Shown here in pieces: positions 1 to 64,000 of a stretch of 64,000 bases of DNA (the first letter of the stretch is position 1; each line of letters starts with the position of its first letter). Source of the stretch: an uncultured Verrucomicrobiales bacterium (lineage in GTDB: Bacteria; Verrucomicrobiota; Verrucomicrobiia; Verrucomicrobiales; DEV007); contig CALKOM010000026.1 of assembly GCA_938091905.1 (NCBI GenBank), positions 7,338 to 71,337 on the forward strand, read 5' to 3'. The notes beneath the pieces were generated by a model that made no database searches, had not been told where the DNA came from, and was given only the letters and a program-made list of their open reading frames with translations. Made by a program: the position numbers and the translations under genes.

Positions 1-56
1 TGGAAATAGTCGAAGATCTCTCCGCAAGATTCGCAGCGATATTCGTAGGTTGGCAT
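1..56 (-). CDS. FmdB-family putative regulatory zinc-ribbon protein; only the first 18 codons lie in the window
   Basis: Reverse complement of 1-56 reads ATG CCA ACC TAC GAA TAT CGC TGC GAA TCT TGC GGA = MPTYEYRCESCGEIFDYF. This is the canonical MP.YEYrC..CG start of FmdB/CxxC zinc-ribbon proteins. It is truncated, so it is absent from the ORF track. Confidence 0.7.
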   Translation of the reverse strand, partial: MPTYEYRCESCGEIFDYF

Positions 57-81
57 GGAGTTTCTTTGGGTAAACGCTTTG

Positions 82-399
82 TTAGAAGCCCATGCCTGGA
101 AGACCGCCGGGCATGCCGCCGGTGACTTTCTCCATCTCAGACGCCATGAGCGCTTTGGCTTTCTCCTGAGCTTGTTTGACGCCACTGAGAACGAGATCTT
201 CTAGCATCTCCACGTCATCGGCGTCCACGACGGCTGGATCAATCTTTACGCCGAGAATGTCGCCGCTGCCATTTGCGGTGACGGAGACCTTCCCACCACC
301 TGCTGTGGCTTCCACGGTCTTGTCGGCGAGTTCAGCTTGGGCAGACTGCATCTTTGTCTGCATTTGCTGCACCTGTTTCATCATTTTATTAATGTTCAT
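82..399 (-). CDS. ybaB: Nucleoid-associated protein YbaB/EbfC
   Basis: 105-aa ORF with MMKQVQQMQ..Q..L......A.AGGG.V.V..NG......I.ID...VD..D.EMLEDLV and a Gly/Pro-rich tail. It lies directly downstream of dnaX, the classical dnaX-ybaB order. Confidence 0.9.
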   Translation of the reverse strand: MNINKMMKQVQQMQTKMQSAQAELADKTVEATAGGGKVSVTANGSGDILGVKIDPAVVDADDVEMLEDLVLSGVKQAQEKAKALMASEMEKVTGGMPGGLPGMGF

Positions 400-422
400 A
401 GCGTTTGGTGTCGTGGTAAGCG

Positions 423-2216
423 TTAGTCTTGCTTCTCCAGAGTGCCTTCGAAGAGTTCGAGGGCCTTCTGGATGAGCGGGTCATCTTCGAATTTCTCCTG
501 ATCGATGGGCTCGGTAGGAGGTGCCGTCAAGGGGGGAGCTTGGCTGCTTTGTGCCCCTTGTGTTTCAAATGGAGGAGATTCCTGTGCCGAGCGTTGGGGT
601 TCAGCCGCGTTTGGCACGCTCCGAGCAATGCCTGTCACGGCATCAGAAGGAGCCGCGATCTTGGGAGGTTCGGCCTTTGGACCCATAGGCACGCTGTCAT
701 CTGCGATGCATTCCAGGCGAAGCCTCTTCCCCGAAATCTCCTGGAGGGCTCTCTCAATATCGCTCTTGGTCTGATCGGCACGCTGCCGCCCAAAGTCAGT
801 CGAGTTGAAGCGGACAGTAAACTGATCGCCATCGATCTGGCTGAAGATCGCTTGCGCGAATAGAAGGGGAAACTTCTGCTGCAGCTGACGCCAAATTTGT
901 TTGGGGTCGTCCGTCGGGCCACGAGGCGTCTCGGCTGTAGCTTCTGGTTCGGGACGAGTTGATGTTGCTGCTGGCTGAGATGGCACCGACGATGGTGTTG
1001 GCTGTGGGGCGACACTCGACGCAGGCTTGGTTGCCGCTGTGGCTGTGGCTGCGGCGGGGAAAGCGGCTGGCAATGGACTGTCGGTGATGGCACCACTGAG
1101 GACTTTGATCACATCGCTAAGATTGCTTTCCTGAACTCGCTGCACGGCTTTAATCACGCCGATCTCGAAATGCATCTTCTTGTTAGGCGCCCACTTCATG
1201 CGCACGTCTGTCTCCGCGAAGTGGTCGATGAGCTCTAAGAGGCGATCGGTTTCAATGAGCTCTCCTTGCTGGCGGATCGTGTCGGCTACTTGATCGGCCA
1301 TGCCTTCGAGGGCGTTAGTAGGATCAACTTTGAAGACCAAGAGATTCCGCAGATAGGTGATGAGATCCGCGAGGAGCTTGGTCAGATCCTTACCAGCTTC
1401 GGTCTGTTCATGCACTACTTCGAGTGCCTCGACCGTGCGGTGTTCTAGAATGCCGGTGGTAAGCTTGGCAACGGTCTCATGTGAGGTGAAGCCAAAGATA
1501 TCCAGGACGTGGTTTTCGCTGATCTCGGCACCACAGAAAGCGACCAGCTGATCTAACATCGATTGGGCATCCCGCATGCCACCATCGGCGCCTTTGGCCA
1601 CACTATGGGCAGCCATGTCATCGAGCTGGACATTCTCTTCTTTCGCAATGTGTAAGAGATGCTCGGCAATGATATGCTCGGGGATCGGCCGCAAATCGAA
1701 GCGTTGGCAGCGACTGAGAATTGTAGGTAGGATCTTGTTAGGTTCCGTTGTTGCGAAGATAAACTTCACGTGTGGCGGTGGTTCTTCCAGCGTCTTGAGC
1801 AAGGCGTTGAAGGCCGCGGTTGTTAGCATGTGGACCTCGTCAATATAGTAGATCTTGTAGCGTCCACGAGAGGGGGCGAACTTCGCATTGTCTCGCAATT
1901 CGCGGACTTGTTCGACACCGTTGTTACTCGCGCCGTCGATTTCTAGGACATCCAGGCTGTTTCCTTCAGCGATCTCTTTACAGATGTCCTCGTGAGGATC
2001 GAAGTCGGCACTCGGGCCATTGTCGCAGTTGAGTGCTTTAGCGAGAATGCGAGCAGTCGTCGTCTTGCCGGTGCCTCGAGGGCCCACGAAGAGATAGGCC
2101 TGGGCAATGCGCTCTTTGGAGATCGCATTGCGAAGGGTCTGTACAACATGATCTTGACCAAGAATCTGGTCGAAGGTCAGGGGTCGATATTTCCTCGCGA
2201 ATACCTGGTAAGCCAC
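423..2216 (-). CDS. dnaX: DNA polymerase III subunit gamma/tau
   Basis: 597-aa ORF. N-terminus ARKYRPLTFDQILGQDHV, Walker A GPRGTGKTT, IDEVHMLT, SRCQRF sensor motif. The C-terminal half is Pro/Ala/Ser-rich, as in tau. Confidence 0.95.
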   Translation of the reverse strand: MAYQVFARKYRPLTFDQILGQDHVVQTLRNAISKERIAQAYLFVGPRGTGKTTTARILAKALNCDNGPSADFDPHEDICKEIAEGNSLDVLEIDGASNNGVEQVRELRDNAKFAPSRGRYKIYYIDEVHMLTTAAFNALLKTLEEPPPHVKFIFATTEPNKILPTILSRCQRFDLRPIPEHIIAEHLLHIAKEENVQLDDMAAHSVAKGADGGMRDAQSMLDQLVAFCGAEISENHVLDIFGFTSHETVAKLTTGILEHRTVEALEVVHEQTEAGKDLTKLLADLITYLRNLLVFKVDPTNALEGMADQVADTIRQQGELIETDRLLELIDHFAETDVRMKWAPNKKMHFEIGVIKAVQRVQESNLSDVIKVLSGAITDSPLPAAFPAAATATAATKPASSVAPQPTPSSVPSQPAATSTRPEPEATAETPRGPTDDPKQIWRQLQQKFPLLFAQAIFSQIDGDQFTVRFNSTDFGRQRADQTKSDIERALQEISGKRLRLECIADDSVPMGPKAEPPKIAAPSDAVTGIARSVPNAAEPQRSAQESPPFETQGAQSSQAPPLTAPPTEPIDQEKFEDDPLIQKALELFEGTLEKQD

Positions 2217-2267
2217 GGCGTGACTGTAGGAACAGGACGCTGATTTGAAATCCCTTTTTAAGATATT

Positions 2268-3314
2268 TTAGGAGTCGGATGAACCTGATTTCACGCAGCG
2301 AAAGCCGGTATGGTTCGTCGAGGTGATCATATCGGAGATCTGACGGGCACTAGGCCGGTAACCTTTGCAGTAGCAGTCGTTGCAGAGGAAGGAGCCGCCT
2401 CGGATCACTTTGTGCGGCGTGGTGGCAAGCTGAGGGCGGGTATCGGAGTTTTGGCGAAGGCGGCTCGTTGGATCGAGCACCTGGTCCTCGGTAGGACCGT
2501 CGGGTGCAAATTTCGGACTCTTCATGTAGTAGTCTGGATCGTACCAATCGGCGACGAACTCCCAGACGTTACCTGAGATATCGTAGAGACCGTAGCCGTT
2601 AGGCTTGAACGACTTTATCGGCGCGGTCTGCGCGAAGCCATCTTCATTGGTATTCTCATGGGGGAAATCGCCTTGCCAGAGATTGGCCTGGAGCTCGCCT
2701 TCAGGGGCAAAGTCGTCTCCCCAAGCGTAGGTCGTGTCCTTGAGGCCACCGCGAGCCGCATATTCCCACTCGGCTTCGGTTGGAAGCCGCTTGCCTGCCC
2801 ATTTGGCGTATGCTGCGGCATCGTCCCAGGAAATGCAGACCACTGGGTGATCATCCAGACCCTCGATCGAGCTATCGGGGCCTTGGGGGTGACGCCAATC
2901 CGCGCCCGGCACGAACTTCCACCAACGCATATGATCGGTGAGAGGTACAGGGCCGTCGGTTTTCTGAAAAATCAGGGATCCTGCCAAGAGGGCCTCGGGA
3001 GGAGCATTCGGATACTCTTCGGCACTAAAGGCTTTCTCTCCCTGCGTGATGTGGGCAGTGGCTTCGACGAACGCTCTGAACTCAGCGTTCGTGACCTCAG
3101 CATCGTCCATCCAAAAGCCTTTCATGCGGACCGCATGCACGGGTTGCTCATTCGGGAGTCCTTCTCTGGAACCCATCTCAAACTCCCCATCGGGAATCCA
3201 GACCATGTCTGTCGGCTTGTCGCCTTGCTTGGCGACGGCTCCATCCTCGACCGAAGCCTGGCGCTGGCAGGCAGCTAGGAGCAAGCAGGCGACGAGCATG
3301 AGGAGACAGTGCAT
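2268..3314 (-). CDS. Formylglycine-generating enzyme (SUMF1/FGE family), probable lipoprotein
   Basis: Motifs WEYAARGG, GNVWEFVADWY and RGGSFLC match FGE-sulfatase domains. I take the start at ATG 3314 (MHCLLMLVACLLLAAC lipobox-like signal). The 3440 start in the ORF track would overlap the divergent hisA-like gene. Confidence 0.85.
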   Translation of the reverse strand: MHCLLMLVACLLLAACQRQASVEDGAVAKQGDKPTDMVWIPDGEFEMGSREGLPNEQPVHAVRMKGFWMDDAEVTNAEFRAFVEATAHITQGEKAFSAEEYPNAPPEALLAGSLIFQKTDGPVPLTDHMRWWKFVPGADWRHPQGPDSSIEGLDDHPVVCISWDDAAAYAKWAGKRLPTEAEWEYAARGGLKDTTYAWGDDFAPEGELQANLWQGDFPHENTNEDGFAQTAPIKSFKPNGYGLYDISGNVWEFVADWYDPDYYMKSPKFAPDGPTEDQVLDPTSRLRQNSDTRPQLATTPHKVIRGGSFLCNDCYCKGYRPSARQISDMITSTNHTGFRCVKSGSSDS

Positions 3315-3404
3315 GAGTGAACCTTGAGCGGCAGTGTGCTGGCGTGCAAGTCTGGGCTTCTCTGGGTTGACCAGCAATCGCAGCGCAGCGAAAGGAAACC
3401 CATC

Positions 3405-4190
3405 ATGACGCGCTTTCGCCCCTGCATCGACCTTCATCAAGGCCAGGTGAAACAGATCGTCGGGGGGACTCTTAATGACGACACAGGGTTAGCGGAGACG
3501 AACTTTGTCAGCGAGCAGCCACCAGCATTCTTTGCCAAGACTTATGCGGAGGACGGATTGACTGGTGGTCATGTGATCAAGTTAGGTCCAGGAAACGAAG
3601 AGGCTGCGCTAGAGGCTCTCCACGCCTATCCAAACGGGCTTCAGTTGGGAGGTGGTGTCTGTGTGGACAATGCGGCGGGCTTTCTCGAAGCAGGAGCGAG
3701 TCATGTCATTGTGACTTCAATGCTCTTTGACACGAATGGTAGGTTTCAGGAAGACTTGTTAGATAAACTGATTACAGAGGTAGGAAAGGATCACGTTGTC
3801 TTGGATCTCAGTTGCCGCCGGACTGAGGATGGTTGGCAAGTGGCCATGAACCGTTGGCAAACGCTCACAGATCTCGCAGTAACCGCGAAGACACTCGAGC
3901 AGTTGTCAAGTTATGCGGCTGAGTTCTTGGTTCACGCTGCCGATGTTGAAGGCAAATGTGAGGGTGTGGATGAAGACTTGGTGCAGAAGTTGGGAGAATG
4001 GGCGACCTTACCCATGACGTACGCAGGTGGTGCACGATCCATGGCCGATCTGGCTTTGGTCGATCAACTCAGTGGTGGAAACGTCGACCTAACGATCGGC
4101 AGCGCACTCGACCTCTTTGGAGGGGCCGGGGCGGCATATACTGATTGTGTCAGTTGGAACAAAAAGACCTTCCCAGTAACAGGGGGCTGA
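3405..4190 (+). CDS. hisA: ProFAR isomerase HisA, eukaryote-like (His6) subtype
   Basis: MTRFRPCIDLHQGQVKQIVGGTL... and VHAADVEGKCEGVD.. resemble the His6/hisA_euk family. Start taken at ATG 3405 (Met28 of the tracked ORF). No other his genes are nearby. Confidence 0.7.
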   Translation: MTRFRPCIDLHQGQVKQIVGGTLNDDTGLAETNFVSEQPPAFFAKTYAEDGLTGGHVIKLGPGNEEAALEALHAYPNGLQLGGGVCVDNAAGFLEAGASHVIVTSMLFDTNGRFQEDLLDKLITEVGKDHVVLDLSCRRTEDGWQVAMNRWQTLTDLAVTAKTLEQLSSYAAEFLVHAADVEGKCEGVDEDLVQKLGEWATLPMTYAGGARSMADLALVDQLSGGNVDLTIGSALDLFGGAGAAYTDCVSWNKKTFPVTGG

Positions 4191-4239
4191 TGTCCTAGTG
4201 TTCCTTCTCGGTAGAGATGCGGAGGCGTGAAGAGGCTGA

Positions 4240-7200
4240 TTACCGGGCGATACGAATCCGCAGAAAGCCTGGTCTGTCTTCCTCTGAAGTCAGCTCCCAA
4301 GTGCTGCGTGCGGTATCGCCCTCGACCGAGGTTTCTGGTGGTCCAAGATCGAGCGTTGTCCATGTGACCAGATCAGTCGACTGTTCGACGCCTAGATCGT
4401 TAGCCAAGCTGGCGATATGCTGTTGGTGCAGTCGATAGGAAGTCGAGGAGACTGCTTCGATTTGCGGATGATAGCCGGAATCTGAATCATTCGGGTCGGA
4501 ACCTAGCAAAGATTCAACGAGGTCGTTCAAGCCGTCATTGTCAGAATCCTTGCTCGCCGATGGCGTCGTGGCACTGCTGCCGTCGACGGTATGCGTTCCT
4601 GGAGAGCCGCCTTCTGCCGCTGAGAGTTTCCAAGCACTAGCGTCTTGAGCATCTGCTATGTTGGCCCAGACAAGGCTGTGACCTTGGCCGTCTGCTTCTG
4701 CAGGCCAGGATTCCCCGTCGTTGTAGTTCACATCGACAATGTCTTCGCCGGCTGAGTTCTCAAGTGTCACGCGTTCGCCATCATTGCTCAACTTACCTGT
4801 GTAGTGGCCGAGAATCAGGGCTTCATCAATGTCGCCATGACGATGTGCAAAGCCCTCACGATTCTTCACGAGGAGGACAGACTCCAAGGGCGCGAGAAGG
4901 CGTTCGTGTGGTGAGAGCGTATTGAAATCAAATTGAATACCACGGGAGAACTTTGCTCCGCTCAAGTCAATGGTTGATGCGCTGGTATTGGTGAGTTCGA
5001 GGTATTCGAAGACGCTGCTTGTCTTGAATCCGCTGAATTCTTCTAGCGGGGCGGGATCCGTTGGGTGATACATGATCTCTGACACGATTACATTCTCGAA
5101 TGAGGCCACTTCATGATCTAGGAGGTAGGTACGGGAAGCTCGGGGTGACCATGTATCGCCGTCGCGTAATCGAGTCTGGATAGTCATGGTGCTATCGACG
5201 AGAATGGGACCTTCGTAGGCCTTGGCGACTGGATTGAGTTCCCCGCCTCTTATTCTCGGGTCAGAACCGTCGGTGGTGTAGTAGATGGTTTCCTGTGGAT
5301 ACTTGTCACGGTCGAAGAGGCCACCTTTGTGCGGAATGATTTCAATTTCAGTAGCACTAGTAAGAGCTCCTGGAGGAGTGCTAAGGTTGGGTGCACGGTA
5401 AATCTTGTTATCGACGACGATACTTTGGTCATCCATCCAATCCAGACGATCCAGGAACCATTCCTTGAGATAATCGATCTCGTCTTGCCAAGCGTCCACG
5501 CGTGTAGAGGCGGATGGGTTTGGCCATTGTCGGGTGCCTAGGAATGGGTATTTGCGGAAATGCCGAGCTACAGGATTTTGAACACTGTCGGGCTCGCGAT
5601 TGCCGACGGGTTCGGTGTAACCGTCTAACAGTGTTTCTACGTGGCCGTCAATAGTCGCGAGTACGGCTTCGTCTGATAGGAAACTGTGGCGCATATGCCA
5701 GTAACGATCCCAGTGGGCCAGGTGATACTCAGGATCCTTGTGCAGATCTGGATACCAGATCTGTCCATGGCCGTTCCGGTTGTCGTAGAGCCATCCATCC
5801 GTGCGATCACCGGTGGCGTAGTCGGCGTTGCCGAGCGAGATATTAAAATCCCAGAGTGGGCCGGCACGTAGCTTGCCGTTCCGGTCTTTGTGCCAATAGG
5901 TGCTGAAGACGTAGCCGTCGACCTGTCTCGTGAGTTCGACGAACCACTGGGCATCGATGAACGTGCTGACGTCGATGTACTTTCGATAGCCTTTCGTTGG
6001 GTGGTCGAAACTGTCACTCACCAATGCCTGCTCGAAACTGTTCAGATAGCCTTTGATGTAGTCGAGCTGTTGTGGGTTGAATCGATCCGGATCGAAACTC
6101 TGCAGTCTGGTGATATTCCTTACCGTGGTGCTCCAGTTGTTCTTGCCGCTGTCATCCTTGTCTTTTCGGATAATGTAGCCGCCGGTAATCTTGTTTGGGT
6201 CCGTGGTGTCGAAATTCAGATTCTCGATAGGGACGCGGTTGCGGCCCCGTTTGATCTTCTCCATGAGCAGGTAGATGCCCTGATAGGCATCATACCCCAG
6301 AGCATCGCCGTCTCCGCTTTGAATAAACAGTTCACAGAACTCTGCTCGCATGGAAGTGCCGTCTGCACCGCGAAGTTTGCGCATCCAGTCGAAGATGAGC
6401 TTATTCCGCATGAGTGATTTCTCGCTCCACGGGCCATAGAGAGCCCAGTCAGAATCGGCGGGCATTCCTAGTAAACTCACATCGTTGTCATCGCCATCCT
6501 CGTCTTGGATTTCTAATGCGTAGCTCTTCTGCCCGAAGCCAGCGGAACTTTCGCCACGCAGATGCACGCCGCATGGACCAGCGTATTCCTGTTCCGTGGT
6601 GCCGAGAGTGGTGCGCTTGGTTTCACCATCGGGTGAGGTCACGCTGACAAAACAAGATTTGAAGTCGCGGCCGTTGTTGAGATTCTGACCCTGAGAATCA
6701 ATGACGATGACGGGTAAATTTGATTCAAAGGCTTGGCCGGTTTCTGCAAACGAAGTCATGGAGTCGTCCATGACAACGAATCCCCGCGTCTTCAGTCGGC
6801 TAGATAGGTGCCCAGGAAGAGTTGCTTGGGCCGTGATGATTTGAGTTTTACTGATTGTGATAGGCCCGGTATAACTTGGAGTAAAGAGTGAGGGTGTTTG
6901 GCCATCGAGGGAATAGCGAATCTTGGCTTCTGGATGATTGGGAACCTCCATGACCAGCTCCACACTCCCATTGATGAGTCCTCCTTGGTGCGAGAATTGC
7001 ACACCCGGAGTGAGTCCCATGGTGGAGGGCGAGGTGTTGTTCACCTCGTTTGGAGTGGCTGGAAAGAAATAGCCTTCTTTGCCGCTTCTGACACCGAAGG
7101 AGACATTCTTCCCCAGGGCAGGGTAGGTGAGGGCATGAGCGACCGTTTGATTAGGCTCTAACAAAGCCAGATAGCCACCGGAGTTTTCTAAGACAAAGTC

Positions 7201-7515
7201 TGCGTGAGGCCGGAAGGCCGCCGCAGCGCCTTGTCGATTCTTACCAGAGGCAAAGATCAACTGGACGGTATTGGGCTCCAGGACCAGATCACGAATTGTC
7301 CACGCTGTAGCTGCTGCCTCGCTTGTGGTGACTAGCCAGCCTTCGAGGTCTACCGCGCTGTCGCTTGTATTGTAGAGCTCGAACCAGTCTGGCTCGTCGG
7401 TGTCTTCGTCCTCGTACTTGGTATTCTCAGTAGCGATCTCCGATAGGAGGACTTGCCCATGCATAATGGCAGGTCCGAGGATGAGAAGACATAGGAACGG
7501 AAAAAGGCGTTTCAT
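4240..7515 (-). CDS. Secreted CotH-family protein with two lamin-tail (LTD) domains and a C-terminal DxDxDG (thrombospondin-type-3-like) module
   Basis: 1091 aa with a signal peptide (MKRLFPFLCLLILGPAIMHG). LTD-like segments: EIATEN...DWFELYNTSDSAVDLEGW and SEIMYHP...EYLELTNTSASTIDLSGAKF. Central CotH-like region: YQGIYLLMEKIKRGRNRV. C-terminal DSDNDGLNDLVESLLGSDPNDSDS. Confidence 0.8.
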   Translation of the reverse strand: MKRLFPFLCLLILGPAIMHGQVLLSEIATENTKYEDEDTDEPDWFELYNTSDSAVDLEGWLVTTSEAAATAWTIRDLVLEPNTVQLIFASGKNRQGAAAAFRPHADFVLENSGGYLALLEPNQTVAHALTYPALGKNVSFGVRSGKEGYFFPATPNEVNNTSPSTMGLTPGVQFSHQGGLINGSVELVMEVPNHPEAKIRYSLDGQTPSLFTPSYTGPITISKTQIITAQATLPGHLSSRLKTRGFVVMDDSMTSFAETGQAFESNLPVIVIDSQGQNLNNGRDFKSCFVSVTSPDGETKRTTLGTTEQEYAGPCGVHLRGESSAGFGQKSYALEIQDEDGDDNDVSLLGMPADSDWALYGPWSEKSLMRNKLIFDWMRKLRGADGTSMRAEFCELFIQSGDGDALGYDAYQGIYLLMEKIKRGRNRVPIENLNFDTTDPNKITGGYIIRKDKDDSGKNNWSTTVRNITRLQSFDPDRFNPQQLDYIKGYLNSFEQALVSDSFDHPTKGYRKYIDVSTFIDAQWFVELTRQVDGYVFSTYWHKDRNGKLRAGPLWDFNISLGNADYATGDRTDGWLYDNRNGHGQIWYPDLHKDPEYHLAHWDRYWHMRHSFLSDEAVLATIDGHVETLLDGYTEPVGNREPDSVQNPVARHFRKYPFLGTRQWPNPSASTRVDAWQDEIDYLKEWFLDRLDWMDDQSIVVDNKIYRAPNLSTPPGALTSATEIEIIPHKGGLFDRDKYPQETIYYTTDGSDPRIRGGELNPVAKAYEGPILVDSTMTIQTRLRDGDTWSPRASRTYLLDHEVASFENVIVSEIMYHPTDPAPLEEFSGFKTSSVFEYLELTNTSASTIDLSGAKFSRGIQFDFNTLSPHERLLAPLESVLLVKNREGFAHRHGDIDEALILGHYTGKLSNDGERVTLENSAGEDIVDVNYNDGESWPAEADGQGHSLVWANIADAQDASAWKLSAAEGGSPGTHTVDGSSATTPSASKDSDNDGLNDLVESLLGSDPNDSDSGYHPQIEAVSSTSYRLHQQHIASLANDLGVEQSTDLVTWTTLDLGPPETSVEGDTARSTWELTSEEDRPGFLRIRIAR

Positions 7516-7576
7516 AGCAACGCCAATCTATTCAAGGCCGATCGAGGTTGTCGATCAGTGAAATCATCTTGGCGCT

Positions 7577-8296
7577 CTACGATCGGCGGCGTCTCGCCAG
7601 GCTTGTTAGCCCAAGCAAGACGAGGAGTGCTGAACTCGGCTCGGGAATGACATTCGAGATGCCTGCCGTGTCATCGGTGCCAAGACCAAAGCCGCCGATG
7701 GCCCAATCACCATTTCCATCGGTTAACCGGAATGCATGGCCTGGAACAAAGTTTCCATCTGGTCCCACGGCAGCCCCTCCTAAACCATCCCAGTAGACGT
7801 GGTTGTCGCCATCAGCCAGGGGAATTCCATTTACAGTTTCCTGTAGGCTGAGGGCGTCAATTACACCGCTCCAAGGGGTCACATCGAGGACACCATCGTT
7901 GTCGGTATCGAGATGGTCGCCATCCATACCGGTGAATCCTTCGACCAAAGCATACGTAACGTTGTCACTGTTTTCGAAATTGAGGTCTGTCGTGAAATCG
8001 GCCATCCCGACGCTAAAGCTTGCTTCGGCCACCAGGAAATAAGGGTCACTGGCGAAGGCATTGGTGATGCCCGCGAAGCTCGTCACATTCTCGATGATTC
8101 CGCTGTTCTCTCCAGTATCGCCGAGGACGATCAGGGTGAGACCGTCGACGGAATCTGAGCCTGGTGAATCCGAGAAGAGCTCGACGTATTCATCGTTGTC
8201 GGCACCAGGCATATCAAGTCGCAGCTCATTGAGGAAGATGGAGGCAGAGGCGATGGAGGCAGAGGCGAGGAGGCAAGAAGCGAGAAGCAGTTTCAT
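7577..8296 (-). CDS. LTD-like secreted protein with PEP-CTERM sorting signal
   Basis: Signal peptide MKLLLASCLLASASIASA; FLNELRLDMPGADNDEYVELF (LTD-like). The C-terminus VIPEPSSALLVLLGLTSLARRRRS is a PEP motif, a TM helix and a basic tail. Confidence 0.8.
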   Translation of the reverse strand: MKLLLASCLLASASIASASIFLNELRLDMPGADNDEYVELFSDSPGSDSVDGLTLIVLGDTGENSGIIENVTSFAGITNAFASDPYFLVAEASFSVGMADFTTDLNFENSDNVTYALVEGFTGMDGDHLDTDNDGVLDVTPWSGVIDALSLQETVNGIPLADGDNHVYWDGLGGAAVGPDGNFVPGHAFRLTDGNGDWAIGGFGLGTDDTAGISNVIPEPSSALLVLLGLTSLARRRRS

Positions 8297-8449
8297 AGTT
8301 TTTGGAGAAGTAGCTCTTACTATCGAGGGTGCCAGATTCTGCTTTGGTGTAAAGCGACAAACACGACACGGTGTACGCCAAGGTAAGACCTTTTAGACTT
8401 GCCAAGGGCGTTCCTGCTGTGAACGTTCAATTATTAGCTTTTCACAGAC

Positions 8450-9337
8450 ATGCTTTCGATTCGTCAACTGATCCTCATTCCTCTCCCTCTCTTCGTCACT
8501 TTACTCTCGTCGGCCCGCGCGCAGATAGAGGTGCGTTTAGAGGCAGAGAGTCGTACGTATGTCGCGAATTCCGCTGTGAATGTGAAAGTTCGTGTGATTA
8601 ATCGCGCGGCCAAAGCGGTGACGTTGCGCGGGCCGAGCCCAGCGACTAGTTGGCTGAATTTCCGCATCACTAATAGCAAAGGCGACCTCGTCACGTCCCG
8701 TCCGGGAGCGCCGTCGGCGAAACCGCTCAACATTGGTGCTTCGAAGTCGGTGACGGTCAGGGTGAATCTTAACCAAGCCTATCCAGTGGATCGTTTCGGT
8801 AACTACCAAGTCACCGCAAATGTCTATGATCCGAGCGCTGATCGCTACCTGAGTTCCGCGCCGCAGATGGTGACCATCGATGAAGCAAAGGCGATTTGGC
8901 AGCGGACCGCTGGTCTCTCCGATGGAAGCAAGTATGAATACTCGCTGCTGGCACACCGTGGCCAAGATAAAACAGGTCTCTACTACAGGATGAAAGATGC
9001 CAATACGGGATACATCAAGAAGACCTACAGGCTCGGTGAAATGGTACGCTACCGCCCACCGCAGGCCGCGATTGACGCTCAACGTGAGCTTCACGTTCTC
9101 TACCTCGGAGCACCACGCCAATACATCTACGACCGAATTGGTTCCGATGGCAAATTCATCAAACGCAAGCTGATTTCCGAAGAGAAAGGGAGTCGTCCTG
9201 ATCTCCTCCAAGGCCGTGATGGTCATGTGCGCGTGGAAGGCGGTGTCGATCCTAAAGAGAAGGGCCGCGAAAAGCGCCGCCAACTCGAAGACCTCGCCCG
9301 CATTCGCCGGAGTTCTGCTCGTCCACCTGGCTTTTAG
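8450..9337 (+). CDS. Hypothetical secreted protein
   Basis: 295-aa ORF with a clear signal peptide (LILIPLPLFVTLLSSARAQ). I recognise no family. A 248-aa antisense ORF across it is judged spurious. Confidence 0.6.
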   Translation: MLSIRQLILIPLPLFVTLLSSARAQIEVRLEAESRTYVANSAVNVKVRVINRAAKAVTLRGPSPATSWLNFRITNSKGDLVTSRPGAPSAKPLNIGASKSVTVRVNLNQAYPVDRFGNYQVTANVYDPSADRYLSSAPQMVTIDEAKAIWQRTAGLSDGSKYEYSLLAHRGQDKTGLYYRMKDANTGYIKKTYRLGEMVRYRPPQAAIDAQRELHVLYLGAPRQYIYDRIGSDGKFIKRKLISEEKGSRPDLLQGRDGHVRVEGGVDPKEKGREKRRQLEDLARIRRSSARPPGF

Positions 9338-9894
9338 TCTAAGGAGCGATGGATTTCACGAAGAAGGCTGCGCTATTAAGTTCCCGCCAGGAGGCGTAGG
9401 CTGCTTGAGAAATGAGAGAGAACGCTTGTCGTGGCTATTTTTCGATCTAGCGAAGTTAGAGAGAGCTGGGGAAGACGTTCGCTATTCGCAGGTCCAGTCG
9501 CTCAAAGCGCGGCGCTATCACTCAGACGTACCAGCTGCCTCAGACGAAAGTGAGGATATTATGAAGACCCCGACAGCCGTGGAGAAATGTTCCGCCATGG
9601 TGATCGGTGACATTATTTCAAAATACGACGTCGAGCGCTAGGGAATGTTTGGTTCCATGTTTACGTAGCGAAATGTCATGGCAATCGGGCGTTTCAATGC
9701 CTGATCCCCTGGGTAAAACAGGGACGTTTAGCGACCGTCTAGGTCGAATGGGGGCCAGAGAAAGCACAGTGGTATCTCCATCTTGATGAGCCGTCGCTAC
9801 GCGAGGGATGTGGTCAGTGCTCGCGTAAACTTTTGTGATGAGGGGCAATCGCTACCAACCGACAACGTAAGACGGTTTAAGTGTCGTAGTTCGT

Positions 9895-11946
9895 CTATTC
9901 CGTGTCTTGACGTGAGCTGTCCGCATCGGGCAGGAGCTGGCCTACGATTTCCTCGATGCCCTCTTTGGCCAGGTCGCTCTTCATGTACATTTGCCGAGCC
10001 TTGAGATACCATCCGAGAGAGGAACCTAGTTGCCCGTTCTTTTTGTGCCTCGAAGCTTCTTCTACCATCGACACAAAGCGTGCGGCTTTGACCGTGAGCT
10101 GGGAGTAGAGTTGGGCGTAGTCCGGGTCCTTGTTGTAAGAATCGGCCTCGGCATGGAGCGTCTCCCAAGCGGCTTCTGGACTGCCTGCATCGACAAGAGC
10201 CTTTGCCTTTTCAATACGCATCTCGAGGTCTTTGAGCCGGTCCCGCACGGACATCAGATCTTCCATTCGCTTGGGATCACTGGAAAGACCGACGGCAGCA
10301 GCGAAGCGGGCTTCGTCTTTCTGAATCGCCCGGTAGTTGCCCTCCGCAATTAGACGATCAAGGTCGTCGAGCGCTTGGCTTTGCATGTCGCTGCCTTTGA
10401 GAATAAGGTCTGACACTTTCTTGAGCTCTGGGTTCGTTGGGTAGAGCGCGTGAGCCTGTTCTAGGTGTTTCTGCATCTCATCGTCTTTCCCGCTACGAGC
10501 AGCAAGGAGGGCCCTCTTGAGAAGCATATCCGCTGTCATGGTTGTGGCATTGATGAGCCCTTCTGGCTTCGCGTAATCAAAGTCCTTCGCCAGGACCTTC
10601 ATCTTATCGACGAGTTCCTTGGCTAAGTGATAGTTTTTTACGTCGATGGCGCTTAATAATTGGTTCGAGTGCCGAACGAACTCTAGCACCTTCGCCTTCT
10701 TCTCCATGCTGAGAGTTCGAATGCCGGGAAGGTATTCACCAACGGCGAAGGCCTCAGACAGCCGCTTGGTCGCTCCTTCGAGTTCGCCTTTGGCTACGAG
10801 GTGCTCGAAAGCTTGTATTCCTTCATCGACATCGCGTATGGCCTCATTGGCTAGGGCATCAAACGTTGTCACCGTGGGGTTCATCCCTGAGGAGGCCTGG
10901 AAACTCTTGTAAATGGCAGACTCCTCATCGAATTTCATCGACGTATCACCATCTTTGAAGAGCTGGCGGTAAATGCGGGTGGCAATGACGACATGCTCAA
11001 ACCGGCGCTGCATAAAATACTGCATGATGAGCCCTTGATACTCCAGCCTCTGCTGAATATCGCTCGCGGCCATGCCAATCTTGTTCTTGGCGGCCAAGGA
11101 TTCCATTTCAGCCGCTTTTTTCAGGTAATACGCGGTGTAGGATGCCTGACTGAATTTGCTTTGAGCGCGGTCTTCCGGCGTTTCACCGCCGGTTTCATCT
11201 CCTTCGACACTGTTGCTCACAGAGTTGGTTTGCTCGTTAGAATTACGGTTGTCTTTCTGCGTGCGTCCAACGAGCTTTGAACGTTCGTCTAGCGGATTGG
11301 CTTCCGACGAGATCTTAGCATTCCATAACTGATTCTTTGCCTCCTTTTCTAACACTTTATTTGCGTTCTTCAGTGCATTGACATTGCGCCTCGCTAACCA
11401 AATCCCATAAATCGTATTGGAAAGAGATTCACAGAGACGGGCATCATGGTAGTAAGCCGCTGCAATTGGCAGAAGGCCTACCGCTTTAGAGAGGTTGCCT
11501 TTCCTCGCTTGGTGAGGCGATAGGGCGTCGAGAATTTCACGGAGCGTTTTACGGTAGGCGTCGTCTTCTTTCGAGCTTGCTGCAGGAGAGCTGAGATACT
11601 TCTCGAAACGAGCTCCGAACATCCTGTTGTTCACCACATTCCAAGTATTCCCATTCCAAGACAGTACCTCAGAACCAGGATCGAGGAAGGGCAGTTCCAT
11701 GCCCATGAAAGAGGGGCCTGTTGACTTTACTGGCGCGCCTGCTGCCGGTGCAGAAGATGCGGCATCTCCGGCTGGACCAGATGCGGCTGCCGCATCGGCT
11801 GGCGGTGTTTGCGTGACAGAGAGATCAGGTAATTTCGCGGCGTCTAGACCTCCCAGCGGGCCAGGGGACGGGGCTGAAGGATTCTGTCCAAAGCTAGCGG
11901 AGAGAGTGAGACCGAGCGCGAGGACTGGAAGTGGAAAGCGAGACAT
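9895..11946 (-). CDS. Hypothetical secreted, largely alpha-helical (TPR-like) protein
   Basis: 683-aa ORF with a signal peptide (MSRFPLPVLALGLTLSASFGQ), then a Pro/Ala-rich linker and a long helical-looking region. No recognisable catalytic motif. Confidence 0.65.
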   Translation of the reverse strand: MSRFPLPVLALGLTLSASFGQNPSAPSPGPLGGLDAAKLPDLSVTQTPPADAAAASGPAGDAASSAPAAGAPVKSTGPSFMGMELPFLDPGSEVLSWNGNTWNVVNNRMFGARFEKYLSSPAASSKEDDAYRKTLREILDALSPHQARKGNLSKAVGLLPIAAAYYHDARLCESLSNTIYGIWLARRNVNALKNANKVLEKEAKNQLWNAKISSEANPLDERSKLVGRTQKDNRNSNEQTNSVSNSVEGDETGGETPEDRAQSKFSQASYTAYYLKKAAEMESLAAKNKIGMAASDIQQRLEYQGLIMQYFMQRRFEHVVIATRIYRQLFKDGDTSMKFDEESAIYKSFQASSGMNPTVTTFDALANEAIRDVDEGIQAFEHLVAKGELEGATKRLSEAFAVGEYLPGIRTLSMEKKAKVLEFVRHSNQLLSAIDVKNYHLAKELVDKMKVLAKDFDYAKPEGLINATTMTADMLLKRALLAARSGKDDEMQKHLEQAHALYPTNPELKKVSDLILKGSDMQSQALDDLDRLIAEGNYRAIQKDEARFAAAVGLSSDPKRMEDLMSVRDRLKDLEMRIEKAKALVDAGSPEAAWETLHAEADSYNKDPDYAQLYSQLTVKAARFVSMVEEASRHKKNGQLGSSLGWYLKARQMYMKSDLAKEGIEEIVGQLLPDADSSRQDTE

Positions 11947-12016
11947 GGTGTGAGAAATCTTTAGCGTTTAAACTGACATCTATCCTCACTCGCTGCAAGT
12001 GTTCAGGATACCGAGA

Positions 12017-12717
12017 TCACTCCGAGAGCAGTCGCTCTGCGGTCGAGGCGTACTGACCAAAGATCGTCGCTCGCGCCTTCATATCGAATTGGGTGACCAG
12101 CGTCCTTTTGAGCCTAATCGCATACGCTTGATAGGCTTCGGGATCTGGTTTTTCCAAGAAGCGACCGGGCGCCGATAGAGCGATGTGTGCAGCAAGAGTG
12201 TCTGGGTCAGAGGCGGGGCTGAAATGATAGATGATGGTTGCTAAAGCCGTGGTTGTGAATGCGGTGGCCTGCAGTCCAGCCGTGAGGATGCTTCCAGTGG
12301 CGCCGCGGCGAGGAGACAATGGGGGCTGTGGACGCGGGGACGTGTTGAGCTTCCAGATGACGAGGGTCTGAACGGCACCGATGGGAATCCATCTCCCGCG
12401 CTCCCATTGCTCATAGCGCTTGGCTGAAATGCCGGCGAGGCACTGACTCGCTTCGTCGATAGTGAAAAACCCCGCTTCTCACGAACTTGGCCAAGGAGGA
12501 CAGAGAATTGCCAGCTGGAAGGCTGTCGATGCGGAGCGTCCGATGCGGCTGTGAAAACATTGGAGGGGCTCACACCGGGATAAGAGGGGCTCACACCGGG
12601 ATAATCGTTGCTCTGGCTCTGAGGCTGTTTGGAGGAGTCGCGGGCGGTCACGGGTAGATTGGGAAGCTGGTGGGGAGGAACGTTGAGTTCGAAAGAAAGG
12701 GGATTTGCTGAGTGCAA
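12017..12717 (-). pseudogene. XRE-family helix-turn-helix gene split between two reading frames (frameshift, or possibly -1 recoding)
   Basis: The frame of ORF 12241..12717 reads ...FSVLLGQVREKRGF. The -1 frame continues FTIDEASQCLAGISAKRYEQWERGR... to the stop at 12017. Together they form a canonical HTH_3 motif (L..lRe..g.t.eeaa..lgis...y..wErG). The frames switch at the A5C4 run at 12465-12473. Confidence 0.55.
12563..12604. repeat. Perfect 21-bp tandem duplication (GAGGGGCTCACACCGGGATAA x2)
   Basis: Read directly: 12563-12583 is identical to 12584-12604. It is in frame on the minus strand and encodes YPGVSPS twice in the N-terminal part of the XRE-like ORF. Confidence 0.9.
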
Positions 12718-12838
12718 TATAGTTCTTGAGAGCGCTCAAATTTATTAGAATCGCAATTAAATTATAAATATTTAATATTTTTAATAAATATAGCCACAAG
12801 ACTGCCTCAGCTCTTGGGCATCTGACCGATCACCGCCC

Positions 12839-14737
12839 TCAGTCCAGCGTGAGCCTTCCCCAATCCTCGGGGCGGCCCTGCACCCCGGATCGAGGCGCCC
12901 ATGCGAGGCGGCATTCGTTGACGTTCTCACCGATGGCCGCATCTGCCTTGTCGCCATCGTAGAGGATGACGTTGAACCCGATAATCTGACCCTTGGCAGG
13001 AGTGGTCACTCCGATGACTTTCCAGGGAATAGCGGTTTGCAACCGATAGCCAGTGTCCGTTCTGACCGCCTTGGTTCTCATACCGACGGCAGTTTTTTTG
13101 ATCGGGCCTTGATTCGCATCAGCGTCCCGAGCTGCACGGGTATTTCCTTCAAGATCGAAGGGAAAGATCCCTACTTTGAAACAGGTTAGTGTGTGCTCTG
13201 ACGTCGCTGTTGGATCGACACAGATCTCGATCGCATCCGTACGCCAATGGCCGCGGATATCGTTTGGGGAGATGTTAGATACGATGACGTCGTCGTGCAC
13301 CAGGGCGTCAATATAGAGAAACTCTGCGTCGTATCCGGTTCGGATCTCGCAACTGAGATCAGTGGGGGAGTCCGCTTTGCCCTGAACCCGTTGATCGGGG
13401 GTGATGCTGATCGGAGCCAGGGCGTTCCATTTTTCAGACGAGCCATCAAGTTTCGGTTTGAACGCAAGCGGAGCCAAGTTGGCATGAGGTACGGGGTGCA
13501 ACGCGGCCTCGGACCTAGCATCCTCCAACTGAATTGATGTATCGATAGTGGCTTTGATCATAGAATTCTCACGCGCGCCTACTGGTGGAGTGATTGATAG
13601 AATGATCTCGTGCTGCTCTTTCGGAGCTAAGGTCGCCGTGGCTTTGTTGGGCCTCAGCTTCCAGCCGGCTGCTGCTTTGAAAGTTACCTCAATCTCTTCG
13701 GCCTCGGAGTCATGGTTGGTGATGAGTAGCGAAATGGTATTTGTTTGACCAGCGACGATGGGAAGATCTGAGGAAAGATCTGTCATGAGATGGGAGATCT
13801 TCTGCTCTTGAGCCCAAGCATGAAATCGAGTGAGTGCGGGGCGCGGTTTGAAGTTTGCTTGGATGCGCTCCGGTGCCACCGGTAGACGTTCGATGGTCGC
13901 GGGCTGTTCACTTTCTGCTAGAGGTAGGCCAGCAAGTAGATCGGTTTCGTTCTTGGCCGCGGGAACAGCAGTCTTGATCAGACCGTAGCTTTCCGGAGGT
14001 CTGCCTACCGCCGTTCGTTGAAAGCGTCCAAAGCCTTGGGATCGGTGATTGCGCAGGGCCTCACCCGCAATGGTATGTGCCTCTGCTCCGGGGTCGACCT
14101 TGGCCACAGCTCCAGCGCTATCGCCTCGGAAGTAGAGTTTGCGTGTTTGCCAAGTGGAGAGACCTTCTCGAGTGAGTTGAGTGAGGAATTTGCTAGGATC
14201 TGCGGCTGCGGAGTAGGCTTCTACGGCAAGGATGCCAGCCGCTTGGTGGTGCCCATGCTGACCAGGGCGGGGGAACGGATTCATTGTGAGGATGATCTCC
14301 GGTCTTAGGTTGCGAATGATCCTGACAAGATGCGCGAGTGATGCCTTTCGATCCCATTTCTCGAGAGTCATCGCGGCGCTTTCGGTGTAGGCCCAGTCTA
14401 ACTGGTCCAGAAAGAAATGGTGCCTGACGCCGAGGGTGTCCAGACACTGCTGAAGCTCAATTTCACGGAGGACACCGAGGGAGCGCCCCCAGTGTGTGCC
14501 AACCATGTTGCCACCGCCTTCGCCGCGTGTGCAGTAGACATGGGAGATAATCGTATTCCGCTCATGGGCGTAATAGGCGATTGTTGAGGCCATGCCGGTT
14601 TCGTCATCGGGATGCGCCAGGACGCAGAGGATGTCCGTCTTGAGTAACTCGGCTCCTTGTTTCTGGGCGATTACAGGGGTGATCGCTAGTGTTATCGCTA
14701 GTGTTATCGCGAGGACAATGAATCTTAGAGTGGTCAT
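12839..14737 (-). CDS. PIG-L/LmbE-family deacetylase fused to a CBM9-like carbohydrate-binding domain, secreted
   Basis: VLAHPDDETGMAS signature and HHQAAG match PIG-L. The C-terminal DGSSEKWN...EFLYIDALVHDDVIV...TDAIEICVDP looks CBM9/DOMON-like. The N-terminal signal contains LAITLAITLAIT. Confidence 0.8.
   Translation of the reverse strand: MTTLRFIVLAITLAITLAITPVIAQKQGAELLKTDILCVLAHPDDETGMASTIAYYAHERNTIISHVYCTRGEGGGNMVGTHWGRSLGVLREIELQQCLDTLGVRHHFFLDQLDWAYTESAAMTLEKWDRKASLAHLVRIIRNLRPEIILTMNPFPRPGQHGHHQAAGILAVEAYSAAADPSKFLTQLTREGLSTWQTRKLYFRGDSAGAVAKVDPGAEAHTIAGEALRNHRSQGFGRFQRTAVGRPPESYGLIKTAVPAAKNETDLLAGLPLAESEQPATIERLPVAPERIQANFKPRPALTRFHAWAQEQKISHLMTDLSSDLPIVAGQTNTISLLITNHDSEAEEIEVTFKAAAGWKLRPNKATATLAPKEQHEIILSITPPVGARENSMIKATIDTSIQLEDARSEAALHPVPHANLAPLAFKPKLDGSSEKWNALAPISITPDQRVQGKADSPTDLSCEIRTGYDAEFLYIDALVHDDVIVSNISPNDIRGHWRTDAIEICVDPTATSEHTLTCFKVGIFPFDLEGNTRAARDADANQGPIKKTAVGMRTKAVRTDTGYRLQTAIPWKVIGVTTPAKGQIIGFNVILYDGDKADAAIGENVNECRLAWAPRSGVQGRPEDWGRLTLD
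14682..14705. repeat. 12-bp tandem repeat ATCGCTAGTGTT x2, with a partial third copy
   Basis: Read directly. It encodes the LAIT repeats within the signal peptide of the PIG-L gene. Confidence 0.85.
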
Positions 14738-15093
14738 TTGCTTTGGAAGTCTGCGGGTGTGCCTTTGGGAAAGAGAGCATCAATGGTATCTTGAATTTTC
14801 TCGACTCGATTCTCAGGATGTGGATGTGTGCTCAAGGTCTCGGGTGGACCTTTGCCCATACTTGCGCTAGCGCTAGCAAGGACATTCATGACGTCTATCA
14901 TTGCCGTGGGATCATAGCCTGCGTTGGCCATGAAAAGCGCTCCGAGTCAATGAGACTCAAGTTCGTCTTCGCGGACGTACGCTGTGCGGCCTTGCTGGGG
15001 TCGAGGAATGGCGGCATCTGAATGGAAATTCCGGTCTCTCACAAATAGGAAGGCAGAATTCTTTTGTTTCGTTTTGGCGTCCTAATAATCAGA
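14734..15093 (-). pseudogene. Remnant of an M48-family metallopeptidase gene; the HExxH region is missing and there is an in-frame TGA
   Basis: The 65-aa ORF (MANAGYDPTAMIDVMNVL...LSTHPHPENRVEKIQ) matches the C-terminal end of M48 peptidases. The same frame upstream reads ...AYVREDELESH, then TGA at 14947-14949, then LGALF. No HExxH block is present. The stop overlaps the PIG-L start as ATGA. Confidence 0.45.
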
Positions 15094-15160
15094 AAATCTC
15101 CAATTTCTACGTGAATTGAGTTGCATTGAAAGTAGGCTCACGATAATCTCCAGATTAACA

Positions 15161-15661
15161 ATGGACAATGCAGCGCCCGCGATTCCTGGATTTCGCTCGC
15201 TCTCCCAAGCTGGGATTCAACTCGGTGATGGAAGAGAGCGTTCCCCATCGCCTGAGGCTCAAGCGGGTGGGAGCAAGTCAGCAGAGCTGACTCCGGCTGC
15301 TACGGCGTCAAAGGTTCGCCGTGCGCAATCTGTGGCCGTGCAGCCAAGGGAGCCGGGGACCAAGCGACCCCTGCCTCATCAACAACAAAAGCACCAGGAG
15401 ATGGTTCCTCAGGGCAGCGTTCCTAATGGCCTTTATCTTGGGGAATTGCCTTCTCTGCAATTCTCTTGCCCAAGCTGTGGGGTTGTCCTGACCATCACAG
15501 AGCCGTCTTCCTACAATGGCAAGCCCGGTCCGTGTCCGCATTGCTCATCCGTGGTCCTTCCACCAAGGGTAGTCTCGCCTTTCTCCATGGCGTCGACTCG
15601 TCAGCCGGTGCAACCCACGCAAGAAGAAGCACCGCGGCACTACTTCGGTTTCTCGCTTTAG
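15161..15661 (+). CDS. Hypothetical protein with a C-terminal CxxC...CxxC zinc ribbon
   Basis: The ORF contains CPSCGVVLTITEPSSYNGKPGPCPHCSS. Start taken at ATG 15161; the track begins at TTG 15116. The N-terminal half is low complexity. Confidence 0.5.
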   Translation: MDNAAPAIPGFRSLSQAGIQLGDGRERSPSPEAQAGGSKSAELTPAATASKVRRAQSVAVQPREPGTKRPLPHQQQKHQEMVPQGSVPNGLYLGELPSLQFSCPSCGVVLTITEPSSYNGKPGPCPHCSSVVLPPRVVSPFSMASTRQPVQPTQEEAPRHYFGFSL

Positions 15662-15700
15662 AGCGTTGCTGCGGATCAATTCGGCGCTATTGCTTGCTGA

Positions 15701-15997
15701 ATGGATCGTCCTTTCCTTAAGAATTTACGTCGTCTTGGAATGATCGAGGGTATCTCGACCCTGCTCCTACTTGGTGCTGCCATGCCTCTGAAATATGTGG
15801 GCGGCAACGAGATTGGCGTGAAGATTGTCGGGCCGATTCACGGATTTCTCTTTCTCGGCTTGATCGTTGTTGCGGCGATCGCGATCGAGCGGGTGCCGAT
15901 CGGTAAGAAGTTGGGCTTTGTAACCATGCTGGCTGCCATTGTGCCGTTCGGACCATTCGTGGTTGATCGGTGGCTGAAGAAACTGGATCAAGATTAG
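15701..15997 (+). CDS. DUF3817-family small membrane protein
   Basis: 98 aa. EGISTLLLLGAAMPLKY...VGPIHGFLFLGLIV...VPFGPFVVDRWL matches the DUF3817 pattern. Confidence 0.75.
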   Translation: MDRPFLKNLRRLGMIEGISTLLLLGAAMPLKYVGGNEIGVKIVGPIHGFLFLGLIVVAAIAIERVPIGKKLGFVTMLAAIVPFGPFVVDRWLKKLDQD

Positions 15998-16003
15998 CGC
16001 CAG

Positions 16004-17383
16004 CTATTTTAATGGCGGTGATGGCAAGGCATCTGTCTTAGGCAAGTGCGCGGCGAGTTTCACTTTGATGGCATCGTGAGAGGCTTTGCCTGCTAGATTG
16101 TCATATTCGTTAGGATCGCTCGCGTGGTCATAGAGTTCTTCGCTGCCATCGGCATAGCGAATGTAACGCCAGCGGCGATCGCGAACAGCGTGGTTTTGAT
16201 ATCCGTGAGTTGTTAGGGCGATGTGCTCCCATTTCCCTTGAGGTTCCTTTAAAAGAGGGACGATTGAGTGGCCGTCGTTGTCCTCTTTTTCTGGCAATCC
16301 CGCCAAATCGACGATCGTTGGAAACAGGTCTAACAAAGAAATGGGCTGATCACAGCGCGTGTTTGCCGTGGTCACGCCCGGAGCGGCGATGATGACTGGC
16401 GTGCGGGTGGCTTCTTCCCACAGCGCAAATTTTCGCCAATGCTGTTTCTCGCCCAAGTGCCAGCCGTGATCTGTCCAGAAGACGATGATGGTGTCCTTGG
16501 CGAGAGGCCCTTCGTCCAGGGCATCGAGTACGCGGCCAAGTTGCTCATCCATGAACGCGATCGATGCCAGGTAACCCTGGACCGCCGGTTTCCATTGGTT
16601 GTGTTGGAGCACCTTTGCATGGTCCCCCCCAGGCTTGGCCATCTTGAGTCCTGCTTTGGGAATGTCTTCTAAGTCATTGTCAGGAGTCTTGGGGAGTTCG
16701 ATAGACTCCAGTGGGTACTTCTCGAAATACTTCGTTGGAACAAACCATGGAAGGTGCGGGCGGAAGAATCCGCAGGCCAAGAAGAGTGGCTGCTCGTGCT
16801 CCTTGCTTAACTGATCGATGATCCAGTCGGCGACTTTGGTATCGCTCATGTCGCTGGATTTGGCGTTCACGATGCCCCAGTCGAAGTGGCGGGTCTTTTC
16901 GATGCCGTTGAGCGGTATGTCATCGGGAACGGGATCTGCGGGGCGTTGCTGCGTGAGCGATGGGAAATAGTCGTTCCAAGATTCGGGATCTCGGAATTTG
17001 CCGTGATACATTTTCCCAGAACCGATCGCACGATACCCATGCTCGCGGAGATACTGTGGCAGGCTGACCGCATTCTTGAGGCGGGAAGACTCACGCCAGG
17101 GCTGTTGATTGACGTAGACGCCCGAGGTAGATGGCGCAATGCCTGTGAGCAGGGCAGTACGGGAAGGATTGCAGGCGGGTGCGGCACAATGTGCATTGGT
17201 GAAGAGGACACCACGTTCGGCCAAACGCGTGATGTTTGGAGTCAGCGCCTGAGGATGTCCTCCGAGCGGGCTGATCCAGTCATTGAGATCGTCGACGGCA
17301 ATGAACAGGATGTTAGGATTGCCCGCAGCCGCTGCGAGGCTGTGGATTGCTAAAATGAGGGCGAGGAGTCCATTGCGAGCCAT
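16004..17383 (-). CDS. Cys-type sulfatase (arylsulfatase A family)
   Basis: NILFIAVDDLND and the CNPSRTALLTG sulfatase signature. The signal peptide starts at Met61 of the tracked ORF (ATG 17383, MARNGLLALILAIHSLAAAAG). Confidence 0.9.
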   Translation of the reverse strand: MARNGLLALILAIHSLAAAAGNPNILFIAVDDLNDWISPLGGHPQALTPNITRLAERGVLFTNAHCAAPACNPSRTALLTGIAPSTSGVYVNQQPWRESSRLKNAVSLPQYLREHGYRAIGSGKMYHGKFRDPESWNDYFPSLTQQRPADPVPDDIPLNGIEKTRHFDWGIVNAKSSDMSDTKVADWIIDQLSKEHEQPLFLACGFFRPHLPWFVPTKYFEKYPLESIELPKTPDNDLEDIPKAGLKMAKPGGDHAKVLQHNQWKPAVQGYLASIAFMDEQLGRVLDALDEGPLAKDTIIVFWTDHGWHLGEKQHWRKFALWEEATRTPVIIAAPGVTTANTRCDQPISLLDLFPTIVDLAGLPEKEDNDGHSIVPLLKEPQGKWEHIALTTHGYQNHAVRDRRWRYIRYADGSEELYDHASDPNEYDNLAGKASHDAIKVKLAAHLPKTDALPSPPLK

Positions 17384-17480
17384 CCTTCCATTTACCAGGC
17401 GAAGGGATGTGATTGTCACGGAATTAATCCCTTTACTCGTTGTCCAAGTATCCCCAATAGTCCAAATACATTCTTCTCCT

Positions 17481-18725
17481 ATGGCAACCAACAAATCCAT
17501 TAAGAACAAGCTCTTTGTGATGATGATCCTTGAGATCGCCATCTGGGGGGCCTGGCAAATCAAGCTGTTTTCCTACATGCCGATGCTCGGATTCGAGACT
17601 TGGCAGATCAATCTAGCGGGCAGCATGTTTGGTATCGCATCGATTGTAGGCATCTTCTTCAGCAACCAGTTTGCGGATCGAAATTTCGCTGCGGAGAAGT
17701 TTCTCGCTTTTAGTCACTTGGTCGGGGGGATTGCCTTGGTCGCCACAGCGTTTATGACATCCTTCTGGCCCTTCTTTATCTGTTTCCTTATCTATGGGCT
17801 ACTCTATGTGCCAACGCTCTCGGTCACGAATGCGCTTGCCTTTGCCAATCTGAAGGATCCCGCGAATGAATTTGGCTTTGTTAGAATGGGTGGGACGGTT
17901 GGGTGGATCATTGTTTCTTGGCCCTTCATCTTCCTTCTCAGTGGAGAACAGACGATTGAGCAAATGCGTTGGATCTTCCTTGTTGGTGCGATCATTTCTT
18001 TTGCGCTCGCTGCTTTCAGTCTCACACTACCTCACACGCCGCCGAATAAGGACGCAGAAGGGGAAGGTTTGGCCTGGTTGAAGGCCTTTAAGCTGCTCAA
18101 GCACCCTTACATCCTGATCCTTTTCATTGTGACATTCATCGATTCCACCATTCACAATGGTTACTTTGTTCTTATCGATGGATTCCTTACGGATGCCGTT
18201 AAACTGGAACCGAATGTGACCATGGTGATCACGACGATCGGTCAGGTGGCTGAGATTGTGGCCATGCTCATCTTGGGCAAAGTGCTCGTGAGGCTTGGTT
18301 GGAAGTGGACCATGATCGTGGGTATCTTTGGTCACGCGGCCCGCTTTGCGGTCTTCGCCTATTGCGGAGATGCCAGTTTCCAATGGCTCATTATCCTCAT
18401 CCAAGTTCTCCACGGGATTTGTTATGCCTTCTTCTTTGCGACCCTCTATATCTTTGTCGATGCTGTCTTTCCCAAAGACATTCGCACCAGTGCTCAGGGG
18501 ATGTTCAATCTCTTGGTTTTGGGGATTGGTCTGGTCGTTGCGAACTTCTGGTTTGGTTCACTCAAAGCCAAGCTGACGTCTGCAGAAGGCGTGGTCGACT
18601 ACGAGAAGCTCTTCCTAGTGCCAACTGGCTTAGCGATTCTCGGAATGGTTCTTCTTCTCTTCTTCTTCAAGCCGCCGAGTGATCGCCCCGTTGCGGAAGG
18701 CTCTGACAGTGCCGCCCCTCATTGA
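17481..18725 (+). CDS. MFS transporter, nucleoside:H+ symporter-like (NupG/XapB type)
   Basis: About 12 predicted TM segments. The N-terminus KLFVMMILEIAIWGAWQIKLFSYM resembles the NupG FLQF.LWGSW...GSYM motif. Start taken at ATG 17481; the tracked upstream extension overlaps the divergent sulfatase. Confidence 0.75.
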   Translation: MATNKSIKNKLFVMMILEIAIWGAWQIKLFSYMPMLGFETWQINLAGSMFGIASIVGIFFSNQFADRNFAAEKFLAFSHLVGGIALVATAFMTSFWPFFICFLIYGLLYVPTLSVTNALAFANLKDPANEFGFVRMGGTVGWIIVSWPFIFLLSGEQTIEQMRWIFLVGAIISFALAAFSLTLPHTPPNKDAEGEGLAWLKAFKLLKHPYILILFIVTFIDSTIHNGYFVLIDGFLTDAVKLEPNVTMVITTIGQVAEIVAMLILGKVLVRLGWKWTMIVGIFGHAARFAVFAYCGDASFQWLIILIQVLHGICYAFFFATLYIFVDAVFPKDIRTSAQGMFNLLVLGIGLVVANFWFGSLKAKLTSAEGVVDYEKLFLVPTGLAILGMVLLLFFFKPPSDRPVAEGSDSAAPH

Positions 18726-18748
18726 TTTTGATCTAGATTAGATTACCA

Positions 18749-19825
18749 ATGGCTAAATCACTCAAGACACTCGTTGTCGGTGCCGGAAACATGGGTGCGT
18801 CCCATGCTCGTGCCTACAAGAAACTCAAGGGCTTCGAAATCTGTGGCGTAGTCACCCGCTCGGAAGAGAGCCGAAACAAGTTGATCGAGTCGTTAGGCGG
18901 CGGGATCAAGGGTTACGGCGACTACGACGAAGCTCTAGCAGATGCCAAGCCGGACTGTGTTTCGATCAACACCTATCCAGAAACACATGCCGAATACACA
19001 CTGAAAGCGTTTGATGCAGGCGCGCATGTCTTCCTAGAGAAGCCAGTTGCCGTGACCGTGGAAGAGGCACAGAAAGTGGTTGATGCTGCCAAGGCGGCGA
19101 ATAAGAAACTCGTCGTGGGCTACATTCTTCGCGTGCATCCGTCGTGGATCAAGTTCATCGAGATTGCCCAGACGATGGGGAATCCACTCGTGATGCGAAT
19201 GAACCTGAATCAGCAAAGTCATGGTTACATGTGGGACGTGCATCGTAACCTGATGAACTCGATGTCGCCGATCGTCGATTGTGGCGTTCACTACGTTGAC
19301 GTGATGTGTCAGATGACGCGCTCGAAACCCATTAAGGTGAGTGCGATCGGTGCCCGGCTCTCGGATGAATTGAATCCTGGCATGTACAACTACGGCCAGT
19401 TGCAGGTGACGTTTGAGAATGGGTCTGTTGGCTGGTACGAAGCTGGTTGGGGACCGATGATGAGCGAAACGGCTTTCTTCGTGAAAGATGTGGTGGGGCC
19501 CAAGGGGTGCGTCTCCATTGTGGCCAAAGACGCGGCAGGAGCTTCTAAGTCTTCTGACATCGATTCACACTCGAAAACTGAATCCTTGCTCGTGCACCAT
19601 GCCGATCTTGATGACAAGAATGAGTTTACAAAGCCGGACGAGGTCATTGATCTTCAAGACGAGCCCGACCACGACGAGCTTTGTGAACGCGAGCAAGCTT
19701 ATTTCCTCAAAGCGATTCAGGAGGACCTCGATCTCACCGATCACATGGCCGATGCAGTGAATAGTCTGCAGATTGTGTTAGCTGCGGATCAGTCTTTCAA
19801 AGAAGGTCGTGTCGTGGATCTCTAG
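18749..19825 (+). CDS. Gfo/Idh/MocA-family NAD(P)-dependent oxidoreductase
   Basis: LKTLVVGAGNMGASHARAY Rossmann start and EKPVAVTVEEA motif. Confidence 0.9.
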   Translation: MAKSLKTLVVGAGNMGASHARAYKKLKGFEICGVVTRSEESRNKLIESLGGGIKGYGDYDEALADAKPDCVSINTYPETHAEYTLKAFDAGAHVFLEKPVAVTVEEAQKVVDAAKAANKKLVVGYILRVHPSWIKFIEIAQTMGNPLVMRMNLNQQSHGYMWDVHRNLMNSMSPIVDCGVHYVDVMCQMTRSKPIKVSAIGARLSDELNPGMYNYGQLQVTFENGSVGWYEAGWGPMMSETAFFVKDVVGPKGCVSIVAKDAAGASKSSDIDSHSKTESLLVHHADLDDKNEFTKPDEVIDLQDEPDHDELCEREQAYFLKAIQEDLDLTDHMADAVNSLQIVLAADQSFKEGRVVDL

Positions 19826-20229
19826 CTTGCGCGGATTCACCAGAGACTAGCGTCGGTTTTGTAAATCGCCTACAGTCGTTTCACTCAGACGTGGTGGGTA
19901 CCGATTGTTACCGCATCAATTCCAGATGTGGGATTGGTAGTAAGGCGTTTCATTGCTAGTTCACTTGCGCTGGCCTGAGAACTACCAATCGTCACCATCA
20001 ATTTCCACTGACGTACTAGCAGACAACTCGTAAGGATGGCATTCCGGCCGTTGCTTGTAGCAGCTACAATCGTCGCCAGGAATGACGACGATACGGAGGC
20101 TCACCGAAAAGGAGTGGTGGCGCGATTTATAGAGAGCTATCGGCTTAACGTGCAGTTCAATCGTAAGCGTCTGAGCCAACGCCGTTCAAAACAGCTAGAA
20201 GTGGGGGGCGACCATCGCCACGGTGCGGC

Positions 20230-20547
20230 ATGTCACGTAAAAGATACCAGGAATCGGAGAAGCGGAAGTGGGTCCGTCGTTTCAATGGCTACAACTCAAA
20301 CGCGGCAGCTTTTTGTCGAGAGTTCAACCTACCCTATGGCAGCTTCATGGCATGGAAACGCCCCTATCGCAGGAAGCCTTCAAAATTGACAGCGTTCTTG
20401 TCTCAGCAATCAGAGTTCATTGATTTGACAGTAGAACCACCAAGTTCTCCCGTGATAGCGGTAGCCACGCCCACTCCCACTCCCGTCGCCGAACTCTCTC
20501 TGGGATTACAGGGATGGTTCTCCGTGTCTTCGCTCCCAATGCAATGA
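20230..20547 (+). CDS. IS66-family accessory protein TnpA-like (HTH)
   Basis: MSRKRYQESEKRKWVRRFNGYNSNAAAFCREFNLPYGSFMAWKR is a transposase-type HTH. It lies immediately upstream of a TnpB-like frame. Confidence 0.65.
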   Translation: MSRKRYQESEKRKWVRRFNGYNSNAAAFCREFNLPYGSFMAWKRPYRRKPSKLTAFLSQQSEFIDLTVEPPSSPVIAVATPTPTPVAELSLGLQGWFSVSSLPMQ

Positions 20548-20556
20548 AGGCCACTC

Positions 20557-20905
20557 ATGATCCTCAGACACAGCGTCAACGTCTGCCTCGCCAATAGGGC
20601 CCTGCGATCTGCGAAAGGGTTTTGATAGCTTGAGTGTCACCGTACGCGAGCAACTCAAAGATGATCCACCCTCCCGAAAAGTCTTCGTCTTCATCAACGA
20701 AGCACATAACCGCATTAAGCTGCTCTATTGGGATGGCGCGGGACCCTGGGTCATGGCAAAGCGGCTTGAACAAGGCCGCCTCTGTTGCCCCCAAGGATAA
20801 AAAACAAAATCCACTAAGCTAGCACTCAAACCCGAAGCTCTCGAAATGCTGTTCAGTGGCATCGATCTCAAAGACGGTCTGCAACGTGTTTGGTATAAAA
20901 CGCCG
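20557..20905 (+). pseudogene. IS66 TnpB (Orf2) with one frameshift and one in-frame TAA
   Basis: Reads MILRHSVNVCLANR, then shifts +1 in GGGCCC (20597-20602) to CDLRKGFDSLSVTVREQLKDDPPSRKVFVFINEAHNRIKLLYWDGAGPWVMAKRLEQGRL. After TAA at 20798-20800 it continues ...LKPEALEMLFSGIDLKDGLQRVWY. This matches the conserved DMRKGFDGL / LFVF.N...RIKILYWDG / KRLE.GRF pattern. Confidence 0.7.
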
Positions 20906-21113
20906 CTTACACAAGGCGCTCTTGCTAGAACGTCAGGGCTTGTTTGCCCGCATGCTCACAGAGCGCTTCCTCGTCTATACCACCGGCCGTCGGATGGAAG
21001 TGCTCGATCAGCCCGAGATCACGAAGATTGTTGATCAACTTGCAGAGGATGGCGGTGGTCTACGTCGCTTGATCCATCTCATCGTGTAAAGCCCGGTCTT
21101 TCGTTCTCCGTGA
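20904..21113 (+). pseudogene. 3' remnant of a DUF1585-type (PSD1-family, DUF1592/1588/1585) gene
   Basis: Frame reads LHKALLLERQGLFARMLTERFLVYTTGRRMEVLDQPEITKIVDQLAEDGGGLRRLIHLIV, TAA, SPVFRS. This matches the C-terminal ..F.r.l.EkLltYAlGR.le..D...v..I.......y.l..Li..IV.S..F pattern. Everything upstream is replaced by the IS66 remnant. Confidence 0.55.
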
Positions 21114-21182
21114 CGACCTTGCGGCCGTTCTGCGGTCGCCTTGGAGATTGCCTTTGTCCTAAGGGTTGAATATTATCGGCGC

Positions 21183-22583
21183 ATGCAGCATCTTTCTATT
21201 CCAGCGGCATTAGTTTTCCTTCTGGCGAGCGTTTCAATTCTAGGTGCGGATGACGACATGCGCGCAGGCGCTGGAATGGTAGCCATCACGCCACCAGCGG
21301 GAGTCCCTCTTGCTGGATACTATCACAAACGTGGGGCGAGTGGTGTGCATGATGAGTTGTATTCCCGGGCCATCGTGATCGAGAAGAATGGCGTTCAATC
21401 GGCGATTGTTAGTTTGGATCTGATCAGTACCCGTCGTGGCTTTGTTGAGAAGGCCAGGGAATTGATCAACGATCGAACTGGTATTCCCAGTGAGAATGTG
21501 ATGATTAGCGCTACACACGCGCACACCGGCCCTGTCCTCGCTGATGATCTTTTGTTTAAAAGTCAGGGAGCATCCGATCCAGCCGCAGCGGCCTTTATGA
21601 AGGAACTGCCTGGCAAGATCGCGCAAAGTGTTTGTGCGGCCTACAAGCGTTTGGTTGAAGCGGAAGCGTTGGCTGCCATTGGAAACGAGGGTTCCATCAC
21701 CTTCAATCGTCGGTTTCATATGCGTGATGGATCTGTGGGGTGGAATCCTGGGAAACTTAATGCGAACATCATTAAGCCAGCTGGACCTATCGACCCTGAA
21801 GTGCCAGTGGTCTATTTCCGCGAGCCTGCGAATAAGAATCCTCTGGCGGTCTACGTGAATTACTCGGTGCACCTGGACAATGTTGGAGGCGATTTGATTT
21901 CTGCAGATCTCCCTTACACCGTAACGGAGAATCTCCGCAAAGCAGTCGGTGATCAACTTGTAACCGTGTACACCAGTGGCGCTTGTGGCGATCTAAACCA
22001 TGTCGATGTTCAATGGGTGGAACCTCAGAGGGGCCATGAAAACGCTGCCCGTATGGGAACGATTCTCTCTGCTGAAGTGTTGCGTGCTTGGCCGAGATTG
22101 GAGGCAGTGGAAGGGGCTTTGCAGATCAAGACTCGTTTGGTCGTGCTGGAGATTCCGAAGGTAAGCACGGAAGCTTTTGCGAATGCGAAAGAGATTGTGA
22201 GATCTGGGAATGATAGGAACCGGAAAAACTTCATGCAGTTGGTCAATGCAAACAAAGTGCTCGATGTCGCTGAGCGTGAGGGCAAACCGTTTCAAGTTGA
22301 GGTGCAAGTCATCACGTTGGGAGACTACTTGGCTTGGGTAGCGCTGCCGGGAGAGATCTTTGTTGAGTTGGGCCTCGATCTGAAATCATCGTCTCCATTC
22401 AAGCAAACCATCGTCGCCGAGTTGGCGAATGGTAGTATTGGCTATGTGCCTACGAGTCGTGCCTATCGGCAGGGAGCCTACGAAGTGGTCAGTGCGCGGT
22501 GTGTGAAGGGCTCTGGAGAGAAGCTCGTGAATGCTGCGCTTGATCTCTTGAATGCCTGCTATTCAAATGCAACGACAGACTGA
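21183..22583 (+). CDS. Neutral/alkaline non-lysosomal ceramidase N-terminal-domain family hydrolase, secreted
   Basis: GAGMVAITPPAGVPLAGYYHKRGASGVHDELYSRAIVIE and ISATHAHTGP motifs. Signal peptide from ATG 21183. The stop overlaps the next gene's ATG by 1 nt. Confidence 0.8.
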   Translation: MQHLSIPAALVFLLASVSILGADDDMRAGAGMVAITPPAGVPLAGYYHKRGASGVHDELYSRAIVIEKNGVQSAIVSLDLISTRRGFVEKARELINDRTGIPSENVMISATHAHTGPVLADDLLFKSQGASDPAAAAFMKELPGKIAQSVCAAYKRLVEAEALAAIGNEGSITFNRRFHMRDGSVGWNPGKLNANIIKPAGPIDPEVPVVYFREPANKNPLAVYVNYSVHLDNVGGDLISADLPYTVTENLRKAVGDQLVTVYTSGACGDLNHVDVQWVEPQRGHENAARMGTILSAEVLRAWPRLEAVEGALQIKTRLVVLEIPKVSTEAFANAKEIVRSGNDRNRKNFMQLVNANKVLDVAEREGKPFQVEVQVITLGDYLAWVALPGEIFVELGLDLKSSSPFKQTIVAELANGSIGYVPTSRAYRQGAYEVVSARCVKGSGEKLVNAALDLLNACYSNATTD

Positions 22584-24019
22584 TGACCACGTCTCGATTT
22601 GTTCTCACGATCATCTGCTTCTTTGTGCTTGGCTCGGCGGTGGTGGCCGAAGACAAGCCCAACGTTATCCTGTTCGTCTCAGATGATCACGGGACGGATG
22701 CCTTGGGATGCTATGGAAACAAGGTTATCAAGACCCCGCACATGGATCGTTTGGCGGAGGAGGGTGTGCGATTTACTCGTGCCTACTGCACCAGTGCGAG
22801 TTGTGCAGCGAGTCGGTCAGTCATTCTGACAGGGCAGTATGGGCACGCCACGGGCTCTTACGGGCATGTGCATGATTATCATCATTTCAGTACCTACGAT
22901 TCGGTGCCGTCCCTGCCCGTGTTGCTTGAGAAAGCGGGCTATCGGACGGCTCGCATCGGTAAATACCATCTCGCTCCAGAGACGGTCTTTCGTTTCAGCA
23001 CGACCTTGCAAGCAGATCCACGCAGTACTGTGGAAATGGCCGAAGCTTGCAAGGAGGTGATCGAACAGGAGCAACCGTTCTTCCTCTACTTCTGCCCTGA
23101 TGACCCGCATCGTGGACAGCCGTTCAAACCAGACCCTTGGAATGCTCCGAATAACTTTGGCAATAAGCCTGAAGGGTTTCCTGGCGTCGACCCGATCACT
23201 TACTTTCCTGATGAGGTGATTGTCCCAGCTTTCCTCCCCGACAATTCAGAGTGTCGCCGGGAACTTGCGGAGTACTACCAGTCGGTGTCACGAATCGATC
23301 AAGGGCTCGGGAAATTGTTAGCAATGTTGGAAGCGTCAGGTAAATCAGGTAACACTATCATTATCTACATCTCGGACAACGGCATCGCTTTCCCTGGCGC
23401 GAAGACGACCATGTATGAACCCGGGATTAAACTCCCTTGCATTGTCAAAGATCCTCGTTCGAAACACCGTGGCTTGGTCAATGAGGCCATGCTCTCCTGG
23501 GTGGATCTCACGCCGACCATCCTCGATTTCGCAGGAGTCCAGTTTGCCGAGAAAGATTTCCACGGGCGTTCCTTCGCACCGATCCTTGGGGAATCACCGT
23601 CAAAGGAATGGAATGAAGTCTACGCCTCACATAATTTCCACGAGATCACGATGTACTACCCCATGAGGGTGGTTAGGGTAGGGGACTACAAGATGATTTG
23701 GAACATTGCTTGGAGATTAGAATATCCGTTTGCATCGGACTTGTGGGCTGCTTCCACTTGGCAAGCCATTCATCGTAGGAATGGCAGGATCTATGGAAAA
23801 CGAAAGGTGAGGGATTATCTATTCAGGCCCGAGTTCGAGCTCTACGATCTTTCATCAGATCCGAATGAACAAACTAATTTGGCCAAAGTGAAAAATCATT
23901 CGGGTCGACTCGACCGACTTAAAAAGACCCTCAAAGCGTTTCAGGTCAGGACTAAAGATCCTTGGCTGATCATGTGGGACAACGATGCGCAATTGCAAGG
24001 TAGTGGCACGGGACTTTGA
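22583..24019 (+). CDS. Cys-type sulfatase (heparan N-sulfatase-like)
   Basis: NVILFVSDDHG and the CAASRSVILTG signature, with a signal peptide. The TGATG overlap with the upstream gene suggests one operon. Confidence 0.9.
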   Translation: MTTSRFVLTIICFFVLGSAVVAEDKPNVILFVSDDHGTDALGCYGNKVIKTPHMDRLAEEGVRFTRAYCTSASCAASRSVILTGQYGHATGSYGHVHDYHHFSTYDSVPSLPVLLEKAGYRTARIGKYHLAPETVFRFSTTLQADPRSTVEMAEACKEVIEQEQPFFLYFCPDDPHRGQPFKPDPWNAPNNFGNKPEGFPGVDPITYFPDEVIVPAFLPDNSECRRELAEYYQSVSRIDQGLGKLLAMLEASGKSGNTIIIYISDNGIAFPGAKTTMYEPGIKLPCIVKDPRSKHRGLVNEAMLSWVDLTPTILDFAGVQFAEKDFHGRSFAPILGESPSKEWNEVYASHNFHEITMYYPMRVVRVGDYKMIWNIAWRLEYPFASDLWAASTWQAIHRRNGRIYGKRKVRDYLFRPEFELYDLSSDPNEQTNLAKVKNHSGRLDRLKKTLKAFQVRTKDPWLIMWDNDAQLQGSGTGL

Positions 24020-24119
24020 GCGAATGGGGCCTCTGGCCGTAATCAAGACGAAAAATAGTTTCATTCGTTTGATCATTTATGGTAGTCACCTTGGCCCCTT
24101 ACCCTTCATACCTGTTATC

Positions 24120-26969
24120 ATGGACGTTCCGAAGCCACTATTTGGCGCATTTCTGTTGTGTGCACTCACGATTTCGACTCTTGCACAGGACGGTCAGGAG
24201 GTCGTTCTCGCGGACGAACCAGATATCTATTACACCATGGGCAAGCTGACTGACGGCGAGGATGCGGTTTTTGCTGAGGCCGGAGTCGATGTTGGTGGAG
24301 CGGACCTCCATGCGCGTCTCGATGCTGAAGGCGACTTGCCGATGCTCACGGACGGTATCGTCCCTACCGCAGGTGATGGCGCGATGATGTTCGATGCGGG
24401 GGAAGGCCAATCGCTGTTCATTGCCGATTCTCCTTTCACGAACGACACTCCGGATAACCTAGGTGTCACGAACCGAACTTACGAATTGTGGTTCCAGCCT
24501 CGAAATCTACCTGAGACGGGCGAAGACAATCGGCAGATTATCTATATGGAAGGCGGCACCACGCGTGGTCTCACAATATACTTGGATGGGACGCAGGATG
24601 GTGATCCGACAGAGGCAGATTTGTACGTCATGACCACCAACTTGGCTGAAGAGGCCTGGGGAGGTGAGGCTGGCCCTGGCGCTACGGACCCAGATTTCGC
24701 GGTCCGAGCAACGGTTCAGGAGGGGGAGACTTATCACCTTGTTTATGTCATCGACAAGCCGGACGACGTTCGGGAGAATCTGAATGGAGACTTAATCGGC
24801 TATCTGAATGGCGAGGAGTTTGGGCGGGTGGATGACAAAGTGGGTCTGTGGTTTGATCACACCGATGACAGTGGGATTGGTGGACGATATGGCCAAACCG
24901 TCTTTCACGATGGAACCATTACGGATGGGCCCTTCTACTTTTACGACGGCGTTGTTGATGAATTTGCGGTCTACGACGGTAGATCGCTAACCGCCGAACA
25001 GATCCAAAACCATTACCTGACTGGTATCGGTTCTGATGAGATACCCATCGATGAGTTTGCCGCTGATGCTGCTCGAGTAGCTGCAGGAGCAGATCTTACG
25101 CTGTCTTGGGAGGTGAATGCCTTCGACACTCTAACGATCAACAATGACGTCGGCGATGTCTCTGGAAACACGGCAGATGGCAAAGGGAGTATCACGTTAC
25201 AGCCAACTGCAAGCACTACTTACACACTCCATGCAACCGAAGGCGATGTGGACCAGAGTAAATCCGTGTCCGTGCACGTTGGCCCTCCGGTAATCAGGAC
25301 GTTTGAAGTCAGCGGTTCTTCCGAGATTCGGGTCGGTGGCTTGGCGACTCTGGCGTGGAACGCGGATGGCGAAACCTCGGTGACGATTGAACCAGATATT
25401 GGGGACGTTAGTGGAAGTAGTCGCGTTAACGTGAGCCCAACGACCACGACGACCTATACACTTACGGCTACGAGCGAGCTTGGTTTTGCTTCGTCCGAAG
25501 TCACCGTGACTGTTTCCACAAATCTCATTCCGGATTTGGGGTGGTCAGCCAACGATGTGGAGGATCTTACGGTTGAATGGTTACCTACAAACAATAACAC
25601 CGACAACGACGGAATCTTTTTCGCGGGCGAAGGAGCCCTCGAGTTAGGCGTCTCTAACTTTGCCAATATCTCAGCATGGGTGAACTCGCCTGCGCTAGCG
25701 CTGAGTTCAAATCCGGCGGACTCCTGGCAGGATGGGCTTGGTGGCCCCGTGACACAGGGTAATGTCAGTTGGGAGATGGTTTTCCGGCCGGGCGACTACG
25801 AAGGAATCCACACTCTGTTTAATACCGGCGGGAATGGCGATGGGACTGCTTTCGTTCTCGAGGGGAGTGTGTTGGATTTCCGTTTTCAGGACGCCAACGC
25901 TGACGATCAGCGTGTTATCGTTTCTACTGACTTGGCCGAAATCGGAAGCAATTCTGATTTTTACCATGTCGTCGGTGTGGCGGATATCGACTCGGCGAAT
26001 ACCGGAACAGCAACGATTTATGTGAATGGAGAGCTGCGAGCTGAGGTGACGAGCGCTGGGACGATCAACGACTGGGACGGCGGTGACTTGGCGGAACTTG
26101 GTACAGGCAACAACATCCCTGGTGGCAATCCCTTTAATCCGGAGGAATTCACTGGGGACATTGCGCTGTTCAATTATTATGAAGGTCTCTTGCTGGGGCC
26201 ACAGCAGGTCGAGACTCTCTTTGCGGCCCAAGCTGGGGCTACCGGATTCCAAATCACAAGCATCGAGGTCGACGACACGAATTTGGTGACGCTCACCTGG
26301 GATTCCGCCCCAGGTAAATTCTACGATGTGGAGGTGTCAGGAGACCTGGCGACAAATTCCTGGCAGACTGCTATGCGCGCGATCACGGCAGCACCAGACC
26401 CTGCCATTGTTACTTCAGCGTCCGTTCAAAGCCCTGCAGATGCTGCGGCGCAATATATGCGGGTCCGCCAAGTGGGGCCACCTCCGTTCCTCGAAACGAG
26501 CTTCGAGGATGGCATGGGTGACTGGACTGTAGCCGGTGATGGCACGGTGTGGGAATTTGGCACTCCGACTTCCGGTCCAGGAGCAGCGAATACGGGATCC
26601 GGTGCCGTTGCCACTGGCCTTGCTGGCGACTACACTGATGGCACGGTCACCCAGCTGCGCACGCCCGTCATTGATCCTGGTGAGACAGATCGTGTGAAGT
26701 TGGAATTCTCTTACTTTCTACAGGCTGCTGAAGGTCATGGTGGGCAGATCAGTATTTTGGAGGCAGACGGGACTGTCATCCAGAGCCTGGAAAAGCTCTA
26801 CTTGGGCGGGCAGGACGACACCTCCGAATGGACACAAGAGGCCATTCGGCTGCCAACGCTTGCACCCGCCCGTCCGTTTATTGTCCAGTTTGCCTTCTTG
26901 TCGACCGAAGACGGCGATCCTAACAATGGAGCTGGTTGGTTCATTGATGACGTTCGGATAGGGAAATGA
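24120..26969 (+). CDS. Large secreted LamG/concanavalin-A-like lectin repeat protein
   Basis: Signal peptide from ATG 24120 (MDVPKPLFGAFLLCALTISTLAQ). LamG-type ends (DEFAVYDGRSLTAEQIQNHY; GDIALFNYYEGLL). Two Ig-like repeats (TLSWEVN... / LAWNADG...TTYTLTAT). C-terminal jelly-roll-like domain (GWFIDDVRIGK). Confidence 0.75.
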   Translation: MDVPKPLFGAFLLCALTISTLAQDGQEVVLADEPDIYYTMGKLTDGEDAVFAEAGVDVGGADLHARLDAEGDLPMLTDGIVPTAGDGAMMFDAGEGQSLFIADSPFTNDTPDNLGVTNRTYELWFQPRNLPETGEDNRQIIYMEGGTTRGLTIYLDGTQDGDPTEADLYVMTTNLAEEAWGGEAGPGATDPDFAVRATVQEGETYHLVYVIDKPDDVRENLNGDLIGYLNGEEFGRVDDKVGLWFDHTDDSGIGGRYGQTVFHDGTITDGPFYFYDGVVDEFAVYDGRSLTAEQIQNHYLTGIGSDEIPIDEFAADAARVAAGADLTLSWEVNAFDTLTINNDVGDVSGNTADGKGSITLQPTASTTYTLHATEGDVDQSKSVSVHVGPPVIRTFEVSGSSEIRVGGLATLAWNADGETSVTIEPDIGDVSGSSRVNVSPTTTTTYTLTATSELGFASSEVTVTVSTNLIPDLGWSANDVEDLTVEWLPTNNNTDNDGIFFAGEGALELGVSNFANISAWVNSPALALSSNPADSWQDGLGGPVTQGNVSWEMVFRPGDYEGIHTLFNTGGNGDGTAFVLEGSVLDFRFQDANADDQRVIVSTDLAEIGSNSDFYHVVGVADIDSANTGTATIYVNGELRAEVTSAGTINDWDGGDLAELGTGNNIPGGNPFNPEEFTGDIALFNYYEGLLLGPQQVETLFAAQAGATGFQITSIEVDDTNLVTLTWDSAPGKFYDVEVSGDLATNSWQTAMRAITAAPDPAIVTSASVQSPADAAAQYMRVRQVGPPPFLETSFEDGMGDWTVAGDGTVWEFGTPTSGPGAANTGSGAVATGLAGDYTDGTVTQLRTPVIDPGETDRVKLEFSYFLQAAEGHGGQISILEADGTVIQSLEKLYLGGQDDTSEWTQEAIRLPTLAPARPFIVQFAFLSTEDGDPNNGAGWFIDDVRIGK

Positions 26970-27024
26970 TCGGTAGGGTGGCGCATATGTCGCCAATCCC
27001 TGGGATTTTCAATCAAACGAGGTA

Positions 27025-28800
27025 TTGAGACCGACTTCCAGTGCCTTGTCGCGGAAACTAGTGGCCAAGCTAGGCGTCGCGATGGTGGCAACGTTGGTAG
27101 CATTGGTTATTGGTGAGCTGTCAATTCGTCTTCTACGCCTAGCGCCTGAGTTCAAGTCGATCGACCTTGCGCAGGAAGATTGTGTCTATCAGCGGTCGAC
27201 CAATCCGCTATTGGGGTTTGAGCTCAAGGCGAACTATCGAAACGCTGATCCCGATTTTATTGCAAGTTACGAACGTACCAATGCCCATGGACAGCGTGAT
27301 AAAGAGCGGTCCGTGCAATGTACGAACGACGTACTTCGTGTGGTCGTGCTCGGCGATTCGGTGGTGGAAGGACACGGATTGGCTGAAGATGAGATCATCT
27401 CACGACAATGGGAGGATCTCTACACAGACGATTCGACGGAGGTCCTGAACTTTGGAGTCAGTGCCTACTGTACTCTGGCAGAGATCGAACTGTTGGAGAC
27501 GAAAGCGTTGCCCTTTGACCCTGACGTTGTCGTCGTGCTCTTCGTTGAGAACGACTTCGACAACTTTAATCGAGAAGCATTCTCGCTCGGGGAGGCGTCA
27601 CCTAAGCCTGTACCCGTGAAGTGGTTGTTCCGGCGATCGCATGTGTTCCGACTCGCTGCCATCCGATTGAATTTGTTTCATTTCGGTGCAGAGACGGATC
27701 CAGTCCGTTGGAACAAGAAAGCGATAGGAGACAACAATGTTGTCGAAGGCTTCAAGCGATTGAAGGCTCTGGCAGATCGAGAAGGATTTCAGCCGTTGAT
27801 CGCGATTTGGCCTAGGTTTCTCGATAACGACATCGTCGACACGCCACTCGTATCAGATGATGATCCTACGCCACTTGCCGAACGTCTCGCGTCGATGCAT
27901 GGCTTGCCATCGGCACGGCTGTCTATATTGTTTGAGCGACATCGGACGCAAACAGAAGGTGTGGACAATCCGAGACGTTACTACAGTTCAGGAGACGGAT
28001 TGCATCCATCTTCTCATGGGGCTGCCGTCGCCGCCGCCGGATTGAAGGAGCTCCTTGAGGAATTGGAAACGGGAGCGCTTGTCGTGGGGGATGCTCCGTC
28101 GCCGGAAGCTCAAACCTCGCCCATCGCCATTGCGCAATCGCTAGGGAAAGCCGAGCCCGACTATTCTCGGGTTTATCATAGCCAAGGAGTGGCGCTATTG
28201 AGAGACGGCAAAACCGCGGAGGCGATCGAACAGTTTCAGAGAGCCCTGGTTGAAGATCCCGGTCATGCTGGTGCCAATGGCAACCTGGGGCTTGCCTATA
28301 AGAGATTGGGGAAACCAGATGAGGCGAAGCGGTTTTTCCAAAGAGCGATCGAATTGAGAGACGATTTCGTCCAGGCTCATTTTAATTTAGCTAGTTTGTT
28401 AGTTGAGGAAGGGGACTCCTCCGCAGCGCTCCCGTTGTTTCGCCGAACGATTGAAATCGATCCTAAGCACACAGATGCATTGAACTTGCTGGGAATGGAA
28501 CTTGGGAAAGCTCGCAAGTTCGCCGAAGCGCAAGTTTATCTAGAACGCGCCGTGACGATCGAGCCAGAGTTCTCCGAAGCCCACAACAACTTGGGCACGG
28601 TGTTCGCCGCGAAAGGAGAACTCGGGAAGGCTTTGCGCCAGTTTAAGGAAGCGGTTCGGACAGACCCAACTAACCGAGGGGCAAGAGCTAGGTTGAAGCA
28701 GGTTCAGAGCATGCTCGGTAAGCAGCGAAGTTCATCAGATGACGCTACCCATTCGCAGAATTCAGGGATCGGCACACCCGATGATAAACCCTCTCCGTGA
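27025..28800 (+). CDS. SGNH/GDSL hydrolase fused to C-terminal TPR repeats
   Basis: Block I VVVLGDSVVEGHG and a late GDGLHPS block. Five or six TPR units (AEAIEQFQRALVEDPGHAGANGNLGLAY...). Start is uncertain: TTG 27025 or ATG 27082. Confidence 0.75.
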   Translation: MRPTSSALSRKLVAKLGVAMVATLVALVIGELSIRLLRLAPEFKSIDLAQEDCVYQRSTNPLLGFELKANYRNADPDFIASYERTNAHGQRDKERSVQCTNDVLRVVVLGDSVVEGHGLAEDEIISRQWEDLYTDDSTEVLNFGVSAYCTLAEIELLETKALPFDPDVVVVLFVENDFDNFNREAFSLGEASPKPVPVKWLFRRSHVFRLAAIRLNLFHFGAETDPVRWNKKAIGDNNVVEGFKRLKALADREGFQPLIAIWPRFLDNDIVDTPLVSDDDPTPLAERLASMHGLPSARLSILFERHRTQTEGVDNPRRYYSSGDGLHPSSHGAAVAAAGLKELLEELETGALVVGDAPSPEAQTSPIAIAQSLGKAEPDYSRVYHSQGVALLRDGKTAEAIEQFQRALVEDPGHAGANGNLGLAYKRLGKPDEAKRFFQRAIELRDDFVQAHFNLASLLVEEGDSSAALPLFRRTIEIDPKHTDALNLLGMELGKARKFAEAQVYLERAVTIEPEFSEAHNNLGTVFAAKGELGKALRQFKEAVRTDPTNRGARARLKQVQSMLGKQRSSSDDATHSQNSGIGTPDDKPSP

Positions 28801-28825
28801 TCTGAAGGTATTCTAGGACCTACTT

Positions 28826-29241
28826 TCATCCTTTCTCGAGCTTTTGAATAACAAAGGACCGATGTAATTCCAGATGTTCCGTGAAGACATTCATCGGTGT
28901 ATGAAAGTCGCGTATAGCGTCATCAGGATCCTGCCTGAACGTTTCAGCACGTAGCCGCACTTCTGGTTCAATGCCGGCTCTGACGGCGGCGATCTTTGTT
29001 CCAATGGCATCTCCATTAAACACGGTCTCCGTGAGCATCTTCAAGCGGTTGAGGAATCGGTCTCCAGTGCTTTGAGGCGGCGGGCTTCGGCAACGTCCAT
29101 CTCCCCGTATTTGCGTTTCCATGCATAGAGGGTCGCCAAGCTGATATTGTGCTTGGCGCACAGTTCTTTGGTTGTCATCTCGGTACCTGATTCCCGGAGG
29201 ATGCCGATGATCTGTTCTTCGCTGAATCGCTTTCGTCCCAT
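28826..29241 (-). mobile_element. Solo IS3-family orfA remnant (frameshifted, no DDE orfB)
   Basis: MGRKRFSEEQIIGILRESGTEMTTKELCAKHNISLATLYAWKRKYGEMDVAEARRLKALE is a typical IS3 OrfA HTH plus leucine zipper. The zipper continues in another frame (NRLKMLTETV...). No integrase core follows. TGAACTAGAG... ending at 29282 on the minus strand is a possible terminus. Confidence 0.6.
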
Positions 29242-29735
29242 GAGGTCTGCGGATTGGATGTTACCACGCAGACTCTAGTTCAGGCCTGTCTGCTTTGAGG
29301 TAAGCAGATCACAATCAAGAAATGCCGAACGCCTGTGTTAACTTATACAAAAACTAACATTAAAATATTCTGGAGCCGCCTATTTAGTGTAATCATGCGC
29401 CAATGATACTTGAGTTAGAGCAACAAGACATTGATGAAGCTCTGAGTGATGAAGAGCTTGCGAATAAACTCCGCCGTAAACTGCTCAATTTGCAGATGAG
29501 ACACCCGGGAGCGCTGCTTGGAATGATAGCCAAGACCCTGAAAGGTATCGTTACATTGTTCTCGGTGCTGTCGACCGCCAGACGAAGAATATCTTCACCT
29601 TTACAAACTCATGATGGCGCTTGGTGTAAAAGCTCTCCGCGCCGAGAATCAAAGAGCGAATCGAAACCTCGCAGGGCATCGATCGTAGTGCTGGGCTGGA
29701 AGAAGTTAAGAATGATTTATGATGAATGCACCATG

Positions 29736-30488
29736 CTAGCGAATTGCCGAATAGTCAGTCGCCTTCATGTAGATCGATTCAGGTGATTTTGCCAATCGGC
29801 CAACGCCGGATTCTTTGGCTGCTTTCTTCCAAGCAGGATCGGCTCCGAATGCTTTCCAAGAAGCCTTGGCTGCATCACGGCTGTCGTATTTGAGAATATA
29901 GATCAGGGTGTCCTGTGAGTCAGGCCCGTCGGTGGGATGCCAATAGGCGACAGACTTCATGCCATGCGATGCGAAAATCTTGATTGTATGATCACGAAAC
30001 CGTGTGTCGAGTTTGCCTAACTTCCCCTCGGCTGCCTTGTAGATACGAAGCTCAAATACGTCATGTTCGTTTCCTTCATTGTTCTCCCAGTTGGGCGAAT
30101 AATCTGTGGTCTCCATAAAAACGGATTCCGGTCTTTTTGCTAAGATCTTGCCGTCCTTTTGAGATTCTTTTGCAGCCTTTTTCCAGGCAGGGTCAGCTCC
30201 AAACGCCTTGAATGAAGCTGCTGCCGCCTCCCGGCTCTTGTGTTTGAGGACGTAGATCAGTGTATTCTTCGACTTCTCCCCATCAGTCGGAACCCAGTAG
30301 CCAACAGACTCCATGCCGTGCTTCTTGAACAGTTTCACTGTGTGATCACGAAAGCGGGCATTGAGGGCGTCCAGCTTGCCTTCATTCGTGGTGTAAGTTC
30401 TCAGCTCGTAAACGTCTGCAACAGAAGGTTGTGCGAATGTCAAGATTCCGAATAGAGTGGCGGCGTAAAGTTTGATGAGGTTATTCAT
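29736..30488 (-). CDS. Tandem-NIPSNAP-domain protein with N-terminal signal peptide
   Basis: Two copies of the pattern YELR.Y....GKL..L..RFRDHT.K.F..HGM.SV.YW.PTDG......LIY.LK...R.AA..S.KAFGADPAWKKAAKES. The N-terminus is MNNLIKLYAATLFGILTFAQPSVA. Confidence 0.85.
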   Translation of the reverse strand: MNNLIKLYAATLFGILTFAQPSVADVYELRTYTTNEGKLDALNARFRDHTVKLFKKHGMESVGYWVPTDGEKSKNTLIYVLKHKSREAAAASFKAFGADPAWKKAAKESQKDGKILAKRPESVFMETTDYSPNWENNEGNEHDVFELRIYKAAEGKLGKLDTRFRDHTIKIFASHGMKSVAYWHPTDGPDSQDTLIYILKYDSRDAAKASWKAFGADPAWKKAAKESGVGRLAKSPESIYMKATDYSAIR

Positions 30489-30679
30489 GAGAGGATCCTT
30501 TCAGCTTTGGGGGGAGCCCGCACTCTCTAAATCAATCTGTTTTGTACTTTCCTGCTAGTCATCGCTTCGGAACCGATTTCAGTGAATGGCTAATGCAAGA
30601 GCGCTAAGCTCAAGAATCTGGACGAAGTCGTGCCAGACCGCTACGTTTCGAAGATGCCAGCCCTCATACAAACTGAATC

Positions 30680-31920
30680 ATGAAACGAGTTTTCAAGAGA
30701 ATCCTGCTCTTTCAGTCACTGATATCTATGGTGTTTTTCGCTCCGTTAGCCTTGTCAGCAGAGATCATGGCAGGCTTTGCCCATTTGGACATCACGCCAC
30801 CGACCGGTGGGCAGACAACAGGTTATAATAACGCACTGGTCACCGACGGCATTCACGATCCGACCTCGGCGCAGATGGTGGTTCTAGAAATTGACCAGTA
30901 ATTGGTTGCTATGGGGATTTGTGATTTGTGTATCTTCAACTCGCCATGGTTGCACGAGGAGGTCCGCGGCTTGAGTGACGATCATTTCTTGCTGGCCAAT
31001 ACACACACACTCATGCTGGCCCCAGTATGCAGCAGAATGATTTCCCTTCTGCCGAGAAACCTTGGCGCCGGACGGTTGAGGAACGCATTCTTGCTAGCCT
31101 CCGTAAGACACTGAATGAATTGTTTCCCGCTCACTTTGCGGCGTCTAGAGGAGAGCTTCAGTTGGGCTATAATCGTTTGGTTCGGCAGCCTGAAGGTCAT
31201 GCTCTCACACATTTCGAGAATCCCGAGCGCATCTCTTATGGCCCGGTCGACCCTACGGTGACCGTCACGCGGGCCAATGACGTTAGCGGAGCTGTGCGAC
31301 TCGTGCTGGTGTCCGACGCGTGTTATCTCGTGGTGTTGGGGCAGCGGAACTGCAAGATCTCAGCAGGTTTCCCGGGAGTCCTGCGCAATAGGATCGAGGG
31401 AAAATTAAGCAACGATACCAGATGCGTTTTTATCAAGGGCGGAGCGGGGGATATCAATCCATTGTTCCTTCCAAGATCGGATGATCCTCAAGATGACTTC
31501 GCGGACATGGAGGCAATGGGCGATCTGTTAACCGAGAAGGTCCTAGCTATTCTCGAGCGTATGGCAATTAAAGGAGGAGGAGCCGATAGCCTTGAAGTCC
31601 GTTCCAAGGTCATCGAGGTGGATCACCGCTTTATCGCGAAAGAGTCGGTAACATTGGGTGCCACCTCCATTCTCATCAATGGCGACATCAGTATCGTGAC
31701 GATGCCTGGAGAGCCGTTCCACCTATTCCAAGATTATCTCAGCGATCGGGCTGCGTTGCCGAATACCTTCTTCTTTGGCTACTGCGGTAATGAAGGCTAC
31801 CCGTGGCCCAGTTACGTTCCTGATGTTATGTCCGCAGCGCGGGGGGGCTACGGTGCGAGCGATACCACGCAAGCTGCCGTGGGAACCGGCGGGCGATTGC
31901 TAAACCTCGGAGTTTCCTAG
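30680..31920 (+). pseudogene. Ceramidase-like paralogue inactivated by an in-frame TAA and an (AC)n frameshift
   Basis: Reads MKRVF...AGFAHLDITPPTGGQTTGY...DGIHDPTSAQMVVLEIDQ, TAA at 30899-30901, then LVAMGICDL...LLAN. It then shifts frame inside ACACACACAC to THTHAGP.... It is collinear with the intact paralogue at 21183 (ITPPAGVPLAGY...ATHAHTGP). Confidence 0.7.
31001..31010. repeat. (AC)5 dinucleotide tract at the frameshift site
   Basis: Read directly. With (AC)4 the frame would read LLANTHTHAGP without interruption. Confidence 0.9.
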
Positions 31921-31985
31921 CTCTATCAAATGCGCGGCATGCTCAAAGTCACGCCGCAGCACCACATTGGTGACGACAACGAAAA

Positions 31986-33791
31986 ATGAATCCTCTAGTT
32001 AATCATCAGGTGTGGCTGCCGATCTTCTTTCTAGCGATCATACAGACTTCCGATGCTGCTGAAGTCGCCGATCACGTCTTCCTGAACGGAAAGATCGTCA
32101 TCGTGGACAAGGAAGAAACTGTTGTAACCGCGATGGCGGTTGCTGCCGGAAAGATTCTTTATGTCGGTGATGTTGCAAGTGCGCGTGCGTACAGAGGGGA
32201 GTCGACTCGGGTCTTTGATCTGGGAGGAAAGACTGTTCTCCCTGGGCTGATAGATTCCCACACTCATCCGGTGAGTGCGGCGATGATCGAGTTCGATCAT
32301 GAACTTCCCGAAATGCAATCGATCGCGGACGTTCTTGCCTACATCAGGGACCGGGCTGAGGTTCTGGGCGAGGGTAAGTGGATCGTGATCCAGCAGGTCT
32401 TTATTACGCGGCTTGAGGAGAAACGTTATCCGACGCGCGACGAACTGGATTCCGCGGCACCTAACAATCCGGTGGTTTTCCGAACCGGCCCCGATGCCTC
32501 GCTCAACTCGCGAGCACTCACCCATTTTAATATAGGCATTGAATCTAAGGATCCAGAGGGCTCCAAGATTGAACGTGATTCAGTTGGGAACCCAACGGGC
32601 ATACTGCGAGGGTGGAGCCGGATCGTCAAGATTCCTCACACTGCTTCAAGCTCTCCTCAGCAAGCCGATCGGCTCGCGCGGCTCCAGACGCTCTTCAGGG
32701 ATTATAACGCCACAGGCATCACCGGTATCATCGATCGTAACACGTCAACGGAAGGGATGGGTCTTTATCATGGTTTAGAGAGCTCCAAAGAACTGAATGT
32801 ACGGGTGGCGATGTCGCGTGCTGTTGGCAACAAAGAGAGTGCTGAAAGGATCCGTGAGCAGATTCGTGCGATTGGGCAAGAGCCTGCCAAAGCGACACCG
32901 ACTGCGATGTTGCGCACCGTTGGAATCAAGATGTTTCTCGATGGAGGTATGCTTACAGGCAGTGCCTACCTACGCAAACCTTGGGGTCCGAGCAAGGTTT
33001 ACAGTATTAGCGATCCCAATTACCGGGGATTGCGTTTCATTCCAAACGACAAACTCGAAGCCGCCGTGGATGAGTGCGCTGCGACTGGTCTTCAGTTCAC
33101 GGCTCACAGTGTGGGGGACGGCGCGGTGCACGCCCTGCTCGACACCTACGCAAGAGTGGCCAAGCAACGTCCTATCAAGCATACGAGGCCAAACATCACT
33201 CACTGCAATTTCATGAGTGCTGAGGCCATTCGACTCATGGCCAAGCTTGGGGTATCTGCTGATATCCAGCCAGCTTGGCTCTATCTCGATACACGCACTC
33301 TGGCCCAACACTTTGGCGAAGATCGGCTCACTTTTTTTCAGCCTCTCAAAGACATCTTCAAAGAAGGCGTGATCGCCGGTGGCGGGAGCGATCACATGCA
33401 GAAAATCGGCTCATTGCGTTCAATTAATCCATACCATCCTTTCCTCGGCATGTGGATCACCATCACGCGACGGGCTCGCGGCTACGAAGGCCAACTCCAT
33501 CCAGAACAAGCCCTCGATCGGATGCAGGCCTTGCGTTTCTATACGATCAACAATGCCTATCTCATGTTCCTTGAGGACCAAGTCGGCTCGATTGAAGTGG
33601 GCAAGTTTGCCGATTTCATCGTTCTGGATCGGGACTACCTCACGTGTCCAGTAGATGCCATCTGTAGGATCCAAGTGAACGAGACGTGGCTTGCTGGGCG
33701 TCAAGTTTACGCAAGAACAGCGACGGACCGATCACACGCAGTTCATGCTTCATGCCCAAACGAGAATCTTATTCTTGAACGTCCATTCTAA
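31986..33791 (+). CDS. Amidohydrolase-family (Amidohydro_3 type) metal-dependent hydrolase, secreted
   Basis: VLPGLIDSHTHP motif, FTAHSVGDGA and GGSDH blocks, and a signal peptide. Confidence 0.85.
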   Translation: MNPLVNHQVWLPIFFLAIIQTSDAAEVADHVFLNGKIVIVDKEETVVTAMAVAAGKILYVGDVASARAYRGESTRVFDLGGKTVLPGLIDSHTHPVSAAMIEFDHELPEMQSIADVLAYIRDRAEVLGEGKWIVIQQVFITRLEEKRYPTRDELDSAAPNNPVVFRTGPDASLNSRALTHFNIGIESKDPEGSKIERDSVGNPTGILRGWSRIVKIPHTASSSPQQADRLARLQTLFRDYNATGITGIIDRNTSTEGMGLYHGLESSKELNVRVAMSRAVGNKESAERIREQIRAIGQEPAKATPTAMLRTVGIKMFLDGGMLTGSAYLRKPWGPSKVYSISDPNYRGLRFIPNDKLEAAVDECAATGLQFTAHSVGDGAVHALLDTYARVAKQRPIKHTRPNITHCNFMSAEAIRLMAKLGVSADIQPAWLYLDTRTLAQHFGEDRLTFFQPLKDIFKEGVIAGGGSDHMQKIGSLRSINPYHPFLGMWITITRRARGYEGQLHPEQALDRMQALRFYTINNAYLMFLEDQVGSIEVGKFADFIVLDRDYLTCPVDAICRIQVNETWLAGRQVYARTATDRSHAVHASCPNENLILERPF

Positions 33792-33836
33792 TTCTGCTGT
33801 TGGTGCTGTCCCGGGCGCAGTTTGCACAGGATCGTT

Positions 33837-34619
33837 ATGAATAGAGTTCTCCTTCCAGCCACATGGGAATGGCACGTCGCTCGGGACTACGAAGCGGGCA
33901 GCGCGATTGCGGCGGAGAGGCTGCTATTGGCTTGGAGACGAAACCCTGAGTTGCTCCTCTGTGCCGCGACAGGAACAAGCCCAACGCGAGCCTACGGGTT
34001 GTTTGTTCAATTGATGCTGTCCGAAACCAAACGACGAACAGGTCTCCGAATATTGAAGCTCGACGAATGGGGCGGATTGCTACCGGATGATCCCGCAACG
34101 TGCGAAACGTATCTTCAAGAAAACCTGATCAAACCTCTGGAGATTAGCCCCGATCGTTACCTTGGTTTTCAAAGCGATACCTCATCGCCTAGCAAAGAGT
34201 GTACGCGAGTGAGCGCGTGGCTTGGGGCGAACGGGCCAATTGATGTCTGTGTGTTAGGTGTAGGCGTAAATGGCCACCTTGGTTTCAATGAGCCAAACGA
34301 TGCCCTCAACGCCGATTGTCACGTCGCGGAGTTGACGTCCGCATCGCTGTCTCATGCAATGTTATCTTCGACGAGTAGGCAGCCGAGTCATGGATTGACA
34401 GTGGGCATGCGGGACATTCTGGCGTCGCGCCTGGTTCTCCTGCTCGTCTTTGGCGAGGCAAAGGCCGAGCAATTGAAACGCCTCGTTACGGGAGGGCTGT
34501 CTACGAACTTTCCCGCATCTTTTCTCACGCTTCACCAGCAGGTCGTTTGTGTCTGTGATGAAGCCGCTGCCGCACGGTTGCCTGAGATTTCTCAATCGAT
34601 GGCGTCTGATGATCAGTGA
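33837..34619 (+). CDS. Glucosamine/galactosamine-6-phosphate isomerase-deaminase family protein (NagB/AgaI-like)
   Basis: AATGTSPTRAY, LDEWGGL and LGVGVNGHLGFNEP motifs. Start taken at ATG 33837. Confidence 0.75.
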   Translation: MNRVLLPATWEWHVARDYEAGSAIAAERLLLAWRRNPELLLCAATGTSPTRAYGLFVQLMLSETKRRTGLRILKLDEWGGLLPDDPATCETYLQENLIKPLEISPDRYLGFQSDTSSPSKECTRVSAWLGANGPIDVCVLGVGVNGHLGFNEPNDALNADCHVAELTSASLSHAMLSSTSRQPSHGLTVGMRDILASRLVLLLVFGEAKAEQLKRLVTGGLSTNFPASFLTLHQQVVCVCDEAAAARLPEISQSMASDDQ

Positions 34620-34855
34620 GTAGGTAGATTCGTCGCCATCGCTCTTCGACCATCGATACTTGTCGCCGTCTTGGCCGTGACCGGTCTCTCAGAGACGAAA
34701 AGCCTGTTTTTCGCGTTCTCCTGGACGAGAACCCGACTTGCTCCAAGATGAAAAATCAGGGGTTGAAGATGTAGTTTCAGTGATTCTCAAGAATTTTTGC
34801 GGAGTTGGGGGCTGCATCTCGCTTGGTGAAATAAGCAACCAGACCCTTGTTCATC

Positions 34856-36262
34856 ATGAAGATTCGCTTTCCCTTTATCATTGCCCTCCTAGTTTGCTCT
34901 GCCGGTGCCTTTGGCCTCGGCTGGGCGCTTAAACCGGAGTTCGGATCTGAGAACGCCGCTGCTAGCAGCCTGGGTTTATCAGGTCATGGTGCGCTAGCTC
35001 CAAGTAAGCGGAACAAATCGGAAGCGACTTTGGCTGCTGCCAAGGCGAACCCGACGATTGCCAAGTATCTCAACGGCGGTAAGGTCGCGAGCAACGACAT
35101 GACTTCGGCCATCAAGGCTATGATGAAGGAGAATGACCCGTTGAAGAAGAATACCATGTTCAGCGCTTTGCTGAACCAACTCACTCCTGAAAACGCCGAA
35201 GCAGCCTTCACGGCTCTACGTGAATCTCGCGGTCGAGGCGGGCGCGGCGGCTTCGGCCGTGGAGGCGGTGATGAAATGCGCCTCATGCTAAATGCCTGGG
35301 GCCGCATTGATGGCGAAAGTGCTGTCGCGAAGCTGACAGCTCTAGCAGATGCCGAACGTGAAGCGAACGGTGAGAATGGTCGTGGCGGAAGGGGTGGTCG
35401 CGATGGAGGAGGTGCTTTTGACATCTACAGTGCTCTCCAAGGCTGGGCGACGAACGATTCAGACGCCGCCTTGAGTTATGTTAATTCGCTAGAAAGCGAC
35501 GGCGAAGGCGATGATCGGCGGAAAAGCATGTATACGAGTGGCATCGTTCGTGGCCTCATGGCGAACAGCATGGACGAGGCAGTCAACTTCATCACAGCGC
35601 TTCCCGCAGATGAGGGCAACTCACGTGGACGCTACATGGAGAATGTCGCCGAGGAAATGTTAGATGATGGCGCAGTGACTGCCGCGAAGTGGGTCGATAC
35701 CCTGAAAGACCCCGATCTTAAGGAGGGTGCCATGGATCGCATAGCCGAGTCCTACGCACGGGAAGATCTCGACTCCGCAATCGCTTGGGTTGGCGAGCAT
35801 GCAAGCGAGGACTATGCCAGTCGAGCCGTGACCGAAGTTGCCGAACGCTGGGCGGAAAATGATCCCCAAGCTGTGATCGATTGGGCCTCAGACCTCCCTG
35901 AAGGCACGCAACAGCGGGTCTTCGAGGAAGCGCTCGACGAGTGGACTGAGAAGGATCCCTTGGCAGCCAGTGAGTATCTCACTCAGATGCCTGATTCTCC
36001 AGTTAAGGACTCCGCAGTCGAGGGCTTCGCCAAAGAGCTCTCGCGTGAGGACCCACAGTCTGCTGCTGCCTGGGCAGCAACCATTGGCAATGAAGAACTT
36101 CGGATCGACACCCTTCAGGACGTGGCTCGCGACTGGGTGCGCAATGATCGTGCTGCAGCAGAAGCCTGGTTGCCTGCCAGTGGCCTCAACGAAGAGGCTC
36201 AACAGAAGGTTCTGGAGGACCAAGGTCGTGGCGGATGGGGGCGTGGAGGCCGTGGGCGCTAA
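34856..36262 (+). CDS. Hypothetical secreted helical-repeat protein with three RGG boxes
   Basis: Signal peptide MKIRFPFIIALLVCSAGAFG. Repeated ~35-aa D..A..W units. RGG boxes: SRGRGGRGGFGRGGG, NGRGGRGGRDGGG and C-terminal QGRGGWGRGGRGR. Confidence 0.6.
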   Translation: MKIRFPFIIALLVCSAGAFGLGWALKPEFGSENAAASSLGLSGHGALAPSKRNKSEATLAAAKANPTIAKYLNGGKVASNDMTSAIKAMMKENDPLKKNTMFSALLNQLTPENAEAAFTALRESRGRGGRGGFGRGGGDEMRLMLNAWGRIDGESAVAKLTALADAEREANGENGRGGRGGRDGGGAFDIYSALQGWATNDSDAALSYVNSLESDGEGDDRRKSMYTSGIVRGLMANSMDEAVNFITALPADEGNSRGRYMENVAEEMLDDGAVTAAKWVDTLKDPDLKEGAMDRIAESYAREDLDSAIAWVGEHASEDYASRAVTEVAERWAENDPQAVIDWASDLPEGTQQRVFEEALDEWTEKDPLAASEYLTQMPDSPVKDSAVEGFAKELSREDPQSAAAWAATIGNEELRIDTLQDVARDWVRNDRAAAEAWLPASGLNEEAQQKVLEDQGRGGWGRGGRGR

Positions 36263-36515
36263 CAATCATTTCTCCTGTCATTCTTACTTCAACACCCTAA
36301 CAAACACTAGCATTCTTGAGGGGCTCTGATGACTCTCGGCTGAATTTGAATCGTGGTGGGCTCTTTTCAGCCAATCTGAGAGCGTTTCAAACTTTCTAGT
36401 TACACCTTTCATATGAGTTAGGTGTAGTGGCCTAACCAACGCATGTTCGAAGAATAGCCGGGATTCTGAATTCATGTTTTTTTTAGAATCCCGGCAACTT
36501 TTCAAAGCAATAATC

Positions 36516-37082
36516 ATGGTTTCGCTTACAGCGTCCTCATCTACGGTTAACCAGTCTCGATTCGAAGAGCTTTGGTCTGAGAACCAATCAGTGATTCGTC
36601 GTTATGTATGGTCATTACGACCGGGGTCCTGCGCGATCGAAGACATTTTGCAAGAAACTTCCATAGCCCTGTGGCGTAAGTTCGATGCTTACGATACCAC
36701 TCGACCCTTTGCGGCATGGGGCTGTCGATTTGCTTTGCTCCAAGTGCTTAAGCACAGACAGCGCTGTGCACGTGATCGGCTTGTCTTCGATTACGAGGAC
36801 GGGCAGATCGAGCGCACCATCGCTGATCACAGGCCAAACGGTGACATGGTCCGGGCCCGGCAGGATGCGCTGAAAAAGGCGCTAATGCTTCTAGATGAGT
36901 CGCAGCGCCAACTTATACATTGCCGCTACGATTCAAAAGAGACCATCCAAAGCATGGCAAAACGCCGGGCGACTTCCGTCCACAGACTCTATCATACCCT
37001 TGATTCAGTTCGTGCTACGCTGAAGAATTCTATCGACAAGGTCATGATTAGTGAGGGTTGGGAACGATCGGAATTCACCTAG
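36516..37082 (+). CDS. ECF-type RNA polymerase sigma-70 family factor
   Basis: Region 2 (IEDILQETSIALWRKFDAYD) and region 4 HTH (LDESQRQLIHCRYDSKETIQSMAKRRATSVHRLYHTL). The start could also be ATG 36474. Confidence 0.85.
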   Translation: MVSLTASSSTVNQSRFEELWSENQSVIRRYVWSLRPGSCAIEDILQETSIALWRKFDAYDTTRPFAAWGCRFALLQVLKHRQRCARDRLVFDYEDGQIERTIADHRPNGDMVRARQDALKKALMLLDESQRQLIHCRYDSKETIQSMAKRRATSVHRLYHTLDSVRATLKNSIDKVMISEGWERSEFT

Positions 37083-37126
37083 TTAGGCAATCGCTGCTGC
37101 CGACGCTTTGTAACCCGAAAATAACC

Positions 37127-38169
37127 ATGAAATTTCTCCATACACTTGTATTACTAGGCGTCACTGTTGCGGGCCTTGTGCACGCCATCGCCAACGATTG
37201 GCCACGCTTTCGTGGTCCAAACAGATCAGGCATCAATACGGAAGGCCTGATACCTCCGACCGAGTGGGATGCTTCCACGAACATGAAGTGGAAATCGATC
37301 TTCCAGGGCCAGGGCATGCTTGTCCCATCGTCGTTGGTGAGCATGTATACCTGATGTGTTGGATAGGTTTCGGAGTGGAGCGCAATAAGCCTGGTGACCA
37401 GAGTGATCTACGTCTGCACCTACTGCGCATTGACGGCAAAGACTGTAAAACCTTCTGGTTCGAGGCCGTCGAGCCTTCAATACCCGAAGAAGAGTATCGC
37501 GGTATGTTCACTCAACATGGCTATGCTACTCACACGCTCGTTTCCAGCGGCAAGAAGATCTTTGCGTTCTTTGGCAAGTCCGGTGTTGTAGCTTTTGACC
37601 TGAAGGGAAAGAGACTCTGGCAAACAAGCGTAGGAAAAGAGTTAGATTGCTGAGGCTGGGACTCCTCGCCCAGCCCCATTCTCTATAAGAATCTCGTCAT
37701 TGTTACTGCTTCTGTCGAAGACGAAGCGTTCGTGGCGCTGGATAAGAATACTGGCAAAGAAGTTTGGAAACAACAAGCTCAAGGCCTTGAGGGCACCTTG
37801 GGTATTCCTGCCATTGTCAAAACTGAGGATAGTGCTGACTTGGTTCATTCGGTTTACCAAGACTTCCATGCGCCAGTGCTCTGTCAGAATATGGCTGTCA
37901 GTCTCGCCACCGCTAGTCAACCGGCGCTGGATCGGCAGAGAGCTAGCTGTCTGCAGCGCTACAAGATCCATGTTAAAAGAGCGATCGGCGTGGTGCGAGA
38001 TCACTTTGTAGGCCTGGTCGCCGTCTCTGCCGAGCGATGGGAAGAGATCATGAATCGGGTAAGTCTAAGAATGCTTCGAGCGGCCTCCGTTGTTCGCGCA
38101 GGGAGATCATTCGAGCGACGAACACCCCGCCGTCTCCCGCGAGCTCAGCCCTACAAGCCCATTACTTGA
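37127..38169 (+). pseudogene. PQQ-like beta-propeller (BamB-family-like) secreted protein gene, multiply disrupted
   Basis: Reads MKFLHTLVLLGVTVAGLVHAIANDWPRFRGPNRSGI...NMKWK. The frame is then lost at the A3 run 37292-37294 and resumes IDLPGPGHACPIVVGEHVYL.... An in-frame TGA lies at 37651-37653 (ELDC*GWDSSPSPILYKNLVIV..ALDKNTGKEVW). The distal part is further degraded and the 3' end is approximate. Confidence 0.65.
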
Positions 38170-38233
38170 ACTAACCTTAACTTAACTCAGTGACATTGTG
38201 TTGTAACCCTGTGCAAACGCCTGCCGCTTCTTT

Positions 38234-38560
38234 ATGTTCCTCACGGCCACTTTGTCTGATGCGATCGGTCAGTATCTCTACACTTCAGGCGCGGAGTGTG
38301 CCATCGAGTCGCTCCTGACTTACCTTTGAAATGCTCGTCTTGTAGGTGGCGTTGTTTGATATGTGGCCGTGATGGTTCTCTTCGTCGCGGCATTCAAGCG
38401 CGGCGGATCACGGACCGTCCTCTATCCCATCTATGACAGCACCTTCATCTTCGCCGCCGCAATCGCTTGGATGGCTTAGGGCTCCCCGGTGCGCATAGTC
38501 AGCGTAGTGGATATACTCCTGTTAGTGATGGGTATGTGGTTGATGGGAAAGGGTTCTTGA
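38234..38560 (+). pseudogene. Small 4-TM DMT/SMR-like membrane protein gene with three in-frame stops
   Basis: A single frame reads MFLTATLSDAIGQYLYTSGAECAIESLLTYL, TGA, NARLVGGVV, TGA, YVAVMVLFVAAFKRGGSRTVLYPIYDSTFIFAAAIAWMA, TAG, GSPVRIVSVVDILLLVMGMWLMGKGS, stop. The family call is tentative. Confidence 0.4.
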
Positions 38561-38722
38561 GCCCATTCAGGAAGTGCTTCAGCTCCATCAGGTCTGTCAC
38601 CTCACGCGACTCCTATCCTTAGGAGTCACCTCCTGTTGAATCATCGAATTCGCGCCTCGCCTTCGTCGCAAGTAGGCATGGCCTGGTAAGATTCGTATTT
38701 CCGGACACGACTAGGTTCGCAG

Positions 38723-41278
38723 CTAGGGCCAAACATGGACTGGGAACTTCTTTGCCACGGCTTGGCGATGCTTTGGCCAGTCGCGTGCCAGGAACTGCGG
38801 CAAATCTGTCGTGCTAACGAGCTTCTTGCCGTCGGGTGTGCAGAGGCTGAGGCGCAGGGGAAGTCTACCTTCACAGAGTGTGGGATGATCTTTGTCTTTG
38901 AGGGAGAAGCACTCGTTCAGTTTCACCTGGCCTTCTGGTGATCCGTTCAAATAGGAAATTTTCAGTTTGCGGCTGTCGAGCCAGGGGATGGAGAGCGGTA
39001 GTAACTCATTTAGCCAACTGATTTGCCCGTCTTCCAAATGTTGATTGAACGTGGCGATGAGGGGCGCTGCTTGGGCTTTCTTTACCAGTGTGATCCCAGT
39101 GAATGCACGCGCGAGACAGGCGGTGATGGCATCGGTGTCAAACGGGGCAAACTCTAGTTCGGGTAAGTTGGTATGGACGAGGTTCACGCGAGCGATGAAC
39201 TGTTTTAGCCGATGACTCATCAGCGGTAGCTCAAAGGCTCCGCTGAGGTGGGCTTCGGCGAGGCAGCGTCCGCTAGTGAGGGGATCGAGGTCTTGATGTT
39301 GTGACTTCTGCTCGATGATGAGATTGCGATAGCGCACGAGTTTCATTGCTGAAACGCGTTTGTTAGAGGCATCAAAGAGATGCTCCAAAGTAGTGCTCAG
39401 ATGCTGGGGAAACATCTCGGCGATCCACTCGGGCTTCACGCGAGTGGCGAGGCTGAGTAAGATTAGCGGGTTGGAGCCATGCGAGGGTACTTCCCGTAGA
39501 TTGGCCACCACGAAGAAGGGTGCGTCCTGAACCACGCTTTCGCGCACCAGCTTGCCTTGCCGTCGCTCGGTTAGATCGCATTCTGGTTTGCCGGGCTCGC
39601 GTCGTCTCGCGAGCTGATCTGCGAAGCCGGCCATGAGGCATCGCAGCAGGGAGTCCTCGTTCGCTGCCGTGCTGTCTGGCGTGGTCTTCCCGTCATTGAT
39701 ACGCTGCTGACGGGCGACTTGCAGGATCTGTTTGTAGGTTTCCTCCACCTGGCGGGCAACGTGGGCATTGATGCCGTGGCTGCGGCAGCGAGCGAACCCG
39801 AAGCCGTTCGCCTGGGCGAATTCGTAAGCACGCATCAGGGTGATGAAGTCAGAGTTCTCGCTGTCCTCAAACATTTCTCTGGCGGCCCTGGTTTGGGAAT
39901 CGTCGCGATCTGGGCGAGTGAGCAAGTCGCGACCACTGACCAAGGCGGCACACAGGGCGGCGTCGGGCACGCAGCCGAGCTGGCTGGCCTCGATTAACAT
40001 GCGTGAGTAGCGCGGGTGCATCGGAAGGCGAAGCATTTGCCTGCCAATGTTAGTAAGGTCTGCTTGGTGCAAGGCGCCGAGCATAGTGAGCAGGCGCTCG
40101 GCGCGATTGACGGCTTGCAAATCTGGTTTGTCCAGCCAGTCAAAACTAGCGGCTTCCTGGATGCCGAGCGAGTGCAGCAGTAGGACGACCTCAGCAAGGT
40201 CACTTCGTTGGATCTCTGGAGTGTTGCGTTCCTCGCGGCTCTTCTGCCCGATCATGGTCCACAAGCGATGACAACTACCTGGCGCCGTGCGACCGGCGCG
40301 GCCTTTGCGTTGGTCTGCACTTGCTCTGCTAATGGGCTCTAACAGAAGGGTGCCGATCCCGCGTTCGGCGTCGTAGCGAGCTACACGGGCGATACCGCTA
40401 TCCACGACGTGGCGAATGCCTTCTATGGTAATGCTAGTCTCAGCGACGTTGGTGGCAACGACTACTTTGCGGAGGGCATTTGGGGAGAAGGCGCGGTCTT
40501 GCTCCTTCGGCTCTAATGCGCCGTGCAAGGGGATGCAGGAAATTCGCTCTTGCGTCCTCAGGCTCCGCAGTGCGTCCAGCGTGCGGTTGATCTCGCCGCG
40601 CCCGGGCATAAAGACGAGAATGTCTCCAGGAGCATCGTCATGGAGAATGCGCTCCACCGCCTCAGCCGCCTGATCGGTGATGGCGCGCTGATCGGGGGCA
40701 TCAAGATAGCTCACATCTACGGGATAGCTTTGCCCTTCGGAGATCAAAATCGGGCATTCTTCCAAGTAGGTGGCGACAGGCTCGGCATCGAGCGTGGCGG
40801 ACATCACTAGCATGAGCAAATCGCGGCGCTGGGTTCGCTGCAAGTGTTTTACCAAGGCGAGGGCGACATCGCTGAGCAAATTCCGTTCGTGAAACTCGTC
40901 GAAGATGACTGCGCCGATGTTCGCTAGCGTGCGATCATCTTGAAGCCAGCGGAGTAGAATACCTTCGGTGACAAAGCAGATGCGGGTGCCGGCGCTGGTG
41001 TGGTCGTCGAAACGAATCTGATAACCGACTTCAGCACCGAGTTCGCACTTTCGCTCTGAAGCAACGCGAGTGGCCACCGTGCGGGCGGCAACGCGGCGGG
41101 GTTGCAGTATGACGATCATCTTTTCGCCAGCGATTCCTTCATCGAGCAGCATCTGCGGGACCTGCGTGGTTTTGCCCGAGCCGGTGGGAGCGACGAGAAC
41201 CAAGCGATTGCCAACCCGCAGCTCACGCAGGATGTCGGAATGGATCCTCCAGATGGGAAGCGTGGTGGGGTCAGGCAT
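38723..41278 (-). CDS. hrpB: ATP-dependent RNA helicase HrpB (DEAH-box)
   Basis: 851 aa. Walker A APTGSGKTT, FDEFHER (DEAH-type), SATL, TNVAETSITI and QRKGRAGR motifs, plus an HrpB-type C-terminal domain length. Confidence 0.9.
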   Translation of the reverse strand: MPDPTTLPIWRIHSDILRELRVGNRLVLVAPTGSGKTTQVPQMLLDEGIAGEKMIVILQPRRVAARTVATRVASERKCELGAEVGYQIRFDDHTSAGTRICFVTEGILLRWLQDDRTLANIGAVIFDEFHERNLLSDVALALVKHLQRTQRRDLLMLVMSATLDAEPVATYLEECPILISEGQSYPVDVSYLDAPDQRAITDQAAEAVERILHDDAPGDILVFMPGRGEINRTLDALRSLRTQERISCIPLHGALEPKEQDRAFSPNALRKVVVATNVAETSITIEGIRHVVDSGIARVARYDAERGIGTLLLEPISRASADQRKGRAGRTAPGSCHRLWTMIGQKSREERNTPEIQRSDLAEVVLLLHSLGIQEAASFDWLDKPDLQAVNRAERLLTMLGALHQADLTNIGRQMLRLPMHPRYSRMLIEASQLGCVPDAALCAALVSGRDLLTRPDRDDSQTRAAREMFEDSENSDFITLMRAYEFAQANGFGFARCRSHGINAHVARQVEETYKQILQVARQQRINDGKTTPDSTAANEDSLLRCLMAGFADQLARRREPGKPECDLTERRQGKLVRESVVQDAPFFVVANLREVPSHGSNPLILLSLATRVKPEWIAEMFPQHLSTTLEHLFDASNKRVSAMKLVRYRNLIIEQKSQHQDLDPLTSGRCLAEAHLSGAFELPLMSHRLKQFIARVNLVHTNLPELEFAPFDTDAITACLARAFTGITLVKKAQAAPLIATFNQHLEDGQISWLNELLPLSIPWLDSRKLKISYLNGSPEGQVKLNECFSLKDKDHPTLCEGRLPLRLSLCTPDGKKLVSTTDLPQFLARDWPKHRQAVAKKFPVHVWP

Positions 41279-41640
41279 GAAGTGGAGCGCTCATGCTACG
41301 GCTCAGCGCAGGAAATGCCAACGTGAAGCGCAGGAGCAACCACGGCCGCCTAAAAGTGCCATCTCCTCCCTATTGTGGGGCCTCTTTGAAGAACGCACAT
41401 CTTGGCCCATGCCGAATACTCCTGTTATCTCTGGCTGGCTGGATTGAAGTGTGCGTGAAGCTGAAGGATCTCAAGCTGCTCGATGATCGGATCGTCTTTC
41501 GTCCCTAAATTATCCCGTTCGCACTCAAATTTCTATTGATTCCACCCCTTCTCAAAGCTAAGGGCCACGACGAAGAGGCCTACGCCGATTCCGCACCGAG
41601 ACAGGCGACCTTGTCCCACGATAAATAGAAAGTTTTACCG

Positions 41641-41862
41641 ATGGCTGTTACACCAAGCAAAGATTACAAACGTCAGGAGCGCGAGCAGAGGAAGATTGAT
41701 AAGCGCATGGCCCGCGAGGCAGCGAAAGCCAAGAAGCAGGAAGAGGATGCTAAGAGGCAGGAAGAGGAAGCTAAGCAGCAGGAAGAGGATGCCAAGAGGA
41801 AGGAAGAGGAGGAATTCGAGGCAGAACTCGAGGCCGAGCGTCTTTCCAAGGCCGGTGAGTGA
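41641..41862 (+). CDS. Possible small Lys/Glu-rich coiled-coil protein
   Basis: 73-aa ORF built largely from four 7-aa K.QEE(D/E)A repeats. Coding status is uncertain and I recognise no homolog. Confidence 0.3.
   Translation: MAVTPSKDYKRQEREQRKIDKRMAREAAKAKKQEEDAKRQEEEAKQQEEDAKRKEEEEFEAELEAERLSKAGE
41731..41814. repeat. Four tandem 21-bp units (AAGNNGCAGGAAGAGGANGCN type)
   Basis: Read directly: units at 41731-41751, 41752-41772, 41773-41793 and 41794-41814, in frame with the small ORF. Confidence 0.9.
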
Positions 41863-42367
41863 TCGCTGTGGTTTTACCACGCTCTTGGTGAGTTAGGAAG
41901 CGCTGCCGGGAGCAGCTTAAGAGTCTGTGGAAGGATGGATCTCCTAGTTGCTTCGAGCGCCAACAGGCAACTTCATCGATCAAGCCTGCTTTCGTGGCCG
42001 TTTATCAACAGGTTAGACATACGGGATCTGTTGAAACGCAAAGAGGAAGAATGAATGAATGGATTGTGGGTGAGGGAAATCAGAGGTTCTTCGCGGCTTT
42101 TCCGGCCTGGCAATTGTCTCGAACTTTGCGTCCTCGCGTCTCTCATCCGTCGGCATTCATTCAGGATATTTCCGGCTGAGGAGCGGAAAGGTCGGTCTAG
42201 GCCGGTAGATAGATTGAGTAGTGCAAGGCATAAGGAGGGGGCCAGAAGGTGGATTCAGGATCGATCATCGGAGTCACTTTGAGGTGGCTGGTCAAAACGG
42301 AGCCAATCTGAAGGCTTGGTTAAGGATTCCTGGTAGGTTGAGAAATCAACATTAAACCTACAAAGAA

Positions 42368-42679
42368 ATGCCAAAACGTAATAAAAGATGAATACTCTCC
42401 GCGCGGTTCAAATTCCGCGTTGCCCTCGAGGCCGCGAAAGGTCTCAGGAGCATCAACGAGATTGCTGCAGAGCACAAGCTAGCGTCCTCACAAGTCACGG
42501 CGTGGAAGAAGGAATTACTCTCCGAAGGTAGCGCTCTCTTTGAGCGCAAGAACGCCAAGAACCATGAGATCGACGAGGAGAAAGAGCGCACGGACGCACT
42601 GGAACGAACCTTGGGTCGAGTAGTCGTTGAGAAAGAGTTCCTGGTAAAAAAGTGCAAGGAGCTGGGGATTGAGCCATGA
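42368..42679 (+). pseudogene. IS3 orfA (HTH plus leucine zipper) with a premature in-frame TGA at codon 8
   Basis: Reads MPKRNKR, TGA at 42389-42391, then ILSARFKFRVALEAAKGLRSINEIAAEHKLASSQVTAWKKELLSEGSALFERKNAK...EKEFLVKKCKELGIEP, all in one frame. Confidence 0.75.
42646..42652 (+). promoter_or_regulatory. A_AAA_AAG -1 ribosomal frameshift heptamer typical of IS3-family orfA/orfB
   Basis: In the orfA zero frame (gtA AAA AAG). However, the -1 frame hits TGA at 42670-42672, just before the orfB ATG at 42676, so the site is probably no longer productive. Confidence 0.5.
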
Positions 42680-43879
42680 GAAAGACAATGGTGGAAACAG
42701 ACCATCCACAGCTCAGCACCCGCAAGCAATGCGAGCTTCTTGGAGTAAATCGCAACCGGCTAAGGCCAAAGTGTCCGCGCCCATGGCAGCCGAGGACTGA
42801 GCACAAAGAAATGTTAGCATTGATCCCGCTGATCCATGCAAAGGATCCCACGATGGGAGCACGCCAACTAGGTATCGTGCTAGGAAGAAACGACTATCAT
42901 GCAAGCCGTTGGACGACAGGAAAGATGATGGAACACCTTGGAATCAAGGCCATCTACTGTAGTCCATGCACGACGCAAGCAGCGCCAGAGAATCCTAAAT
43001 ACCCGTATTTTTGGCTCTCCGTCAGATTGGCTGGGTCAGAAGCGGTCCCCGCTACGGGTTCAGAGCCAGGGCAGGAGATCGTAACCAGTTGACAATGTCC
43101 ATCTTAAGCAATCCTGGCCTGCTCGCGAACATCCAAGGAAATGTCCTTCGAACTTTGGGGCAAGTTGACAGGCAGGTCCGGGATTCCGTGGCAAAATTGC
43201 AAGATGCTTGCACTGCAGCCTCGATCACTTTCCCATCGCTTCCCTGGCCCCCTGCCAGGCCTCAGAAGCATCCAGCAAACTTGACGGAGAGCCGTATTTT
43301 TTGCGTAATCGCCAGATCACCAAAGCGGATGAAGTTTGGGCGATCGACATCACTTACATCCCGTGGAGTCGTGGGCACGTGTACCTAGCAGCGATCATTG
43401 ATTGGAAAACACGAGCAGTGTTAGCTTGGCGAGTGAACAACACCATGGACGTCGACTTCTGCCTCGACGTGCTTTGCGAAGCAATCGGAGTTGCCGGTGC
43501 GGTTCCAGAGATCATCAACACAGACCAAGGCAGCCAATTCACGGGCGTGGAATGGATCAGCGCGGTCGAGGACCTCGGAGCGCGAGTGAGCATGGACGGA
43601 AAAGGGCGCTGGATGGACAACGTCCTCATCGAGCGTCTGTGGCGAAGTGTGAAACACGAGTGGGTGTTGCTGCACGAATACAACACGATTCCGGAACTCG
43701 AAGCGCTGCTGAGCGAATGGATCGAGCGCTACAACACCTGGAGACCGCACACGGCAAATGGAGGGGAAACACCTTGGCAGGCCTACCGAGGCCTGCTTCC
43801 GAAGCTGGAGCGAGAAGAAGTGAAGGGGGGGACCGAGCAATTGTTAGAATTTCGGTCTCGGTCTCGGTCTCCATTCTAA
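42676..43879 (+). pseudogene. IS3 orfB (DDE integrase-type transposase) interrupted by a 281-bp insertion
   Basis: N-terminal part ...HPQLSTRKQCELLGVNRN...PTMGARQL...ENPKYPYF. C-terminal part LRNRQITKADEVWAIDITYIPW...AAIIDWKTRAV...NTDQGSQFTG...SMDGKGRWMDNVLIERLWRSVKHE...YNTWRPH (D, D, E regions). The two parts lie in different frames, separated by 43013-43301. Confidence 0.8.
43013..43293. mobile_element. MITE-like non-autonomous element (281 bp) with 12-bp perfect terminal inverted repeats and an 8-bp target-site duplication
   Basis: Left end GGCTCTCCGTCA (43013-43024); right end TGACGGAGAGCC (43282-43293). Flanking direct repeats GTATTTTT at 43005-43012 and 43294-43301. Removing 289 bp restores ...NPKYPYFLRNRQITKADEVW.... 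The element has no ORF. Confidence 0.8.
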
Positions 43880-43886
43880 CAATTGC
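43837..43886. repeat. 14-bp perfect inverted repeat (GCAATTGTTAGAAT / ATTCTAACAATTGC) enclosing a (CGGTCT)3 loop
   Basis: Read directly: arms at 43837-43850 and 43873-43886, with a 22-nt loop TTCGGTCTCGGTCTCGGTCTCC. It spans the end of orfB (stop 43877-43879) inside the IS3 right arm. Confidence 0.85.
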
Positions 43887-43992
43887 CCATCTGTAAGCTT
43901 CCGGGATCATTCATTGACAACCAATCTAGCCTGTATTAACAAGACAGCCCTGCTAGGATTCATGCTTAAATCCAGCACCTAATTGGCTCCGC

Positions 43993-45864
43993 TTGCTCAG
44001 CAACCTCACACCTTACTTTAATCCTGTGTACCTCGGCTGCGTCCTTGCCATTGTTTGCGGGATCCTACCAAAGGGCGCTTTGGCACAACGCCAGATGGAG
44101 GTATTGAAGCGAGGAATTGTCGCCGTGAAGCATGAGGATAGCGTGTTTGTGAGTTGGCGACTGTTCGGAACGGATTCAGAGCGCGTTGCTTTTTATCTCT
44201 ATCGAAGAACTGGGGAAGGCGAAGCTACAAGGGTAAATCCAAAGCCGATCTCGGGCGCGACTAATTTCACCGATTTTGATGGTGACACTAGCAAGGAACT
44301 AGATTACTTTGTGCGGCCGATCTTAGATGGTAAGGAGCTTGATGCATCTAACGTCGTTCGGGCCTGGGATGAACCCTATTTGGAGATCCCGATACGGCCG
44401 ATCAGAGATTATAATCCAGGCGATGCTTCGATCGCTGATCTAGACGGCGATGGCGAGTATGAGATCGTCCTGCATCAAACCTCTCGGGCTCGTGACAATT
44501 CACATCCTGGCATTACCGGTAAGCCCATTTTGGATGCCTACGAGTTCGATGGGACTTTTCTGTGGCGGATCGATCTCGGCATAAATATTCGTGAGGGCGA
44601 ACATTACACTCAATTCATGGTTTACGATCTGGATGGCGATGGAAGCGCCGAGATGGCTTGCAAGACGGCGGATGGAACGATTGACGGGGCAGGTAACGTT
44701 ATTGGCGATGCGAGTAAAGACTGGCGTATCAAGAATGAGGGTGATCGGCGCCATGGCCGGGTTCTTGACGGGCCAGAGTTTTTAACCATCTTCGATGGAA
44801 AGACTGGGGCAGCTCTGAAGACAGTCGATTACATCCCGAGCAGAGCTCCCATCGATGGCTGGGGAGGGAAGGGCGGTAATGGTGGTAATGATAGCTACGG
44901 TAACCGTTGTGATCGGTTTCTCGCCTGCGTGGCCTACCTGGATGGCGACTGGCCTAGTGTGGTCATGTGTCGTGGCGTTTATGGGCGCACCGTGATGGCG
45001 GCGTGGGACTGGCGCGAGGGTGAATTAACCAATCGTTGGACCTTCGATTCGGGGACGAGTTATCCTCCTTACGAAGGAGCCTCGTCTTTCTCCGGTATGG
45101 GGGGGCACTCACTCTCTGTGGCTGATGTCGATGCTGATGGCAAAGACGAGATCGTTTATCAAGCAATGGTTATTGATGACAATGGTGAGGGGCTCTACTC
45201 GACTGGGAGGCGTCATGGGGACTCTATGCACATCAGTGATTTCTATCCTGATCGGCCTGGGCTTGAACTGTTCTTGATCACGGAGAATGAAGCTCGAACC
45301 GTGGCCTTGCAAACTCCGGGAGCAGGGATGCACGACGCTCGAACGGGAAAGGTGCTTTGGAGCCACAGCCTCGGAGTGGATGTCAAAGCCGGTCTTGTGG
45401 CCGACATCGATCCGCGCCACCCTGGAGCGGAAGCCTGGGGCGGTCCAGGAGGCCTGCGCAATGCCGCAGGAGAAGATATTGGCCCTTGTCCACAATCTAA
45501 TGGATTTGCGCTTTGGTGGGATGGGGATCTCCTGCGCGAGTTGTTGGGCCGGGGTTCTTCGATCACCAAATGGAACTGGGAAAAGGGCCGAGAAGAGACT
45601 TTGTTAGAAACACGCGAAGGCAACGCTGGCCGTCGTCGGGGCAGGCGTCCGAGTCTTACCGGAGACATCCTAGGAGATTGGCGCGAAGAACTGTTGATTC
45701 CTTCTCCCGATGGAAAATCTCTACGGCTCTATACGACAATGATTTCGACGGAACACCGTCTGGTCACTCTGATGCATGATCCCCAATATCGATTGGGAAT
45801 GGCTTGGCAGAACGTCGTCTATAACAAACCACCGCATCCAAGTTTCTTTCTAGGCGACAATTAG
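43993..45864 (+). CDS. Rhamnogalacturonan lyase, polysaccharide lyase family 11 (YesW-like)
   Basis: LKRGIVAVKHEDSVFVSWRL, DLDGDGEYEIVLH and YDLDGDGSAEMA FG-GAP-like calcium sites give a typical PL11 propeller pattern. The tracked TTG start (43993) lies inside the IS3 right inverted repeat. An alternative start is GTG 44026 (MYLGCVLAIVCGILPKGALAQ). Confidence 0.75.
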   Translation: MLSNLTPYFNPVYLGCVLAIVCGILPKGALAQRQMEVLKRGIVAVKHEDSVFVSWRLFGTDSERVAFYLYRRTGEGEATRVNPKPISGATNFTDFDGDTSKELDYFVRPILDGKELDASNVVRAWDEPYLEIPIRPIRDYNPGDASIADLDGDGEYEIVLHQTSRARDNSHPGITGKPILDAYEFDGTFLWRIDLGINIREGEHYTQFMVYDLDGDGSAEMACKTADGTIDGAGNVIGDASKDWRIKNEGDRRHGRVLDGPEFLTIFDGKTGAALKTVDYIPSRAPIDGWGGKGGNGGNDSYGNRCDRFLACVAYLDGDWPSVVMCRGVYGRTVMAAWDWREGELTNRWTFDSGTSYPPYEGASSFSGMGGHSLSVADVDADGKDEIVYQAMVIDDNGEGLYSTGRRHGDSMHISDFYPDRPGLELFLITENEARTVALQTPGAGMHDARTGKVLWSHSLGVDVKAGLVADIDPRHPGAEAWGGPGGLRNAAGEDIGPCPQSNGFALWWDGDLLRELLGRGSSITKWNWEKGREETLLETREGNAGRRRGRRPSLTGDILGDWREELLIPSPDGKSLRLYTTMISTEHRLVTLMHDPQYRLGMAWQNVVYNKPPHPSFFLGDN

Positions 45865-46035
45865 ATCCCTTGTTTCGATGCTAATTCAGGTCCAGCCAGA
45901 GGACCATGGCTGTGAACCTCTTTCTTCATTACCAATGGTGGCCTGATTTACACGATCGATCCTAGTTTCTAGATTCGTTATCGATGATAGGCTCACGGGT
46001 GATGTTTTCGGAATCCATATTGACGCTGCTTGCAG

Positions 46036-46557
46036 ATGATTAGTGGTGAGCTTTTTACTCGCATCCTCGTCTGGATTGCATTGCTATGTTATAGCGTGTC
46101 CGCAGTCACGCTTCTAGTTCGGCGTCAGCACCTGCGATCGCTCGCGCGATGGTGTTGGACCTTGGGGCTGTTTGCTTACCTCGGTCACGTGGCTGCTGCT
46201 TTTCACTATTACTACCAATGGAGCCATGACCTAGGCATCGCAGAGACAGCGAGACAGACGCGCGAACTCACGGGTAAAGATTCGGGAGCTGGTTTGTATC
46301 TGAACTACTTCTTTACCTTGGTTTGGATTGCTGATACGGCGTATTGGTGGGTAGTCGGACTATCTGGGTATGCTAGACGTTCTGGATGGATTGACTGGAT
46401 CATTCATAGTTTTTTTATCTTCATGATTGTAAACGGGGCTGTGGTGTTTGCGCGAGGACCTGTGCGCTGGCTAGGCGCAGCGATTCTCCTTTTACTGCTT
46501 GGTGTTGGCGTCTATGTGAAGCTGTGCAAATCGAGAAGCGCCGATCCTCATGAGTAA
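46036..46557 (+). CDS. Hypothetical integral membrane protein (about 4-5 TM)
   Basis: Hydrophobic ORF. The stop overlaps the next gene's ATG by 8 nt. I recognise no family. Confidence 0.55.
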   Translation: MISGELFTRILVWIALLCYSVSAVTLLVRRQHLRSLARWCWTLGLFAYLGHVAAAFHYYYQWSHDLGIAETARQTRELTGKDSGAGLYLNYFFTLVWIADTAYWWVVGLSGYARRSGWIDWIIHSFFIFMIVNGAVVFARGPVRWLGAAILLLLLGVGVYVKLCKSRSADPHE

Positions 46558-47761
46558 GCGTCCATATTATGGATGGGTGATTGTCGTGTTGGCCGCGATG
46601 AGCATGGTAGCTACGTTACCTGGGAGAACGGTGGGGCTTGGGCTGATCACCGAACCACTGCTTCTTGATCTCGACTTAGAACGCACAAAGTTCGCCAAGA
46701 TCAATGTTATCGCTACGCTGATCGGAAGTTTGTTTGCCCTAGCGGCGGGCCCCCTCACCGATCGCTTGGGTCTTCGCGTGATGCTTTCGTCTATCCTTCT
46801 TATTCTCGGGAGTACGGTCCTAACGATGAGCCAGATGGTTAGTGCAGGCACAGTCACCCTATTTCTCATTCTCATCAGGGGATTTGGGCAGAGTGCACTC
46901 TCGACAACGAGTATCACGAGCGTGGGCAAGTGGTTCACGAAACGATTGGCGATAGCGATGGGAGTGTTCTCATTGCTGGTTGCTATCGGGTTTAGTGTGG
47001 CGATCGTGAGCATTCAGTCACAGATCGAATCACTGGGGTGGAGACACGTTTGGATTGTCGTTGGTGTTGCCGTACTTATACTAGGTGGCATCAGTGCGCT
47101 CATCGCTCGGCGGGGGCCTAAGCCAGCGGATTCCCCGGTTGATGGCCCATCTCTGTCGAGTTTAGATGAGCCTCGCCCTGACTTGAGATTGAGTGAAGCA
47201 CTGCAGACGCCGTGTTTTTGGATGTTTGGAATAGCGATGGCGCTCTACAGTGGTGTCCTAGCAGGTGTAAGTCTGTTCAATCAGTCGATTCTCCAGGAAC
47301 TTGGTTTTGGTGTAACAACTTTCCGATATGCCATGGCTGGTCTCATGAGCGCAGGTCTGATCGGAAACCTCCTTGCCGCGTGGGCAACCCGATACTTGTC
47401 GCTTCCAAGGATCGTTGCGTTGAGCCTTTGGGTGCTTGCTTTAGTCTTGCTCACATACCCCCGATTGCAGACAGCCTCGCAGGTCATTTCTCATGCAAGC
47501 CTCTACGGATTCTGTGGGGGCGTCTTCTCGGTCGTCTATTTTACGGGTTTTGGGCACGCGTTTGGGCGGATCCACTTGGGAAAAATTCAAGGTTGTGCCC
47601 AAGTCATGACCGTCGTCGCGTCAGCGTTAGGTCCATGGTGGCTGGCGAGTGTGAAAGAGGCCACAGGGAGCTACTTTCCTATGATGATCTATTTGGCGCC
47701 GGTCTTTGCGCTACTGGGTGTCATGGGCTGGTTGACCAAACTTCCGAGGCGGTCTTTGTGA
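46550..47761 (+). CDS. MFS transporter
   Basis: 403 aa, about 12 TM segments, with a GPLTDRLGLR loop 2-3 motif. Confidence 0.85.
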   Translation: MSKRPYYGWVIVVLAAMSMVATLPGRTVGLGLITEPLLLDLDLERTKFAKINVIATLIGSLFALAAGPLTDRLGLRVMLSSILLILGSTVLTMSQMVSAGTVTLFLILIRGFGQSALSTTSITSVGKWFTKRLAIAMGVFSLLVAIGFSVAIVSIQSQIESLGWRHVWIVVGVAVLILGGISALIARRGPKPADSPVDGPSLSSLDEPRPDLRLSEALQTPCFWMFGIAMALYSGVLAGVSLFNQSILQELGFGVTTFRYAMAGLMSAGLIGNLLAAWATRYLSLPRIVALSLWVLALVLLTYPRLQTASQVISHASLYGFCGGVFSVVYFTGFGHAFGRIHLGKIQGCAQVMTVVASALGPWWLASVKEATGSYFPMMIYLAPVFALLGVMGWLTKLPRRSL

Positions 47762-49044
47762 GAATCGTGTATCTGAGCGCAGGTGCTGGTGGAATGTATT
47801 GTGGCAGCTGTCTCCGCGACCAGACATTGGTTTCTGGACTGCGCAGGTCGGGCCATGACGTGACTTTGTTGCCGCTTTATACGCCGATACGCACCGACGA
47901 GGCGGACATTTCGGAATCCAGGGTCTTCTACGGTGGTGTAAATGTTTACCTACAGCAGTGTTTCCCTTGGTTGCGCCACATGCCTCGATGCATCGACGGA
48001 TGGCTAAACAGGCCAGGGATTCTCAGAAAGCTTGTGCGGAATCCAACCGGTATGAAGCCCGGAGCAATTGGGGCACTTACACTATCCATGTTGGCTGGCC
48101 ACGATGGTCGGCAGAAGAAGGAGCTTGCGCGGCTCGTTGAATGGCTCGGGGCGAGACCTGCCGGACCACCTGAAATCGTGAACCTCTCGAATCTTCTGAT
48201 CGCCGGCTGCGTTCCCGTGTTGCGGGCAACTCTTCGATCCAAATTCGTCGTGACACTGCAAGGAGATGATTTTTTTCTGGAGGGCCTGCCAAGAGCGGTC
48301 CGAGATGAAGTGCTACTTCGCTTTCGAGCACTGGCACCCTTGATCGACCGTTTTATCGTCTACAGTCAATTCTATGCGGACAAGATGAGTTCGATGTTGG
48401 GCATTGAAAGCGATAGGATTAGTCTGGTTCCTCTGGGAATTGAGTTAACGAATAGCCGAACGACTCGATCCTCTGACCGTCCGCCTACGATTGGTTATTT
48501 CGCGCGTATCTGCCCTCACAAAGGTTTTCACCTGTTAGTGGACGCCTTTCTCGAAGTTCGTAAGGTTCCTGCACTCAAAGATTGCCGATTGCATGTGGCA
48601 GGCTGGATGGGGAAACAAGATCGACCTTACTTCGAAGAACAAGTAGCGAAGATCCGGAGTCATGGTGCGATGGGGGCATTCCATCACGCAGGCTCGCCAG
48701 ATCGAGATGGCAAATACTCCTTTTTCTCCGGGCTCGATGTCTTTTCCGTACCTAGTGTCTACGAGGAACCCAAAGGGCTTTCTTCATTGGAAGCGATGGC
48801 TGTTGGAATTCCGTGTGTGCTACCAGATTCCGGAATCTATCCTGAAGTCATCCAGGAAACTCAGGGAGGTTATCTGCACCGTCCTAACGATGTCATGGAC
48901 CTCGCTCGCAAACTCATCGATCTCCTTCAAGATCCGGAAGGGCGCTATAAGATGGGCGTGGACGCTCAGCTGAACATTGAGAAGCATCATCAGACCGAGC
49001 ACATGGCTGAGGCAGTGTTTGCGGTGTATCGTAGCTTGTTCTAG
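47758..49044 (+). CDS. Glycosyltransferase family 4 (GT-B, group 1)
   Basis: VRIVYLSAGAGGMYCGSCLRD... N-terminus and C-terminal EPKGLSSLEAMAVGIPCV (E-x7-E). Start taken at GTG 47758, which overlaps the MFS stop as GTGA. The long upstream extension in the ORF track overlaps the MFS gene and is rejected. Confidence 0.8.
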   Translation: MRIVYLSAGAGGMYCGSCLRDQTLVSGLRRSGHDVTLLPLYTPIRTDEADISESRVFYGGVNVYLQQCFPWLRHMPRCIDGWLNRPGILRKLVRNPTGMKPGAIGALTLSMLAGHDGRQKKELARLVEWLGARPAGPPEIVNLSNLLIAGCVPVLRATLRSKFVVTLQGDDFFLEGLPRAVRDEVLLRFRALAPLIDRFIVYSQFYADKMSSMLGIESDRISLVPLGIELTNSRTTRSSDRPPTIGYFARICPHKGFHLLVDAFLEVRKVPALKDCRLHVAGWMGKQDRPYFEEQVAKIRSHGAMGAFHHAGSPDRDGKYSFFSGLDVFSVPSVYEEPKGLSSLEAMAVGIPCVLPDSGIYPEVIQETQGGYLHRPNDVMDLARKLIDLLQDPEGRYKMGVDAQLNIEKHHQTEHMAEAVFAVYRSLF

Positions 49045-49167
49045 CCAGGACCTTGCTAATTCGAGATGATCAGAATACTGGAGAGCGAGACAATTCTCTC
49101 TGAACTTCCAAATTTAAGGTGTTGATAGAAGAATGCGCTGGTTTAGTAGATTCAACATGCACAATTG

Positions 49168-50151
49168 ATGAAAAGTATAATCATTTGCCTCCTGGGCTCA
49201 GCTCTGTTTCTGCTGGCTCAAATGCCTAACACATCCAGCGAATCTTTACCGCGGGATTTGGCAGAGGATGTGGTCAAGGAAGTGAACCGTGATCAGGTCA
49301 AGATTGCGGCAGTACAAATCAGTGGTTACGACAAGGGCGACGAGCGGCGCGAAGGCTATGATGCTGCCGATGAGCTTATCCCCTATATTGGGAGAGCGGG
49401 GGAAGATGAAGCTCAGTTGGTGGTCTTCCCAGAATACATCCTTGGTCATATTAAGGTTCCGAGTTCATCGACTGAGAAGATTGCCACGGCTGCGGCTAAG
49501 CATAGCATTTATGTCATTGTGGGCTGTTGGGAAGTCTATAACGATGATACTTTTGCTAACACAGCGCTGTTTTTTGACAGAGACGGAAAGATCATGGGGA
49601 AATACTACAAGACCCATGCTGCGGTGGATCACTACGAAGGGACACCAGCGTGGTCACGGCCTCCCTCTGACAAGAGCCGCGAATGGTTTCTCAAGAACGA
49701 TCCGGAGTGGATCATGAACCGTGGCAATGACCTCCCCGTCTTCGAGTTTGATTTTGGCAGGGTGGGCATCCTCACATGCTATGATGGTTGGTTCCCTGAA
49801 CCCTTCCAGGTTCTCTCGCTCAAGGGCGCAGAGCTCATTGTCTGGATCAATGGGCGTGGCGGTTCCGTCGAAGACTTTATCATGAAGACGGCTATGTTTC
49901 AGAGTCACGTTGCCATGGTGACTGCGAATCAGGCATACGGAAGTGGCACTATGATCGGTGATCCGTCGAAATGGCCAACCCGTATCCTTGCTCGTTGCCC
50001 TGACAAAAGTGAGGCTTACATCTCAGCAACGATTGATCTCAGGAGAATCCGCAAGATCCGGTCCACGAGTCGCAATTTCCAGGAACGACGACCGGAGTTG
50101 TACGGAAAAGCCGTCGAGCCGATGAGTAACAATGGGCCCTGTAATAGTTGA
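49168..50151 (+). CDS. Carbon-nitrogen hydrolase (nitrilase superfamily) with N-terminal signal-like sequence
   Basis: KIAAVQI, LVVFPEY (catalytic Glu) and LTCYDGWFPE (catalytic Cys) blocks. Confidence 0.8.
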   Translation: MKSIIICLLGSALFLLAQMPNTSSESLPRDLAEDVVKEVNRDQVKIAAVQISGYDKGDERREGYDAADELIPYIGRAGEDEAQLVVFPEYILGHIKVPSSSTEKIATAAAKHSIYVIVGCWEVYNDDTFANTALFFDRDGKIMGKYYKTHAAVDHYEGTPAWSRPPSDKSREWFLKNDPEWIMNRGNDLPVFEFDFGRVGILTCYDGWFPEPFQVLSLKGAELIVWINGRGGSVEDFIMKTAMFQSHVAMVTANQAYGSGTMIGDPSKWPTRILARCPDKSEAYISATIDLRRIRKIRSTSRNFQERRPELYGKAVEPMSNNGPCNS

Positions 50152-50289
50152 AATCGGTTAGGTGAGGCTTCAATTTCGGATGGCGTGGTTTTGTCCGCAC
50201 TGTTATTAATTAAGAAGGCTGTTTTTGCAGAGAAATCCTCACCATAACAATTCGGATTCTACGGAGGATCGGCCTCCAGAATAGGATAG

Positions 50290-50308
50290 AAACCGGCTTC
50301 GCCGGTTT
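50290..50308. terminator. Candidate bidirectional intrinsic terminator between convergent genes
   Basis: AAACCGGC-TTC-GCCGGTTT is an 8-bp stem with a 3-nt loop, followed by TTTGTT on the plus strand. It lies between the stops at 50151 (+) and 50331 (-). Confidence 0.45.
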
Positions 50309-50330
50309 GTTGACAGAACCTATTTGGTTT

Positions 50331-53300
50331 CTAAGGCGTTACTTTTGGGTGGCGCACGAGGAGGCGGTTTCCTTTGATGGCACTTAGTTGCACACTGGAA
50401 TGCTGGCCGTCGGGCCAACGTATGTCGACTCGGTCTGGAGTCGAGCCTTGCGGAACACCAAAGAACGCCATAGCGGGATTCTGAGATAGGTAACTCCCAC
50501 CAGCCTGGATTTCAGTGGTTTGTGTGGGGCCGTTCTTGCTAAAGAGCTTTAAACGAGCTCCAATGCCTGTGGGATTCCCCGGAAGACCTTGGAGGCGGAG
50601 ACTGATGGTGTGGTTCGGCGCGTTGCCTCGATTGATGAACGTGATTATGGGCCCGCTATTGCAAGCGGCGATCAGGTCCACCCAGCCATCACGGTTGAGA
50701 TCGACGACACCCAAGCTCTTGCCATCTCCACTGACGGTGAGGCCGCTTTCGTGTGTAGGCACGGGGCCGAATGTGCCATCACCTCGACCTCGCAGGAGCT
50801 GGCTGAGGCCGCCATCGGTGCGACCGGTCTCGGGCTGAGGGCTGTAGGTGTTGTGAAGTAGGTAGATGTCAGGGTGGCCGTCACCGTCAATTTCGGTGAT
50901 GGTGACACCAAAGGCGGATGAAATCTGCGCAATGCGGGGAAGAGGCGAGAAGGTGAATTTGCCTTGGCCGTCATTGAGGAGCGCACCAGATCGGAGTTCG
51001 ACGGCATTGAAGGTTTTCGCCTTCTTTAAGCGGGCTGGTGTGTATATTTCTGTCAGGGTGGCGGAGGCGAAACTTTTGAAGGAAGGGAAGCGTGACCGGA
51101 TCTCGGGCATGGCATTCTGGGAACAACTCTTGCCTCTAATGGGCAGCCATGTGTTCCCGTAGACTTTGGCTTCGATGATCTGGGAAGAGCCGCTACCGTC
51201 CATGTCACCGTAGTAGAGACGCGCCGGATGGCTGGGATCGGCGTGGTACTTGGTGTTGAGCCCAGCGTTTGTAATCACGTAATCCATGGCACCATCATGA
51301 TTGAGGTCGCCAGTGGCGATGCCGTTCCACCAACCAGTCAGTTTTTTTAAGCCTGCCGCATCGCTGGTGTCTGTCAGTGTTCCTTTATTATTCTGTAGGA
51401 GTAAAGGCGCGCCCCATTCACGGAGAACGAAGAGATCGAGCCAGCCGTCATTGTTTGCATCGCTCCAGACAGCGCTAGTGACCATGCCGGCGCTCAGCAA
51501 AGACTTGGCGACTTTGCTTGTGACGTCAGTGAAGCTTCCTTTGTCGTTGCGTAGCAATTGACTGGACTCGGAGAGCGGGTAAGCGCCTGGGCGAACGCGG
51601 GTACCTACGAAGACGTCGAGATCGCCGTCGCGATCGAAGTCCGCTGAGACTGCCACGCTACTGCTAGTGCGAGTGTCAGGCCATTGACCCTTCGGTGCGG
51701 GCTTGAAGTTGCCTGAACCGTTGTTCAAGTAGAGGCGATCTTGGTAGGCTTGGCTCTTGATGTCGGCTTCGATACCACCGCTGGTCACAAGCAAGTCCAG
51801 GTCGCCATCGCCATCAGCGTCGAAGAGCAGTGGGGACATGTCTTCACTGGCGGCATGCGCATCGAAAGAAGGGTTTGCCATTACTTTGAAGCCAACGGGC
51901 AGCGTTTGAACGACGGTCGTGGCGTGCCTGGTTGGGCGTCCGAGAACGAGGTCGTCATCTCCGTCGTTGTCGAGATCTCCCCAGGCCTGCCCGGGGCCGA
52001 GTTGTGAGAGTTTGTTGGGTAGAAGTGGCTCGCGGGCGAAGTCGTCGAAGGGTTTCTCTGCAATCGCCGCTCCCCGAAGCGCGTCGGAAACGACGAATAG
52101 GGTTTCAGTCGAGTTGTTGGGTTCCTTTGTGCCCTTGGTTTCCCTAATGGTGTGATGGTGACCGGCTTTGAGATTGGTTAGGGTTTGATGCGTGCCGCTG
52201 GGCCACTCGATGGTAAGGTCAAATTGGGTGCTTTTGCCAAGGCCGATAGCGATCATGTGGGCATTTGCTGACATGAAGCCTCGTGTGATGGTATGGTATT
52301 TGGTTTGTTTGCCAGAGGTGGCATTGATCTTGAAGAGAGCTCCGAGGCCATCGCGATTACTTTCTCTACCTTGCAATGAGATCAGCGCTAACTGATTCTC
52401 ATGACTGTTGTTGTGATAGAGACTGGCGGCTTCATCGAAATTATTCACGACGAGGTCGAGATCACCGTCTAGATCGAGGTCGCCAAGAGCAGCGCCATAG
52501 CTGACTTTGGCAGCGCTCAACCCCCAAGCCTTGCTGACGTTTTCAAAATTGAGGTCACCAAGATTGCGATAGGCAAGGTTGGGATCGTTGCGGACGGGAG
52601 AGGGAAGCCAGACCTTCTTTAACTCTGGTGTGTTGATGCGTTGCGCGCCACGGGCGGCATACATGATGTCGCTGTTGTCCCAATAGCGCTCCGCGCCATT
52701 GGTGACGTAGAGATCTTCTTTGCCATCACTGTCAAGATCTCCAAATTTGAGCGACCATGTCCAATCGGTGGATGCCACGCCCGCGAGGAACGCACCTTCT
52801 TGAAAGCGGGAGGTGCCGGAATTGATATAAAGGGCATTGCGCATGTACTGCCGAGGAACCGCCGTCTCAAGAAACCAGCCCTGCATGTCGCCCATAGAAA
52901 TCTTCTGCTTGTAATGCGTCGTGCCTTGCATGTCGGAAGCCATGAAATCTAGCCAGCCGTCATTGTTCACATCGGCGACGTCACTGCCCATGGAGAACCA
53001 GGGGGTGTGGGGGAGGGCGAGCTTGTTCACATTGGTGAAGGTGCCGTCACCATTGTTGCGATAGAGGTGATCCGAGCCGTAGAAGTCGTTCGAATTGTAT
53101 AGATCGGGATCGCCGTCGTGATCGAAGTCCCACCAGGTGCAAGAGAGGCCGAAGTCTTCGTCGTGAATGCCCGCTTTGGCGGAAACGTCTGAGAAGGTGC
53201 CGTCCCCGTTGTTCTGATAAAGAATGTCGCTTTCGCCTGCGGGAATCAGCATCCCATCTTTGAGATCAGAACGATAGAGTGGCTTCGCGATCCCTTTCAA

Positions 53301-54002
53301 ATCTGCTGTGACGATGGGCATGCCGCGTGCGTCTTTCTCGTATTTCCAAAGTGGCGCTTCCTGAGGATCAACGTGATTGTTACACAGGTAAGCGTCAAGA
53401 TTGCCATCCAGGTCATAATCGGCAAAGGCGATCATGATACTGGCACCACGATAGTTGAGGCCAGCTTTCTCGGCGCTTTCGATGAAGGTGCCGTTGCCTT
53501 GATTGAGGTAGAGGCGATTCTCACAATCGTACCCGCACACAAAGAGATCGAGATCGTTGTCGTTGTCGATGTCAGCAAAGGAGGCACCGGTGCCCCAGAG
53601 ATGTTCTTTGGTGAGGCCAGCGCTGGCGGTGACGTCTTGGAACTTCCAGTTGCCGAGGTTCTTGTAGAGCTGGTTGCCCTTGAATGGCTGAGTGAGGAAG
53701 ACGTCTGTTAGGCCATCATTGTCATAGTCGCCGAGGCAGACGCCGCCACCGGTGACGGCGTTGACCATTTCGTGTTCGTACTTGGCTGGTGGTTGCCAAT
53801 TGTAGCGGAAGTCGAGTCCGGTTTGCGAGGCAGGGAGGTCTTGGAAGAGCGTTGGGGAATTGCTAGGGACGCGGGGCGCTAGGGGCTTTCGGGTGGTGAT
53901 ATCGGCGTGAGCGTGGCTGATCGCTGCGAGGATGAGGAGAACTCGCACGGAGGCATGGAGGCACAGAGGGGTGTTGGGCTCGGAGGTTCGCACGGTGAGC
54001 AT
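50331..54002 (-). CDS. FG-GAP/VCBS-repeat protein with two ASPIC/UnbV domains (tandem CRTAC1-like modules)
   Basis: Many D.D.DG.D FG-GAP calcium motifs. There are two UnbV_ASPIC-like segments: ISLQGRESNRDGLGALFKI...TIEWPSG mid-protein, and LRLQGLPGNPTGIGARLKL...VDIRWPDG at the C-terminus. Start taken at ATG 54002 (Met28). Confidence 0.85.
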   Translation of the reverse strand: MLTVRTSEPNTPLCLHASVRVLLILAAISHAHADITTRKPLAPRVPSNSPTLFQDLPASQTGLDFRYNWQPPAKYEHEMVNAVTGGGVCLGDYDNDGLTDVFLTQPFKGNQLYKNLGNWKFQDVTASAGLTKEHLWGTGASFADIDNDNDLDLFVCGYDCENRLYLNQGNGTFIESAEKAGLNYRGASIMIAFADYDLDGNLDAYLCNNHVDPQEAPLWKYEKDARGMPIVTADLKGIAKPLYRSDLKDGMLIPAGESDILYQNNGDGTFSDVSAKAGIHDEDFGLSCTWWDFDHDGDPDLYNSNDFYGSDHLYRNNGDGTFTNVNKLALPHTPWFSMGSDVADVNNDGWLDFMASDMQGTTHYKQKISMGDMQGWFLETAVPRQYMRNALYINSGTSRFQEGAFLAGVASTDWTWSLKFGDLDSDGKEDLYVTNGAERYWDNSDIMYAARGAQRINTPELKKVWLPSPVRNDPNLAYRNLGDLNFENVSKAWGLSAAKVSYGAALGDLDLDGDLDLVVNNFDEAASLYHNNSHENQLALISLQGRESNRDGLGALFKINATSGKQTKYHTITRGFMSANAHMIAIGLGKSTQFDLTIEWPSGTHQTLTNLKAGHHHTIRETKGTKEPNNSTETLFVVSDALRGAAIAEKPFDDFAREPLLPNKLSQLGPGQAWGDLDNDGDDDLVLGRPTRHATTVVQTLPVGFKVMANPSFDAHAASEDMSPLLFDADGDGDLDLLVTSGGIEADIKSQAYQDRLYLNNGSGNFKPAPKGQWPDTRTSSSVAVSADFDRDGDLDVFVGTRVRPGAYPLSESSQLLRNDKGSFTDVTSKVAKSLLSAGMVTSAVWSDANNDGWLDLFVLREWGAPLLLQNNKGTLTDTSDAAGLKKLTGWWNGIATGDLNHDGAMDYVITNAGLNTKYHADPSHPARLYYGDMDGSGSSQIIEAKVYGNTWLPIRGKSCSQNAMPEIRSRFPSFKSFASATLTEIYTPARLKKAKTFNAVELRSGALLNDGQGKFTFSPLPRIAQISSAFGVTITEIDGDGHPDIYLLHNTYSPQPETGRTDGGLSQLLRGRGDGTFGPVPTHESGLTVSGDGKSLGVVDLNRDGWVDLIAACNSGPIITFINRGNAPNHTISLRLQGLPGNPTGIGARLKLFSKNGPTQTTEIQAGGSYLSQNPAMAFFGVPQGSTPDRVDIRWPDGQHSSVQLSAIKGNRLLVRHPKVTP

Positions 54003-54116
54003 GTCGGTAATTCTCTGTGCCTCTGTAGCTCTGTGCGAGCATAAAGATGGGCCGCTCCTTTCAGCTGAACGACCCGCTGGCAAGGATATTCTTACGTATT
54101 CTTACACCATCCGGCG

Positions 54117-54860
54117 TCATCCCGTTTTGGAGCGGCGTCGATAGGCCGAGGGCGAGATGCCCATCAGGCGAGAGAATTGCCGAGAGAAGACGCTGTGATC
54201 GTAGAATCCTACCTGCATAGCGACATCGGTCATGTTGGCCTGACTCTTATTCAGGAGTTCGCAGGCTGCATGAATCCGCAGTTTCATGATGAACTCGCGC
54301 GGCGTTGTCTTGAGCGTTTCCTGAAATCGGCGCTGCAAGACGCGCACGGAAACACCTGCCAGCTGAGCCATGGCAGGGATGGAGACGTTCCCGCGAAAGT
54401 GTTCTTTTAGGTGGTCGATCACCGGCACGAGATCGAGATACGGCTGCAGTGCTGCCCGCGCCCCTTCATAGCTTCGCACCGTGCCACAAAGCCCCGCCAG
54501 CTCACCATTGGCGGTGTAAACCGGCACCTTGTCCGTGATATACCACTCAGGATCGCCTAACTGATTTGGAAAGAGCTCCACCATGCCGATGAGTGATTTC
54601 CCAGTCTGGATGACCTCGCGATCGTCTGCAGCGTACTTGGTCGCCAGCTCTTCAGGAAAGATATCCTTGTCCACATGACCGATCATTTTCGTTTCGCTTA
54701 CGTAGCCACAGCGCTCGACGAAAGCCTGGTTTCCTGCCATCAAGCGCGTCTGCGAGTCTTTTACGAAGAAGAGCGTGTTTGGCAGGTGCTCGAACAGCTC
54801 CCGCATGCCGCCTGGGCGTAGGTCCGCCAGCCATTGATCGCGTTCAGTAGCGGAAAGCAT
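54117..54860 (-). CDS. PAS-domain AraC-family transcriptional regulator
   Basis: C-terminal AraC HTH (IPAMAQLAGVSVRVLQRRFQETLKTTPREFIMKLRIHAACELL...VGFYDHSVFSRQFSRLMGISPSAYRR). The N-terminal PAS-like region is collinear with the paralogue at 60526. Start taken at ATG 54860; the tracked 417-aa ORF runs antisense into the neighbouring gene. Confidence 0.8.
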   Translation of the reverse strand: MLSATERDQWLADLRPGGMRELFEHLPNTLFFVKDSQTRLMAGNQAFVERCGYVSETKMIGHVDKDIFPEELATKYAADDREVIQTGKSLIGMVELFPNQLGDPEWYITDKVPVYTANGELAGLCGTVRSYEGARAALQPYLDLVPVIDHLKEHFRGNVSIPAMAQLAGVSVRVLQRRFQETLKTTPREFIMKLRIHAACELLNKSQANMTDVAMQVGFYDHSVFSRQFSRLMGISPSAYRRRSKTG

Positions 54861-54932
54861 GACGCAATCATACACAAACTTTACCGTATTCATACATGCA
54901 AACGGAGGCCAAGTCTGGTTTAGTGGAGGATT

Positions 54933-56057
54933 ATGGAGAAAGTTAACATTGCTATCGTCGGTCTCGGATTCGGGGCGGAATTCATCCCAATCTATCAGCG
55001 CCACCCAAACGCCAATATGGCGGCCATCTGTCAGCGGACCGAAGCCACGCTCAATGAGATCGGTGACAAGTACGGCATCGAGAAGCGTTACCAAAGCTAC
55101 GACGAGCTCCTCAAGGATCCTGACATTGACGCTGTTCACATCAATACACCGATCCCCAATCACGCCGAACAATCCATCGCGGCACTGAAGGCTGGCAAAC
55201 ACGTCGCCTGCACCGTGCCCATGGCGACGTCTGTCGAGGACTGCAAACAGATCGTCGAACTCACGAAGTCGACCGGCCTGAAATACATGATGATGGAAAC
55301 GGTCGTCTACGCGCGCGAATTCCTCTACATGAAGGAGCTCTACGACAAAGGCGAGCTGGGCAAACTCCAATTTCTTAAAGCCTCACACCAGCAAGACATG
55401 GACGGTTGGCCGGGGTATTGGCCAGGCCTGCCGCCGATGCACTACGCCACGCACTGTGTTGGGCCAGTCTTAGGATTGGGTCAGGATCAGGCGGAGTATG
55501 TCAGCTGTTTCCCCTCCGGCACCATTCGCGAAGAAATGCATGAATGTTATGGATCGCCCTGCGCCGTGGAGACGTGTCATATCAAGTTCGCTAACAGTGA
55601 TCTCTCTGCGCTCGTCTATCGCTCCCTCTTTGATGTCGCGCGTCAGTACCGCGAGTCCTTCGAAGTCTACGGTGACAAGAAGGCGGTAGAATGGCCGCTG
55701 ATCGAAGGCGAACCGCTCATCGTCCACACCGCGAAGAAACCCGAGCCAGAGATTCCTGAGAAAGTAGAGTGTCCTGACTACGGTCATCTGCTTCCAGATG
55801 AAATCGCGCCGTTCACCACAGGCGGCGTCTATGGTGGTGACGAAGGCGAAGACCACCTCTCGTTTACGCAAGGTGCTGGTCACGGAGGTTCACACCCACA
55901 TTTGGCCCATCAGTTTGTCCAAATGTTATTAAGTGGAGAAGATGCCTATCCCAATGCTGTGCATTCGGCCAACATCACCTGCACCGGTATCCTTGCCCAC
56001 GAATCCGCGCAGAAAGGTGGCGATATCGTGCGCCTGCCTGAATTCACTTTAGCCTAA
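54933..56057 (+). CDS. Gfo/Idh/MocA-family oxidoreductase (ThuB-like)
   Basis: VNIAIVGLGFGAEFIPIYQRHP Rossmann start, with KAGKHVACTVPMA in place of EKP. Confidence 0.9.
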   Translation: MEKVNIAIVGLGFGAEFIPIYQRHPNANMAAICQRTEATLNEIGDKYGIEKRYQSYDELLKDPDIDAVHINTPIPNHAEQSIAALKAGKHVACTVPMATSVEDCKQIVELTKSTGLKYMMMETVVYAREFLYMKELYDKGELGKLQFLKASHQQDMDGWPGYWPGLPPMHYATHCVGPVLGLGQDQAEYVSCFPSGTIREEMHECYGSPCAVETCHIKFANSDLSALVYRSLFDVARQYRESFEVYGDKKAVEWPLIEGEPLIVHTAKKPEPEIPEKVECPDYGHLLPDEIAPFTTGGVYGGDEGEDHLSFTQGAGHGGSHPHLAHQFVQMLLSGEDAYPNAVHSANITCTGILAHESAQKGGDIVRLPEFTLA

Positions 56058-56064
56058 CCAACTC

Positions 56065-59000
56065 ATGCGCATACTCGTTGCCCTTCTCATCACGCTTTCC
56101 ATCTCCACTTCCCTCATGGGGAGACCGACGGAAGGCCCAGTCCGTATTCTCTTCTTAGGACACGACGCCAAGCATCATCCGTCAAACGACTACTACCCCA
56201 TGCTGGCAGAAGGCTTGGGGCCCGATGGGATCTACTTTGACTATCACACCGATGTCGAGGAAGCCTTTGGCGACTATGATTACCTATCACAGTTCGATGG
56301 TGTCCTCCTCTATGCAAATCACGACACCATCGAGCGTCGTTTGTATAACAACTTGGTCAAATTCATCGAGGAAGGCGGCGGCTTCATCCCTGTGCACTGC
56401 GCCAGCTTCTGCTTTCGCAATCAGTTAGGCTTCATCAACTTGGTGGGCGGTCAATTCCAACACCACAAGACCGGAACCTTCACGGCCAAGATCGTCGATG
56501 GCAAACACCCCGCCATGAAAGACGTGCAGGAGTTCGAAACCTGGGACGAAACCTATGTGCACACCGGTCATGGAGAAGACCGCACCATCCTCATGGTGCG
56601 CGAACCCGCTGGTGACGAGGACAATATCAAGGAACCCGAACCCTGGACCTGGATCCGCACGCAAGGCAAAGGTCGCGTCTTCTACACCGCTTCAGGGCAC
56701 GATGATCGCGTTTGGAAACAAGACGCCTTTCATCAACTCATCAAGTCCGGCATCCTTTGGGCGATTGGCGATGAGCGCCAAGCCTCCTATCAGAAGTTCG
56801 TCGGCGCACGCAAGCCGATGGCCTATGAGAAGCGGGACAACATTCCCAACTACGAACGACGGGATGAACCGCTTCCCTATCAATTGCCGCTAAAACCCGA
56901 GGATTCCTTGGCCTACACCCAGGTTCCCGTAGGCTGGAACCTCAAACTGTTTGCCTCCGAACCCGACATCGTCAATCCCATGCAACTTTCCTGGGATGAG
57001 CGCGGTCGCTTGTGGGTCATCGAAACGACCGACTATCCGAACGAAGTTCGCGCTGAGCGCAAAGGAGACGATAAGATCAAAATCCTGGAAGACACCGACG
57101 GTGATGGTCGCTGTGACAAGATCACTGTCTTTGCTGACGGGCTCAACATTCCCACCTCACTCACCTTCCACGATGGTGGCGTCATCGTGCATCAAGCGCC
57201 CGTCACCTTGTATCTCAAAGACACGGACGGCGATGACCGTGCCGATGTGAAGGAAACACTCATCGATGGCTGGGGCCCCGGAGACACGCATGCGGGCCCT
57301 TCCAACCTCCGCTACGGAATCGATAATAAGATCTGGGGCACCGTCGGTTACTCTGCCTTCAACGGCCAGATTGGCGGCGAAGAGAAGCGCTTTGGCATGG
57401 GCGTCTATCATTTCACTCAAGATGGCGAATCCATGGATTTCCTGCACCAGTTCAACAACAACACTTGGGGCCTGGGCTTCAATGACACTGGTGATGTCTT
57501 CGGCTCGACCGCGAACAATAACCCCTCTTTCTATGGCGGTATTCCAGCTACGGTCTTGCCTGAGGGCAAAGGATTGTCAGCCAAGATGATCGCCTCCACT
57601 CCGAAGTTTCATCCGATCACTTCGCGTATTCGCCAAGTCGATGCCTTCGGCGCTTACACCGCTGCTGCTGGGCATTCCTTTGCCAACTCCGACGCCTTTC
57701 CAGAATCCTGGCGTGGCAAACGCGCCTTCGTGGCCGGACCAACTGGCAATCTGTTAGGCCAGTATCAGGCAGAGCGCGACGGCGCGGGTTTCACGAGCAA
57801 GAATGCCTTCGCACTCGTGGCTTCGGTCGATGAATGGTTCTCGCCTGTGGCTGCCGAAGTCGGTCCTGACGGCAACCTCTGGATTGCTGATTGGTACAAT
57901 TTTATCATCCAGCACAATCCCACTCCAAGCTCTGGTCGAGGCGGCTACGATGCCAAGAACGGTCCTGGCAATGCTCACGTGAATCCGAACCGGGATCGTG
58001 AGCACGGTAGAATCTATCGTCTCGTTTGGGACAAAGCGCCTGAGAGCAAGATTGTCTCCCTGGCAGGTGCCTCAACGGACCAGCTTGTCAGCGCGCTTCA
58101 CGATTCTAATCAATTCTGGCGACTCACTGCCCAACGCTTGATCGTTGAAGGCAATAGTGAAGATGCTGTCGCAGCGCTCAAGACGGGCACCACCCAAGAG
58201 GGCATCGGCGCTTCGCATGCCCTTTGGGCTCTTCATGGCATGGGCAAGCTCGACGCGGAAACGCATCGTGCCGCCCTCCTCTCTGCAGATCCCGTGCTTC
58301 GTCGCAATGCGGTACGCGCTCTCTCTAAGAGTGAAGCCGGTGTCGCCTTGCTCTTCGAATCAGCAGTGATCAACGATCCTGATCTCACGACAAGACTTGC
58401 CGCTTTCGTGGCTCTTGCTGAGTTCCGAACCTCGGACCCGATCAAGAACGCGGTCAAGAATCTGTTAGGCAATGCTGAAAACTTGAACGACGAATGGCTC
58501 TCTGCGGCTCTCAAGGCCAGCGCCAAACACCACGGTGTGGACGGCTTTGATGCCACCAGTTTCGAGCCGGGTGCCGATCTCTTGACCAAAGCGGAGTGGA
58601 CTCCCCGCACCTACAGCGGGGGCGACAATGGAGGCACTTATACTAAGCCTGACAGTGAAGGTATCGAGGGCTCGGATTGCCTAAAGATTGTCGTGACCAA
58701 GCCAATGGACACCTCCTTTCACACGGTCATCGGCGTGAAAGCCAACACGCGTTACCGTCTTTCCGGCAAGATCAAGACGAAGGATGTGAAGGGAAATGCC
58801 ATGGGCGCCTTGCTCAACGTGCATGAGATTCAAGGAGGCGACAATCGCGCCCTAACGAAAAGCCTCAAAGGAAACCAGGATTGGACCGAAGTTAGTGTGG
58901 ACTTCAACTCGGAAGGACGCCGTGAAATCTCGATCAATGCGCTCTTCGGAGGTTGGGGACAGTCCACAGGCACGGCTTGGTATGATGATATCAAGTTGCA

Positions 59001-59328
59001 GGAGCTGGTTCCAGTCGTCTCTCAAGAAACCGCGGCCAAGCTGGAGCCAGGCAATGCAGAACGTGGCAAGACCTTGTTCTTCACCCACCAAGTCGCCGCC
59101 TGCAATCGTTGCCACCAAGTCGGCGGCGAAGGCGGCAACATCGGCCCCGCGCTCGACGGCATCGCCGCCCGCAAAGGTGAAGACTACCTCCGCAAATCGC
59201 TCGTCGAACCCAACGCCGACATCGCCGAGAATTATCCCGCGCCGGTCTCTCCTATGCCACCGATGAATCTCTTGTTAGGCGAACAAGAAATCGAAGACGT
59301 CCTCGCCTACATTGCCACCCTGAAATAG
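56065..59328 (+). CDS. ThuA-like domain fused to a PVC-type membrane-bound-dehydrogenase beta-propeller, HEAT repeats, a CBM-like domain and a C-terminal CxxCH cytochrome c
   Basis: N-terminus ILFLGHDAKHH...GGGFIPVHCAS...GRVFYTASGHD is ThuA-like. LKLFASEPDIVNPMQLSWDERGRLWVIET is Piru_Ver-type dehydrogenase. HEAT-like DSNQFWRLTAQRLIVEG. C-terminus GKTLFFTHQVAACNRCHQVGGEGGNIGPALDG is heme-binding CNRCH. Confidence 0.85.
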   Translation: MRILVALLITLSISTSLMGRPTEGPVRILFLGHDAKHHPSNDYYPMLAEGLGPDGIYFDYHTDVEEAFGDYDYLSQFDGVLLYANHDTIERRLYNNLVKFIEEGGGFIPVHCASFCFRNQLGFINLVGGQFQHHKTGTFTAKIVDGKHPAMKDVQEFETWDETYVHTGHGEDRTILMVREPAGDEDNIKEPEPWTWIRTQGKGRVFYTASGHDDRVWKQDAFHQLIKSGILWAIGDERQASYQKFVGARKPMAYEKRDNIPNYERRDEPLPYQLPLKPEDSLAYTQVPVGWNLKLFASEPDIVNPMQLSWDERGRLWVIETTDYPNEVRAERKGDDKIKILEDTDGDGRCDKITVFADGLNIPTSLTFHDGGVIVHQAPVTLYLKDTDGDDRADVKETLIDGWGPGDTHAGPSNLRYGIDNKIWGTVGYSAFNGQIGGEEKRFGMGVYHFTQDGESMDFLHQFNNNTWGLGFNDTGDVFGSTANNNPSFYGGIPATVLPEGKGLSAKMIASTPKFHPITSRIRQVDAFGAYTAAAGHSFANSDAFPESWRGKRAFVAGPTGNLLGQYQAERDGAGFTSKNAFALVASVDEWFSPVAAEVGPDGNLWIADWYNFIIQHNPTPSSGRGGYDAKNGPGNAHVNPNRDREHGRIYRLVWDKAPESKIVSLAGASTDQLVSALHDSNQFWRLTAQRLIVEGNSEDAVAALKTGTTQEGIGASHALWALHGMGKLDAETHRAALLSADPVLRRNAVRALSKSEAGVALLFESAVINDPDLTTRLAAFVALAEFRTSDPIKNAVKNLLGNAENLNDEWLSAALKASAKHHGVDGFDATSFEPGADLLTKAEWTPRTYSGGDNGGTYTKPDSEGIEGSDCLKIVVTKPMDTSFHTVIGVKANTRYRLSGKIKTKDVKGNAMGALLNVHEIQGGDNRALTKSLKGNQDWTEVSVDFNSEGRREISINALFGGWGQSTGTAWYDDIKLQELVPVVSQETAAKLEPGNAERGKTLFFTHQVAACNRCHQVGGEGGNIGPALDGIAARKGEDYLRKSLVEPNADIAENYPAPVSPMPPMNLLLGEQEIEDVLAYIATLK

Positions 59329-59369
59329 TTTCGTAGCGGTGGCGTCCCGCCGCCGAAAGGTGGGTTCTC

Positions 59370-60533
59370 ATGCGTAACGTTGCTGTCTTTATCGAGAGTT
59401 CCACCCAGTATGGGCGAAACATGCTCCAAGGTGTGGCGCAGTATGCCCAGCTGGCGGGGTGGCGGCTGTATTACGAGCAGGGTGGGCTGAATCGCGAGGA
59501 GCCCGAATGGCTACGTGATTGGCAGGGTGATGGCGTGATTACTCGCGCGGCTCGCATGCGCTTCTCACCCAAGCTTGCGGCGAAGGGCATGGCGGTCATT
59601 CGGTGGGACGGCGATCCTATGGGGCCTCGCCCAAAGGATGTTCCTCACTCTGATGAGGAAGCCATTGGGAAACTTGCGGCGACCTATTTCATGAGGAAAG
59701 GGTTCCGCCATTTCGCCTTTGTCGGCTTTCATGATGCGGTTTACTCTGACATGCGTCAAGAGGCCTTCCACCTAGAGGTGGAGCAGGCCGGTCACCCGCC
59801 CGTTCAAGACTTCATTACCAGCAGGGCTGAAGTCCACCATGCGGACCAGGAAGACGCCGCGCGACAATTCCTGCGGTCGCTTCCCAATCCCTGTGCGGTC
59901 TTCTGTGCCACAGATGAACGCGCGGCTCAGATCCTCGGAATTGCGGCCGATTGTGGCCGCACCGTCCCCGAACAGTTGTCCGTTCTTGGGGTGGACAACG
60001 ATCCCATTCTTTGCCAGATCTCGCATCCCTCACTTTCTAGCATCAATACCAACGCTTCTGCCGCAGGATTGGCCGTAGCAGAGCGCCTCGACGCGATGAT
60101 GCATCAACGCGAGCCAGCCCCCGTGACGCTTATCCAACCGGCCGGCGTGGTGGAACGGGTGTCCACCGGCATGGAAGCCGTTGATGATCCCCACCTCCGA
60201 AGAGCACTAGCATTCATGCGAATGTCGGTTCGAAAGCCGTTCAAAGTCGATGACGTGGCCCAGGCTGCGGGGATCTCCCGACGGTCCCTTGAGTATCGCT
60301 TCCGTGAACAGCTCCAGACATCCATGGCGGTGTTCATGCGGAGGCAGAAGGTCGAGGAAATCAAGAAGCTGCTGCTCCAGACCGACTACACCTTGGACAA
60401 GATTGCGGAAAGCGTCGGCATCGAACTGCAGCAGTTGCACGCGCTCTTTCACAAGGTAGACGGAATCTCACCAGGGAAATTCCGCAAGGCGAACCCGACT
60501 TCGAGGGTGACTCCGTGCGACCCGCTCAGATGA
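59370..60533 (+). CDS. XylR-like regulator (periplasmic-binding-protein/LacI-type sensor plus AraC HTH)
   Basis: The N-terminus VAVFIESSTQYGRNMLQGVAQYA...VGFHD...LSVLGVDND is a sugar-binding fold. The C-terminus is AraC HTH (VDDVAQAAGISRRSLEYRFREQL...). Confidence 0.8.
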   Translation: MRNVAVFIESSTQYGRNMLQGVAQYAQLAGWRLYYEQGGLNREEPEWLRDWQGDGVITRAARMRFSPKLAAKGMAVIRWDGDPMGPRPKDVPHSDEEAIGKLAATYFMRKGFRHFAFVGFHDAVYSDMRQEAFHLEVEQAGHPPVQDFITSRAEVHHADQEDAARQFLRSLPNPCAVFCATDERAAQILGIAADCGRTVPEQLSVLGVDNDPILCQISHPSLSSINTNASAAGLAVAERLDAMMHQREPAPVTLIQPAGVVERVSTGMEAVDDPHLRRALAFMRMSVRKPFKVDDVAQAAGISRRSLEYRFREQLQTSMAVFMRRQKVEEIKKLLLQTDYTLDKIAESVGIELQQLHALFHKVDGISPGKFRKANPTSRVTPCDPLR

Positions 60534-61278
60534 ACTGCTTCCGGTATTGAAGCGGAGTCAATCCCATCGCTTTCTTAAACTTCACCGTGAATGAACTCTG
60601 ATCGTAGAACCCCAATTCGAACGCGATGTCTCCGATGGATAGTGAGTGGTTCCTAAGCATCTCGCAGGAATCATGGATACGCATCTTCATGATGTGCTGC
60701 TGCGGACTCAGATGGTAATAGCCTTTAAATTTGCGTTCAAATTGTCGCAGTGACACTTTGCAAGATTCTGCTAGGGCCTTGATAGATATCTTCTCCCGGT
60801 AGTGACTGTAGATGAAGTCCATCGCCTTTCGGATGTCTCGTCCGCCATCGTATCTCTGCTCGTACTGCTGGTAGTCTTGAATGATTCCCATAATACCCAA
60901 GACCTTGTCGGTTCGCGAAATAATCGGGATTTTACTCGTGACGAACCAGGAGGGGATTCCTTGGCGATTGAGAAAGAGTTCCACCAGGTTTCTCACCGGT
61001 TGGCGGCTTTGCATGATTGCTAGATCATCCTGCCGAAACTTCTCCGCCAGTCGCCTAGGCAACAGATCAAAATCAGTGTGTCCGATAAACTCGTCCTCGG
61101 TCTTGAATCCGTAGAGCGCCACGAGGTGATGGTTCGCGGCGAGGAGGACTCCCTCGCAGTCCTTGGCAAAGAACGACAGTCCCTCGACGTATTCAAAGAG
61201 ATGGTAGAATCGGTTTTCGGGTCCGATCGAATCGAGGAGGAGCTCTCGCCGTTCGCGTGTTTCAGAGGTGCTGATCAT
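60526..61278 (-). CDS. PAS-domain AraC-family transcriptional regulator (paralogue of 54117..54860)
   Basis: Same architecture and length (250 aa) as 54117..54860. AraC HTH: IKALAESCKVSLRQFERKFKGYYHLSPQQHIMKMRIHDSCEML...LGFYDQSSFTVKFKKAMGLTPLQYRK. Confidence 0.8.
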   Translation of the reverse strand: MISTSETRERRELLLDSIGPENRFYHLFEYVEGLSFFAKDCEGVLLAANHHLVALYGFKTEDEFIGHTDFDLLPRRLAEKFRQDDLAIMQSRQPVRNLVELFLNRQGIPSWFVTSKIPIISRTDKVLGIMGIIQDYQQYEQRYDGGRDIRKAMDFIYSHYREKISIKALAESCKVSLRQFERKFKGYYHLSPQQHIMKMRIHDSCEMLRNHSLSIGDIAFELGFYDQSSFTVKFKKAMGLTPLQYRKQFI

Positions 61279-61417
61279 TCAGAGATAATGTCGCATTTAT
61301 AATAAAACGGTTCCACTGGTAGCAAGACGAAACGGGCTTTCAAGTCTTCCTTTCTATCGTCGCTGCATCTTACTGGCGCAGTGCTAGTGAGCAGAAACAG
61401 AAACTGCCCTAACCTTT

Positions 61418-63712
61418 ATGTCTCAAGATCCCGTCTACAAGGTCGCCATCGTGGGGCTCAGCTTTGGTGCTGAATTTATCCCCATTTATCAACGCCATCA
61501 TTCGCGTGAGGATGGCGGTCAAGGTGATCAACCGCCCAACTTTCTTGGTCAGTTTGTCGGCTCGTTAGATGAAGTTGCGATCTATGATAAGAATCTGAGT
61601 GGATCGTACGTTTCCGCCCACTTTGCCGCGGCGAGCGAGCCTGTAGGTGATCCTTTCCTGTCATTACCACGAGACGCGATCTTCGGTCTCCTCGAACCTG
61701 AGCCCACGATTCAGAATCGGTCCTTCCTGGTGAGGAATAGCGGAAAGACGCAGACATTGACGATTACCGCAGTGACCGTTTCTGGCGCAGATGCGGATCA
61801 TTTCACGGCCCTTTCCAACCCCTCCACGCTTGCGCCAGGAGAATCTGCCCCTGTGGAAGTGCGGTTCAACTTCAAAGGACAATCCGGCGGCTTCGTTGCG
61901 AATATTGACTTCGCTTCCAACGCGGAAGACAGGCCCATTCGCACACTGACGCTCTCAGCCCGCATCGAACCGCCTAGCGGAGTCACCTCTTACTACCGGC
62001 TCGATGAAGCGGAAGGCGAAGTGGCGACAGACTCAGGTGGGCTGGCTCGCAACGGAACATACGTGGGCGATCTCACACTGGGACAAGAAACTGTAGCAGC
62101 GGACTCATCGGTCGCCTTCAATGGCGGTTATGTGGAGATCGATGGTCGCGATTTCCAAACCTTTGGCGAAGAATATTCCATTTCCCTCTGGGTGAATGCA
62201 TCGGGAGATGCGTTGGGAACGCTATTCTCGAAAGGTGATGGAGGCGCTGAGTTTATCCTCGCCTCAACGAGCGGCGCACTCATCTGGTTTTTCGGTGGCC
62301 TCGATGAAGGCGAGAATCAGAAGATCGCCACGGATGCCGTTCTCACCAATGGTCAGAGCCATCACATTGTGCTCGTGCAAACAGGCGGCGAAGCCATCAT
62401 CTACGTCGATGGCAACGAAGTTGGCCGAGCAGAGTCTCCTGCCCCGGAGAGTTCGAGCGCAGATTTTCTCATCGGTGCTCTGGACAATGGCGGCGACATT
62501 GGTGTCGGCTTTAACGGGCGTCTAGATGACCTTCAGGTGTTTGAGAAAGCGCTCTCGGCAGAAGACGTGGGTAAGATCATGGCCAGTCCAGGCGAGATCT
62601 ACACCGGTGATACTCCCGCCCCGGCGAGTTACGCTGAACTTGTCATGGCAGATGGTGCGGTCGCCTACTGGCGCTTTGAAGAAGCTGAGGGTGCCGCCAC
62701 GGCTACCGACAGCACAGGCGGTGGCACAGACGGCACTTACAATGGTGTCACGTTAGGCCAACTCGGCCGGTCCGCCGATCTCGGAACGGCTGCCCAATGG
62801 TCCGAGCCTGGCGAGCCGGGTTCTTCTAACATTGATTTCGGCGAGCCAGGTGCTGGTGCGATTGCGCAATTGACGAACATTGACGCGCCGCAAGATGACA
62901 ACTTTGATGAGGAGAAGGAAGCCTCACTAGAGTTCTGGATGAAGACCTCGCAAGTGAGCGGCAACGGCGACAACTGGCGTTCTCCCGTTGTCTTCGGTCG
63001 TGAAAGTCCTGGCGATGGCGACATCCAATGGGGTTGGGTGACCAACGCGGGTGAAATTGGCTTCGCCGTGAATGACGCGGGTGGCGGTGTCTATCGCGGA
63101 CCAGTCATCAACGACGACCGATGGCATCACGTGGTGCAGACCTTTGATTTCGGAAGTGGTGAATTCGCCACTTACGTGGATGGCGCTGCCGTCGTGATGG
63201 AGACCACTGGTGCCAATCGCGCTCAAGATGCCGACGCGCTCATTCAATACATGGGCTGGAATCATCACGTCGATGGTGGTGCCGGTGACGCCTCGCCACA
63301 TCTGCTAGGCCAATATGTCGGCCTGTTAGACGAAGCGGCTATCTAAACTAACATTATCCCGTTAGAGCAAGTGAGGGCTCATTTTGATCTCGTTACTGTT
63401 GATAGCCCACCAGTTGGCGATTCCGATAATGACGGCGCTTCCGATGCCGATGAAGCCATTGCAGGCACCGATCCGAACGATCCCACGGATAGCTTCCGTA
63501 TCATCGCTACTCTCAGAGGGGCCGATGGCGTAGAGCTAAGTTGGCCCGCCGTTGATGGCAAGGTCTACGATGTGGAATACTCGGCAGACTTGATCACGTG
63601 GGCGGTGATCTCAGAAAGCGTCGACACCGCAGATGGGATCGGCGCGTAAGCGGATGTCGATGCTGACCGTACAGGGGCTTCGGGTGGCTACTACCGCGCG
63701 ACCGTGCGGTGA
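61418..63712 (+). pseudogene. Chimeric, nonsense-interrupted LamG-repeat gene carrying the 5' end of a Gfo/Idh/MocA oxidoreductase
   Basis: Codons 8-26, KVAIVGLSFGAEFIPIYQRH, match the start of the 54933 oxidoreductase. From about codon 40 the sequence is the tail of a LamG domain (FLGQFVGSLDEVAIYDKNLS), followed by two full LamG domains. In-frame TAA at 63344-63346 (LLDEAAI*) and at 63647-63649; the frame continues to TGA 63710-63712. Confidence 0.65.
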
Positions 63713-63770
63713 TTTCCTTGAATCGGCTGGGTTTCGGTGACACGCTCTCAGCGAAACCCTCGAATCGCCT

Positions 63771-64000
63771 TTGAAACCGCTATTACTCATCCAGCTGTTC
63801 GTCTTGCTGAGCGTTTCGCTCTGCCATGCACAGATTGTCATCAACGAGATTCATTTCGATCCTGTTGAAGCCCAATTGAATGACGAGTTCGTCGAACTCT
63901 ACAACGCGGGTGACGAGACCGTTGATGTGTCAGCATGGCGTCTATCAGGGGCGGTCGCGTTTACAGTACCGCAAGGAACCAATCCGTTGAAGCCTGGCGG
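63771..64000 (+). CDS. LTD (lamin-tail-domain) secreted protein, N-terminal part (runs off window end)
   Basis: Open frame from TTG 63771: (M)KPLLLIQLFVLLSVSLCHAQIVINEIHFDPVEAQLNDEFVELYNAGDETVDVSAWRLSG. This is a signal peptide plus the INEIhydP...EfvELyN LTD start. It is truncated, so it is absent from the ORF track. Confidence 0.6.
   Translation, partial: MKPLLLIQLFVLLSVSLCHAQIVINEIHFDPVEAQLNDEFVELYNAGDETVDVSAWRLSGAVAFTVPQGTNPLKPG

Follow-up and report, generated by a model that had tools for sequence, protein, structure and literature searches.

A probable ISL3-mobilised MITE nested in an IS3 transposase gene of a marine Verrucomicrobiales bacterium

The interrupted IS3 element

The stretch of DNA analysed here, 64 kb in length and hereafter called the window, comes from a marine Verrucomicrobiales bacterium. 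It contains an insertion sequence of the IS3 family in a neighbourhood that reads hrpB, a 73-aa ORF, the IS3 and a rhamnogalacturonan-lyase gene, and that recurs in the seven contigs L078-L084 presented below. The terminal inverted repeats of this IS3 are imperfect, ~27 nt long and of the form 5'-TG...CA-3' (Table 1). The element measures 1729 bp as found and 1440 bp after subtraction of a MITE and of one copy of its target duplication. Its own flanks, ...CACTT/TG and CA/CACCTT, display no clean repeat, and the alleles recovered at the locus all carry the IS3. In the classical IS3 arrangement, OrfAB results from a -1 slip from orfA into orfB; the A AAA AAG heptamer at 42646-42652 is probably the frameshifting signal that leads into the orfB frame.

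The orfB gene of this copy is found in two parts. The upstream frame stops at ...ENPKYPYF, at 43012, and ...PYFLRNRQITKADEVWAIDITYIPW is taken up after the second of two identical octamers, within an ORF at 43208-43879. Between the octamers lies a 281-bp element on the + strand, at 43013-43293. Removal of 289 bp, corresponding to the element and one octamer, restores the OrfB frame of the IS3 as KYPYF/LRNRQ. Since the duplication contributes its last T as the first base of the leucine codon, the frame resumes at 43301. The preliminary description of this DNA had the frame resuming at 43302, which is right as to the resumption and off by a trivial one base as to its start. Rebuilt in this way, OrfB is 304 aa long and, with 215.5 bits, exceeds the cut-off of the IS3 transposase model NF033516 (160); it also matches PF00665 at 8e-21. 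Its rve domain begins at residue 120, so that the insertion severs OrfB just ahead of the catalytic domain.

The element begins with GGCTCTCCGTCA at 43013-43024 and ends with the reverse complement TGACGGAGAGCC at 43282-43293, a perfect match over 12/12 positions. A repeat search extended the arms to 22 nt (43013-34 and 43272-93), of which 86%, or 19/22, are complementary. In the 64-kb window, the exact 12-mer GGCTCTCCGTCA occurs at two places only, the two ends of the element. The chance of a second exact copy was estimated at ~0.008, and the direct repeat of 8 bp that abuts it contributes another factor of 1/65536. Allowing up to two mismatches, matches to the ends occur in the window at chance level (7 observed vs 7.2 expected), and a search of the 64 kb for further copies of the element ends or of the IS3 returned none. 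Re-reading of the sequence therefore bore out the nested insertion with its octamers, its 12-bp perfect and 19/22 extended inverted repeats and its 281 bp, all as initially described.

Table 1. Coordinates of the IS3 element, of the nested MITE and of their parts in the window
Feature	Position	Strand	Basis or remark
Host IS3-family insertion sequence, TG...CA ends	42280..44008	+	Gapped end alignment
IS3 left inverted repeat, TGAGGTGGCTGGTCAAAACGGAGCCAAT	42280..42307	+	Gapped end alignment
IS3 orfA, 103 codons, helix-turn-helix	42368..42679	+	Pfam HTH_28 and HTH_Tnp_1 matches
A AAA AAG slippery heptamer, orfA frame	42646..42652	+	Read from sequence
5' part of IS3 orfB, codons 1-112	42676..43012	+	Frame ends before DDE/rve core
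Left copy of 8-bp target-site duplication, GTATTTTT	43005..43012	.	Read from sequence; single in empty alleles
MITE, window subfamily 'E', 281 bp, non-coding	43013..43293	+	Absent from L078-L084; 289 bp in L089 and L090
Left terminal inverted repeat, GGCTCTCCGTCAGATTGGCTGG	43013..43034	+	Repeat search
Window-specific 8-bp deletion site	43178..43181	.	Canonical GGT-CCGGCATG-CCGG vs window GGT-CCGG
Right terminal inverted repeat, inward reading GGCTCTCCGTCAAGTTTGCTGG(ATG)	43272..43293	-	Repeat search
Right copy of 8-bp target-site duplication, GTATTTTT	43294..43301	.	Read from sequence
3' part of IS3 orfB, rve/DDE core	43301..43879	+	Window-specific +1 frameshift near C-terminus, ~43825-43832
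IS3 right inverted repeat, inward reading TGAGGTTGCTGAGCAAGCGGAGCCAAT	43982..44008	-	Gapped end alignment

Empty, filled and decayed alleles of the locus

A protein search with the rebuilt OrfB recovered two uninterrupted homologues, P0001 (98% identical) and P0067 (a 209-aa call), both of which read ...KYPYFLRNRQ... across the junction, exactly as obtained by the 289-bp deletion proposed at the outset. Neither protein holds an equivalent of the insert, the presence of which in uninterrupted homologues had been named beforehand as evidence against an insertion. P0067 is encoded by seven metagenome or run contigs (L078-L084) originating from JGI, ENA and Logan samples. All of them have the locus and the IS3 copy of the window with an empty site. 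Over 10 kb they align with the window at 98.7% identity, and the interruption of the alignment coincides exactly with the element: precisely 289 bp are missing and one GTATTTTT is kept, the octamer being single in L077-L084 vs double in the window. In L078, orfB is intact and encodes 293 aa. An empty site had been suggested as a check among other copies of this IS3; it was encountered in the very same copy, unoccupied at the same chromosomal locus.

The filled site was retrieved by looking up the exact HrpB sequence of the window, which led to two independent assemblies, L089 (ERZ6864728) and L090 (ERZ23498998). Both are 99.6-99.8% identical to the window and have the element, flanked by the same duplication, at the position that it occupies in the window. 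One may wonder whether a repeat was misjoined into the IS3 during metagenome assembly, in an artefact or chimera: the source looks like a MAG lineage, and the repeats of this family break assemblies, with many matches at contig ends. However, the junctions and the duplication are identical in these two assemblies, which stem from different samples, and a misjoin is not expected to yield a perfect 8-bp duplication. The insertion is therefore not an artefact, and we attach next to no credence to a misjoin. It is real and polymorphic in nature, both alleles having been recovered.

The polymorphism could also be read in the opposite direction, this IS3 copy having contained the 289 bp from the start and the empty alleles having lost them through deletion between the two copies of GTATTTTT or through precise excision, so that the difference would be one of loss and not of gain. 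Deletion between 8-bp direct repeats does happen, and the allele tree is unrooted. Yet all the listed full-length OrfB homologues, down to ~63% identity, are uninterrupted at this position (e.g. P0001-P0004 and P0039), the filled alleles form one tight group at 99.6-99.8%, and the segment belongs to a mobile family with duplications of its own elsewhere. A loss is very unlikely on these grounds, and the segment would in that case remain an inserted MITE, with its timing alone altered. The 281-bp segment is a genuine and recent insertion, and represents an ordinary kind of nested transposition.

The window copy differs from the other filled alleles. Where L089 and L090 have an element of 289 bp, the window copy is without CCGGCATG, which is one half of the palindrome CCGGCATGCCGG. 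The eight base pairs are retained in L089, L090, L088, L092 and L093, and by this comparison the window copy is an 8-bp deletion derivative of a canonical element of 289 bp. The length of 281 bp given in the preliminary description thus holds for the window copy and not for the canonical element. The IS3 of the window has further private lesions. A CGA>TGA nonsense mutation affects codon 8 (42389-42391) of orfA, a gene that L089 and L078 keep intact; in addition, there are a 6-nt repeat expansion and, close to the 3' end of orfB, a +1 frameshift. Comparison of the alleles gives an order of events in which the IS3 entered first, between hrpB and the rhamnogalacturonan-lyase gene, a step common to all alleles; the MITE entered next, a step common only to the 99.6-99.8% clade; and decay came last, in the window copy only, with the 8-bp deletion of the MITE, the nonsense codon of orfA and the frameshift at the 3' end of orfB.

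A family of short elements and its ISL3 partner

One genome per species (596 Gb) was scanned with the pattern GGCTCTCCGTCANNTTNGCTGG. This uncovered 76 stretches in 11 genomes, all of them Verrucomicrobiales (Luteolibacter, Haloferula, and Akkermansiaceae and Verrucomicrobiaceae MAGs), for an estimated ~4 matches expected by chance. At least 25 stretches have both ends, spaced 260-367 bp apart; 24 of these are paired with their flanks and one, L070, sits at a contig end. Complete short copies, at least 24 in number, are spread over 7 of the 11 end-bearing genomes. Unpaired ends are often situated 70-170 bp away from the end of a contig, in agreement with the way in which a repeat breaks assemblies. 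Target duplications were compared in 27 elements, comprising the 24 short elements with both flanks, two full insertion sequences and the window copy. The 8-bp duplication is perfect in 13 and matches at 7/8 positions in three more; the remaining 11 have no recognisable duplication, for which recombination between copies or decay must therefore be invoked. The 11 distinct perfect octamers have a mean A+T content of 79%, in genomes of ~54% G+C. The 1440-bp IS3 has no more than two octamers composed entirely of A and T, and the target used in the window overlaps one of them.

These elements can be sorted into five subfamilies. Subfamily A (289 bp) comprises 13 copies that are ~97% alike, ten in MAG JBLHHN01 and three in JBNMNB01. 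Subfamily B (289 bp) is found in the CALLLI01 MAG, subfamily C (288 bp, with a 260-bp variant) at several loci and subfamily D (366-367 bp) in Luteolibacter sp. Populi. Subfamily E, 289 bp long and 281 bp in the window, is that of the window itself. A shuffle test relates the interiors of four of them, A, B, C and E, to one another (z = 3.1-7.2) and leaves D unrelated. By blastn, the window element matches the 76 genome loci at the ends only; subfamily E is therefore absent from the GTDB species representatives. It nevertheless exists at three loci, the window locus, L092 and L088/L093. L092 is a complete copy of 288 bp, 98.6% identical, in an unrelated gene context and with no recognisable duplication. 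L088 is a truncated copy, 98.5% identical over 131 bp to the 289-bp form, and L093 represents the same locus, at the 3' end of a Sel1-repeat gene, again an unrelated context. L092 and L093 came from a protein search with the open frames of the element and L088 from a metagenome scan. A first metagenome scan with the left-end 22-mer had given 0 matches, and L092 carries a G>T change within that 22-mer. The plasmid collection contained no match to the element. The search for further copies that had been advised thus yielded these loci in addition to the wider family across 11 genomes.

An autonomous insertion sequence with the same ends, also advised as an object of search, was found twice in the long-contig MAG CBDDAB01, at 4901-6189 of L004 and 5573-6861 of L033. 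Each copy is 1289 bp long, is bounded by the ends GGCTCTCCGTCAGGTTTGCTGGATG and GGTCCTCCGTCAGGTTTGCTGGATG and contains a single gene encoding a 399-aa transposase; the 8-bp duplications are GAAAAAGT and AATCATTT, respectively. With 273.7 bits against the NF033550 model of ISL3 (cut-off 180) and 217.9 against PF01610 (cut-off 23), this protein is assigned to the ISL3 family. The right end of the window element is identical to the left end of L004 at 24/25 positions, and its left end is 22/22 identical to those of the partial ISL3 copies L046, L047 and L071. Partial ISL3 copies reside in the MAGs that hold MITEs: L046 and L071 in CALLLI01, L047 in JBNMNB01 and L023 in JBLHHN01. A comparison of the MITE interior with the ISL3 interior, of which it might be a deletion derivative, showed similarity confined to 25-39 bp at the ends.

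The family guess made at the outset left ISL3-, IS6- and IS256-type enzymes side by side. Target duplications of 8 bp are not unique to the ISL3 family, and a MITE with GG-initiated ends might have been moved by another family that produces them, IS6/IS26 or IS256. Against this, the transposase of the sole autonomous elements recovered with these ends belongs to the ISL3 family and scores above the curated NCBIfam cut-off, the ends are identical to those of ISL3 copies at 22/22 to 24/25 positions, and the GGCTCT start agrees with published ISL3 ends (PMC11448079). An IS6 or IS256 origin is consequently extremely improbable, and the autonomous elements that share the ends single out ISL3 among the three candidates.

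No ISL3 transposase gene lies within the 64-kb window. That a transposase encoded elsewhere had mobilised the element, as the preliminary description proposed, is in keeping with the ISL3 partner of related genomes; mobilisation in trans would have been carried out by an ISL3 transposase in the source cell, and such a partner is presumably present in the same cell as the window element.

The segment might alternatively be an intervening sequence with a function, whether as a structured RNA, a self-splicing intron or a small gene that serves the host. Its single strand folds better than shuffled sequences (z = -3.5), as that of any element with terminal inverted repeats does, and the subfamilies hold a constant length of 288-289 bp. 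On the other side, an Rfam scan of 41500-44500 at E <= 1 gave no match, and the consensus structure of 10 members consists of the terminal stem only, the interior being without a conserved fold and covariation negligible, at -1.5 kcal/mol. The subfamilies have no ORF in common, and a protein search with all long frames of the element returned only read-through ORFs of other copies, in line with its initial description as dependent on a transposase encoded elsewhere. Neither a promoter nor a terminator was detected inside the element, nor a promoter-like site around it, nor any cargo within it. The probability of a functional intervening sequence is very small.

The constancy of length deserves a separate comment. 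Across the different Verrucomicrobiales genomes in which they occur, subfamilies A, B, C and E have interiors diverged to ~41-46% identity, yet compensating indels keep all four at 288-289 bp. Selection on the length of the element or on an interior feature, for example the spacing or looping of the ISL3 transpososome on very short substrates, or a role at the level of the host, is conceivable and in our opinion unlikely; alternatively, the ends may simply have been conserved while the interior decayed neutrally. At L011, on contig CALLLI010000169.1 of another MAG, there is an 80%-identical IS3 copy in which the contig breaks off within 2-3 nt of the position corresponding to the insertion. 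This locus was the only one returned by tblastn of OrfB against all end-bearing loci. As a weaker lead, the break could denote a recurrent hot spot in this IS3 lineage. Insertions at the same site were also sought among IS3 homologues, and the truncated or chimeric proteins P0099, P0105 and P0114 were dismissed, being broken at other positions. The strict length and the L011 contig break are most likely both unremarkable.

Proposed origin, known relatives and significance

At the sequence level, the element has every feature by which a MITE, and dependence on ISL3, are recognised. Taken with the alleles and the autonomous partner, the segment is very probably a MITE of an ISL3-derived family widespread in Verrucomicrobiales, moved in trans into orfB of an IS3 and killing it. 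In the proposed sequence of events, an ISL3-family DDE transposase, supplied from another site of the genome by an autonomous element of ~1.3 kb, would recognise the ~25-bp ends GGCTCTCCGTCAGRTTKGCTGGRT and insert the element into the AT-rich octamer GTATTTTT inside orfB of the resident IS3. Cuts staggered by 8 bp, followed by gap repair, would generate the 8-bp duplication. The addition of 289 bp, a frameshift, after codon 112 of OrfB and upstream of the rve/DDE core inactivates OrfB and OrfAB of that IS3 copy. The effect of the element at this locus is limited to the insertional death of another mobile element.

A length such as 1289 bp, inverted repeats of ~25 bp and AT-rich duplications of 8 bp are traits of the ISL3 family as known from ISfinder and TnPedia. 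Like its members ISL3, IS1411, ISPst9 and ISRta1, the elements at L004 and L033 have a single DDE_Tnp_ISL3 transposase together with such ends and duplications; unlike them, the window element has the ends only, without the transposase. The Verrucomicrobiales clade is distant from the named members, its transposase being ~28-32% identical to ISL3 transposases on sequenced plasmids, with a best plasmid match, annotated ISRta1-like, at 32%.

MITEs range in length from tens to about 600 bp. The closest parallel to the present family is a 187-nt MITE of Microcystis aeruginosa with GGCTCTTCG ends and 8-nt direct repeats, which was matched to ISL3 elements of 1215 bp (PMC11448079). Both are short, non-coding, present in multiple copies and inserted into genes, and both combine 8-bp repeats with GGCTCT ends that match ISL3 elements. 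They differ in their hosts, Cyanobacteria vs Verrucomicrobiota, in length, 187 nt vs 289 bp, and in their ends, GGCTCTTCG vs GGCTCTCCGTCA, and share no sequence similarity past the first six bases. Microcystis genomes hold hundreds of MITEs beside ISL3 copies (PMC2779907). The window element further resembles Correia/NEMIS, RUP and the MaeMITEs of Microcystis NIES-843 (PMC2779907) in its terminal inverted repeats, its target duplication, a size below 600 bp and the lack of a transposase. Those elements have expanded in genome-specific bursts, and here subfamilies A and B are ~97% alike within one MAG. They depend on other transposase families and have other duplication lengths, and no regulatory role is indicated for the window element. 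Nested insertions of one insertion sequence into another are alike in principle; in the present case the intruder is non-autonomous and was caught as a population polymorphism.

MITEs mobilised by ISL3 transposases were thus already known, and the Verrucomicrobiales family adds a member; the knowledge of transposition itself is unchanged by this finding. In the searchable literature, GGCTCTCCGTCA appears in no paper and none describes MITEs in Verrucomicrobia, a phylum whose mobile elements are little described. The locus provides a documented example in Verrucomicrobiales for which empty, filled and decayed alleles are available together with an autonomous partner. For annotation, the split IS3 transposase is to be recorded as one pseudogene and not as two genes. 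The repeat also accounts for assembly breaks in these genomes, and the insertion is usable as a strain-level marker.

Alleles and surroundings of the IS3 element

The IS3 copy that hosts the MITE carries several changes that are found only in the window and set it apart from filled-site and empty-site alleles alike. Four such substitutions are clustered within 57 bp, and one of them produced the nonsense codon of orfA; besides the substitutions, there are a frameshift and an additional repeat unit. The 11-bp insertion AAGGCTTGGTT is common to the window and to the filled alleles of two other assemblies (L089 and L090) and is absent from the empty-site alleles L077 and L078. Some 53 bp short of the right end of the IS3, these MITE-bearing contigs L089 and L090 part from the window sequence, and they terminate shortly beyond. 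This pattern suggests that, in those strains, the IS3 terminus is the site of an additional rearrangement or of another repeat. On the hrpB side, the Lys/Glu-rich ORF contains four 21-bp tandem repeat units and is called as a gene in orthologous contigs too.

Features of the IS3 locus and further copies of MITE subfamily E (window coordinates unless a contig is named)
Feature	Position	Remarks
73-codon Lys/Glu-rich ORF	41641-41862	between hrpB and IS3
21-bp tandem repeat units	41717-41821	within the ORF
11-bp insertion	42311-42321	just inside IS3 left end
Substitution cluster, window-only	42340-42396	
orfA nonsense codon	42389-42391	
+1 frameshift, window-only	43825-43832	orfB 3' end
Additional TCGGTC repeat unit, window-only	43856-43862	within hairpin CAATTGTTAGAAT...ATTCTAACAATTG
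Divergent ends	L089 1-131, L090 1-44	reverse strand; compared with window 43955-44008
Subfamily E copy, complete	L092 404-691	288 bp, 98.6%; without target duplication
Subfamily E copy, truncated	L088 1426-1555 = L093 701-830	right-hand 131 bp remain

A related IS3 copy at a contig start

An IS3 copy 80% identical to that of the window lies in contig CALLLI010000169.1 (L011 1-700), whose start falls 2-3 nt or less from the homologue of the MITE insertion point; no MITE sequence is present at this contig start. Such proximity could be a coincidence, for which the probability is about 0.4%, or the assembly could have broken at the junction with a repeat. Beyond the right end of this IS3, the contig continues with several units of a 9-bp tandem repeat, CAGCCACCT.

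Length, interior and flanks in the MITE family

A length of 288-289 bp is kept in the four homologous subfamilies A, B, C and E (L001, L009, L011, L089 and other loci; window 43013-43293), the interiors of which share only about 41-46% identity (shuffle z = 3.1-7.2) and need compensating indels to be aligned. Subfamily D (366 bp), from Luteolibacter sp. Populi, shares its ends with the other subfamilies and has an unrelated interior. Two further copies of subfamily E, the window's own, were recovered: the complete one is read through by a gene caller as a 192-aa ORF, and a Sel1-repeat gene is joined at its 3' end to the truncated one. At another locus (L019 1857-2145), the 8-bp flanks of the MITE copy, ATTTCTTT and AAAGAAAT, are mutual reverse complements and not direct repeats. 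A recognisable duplication is missing in 11 of the 27 family members, which hints at recombination between copies.
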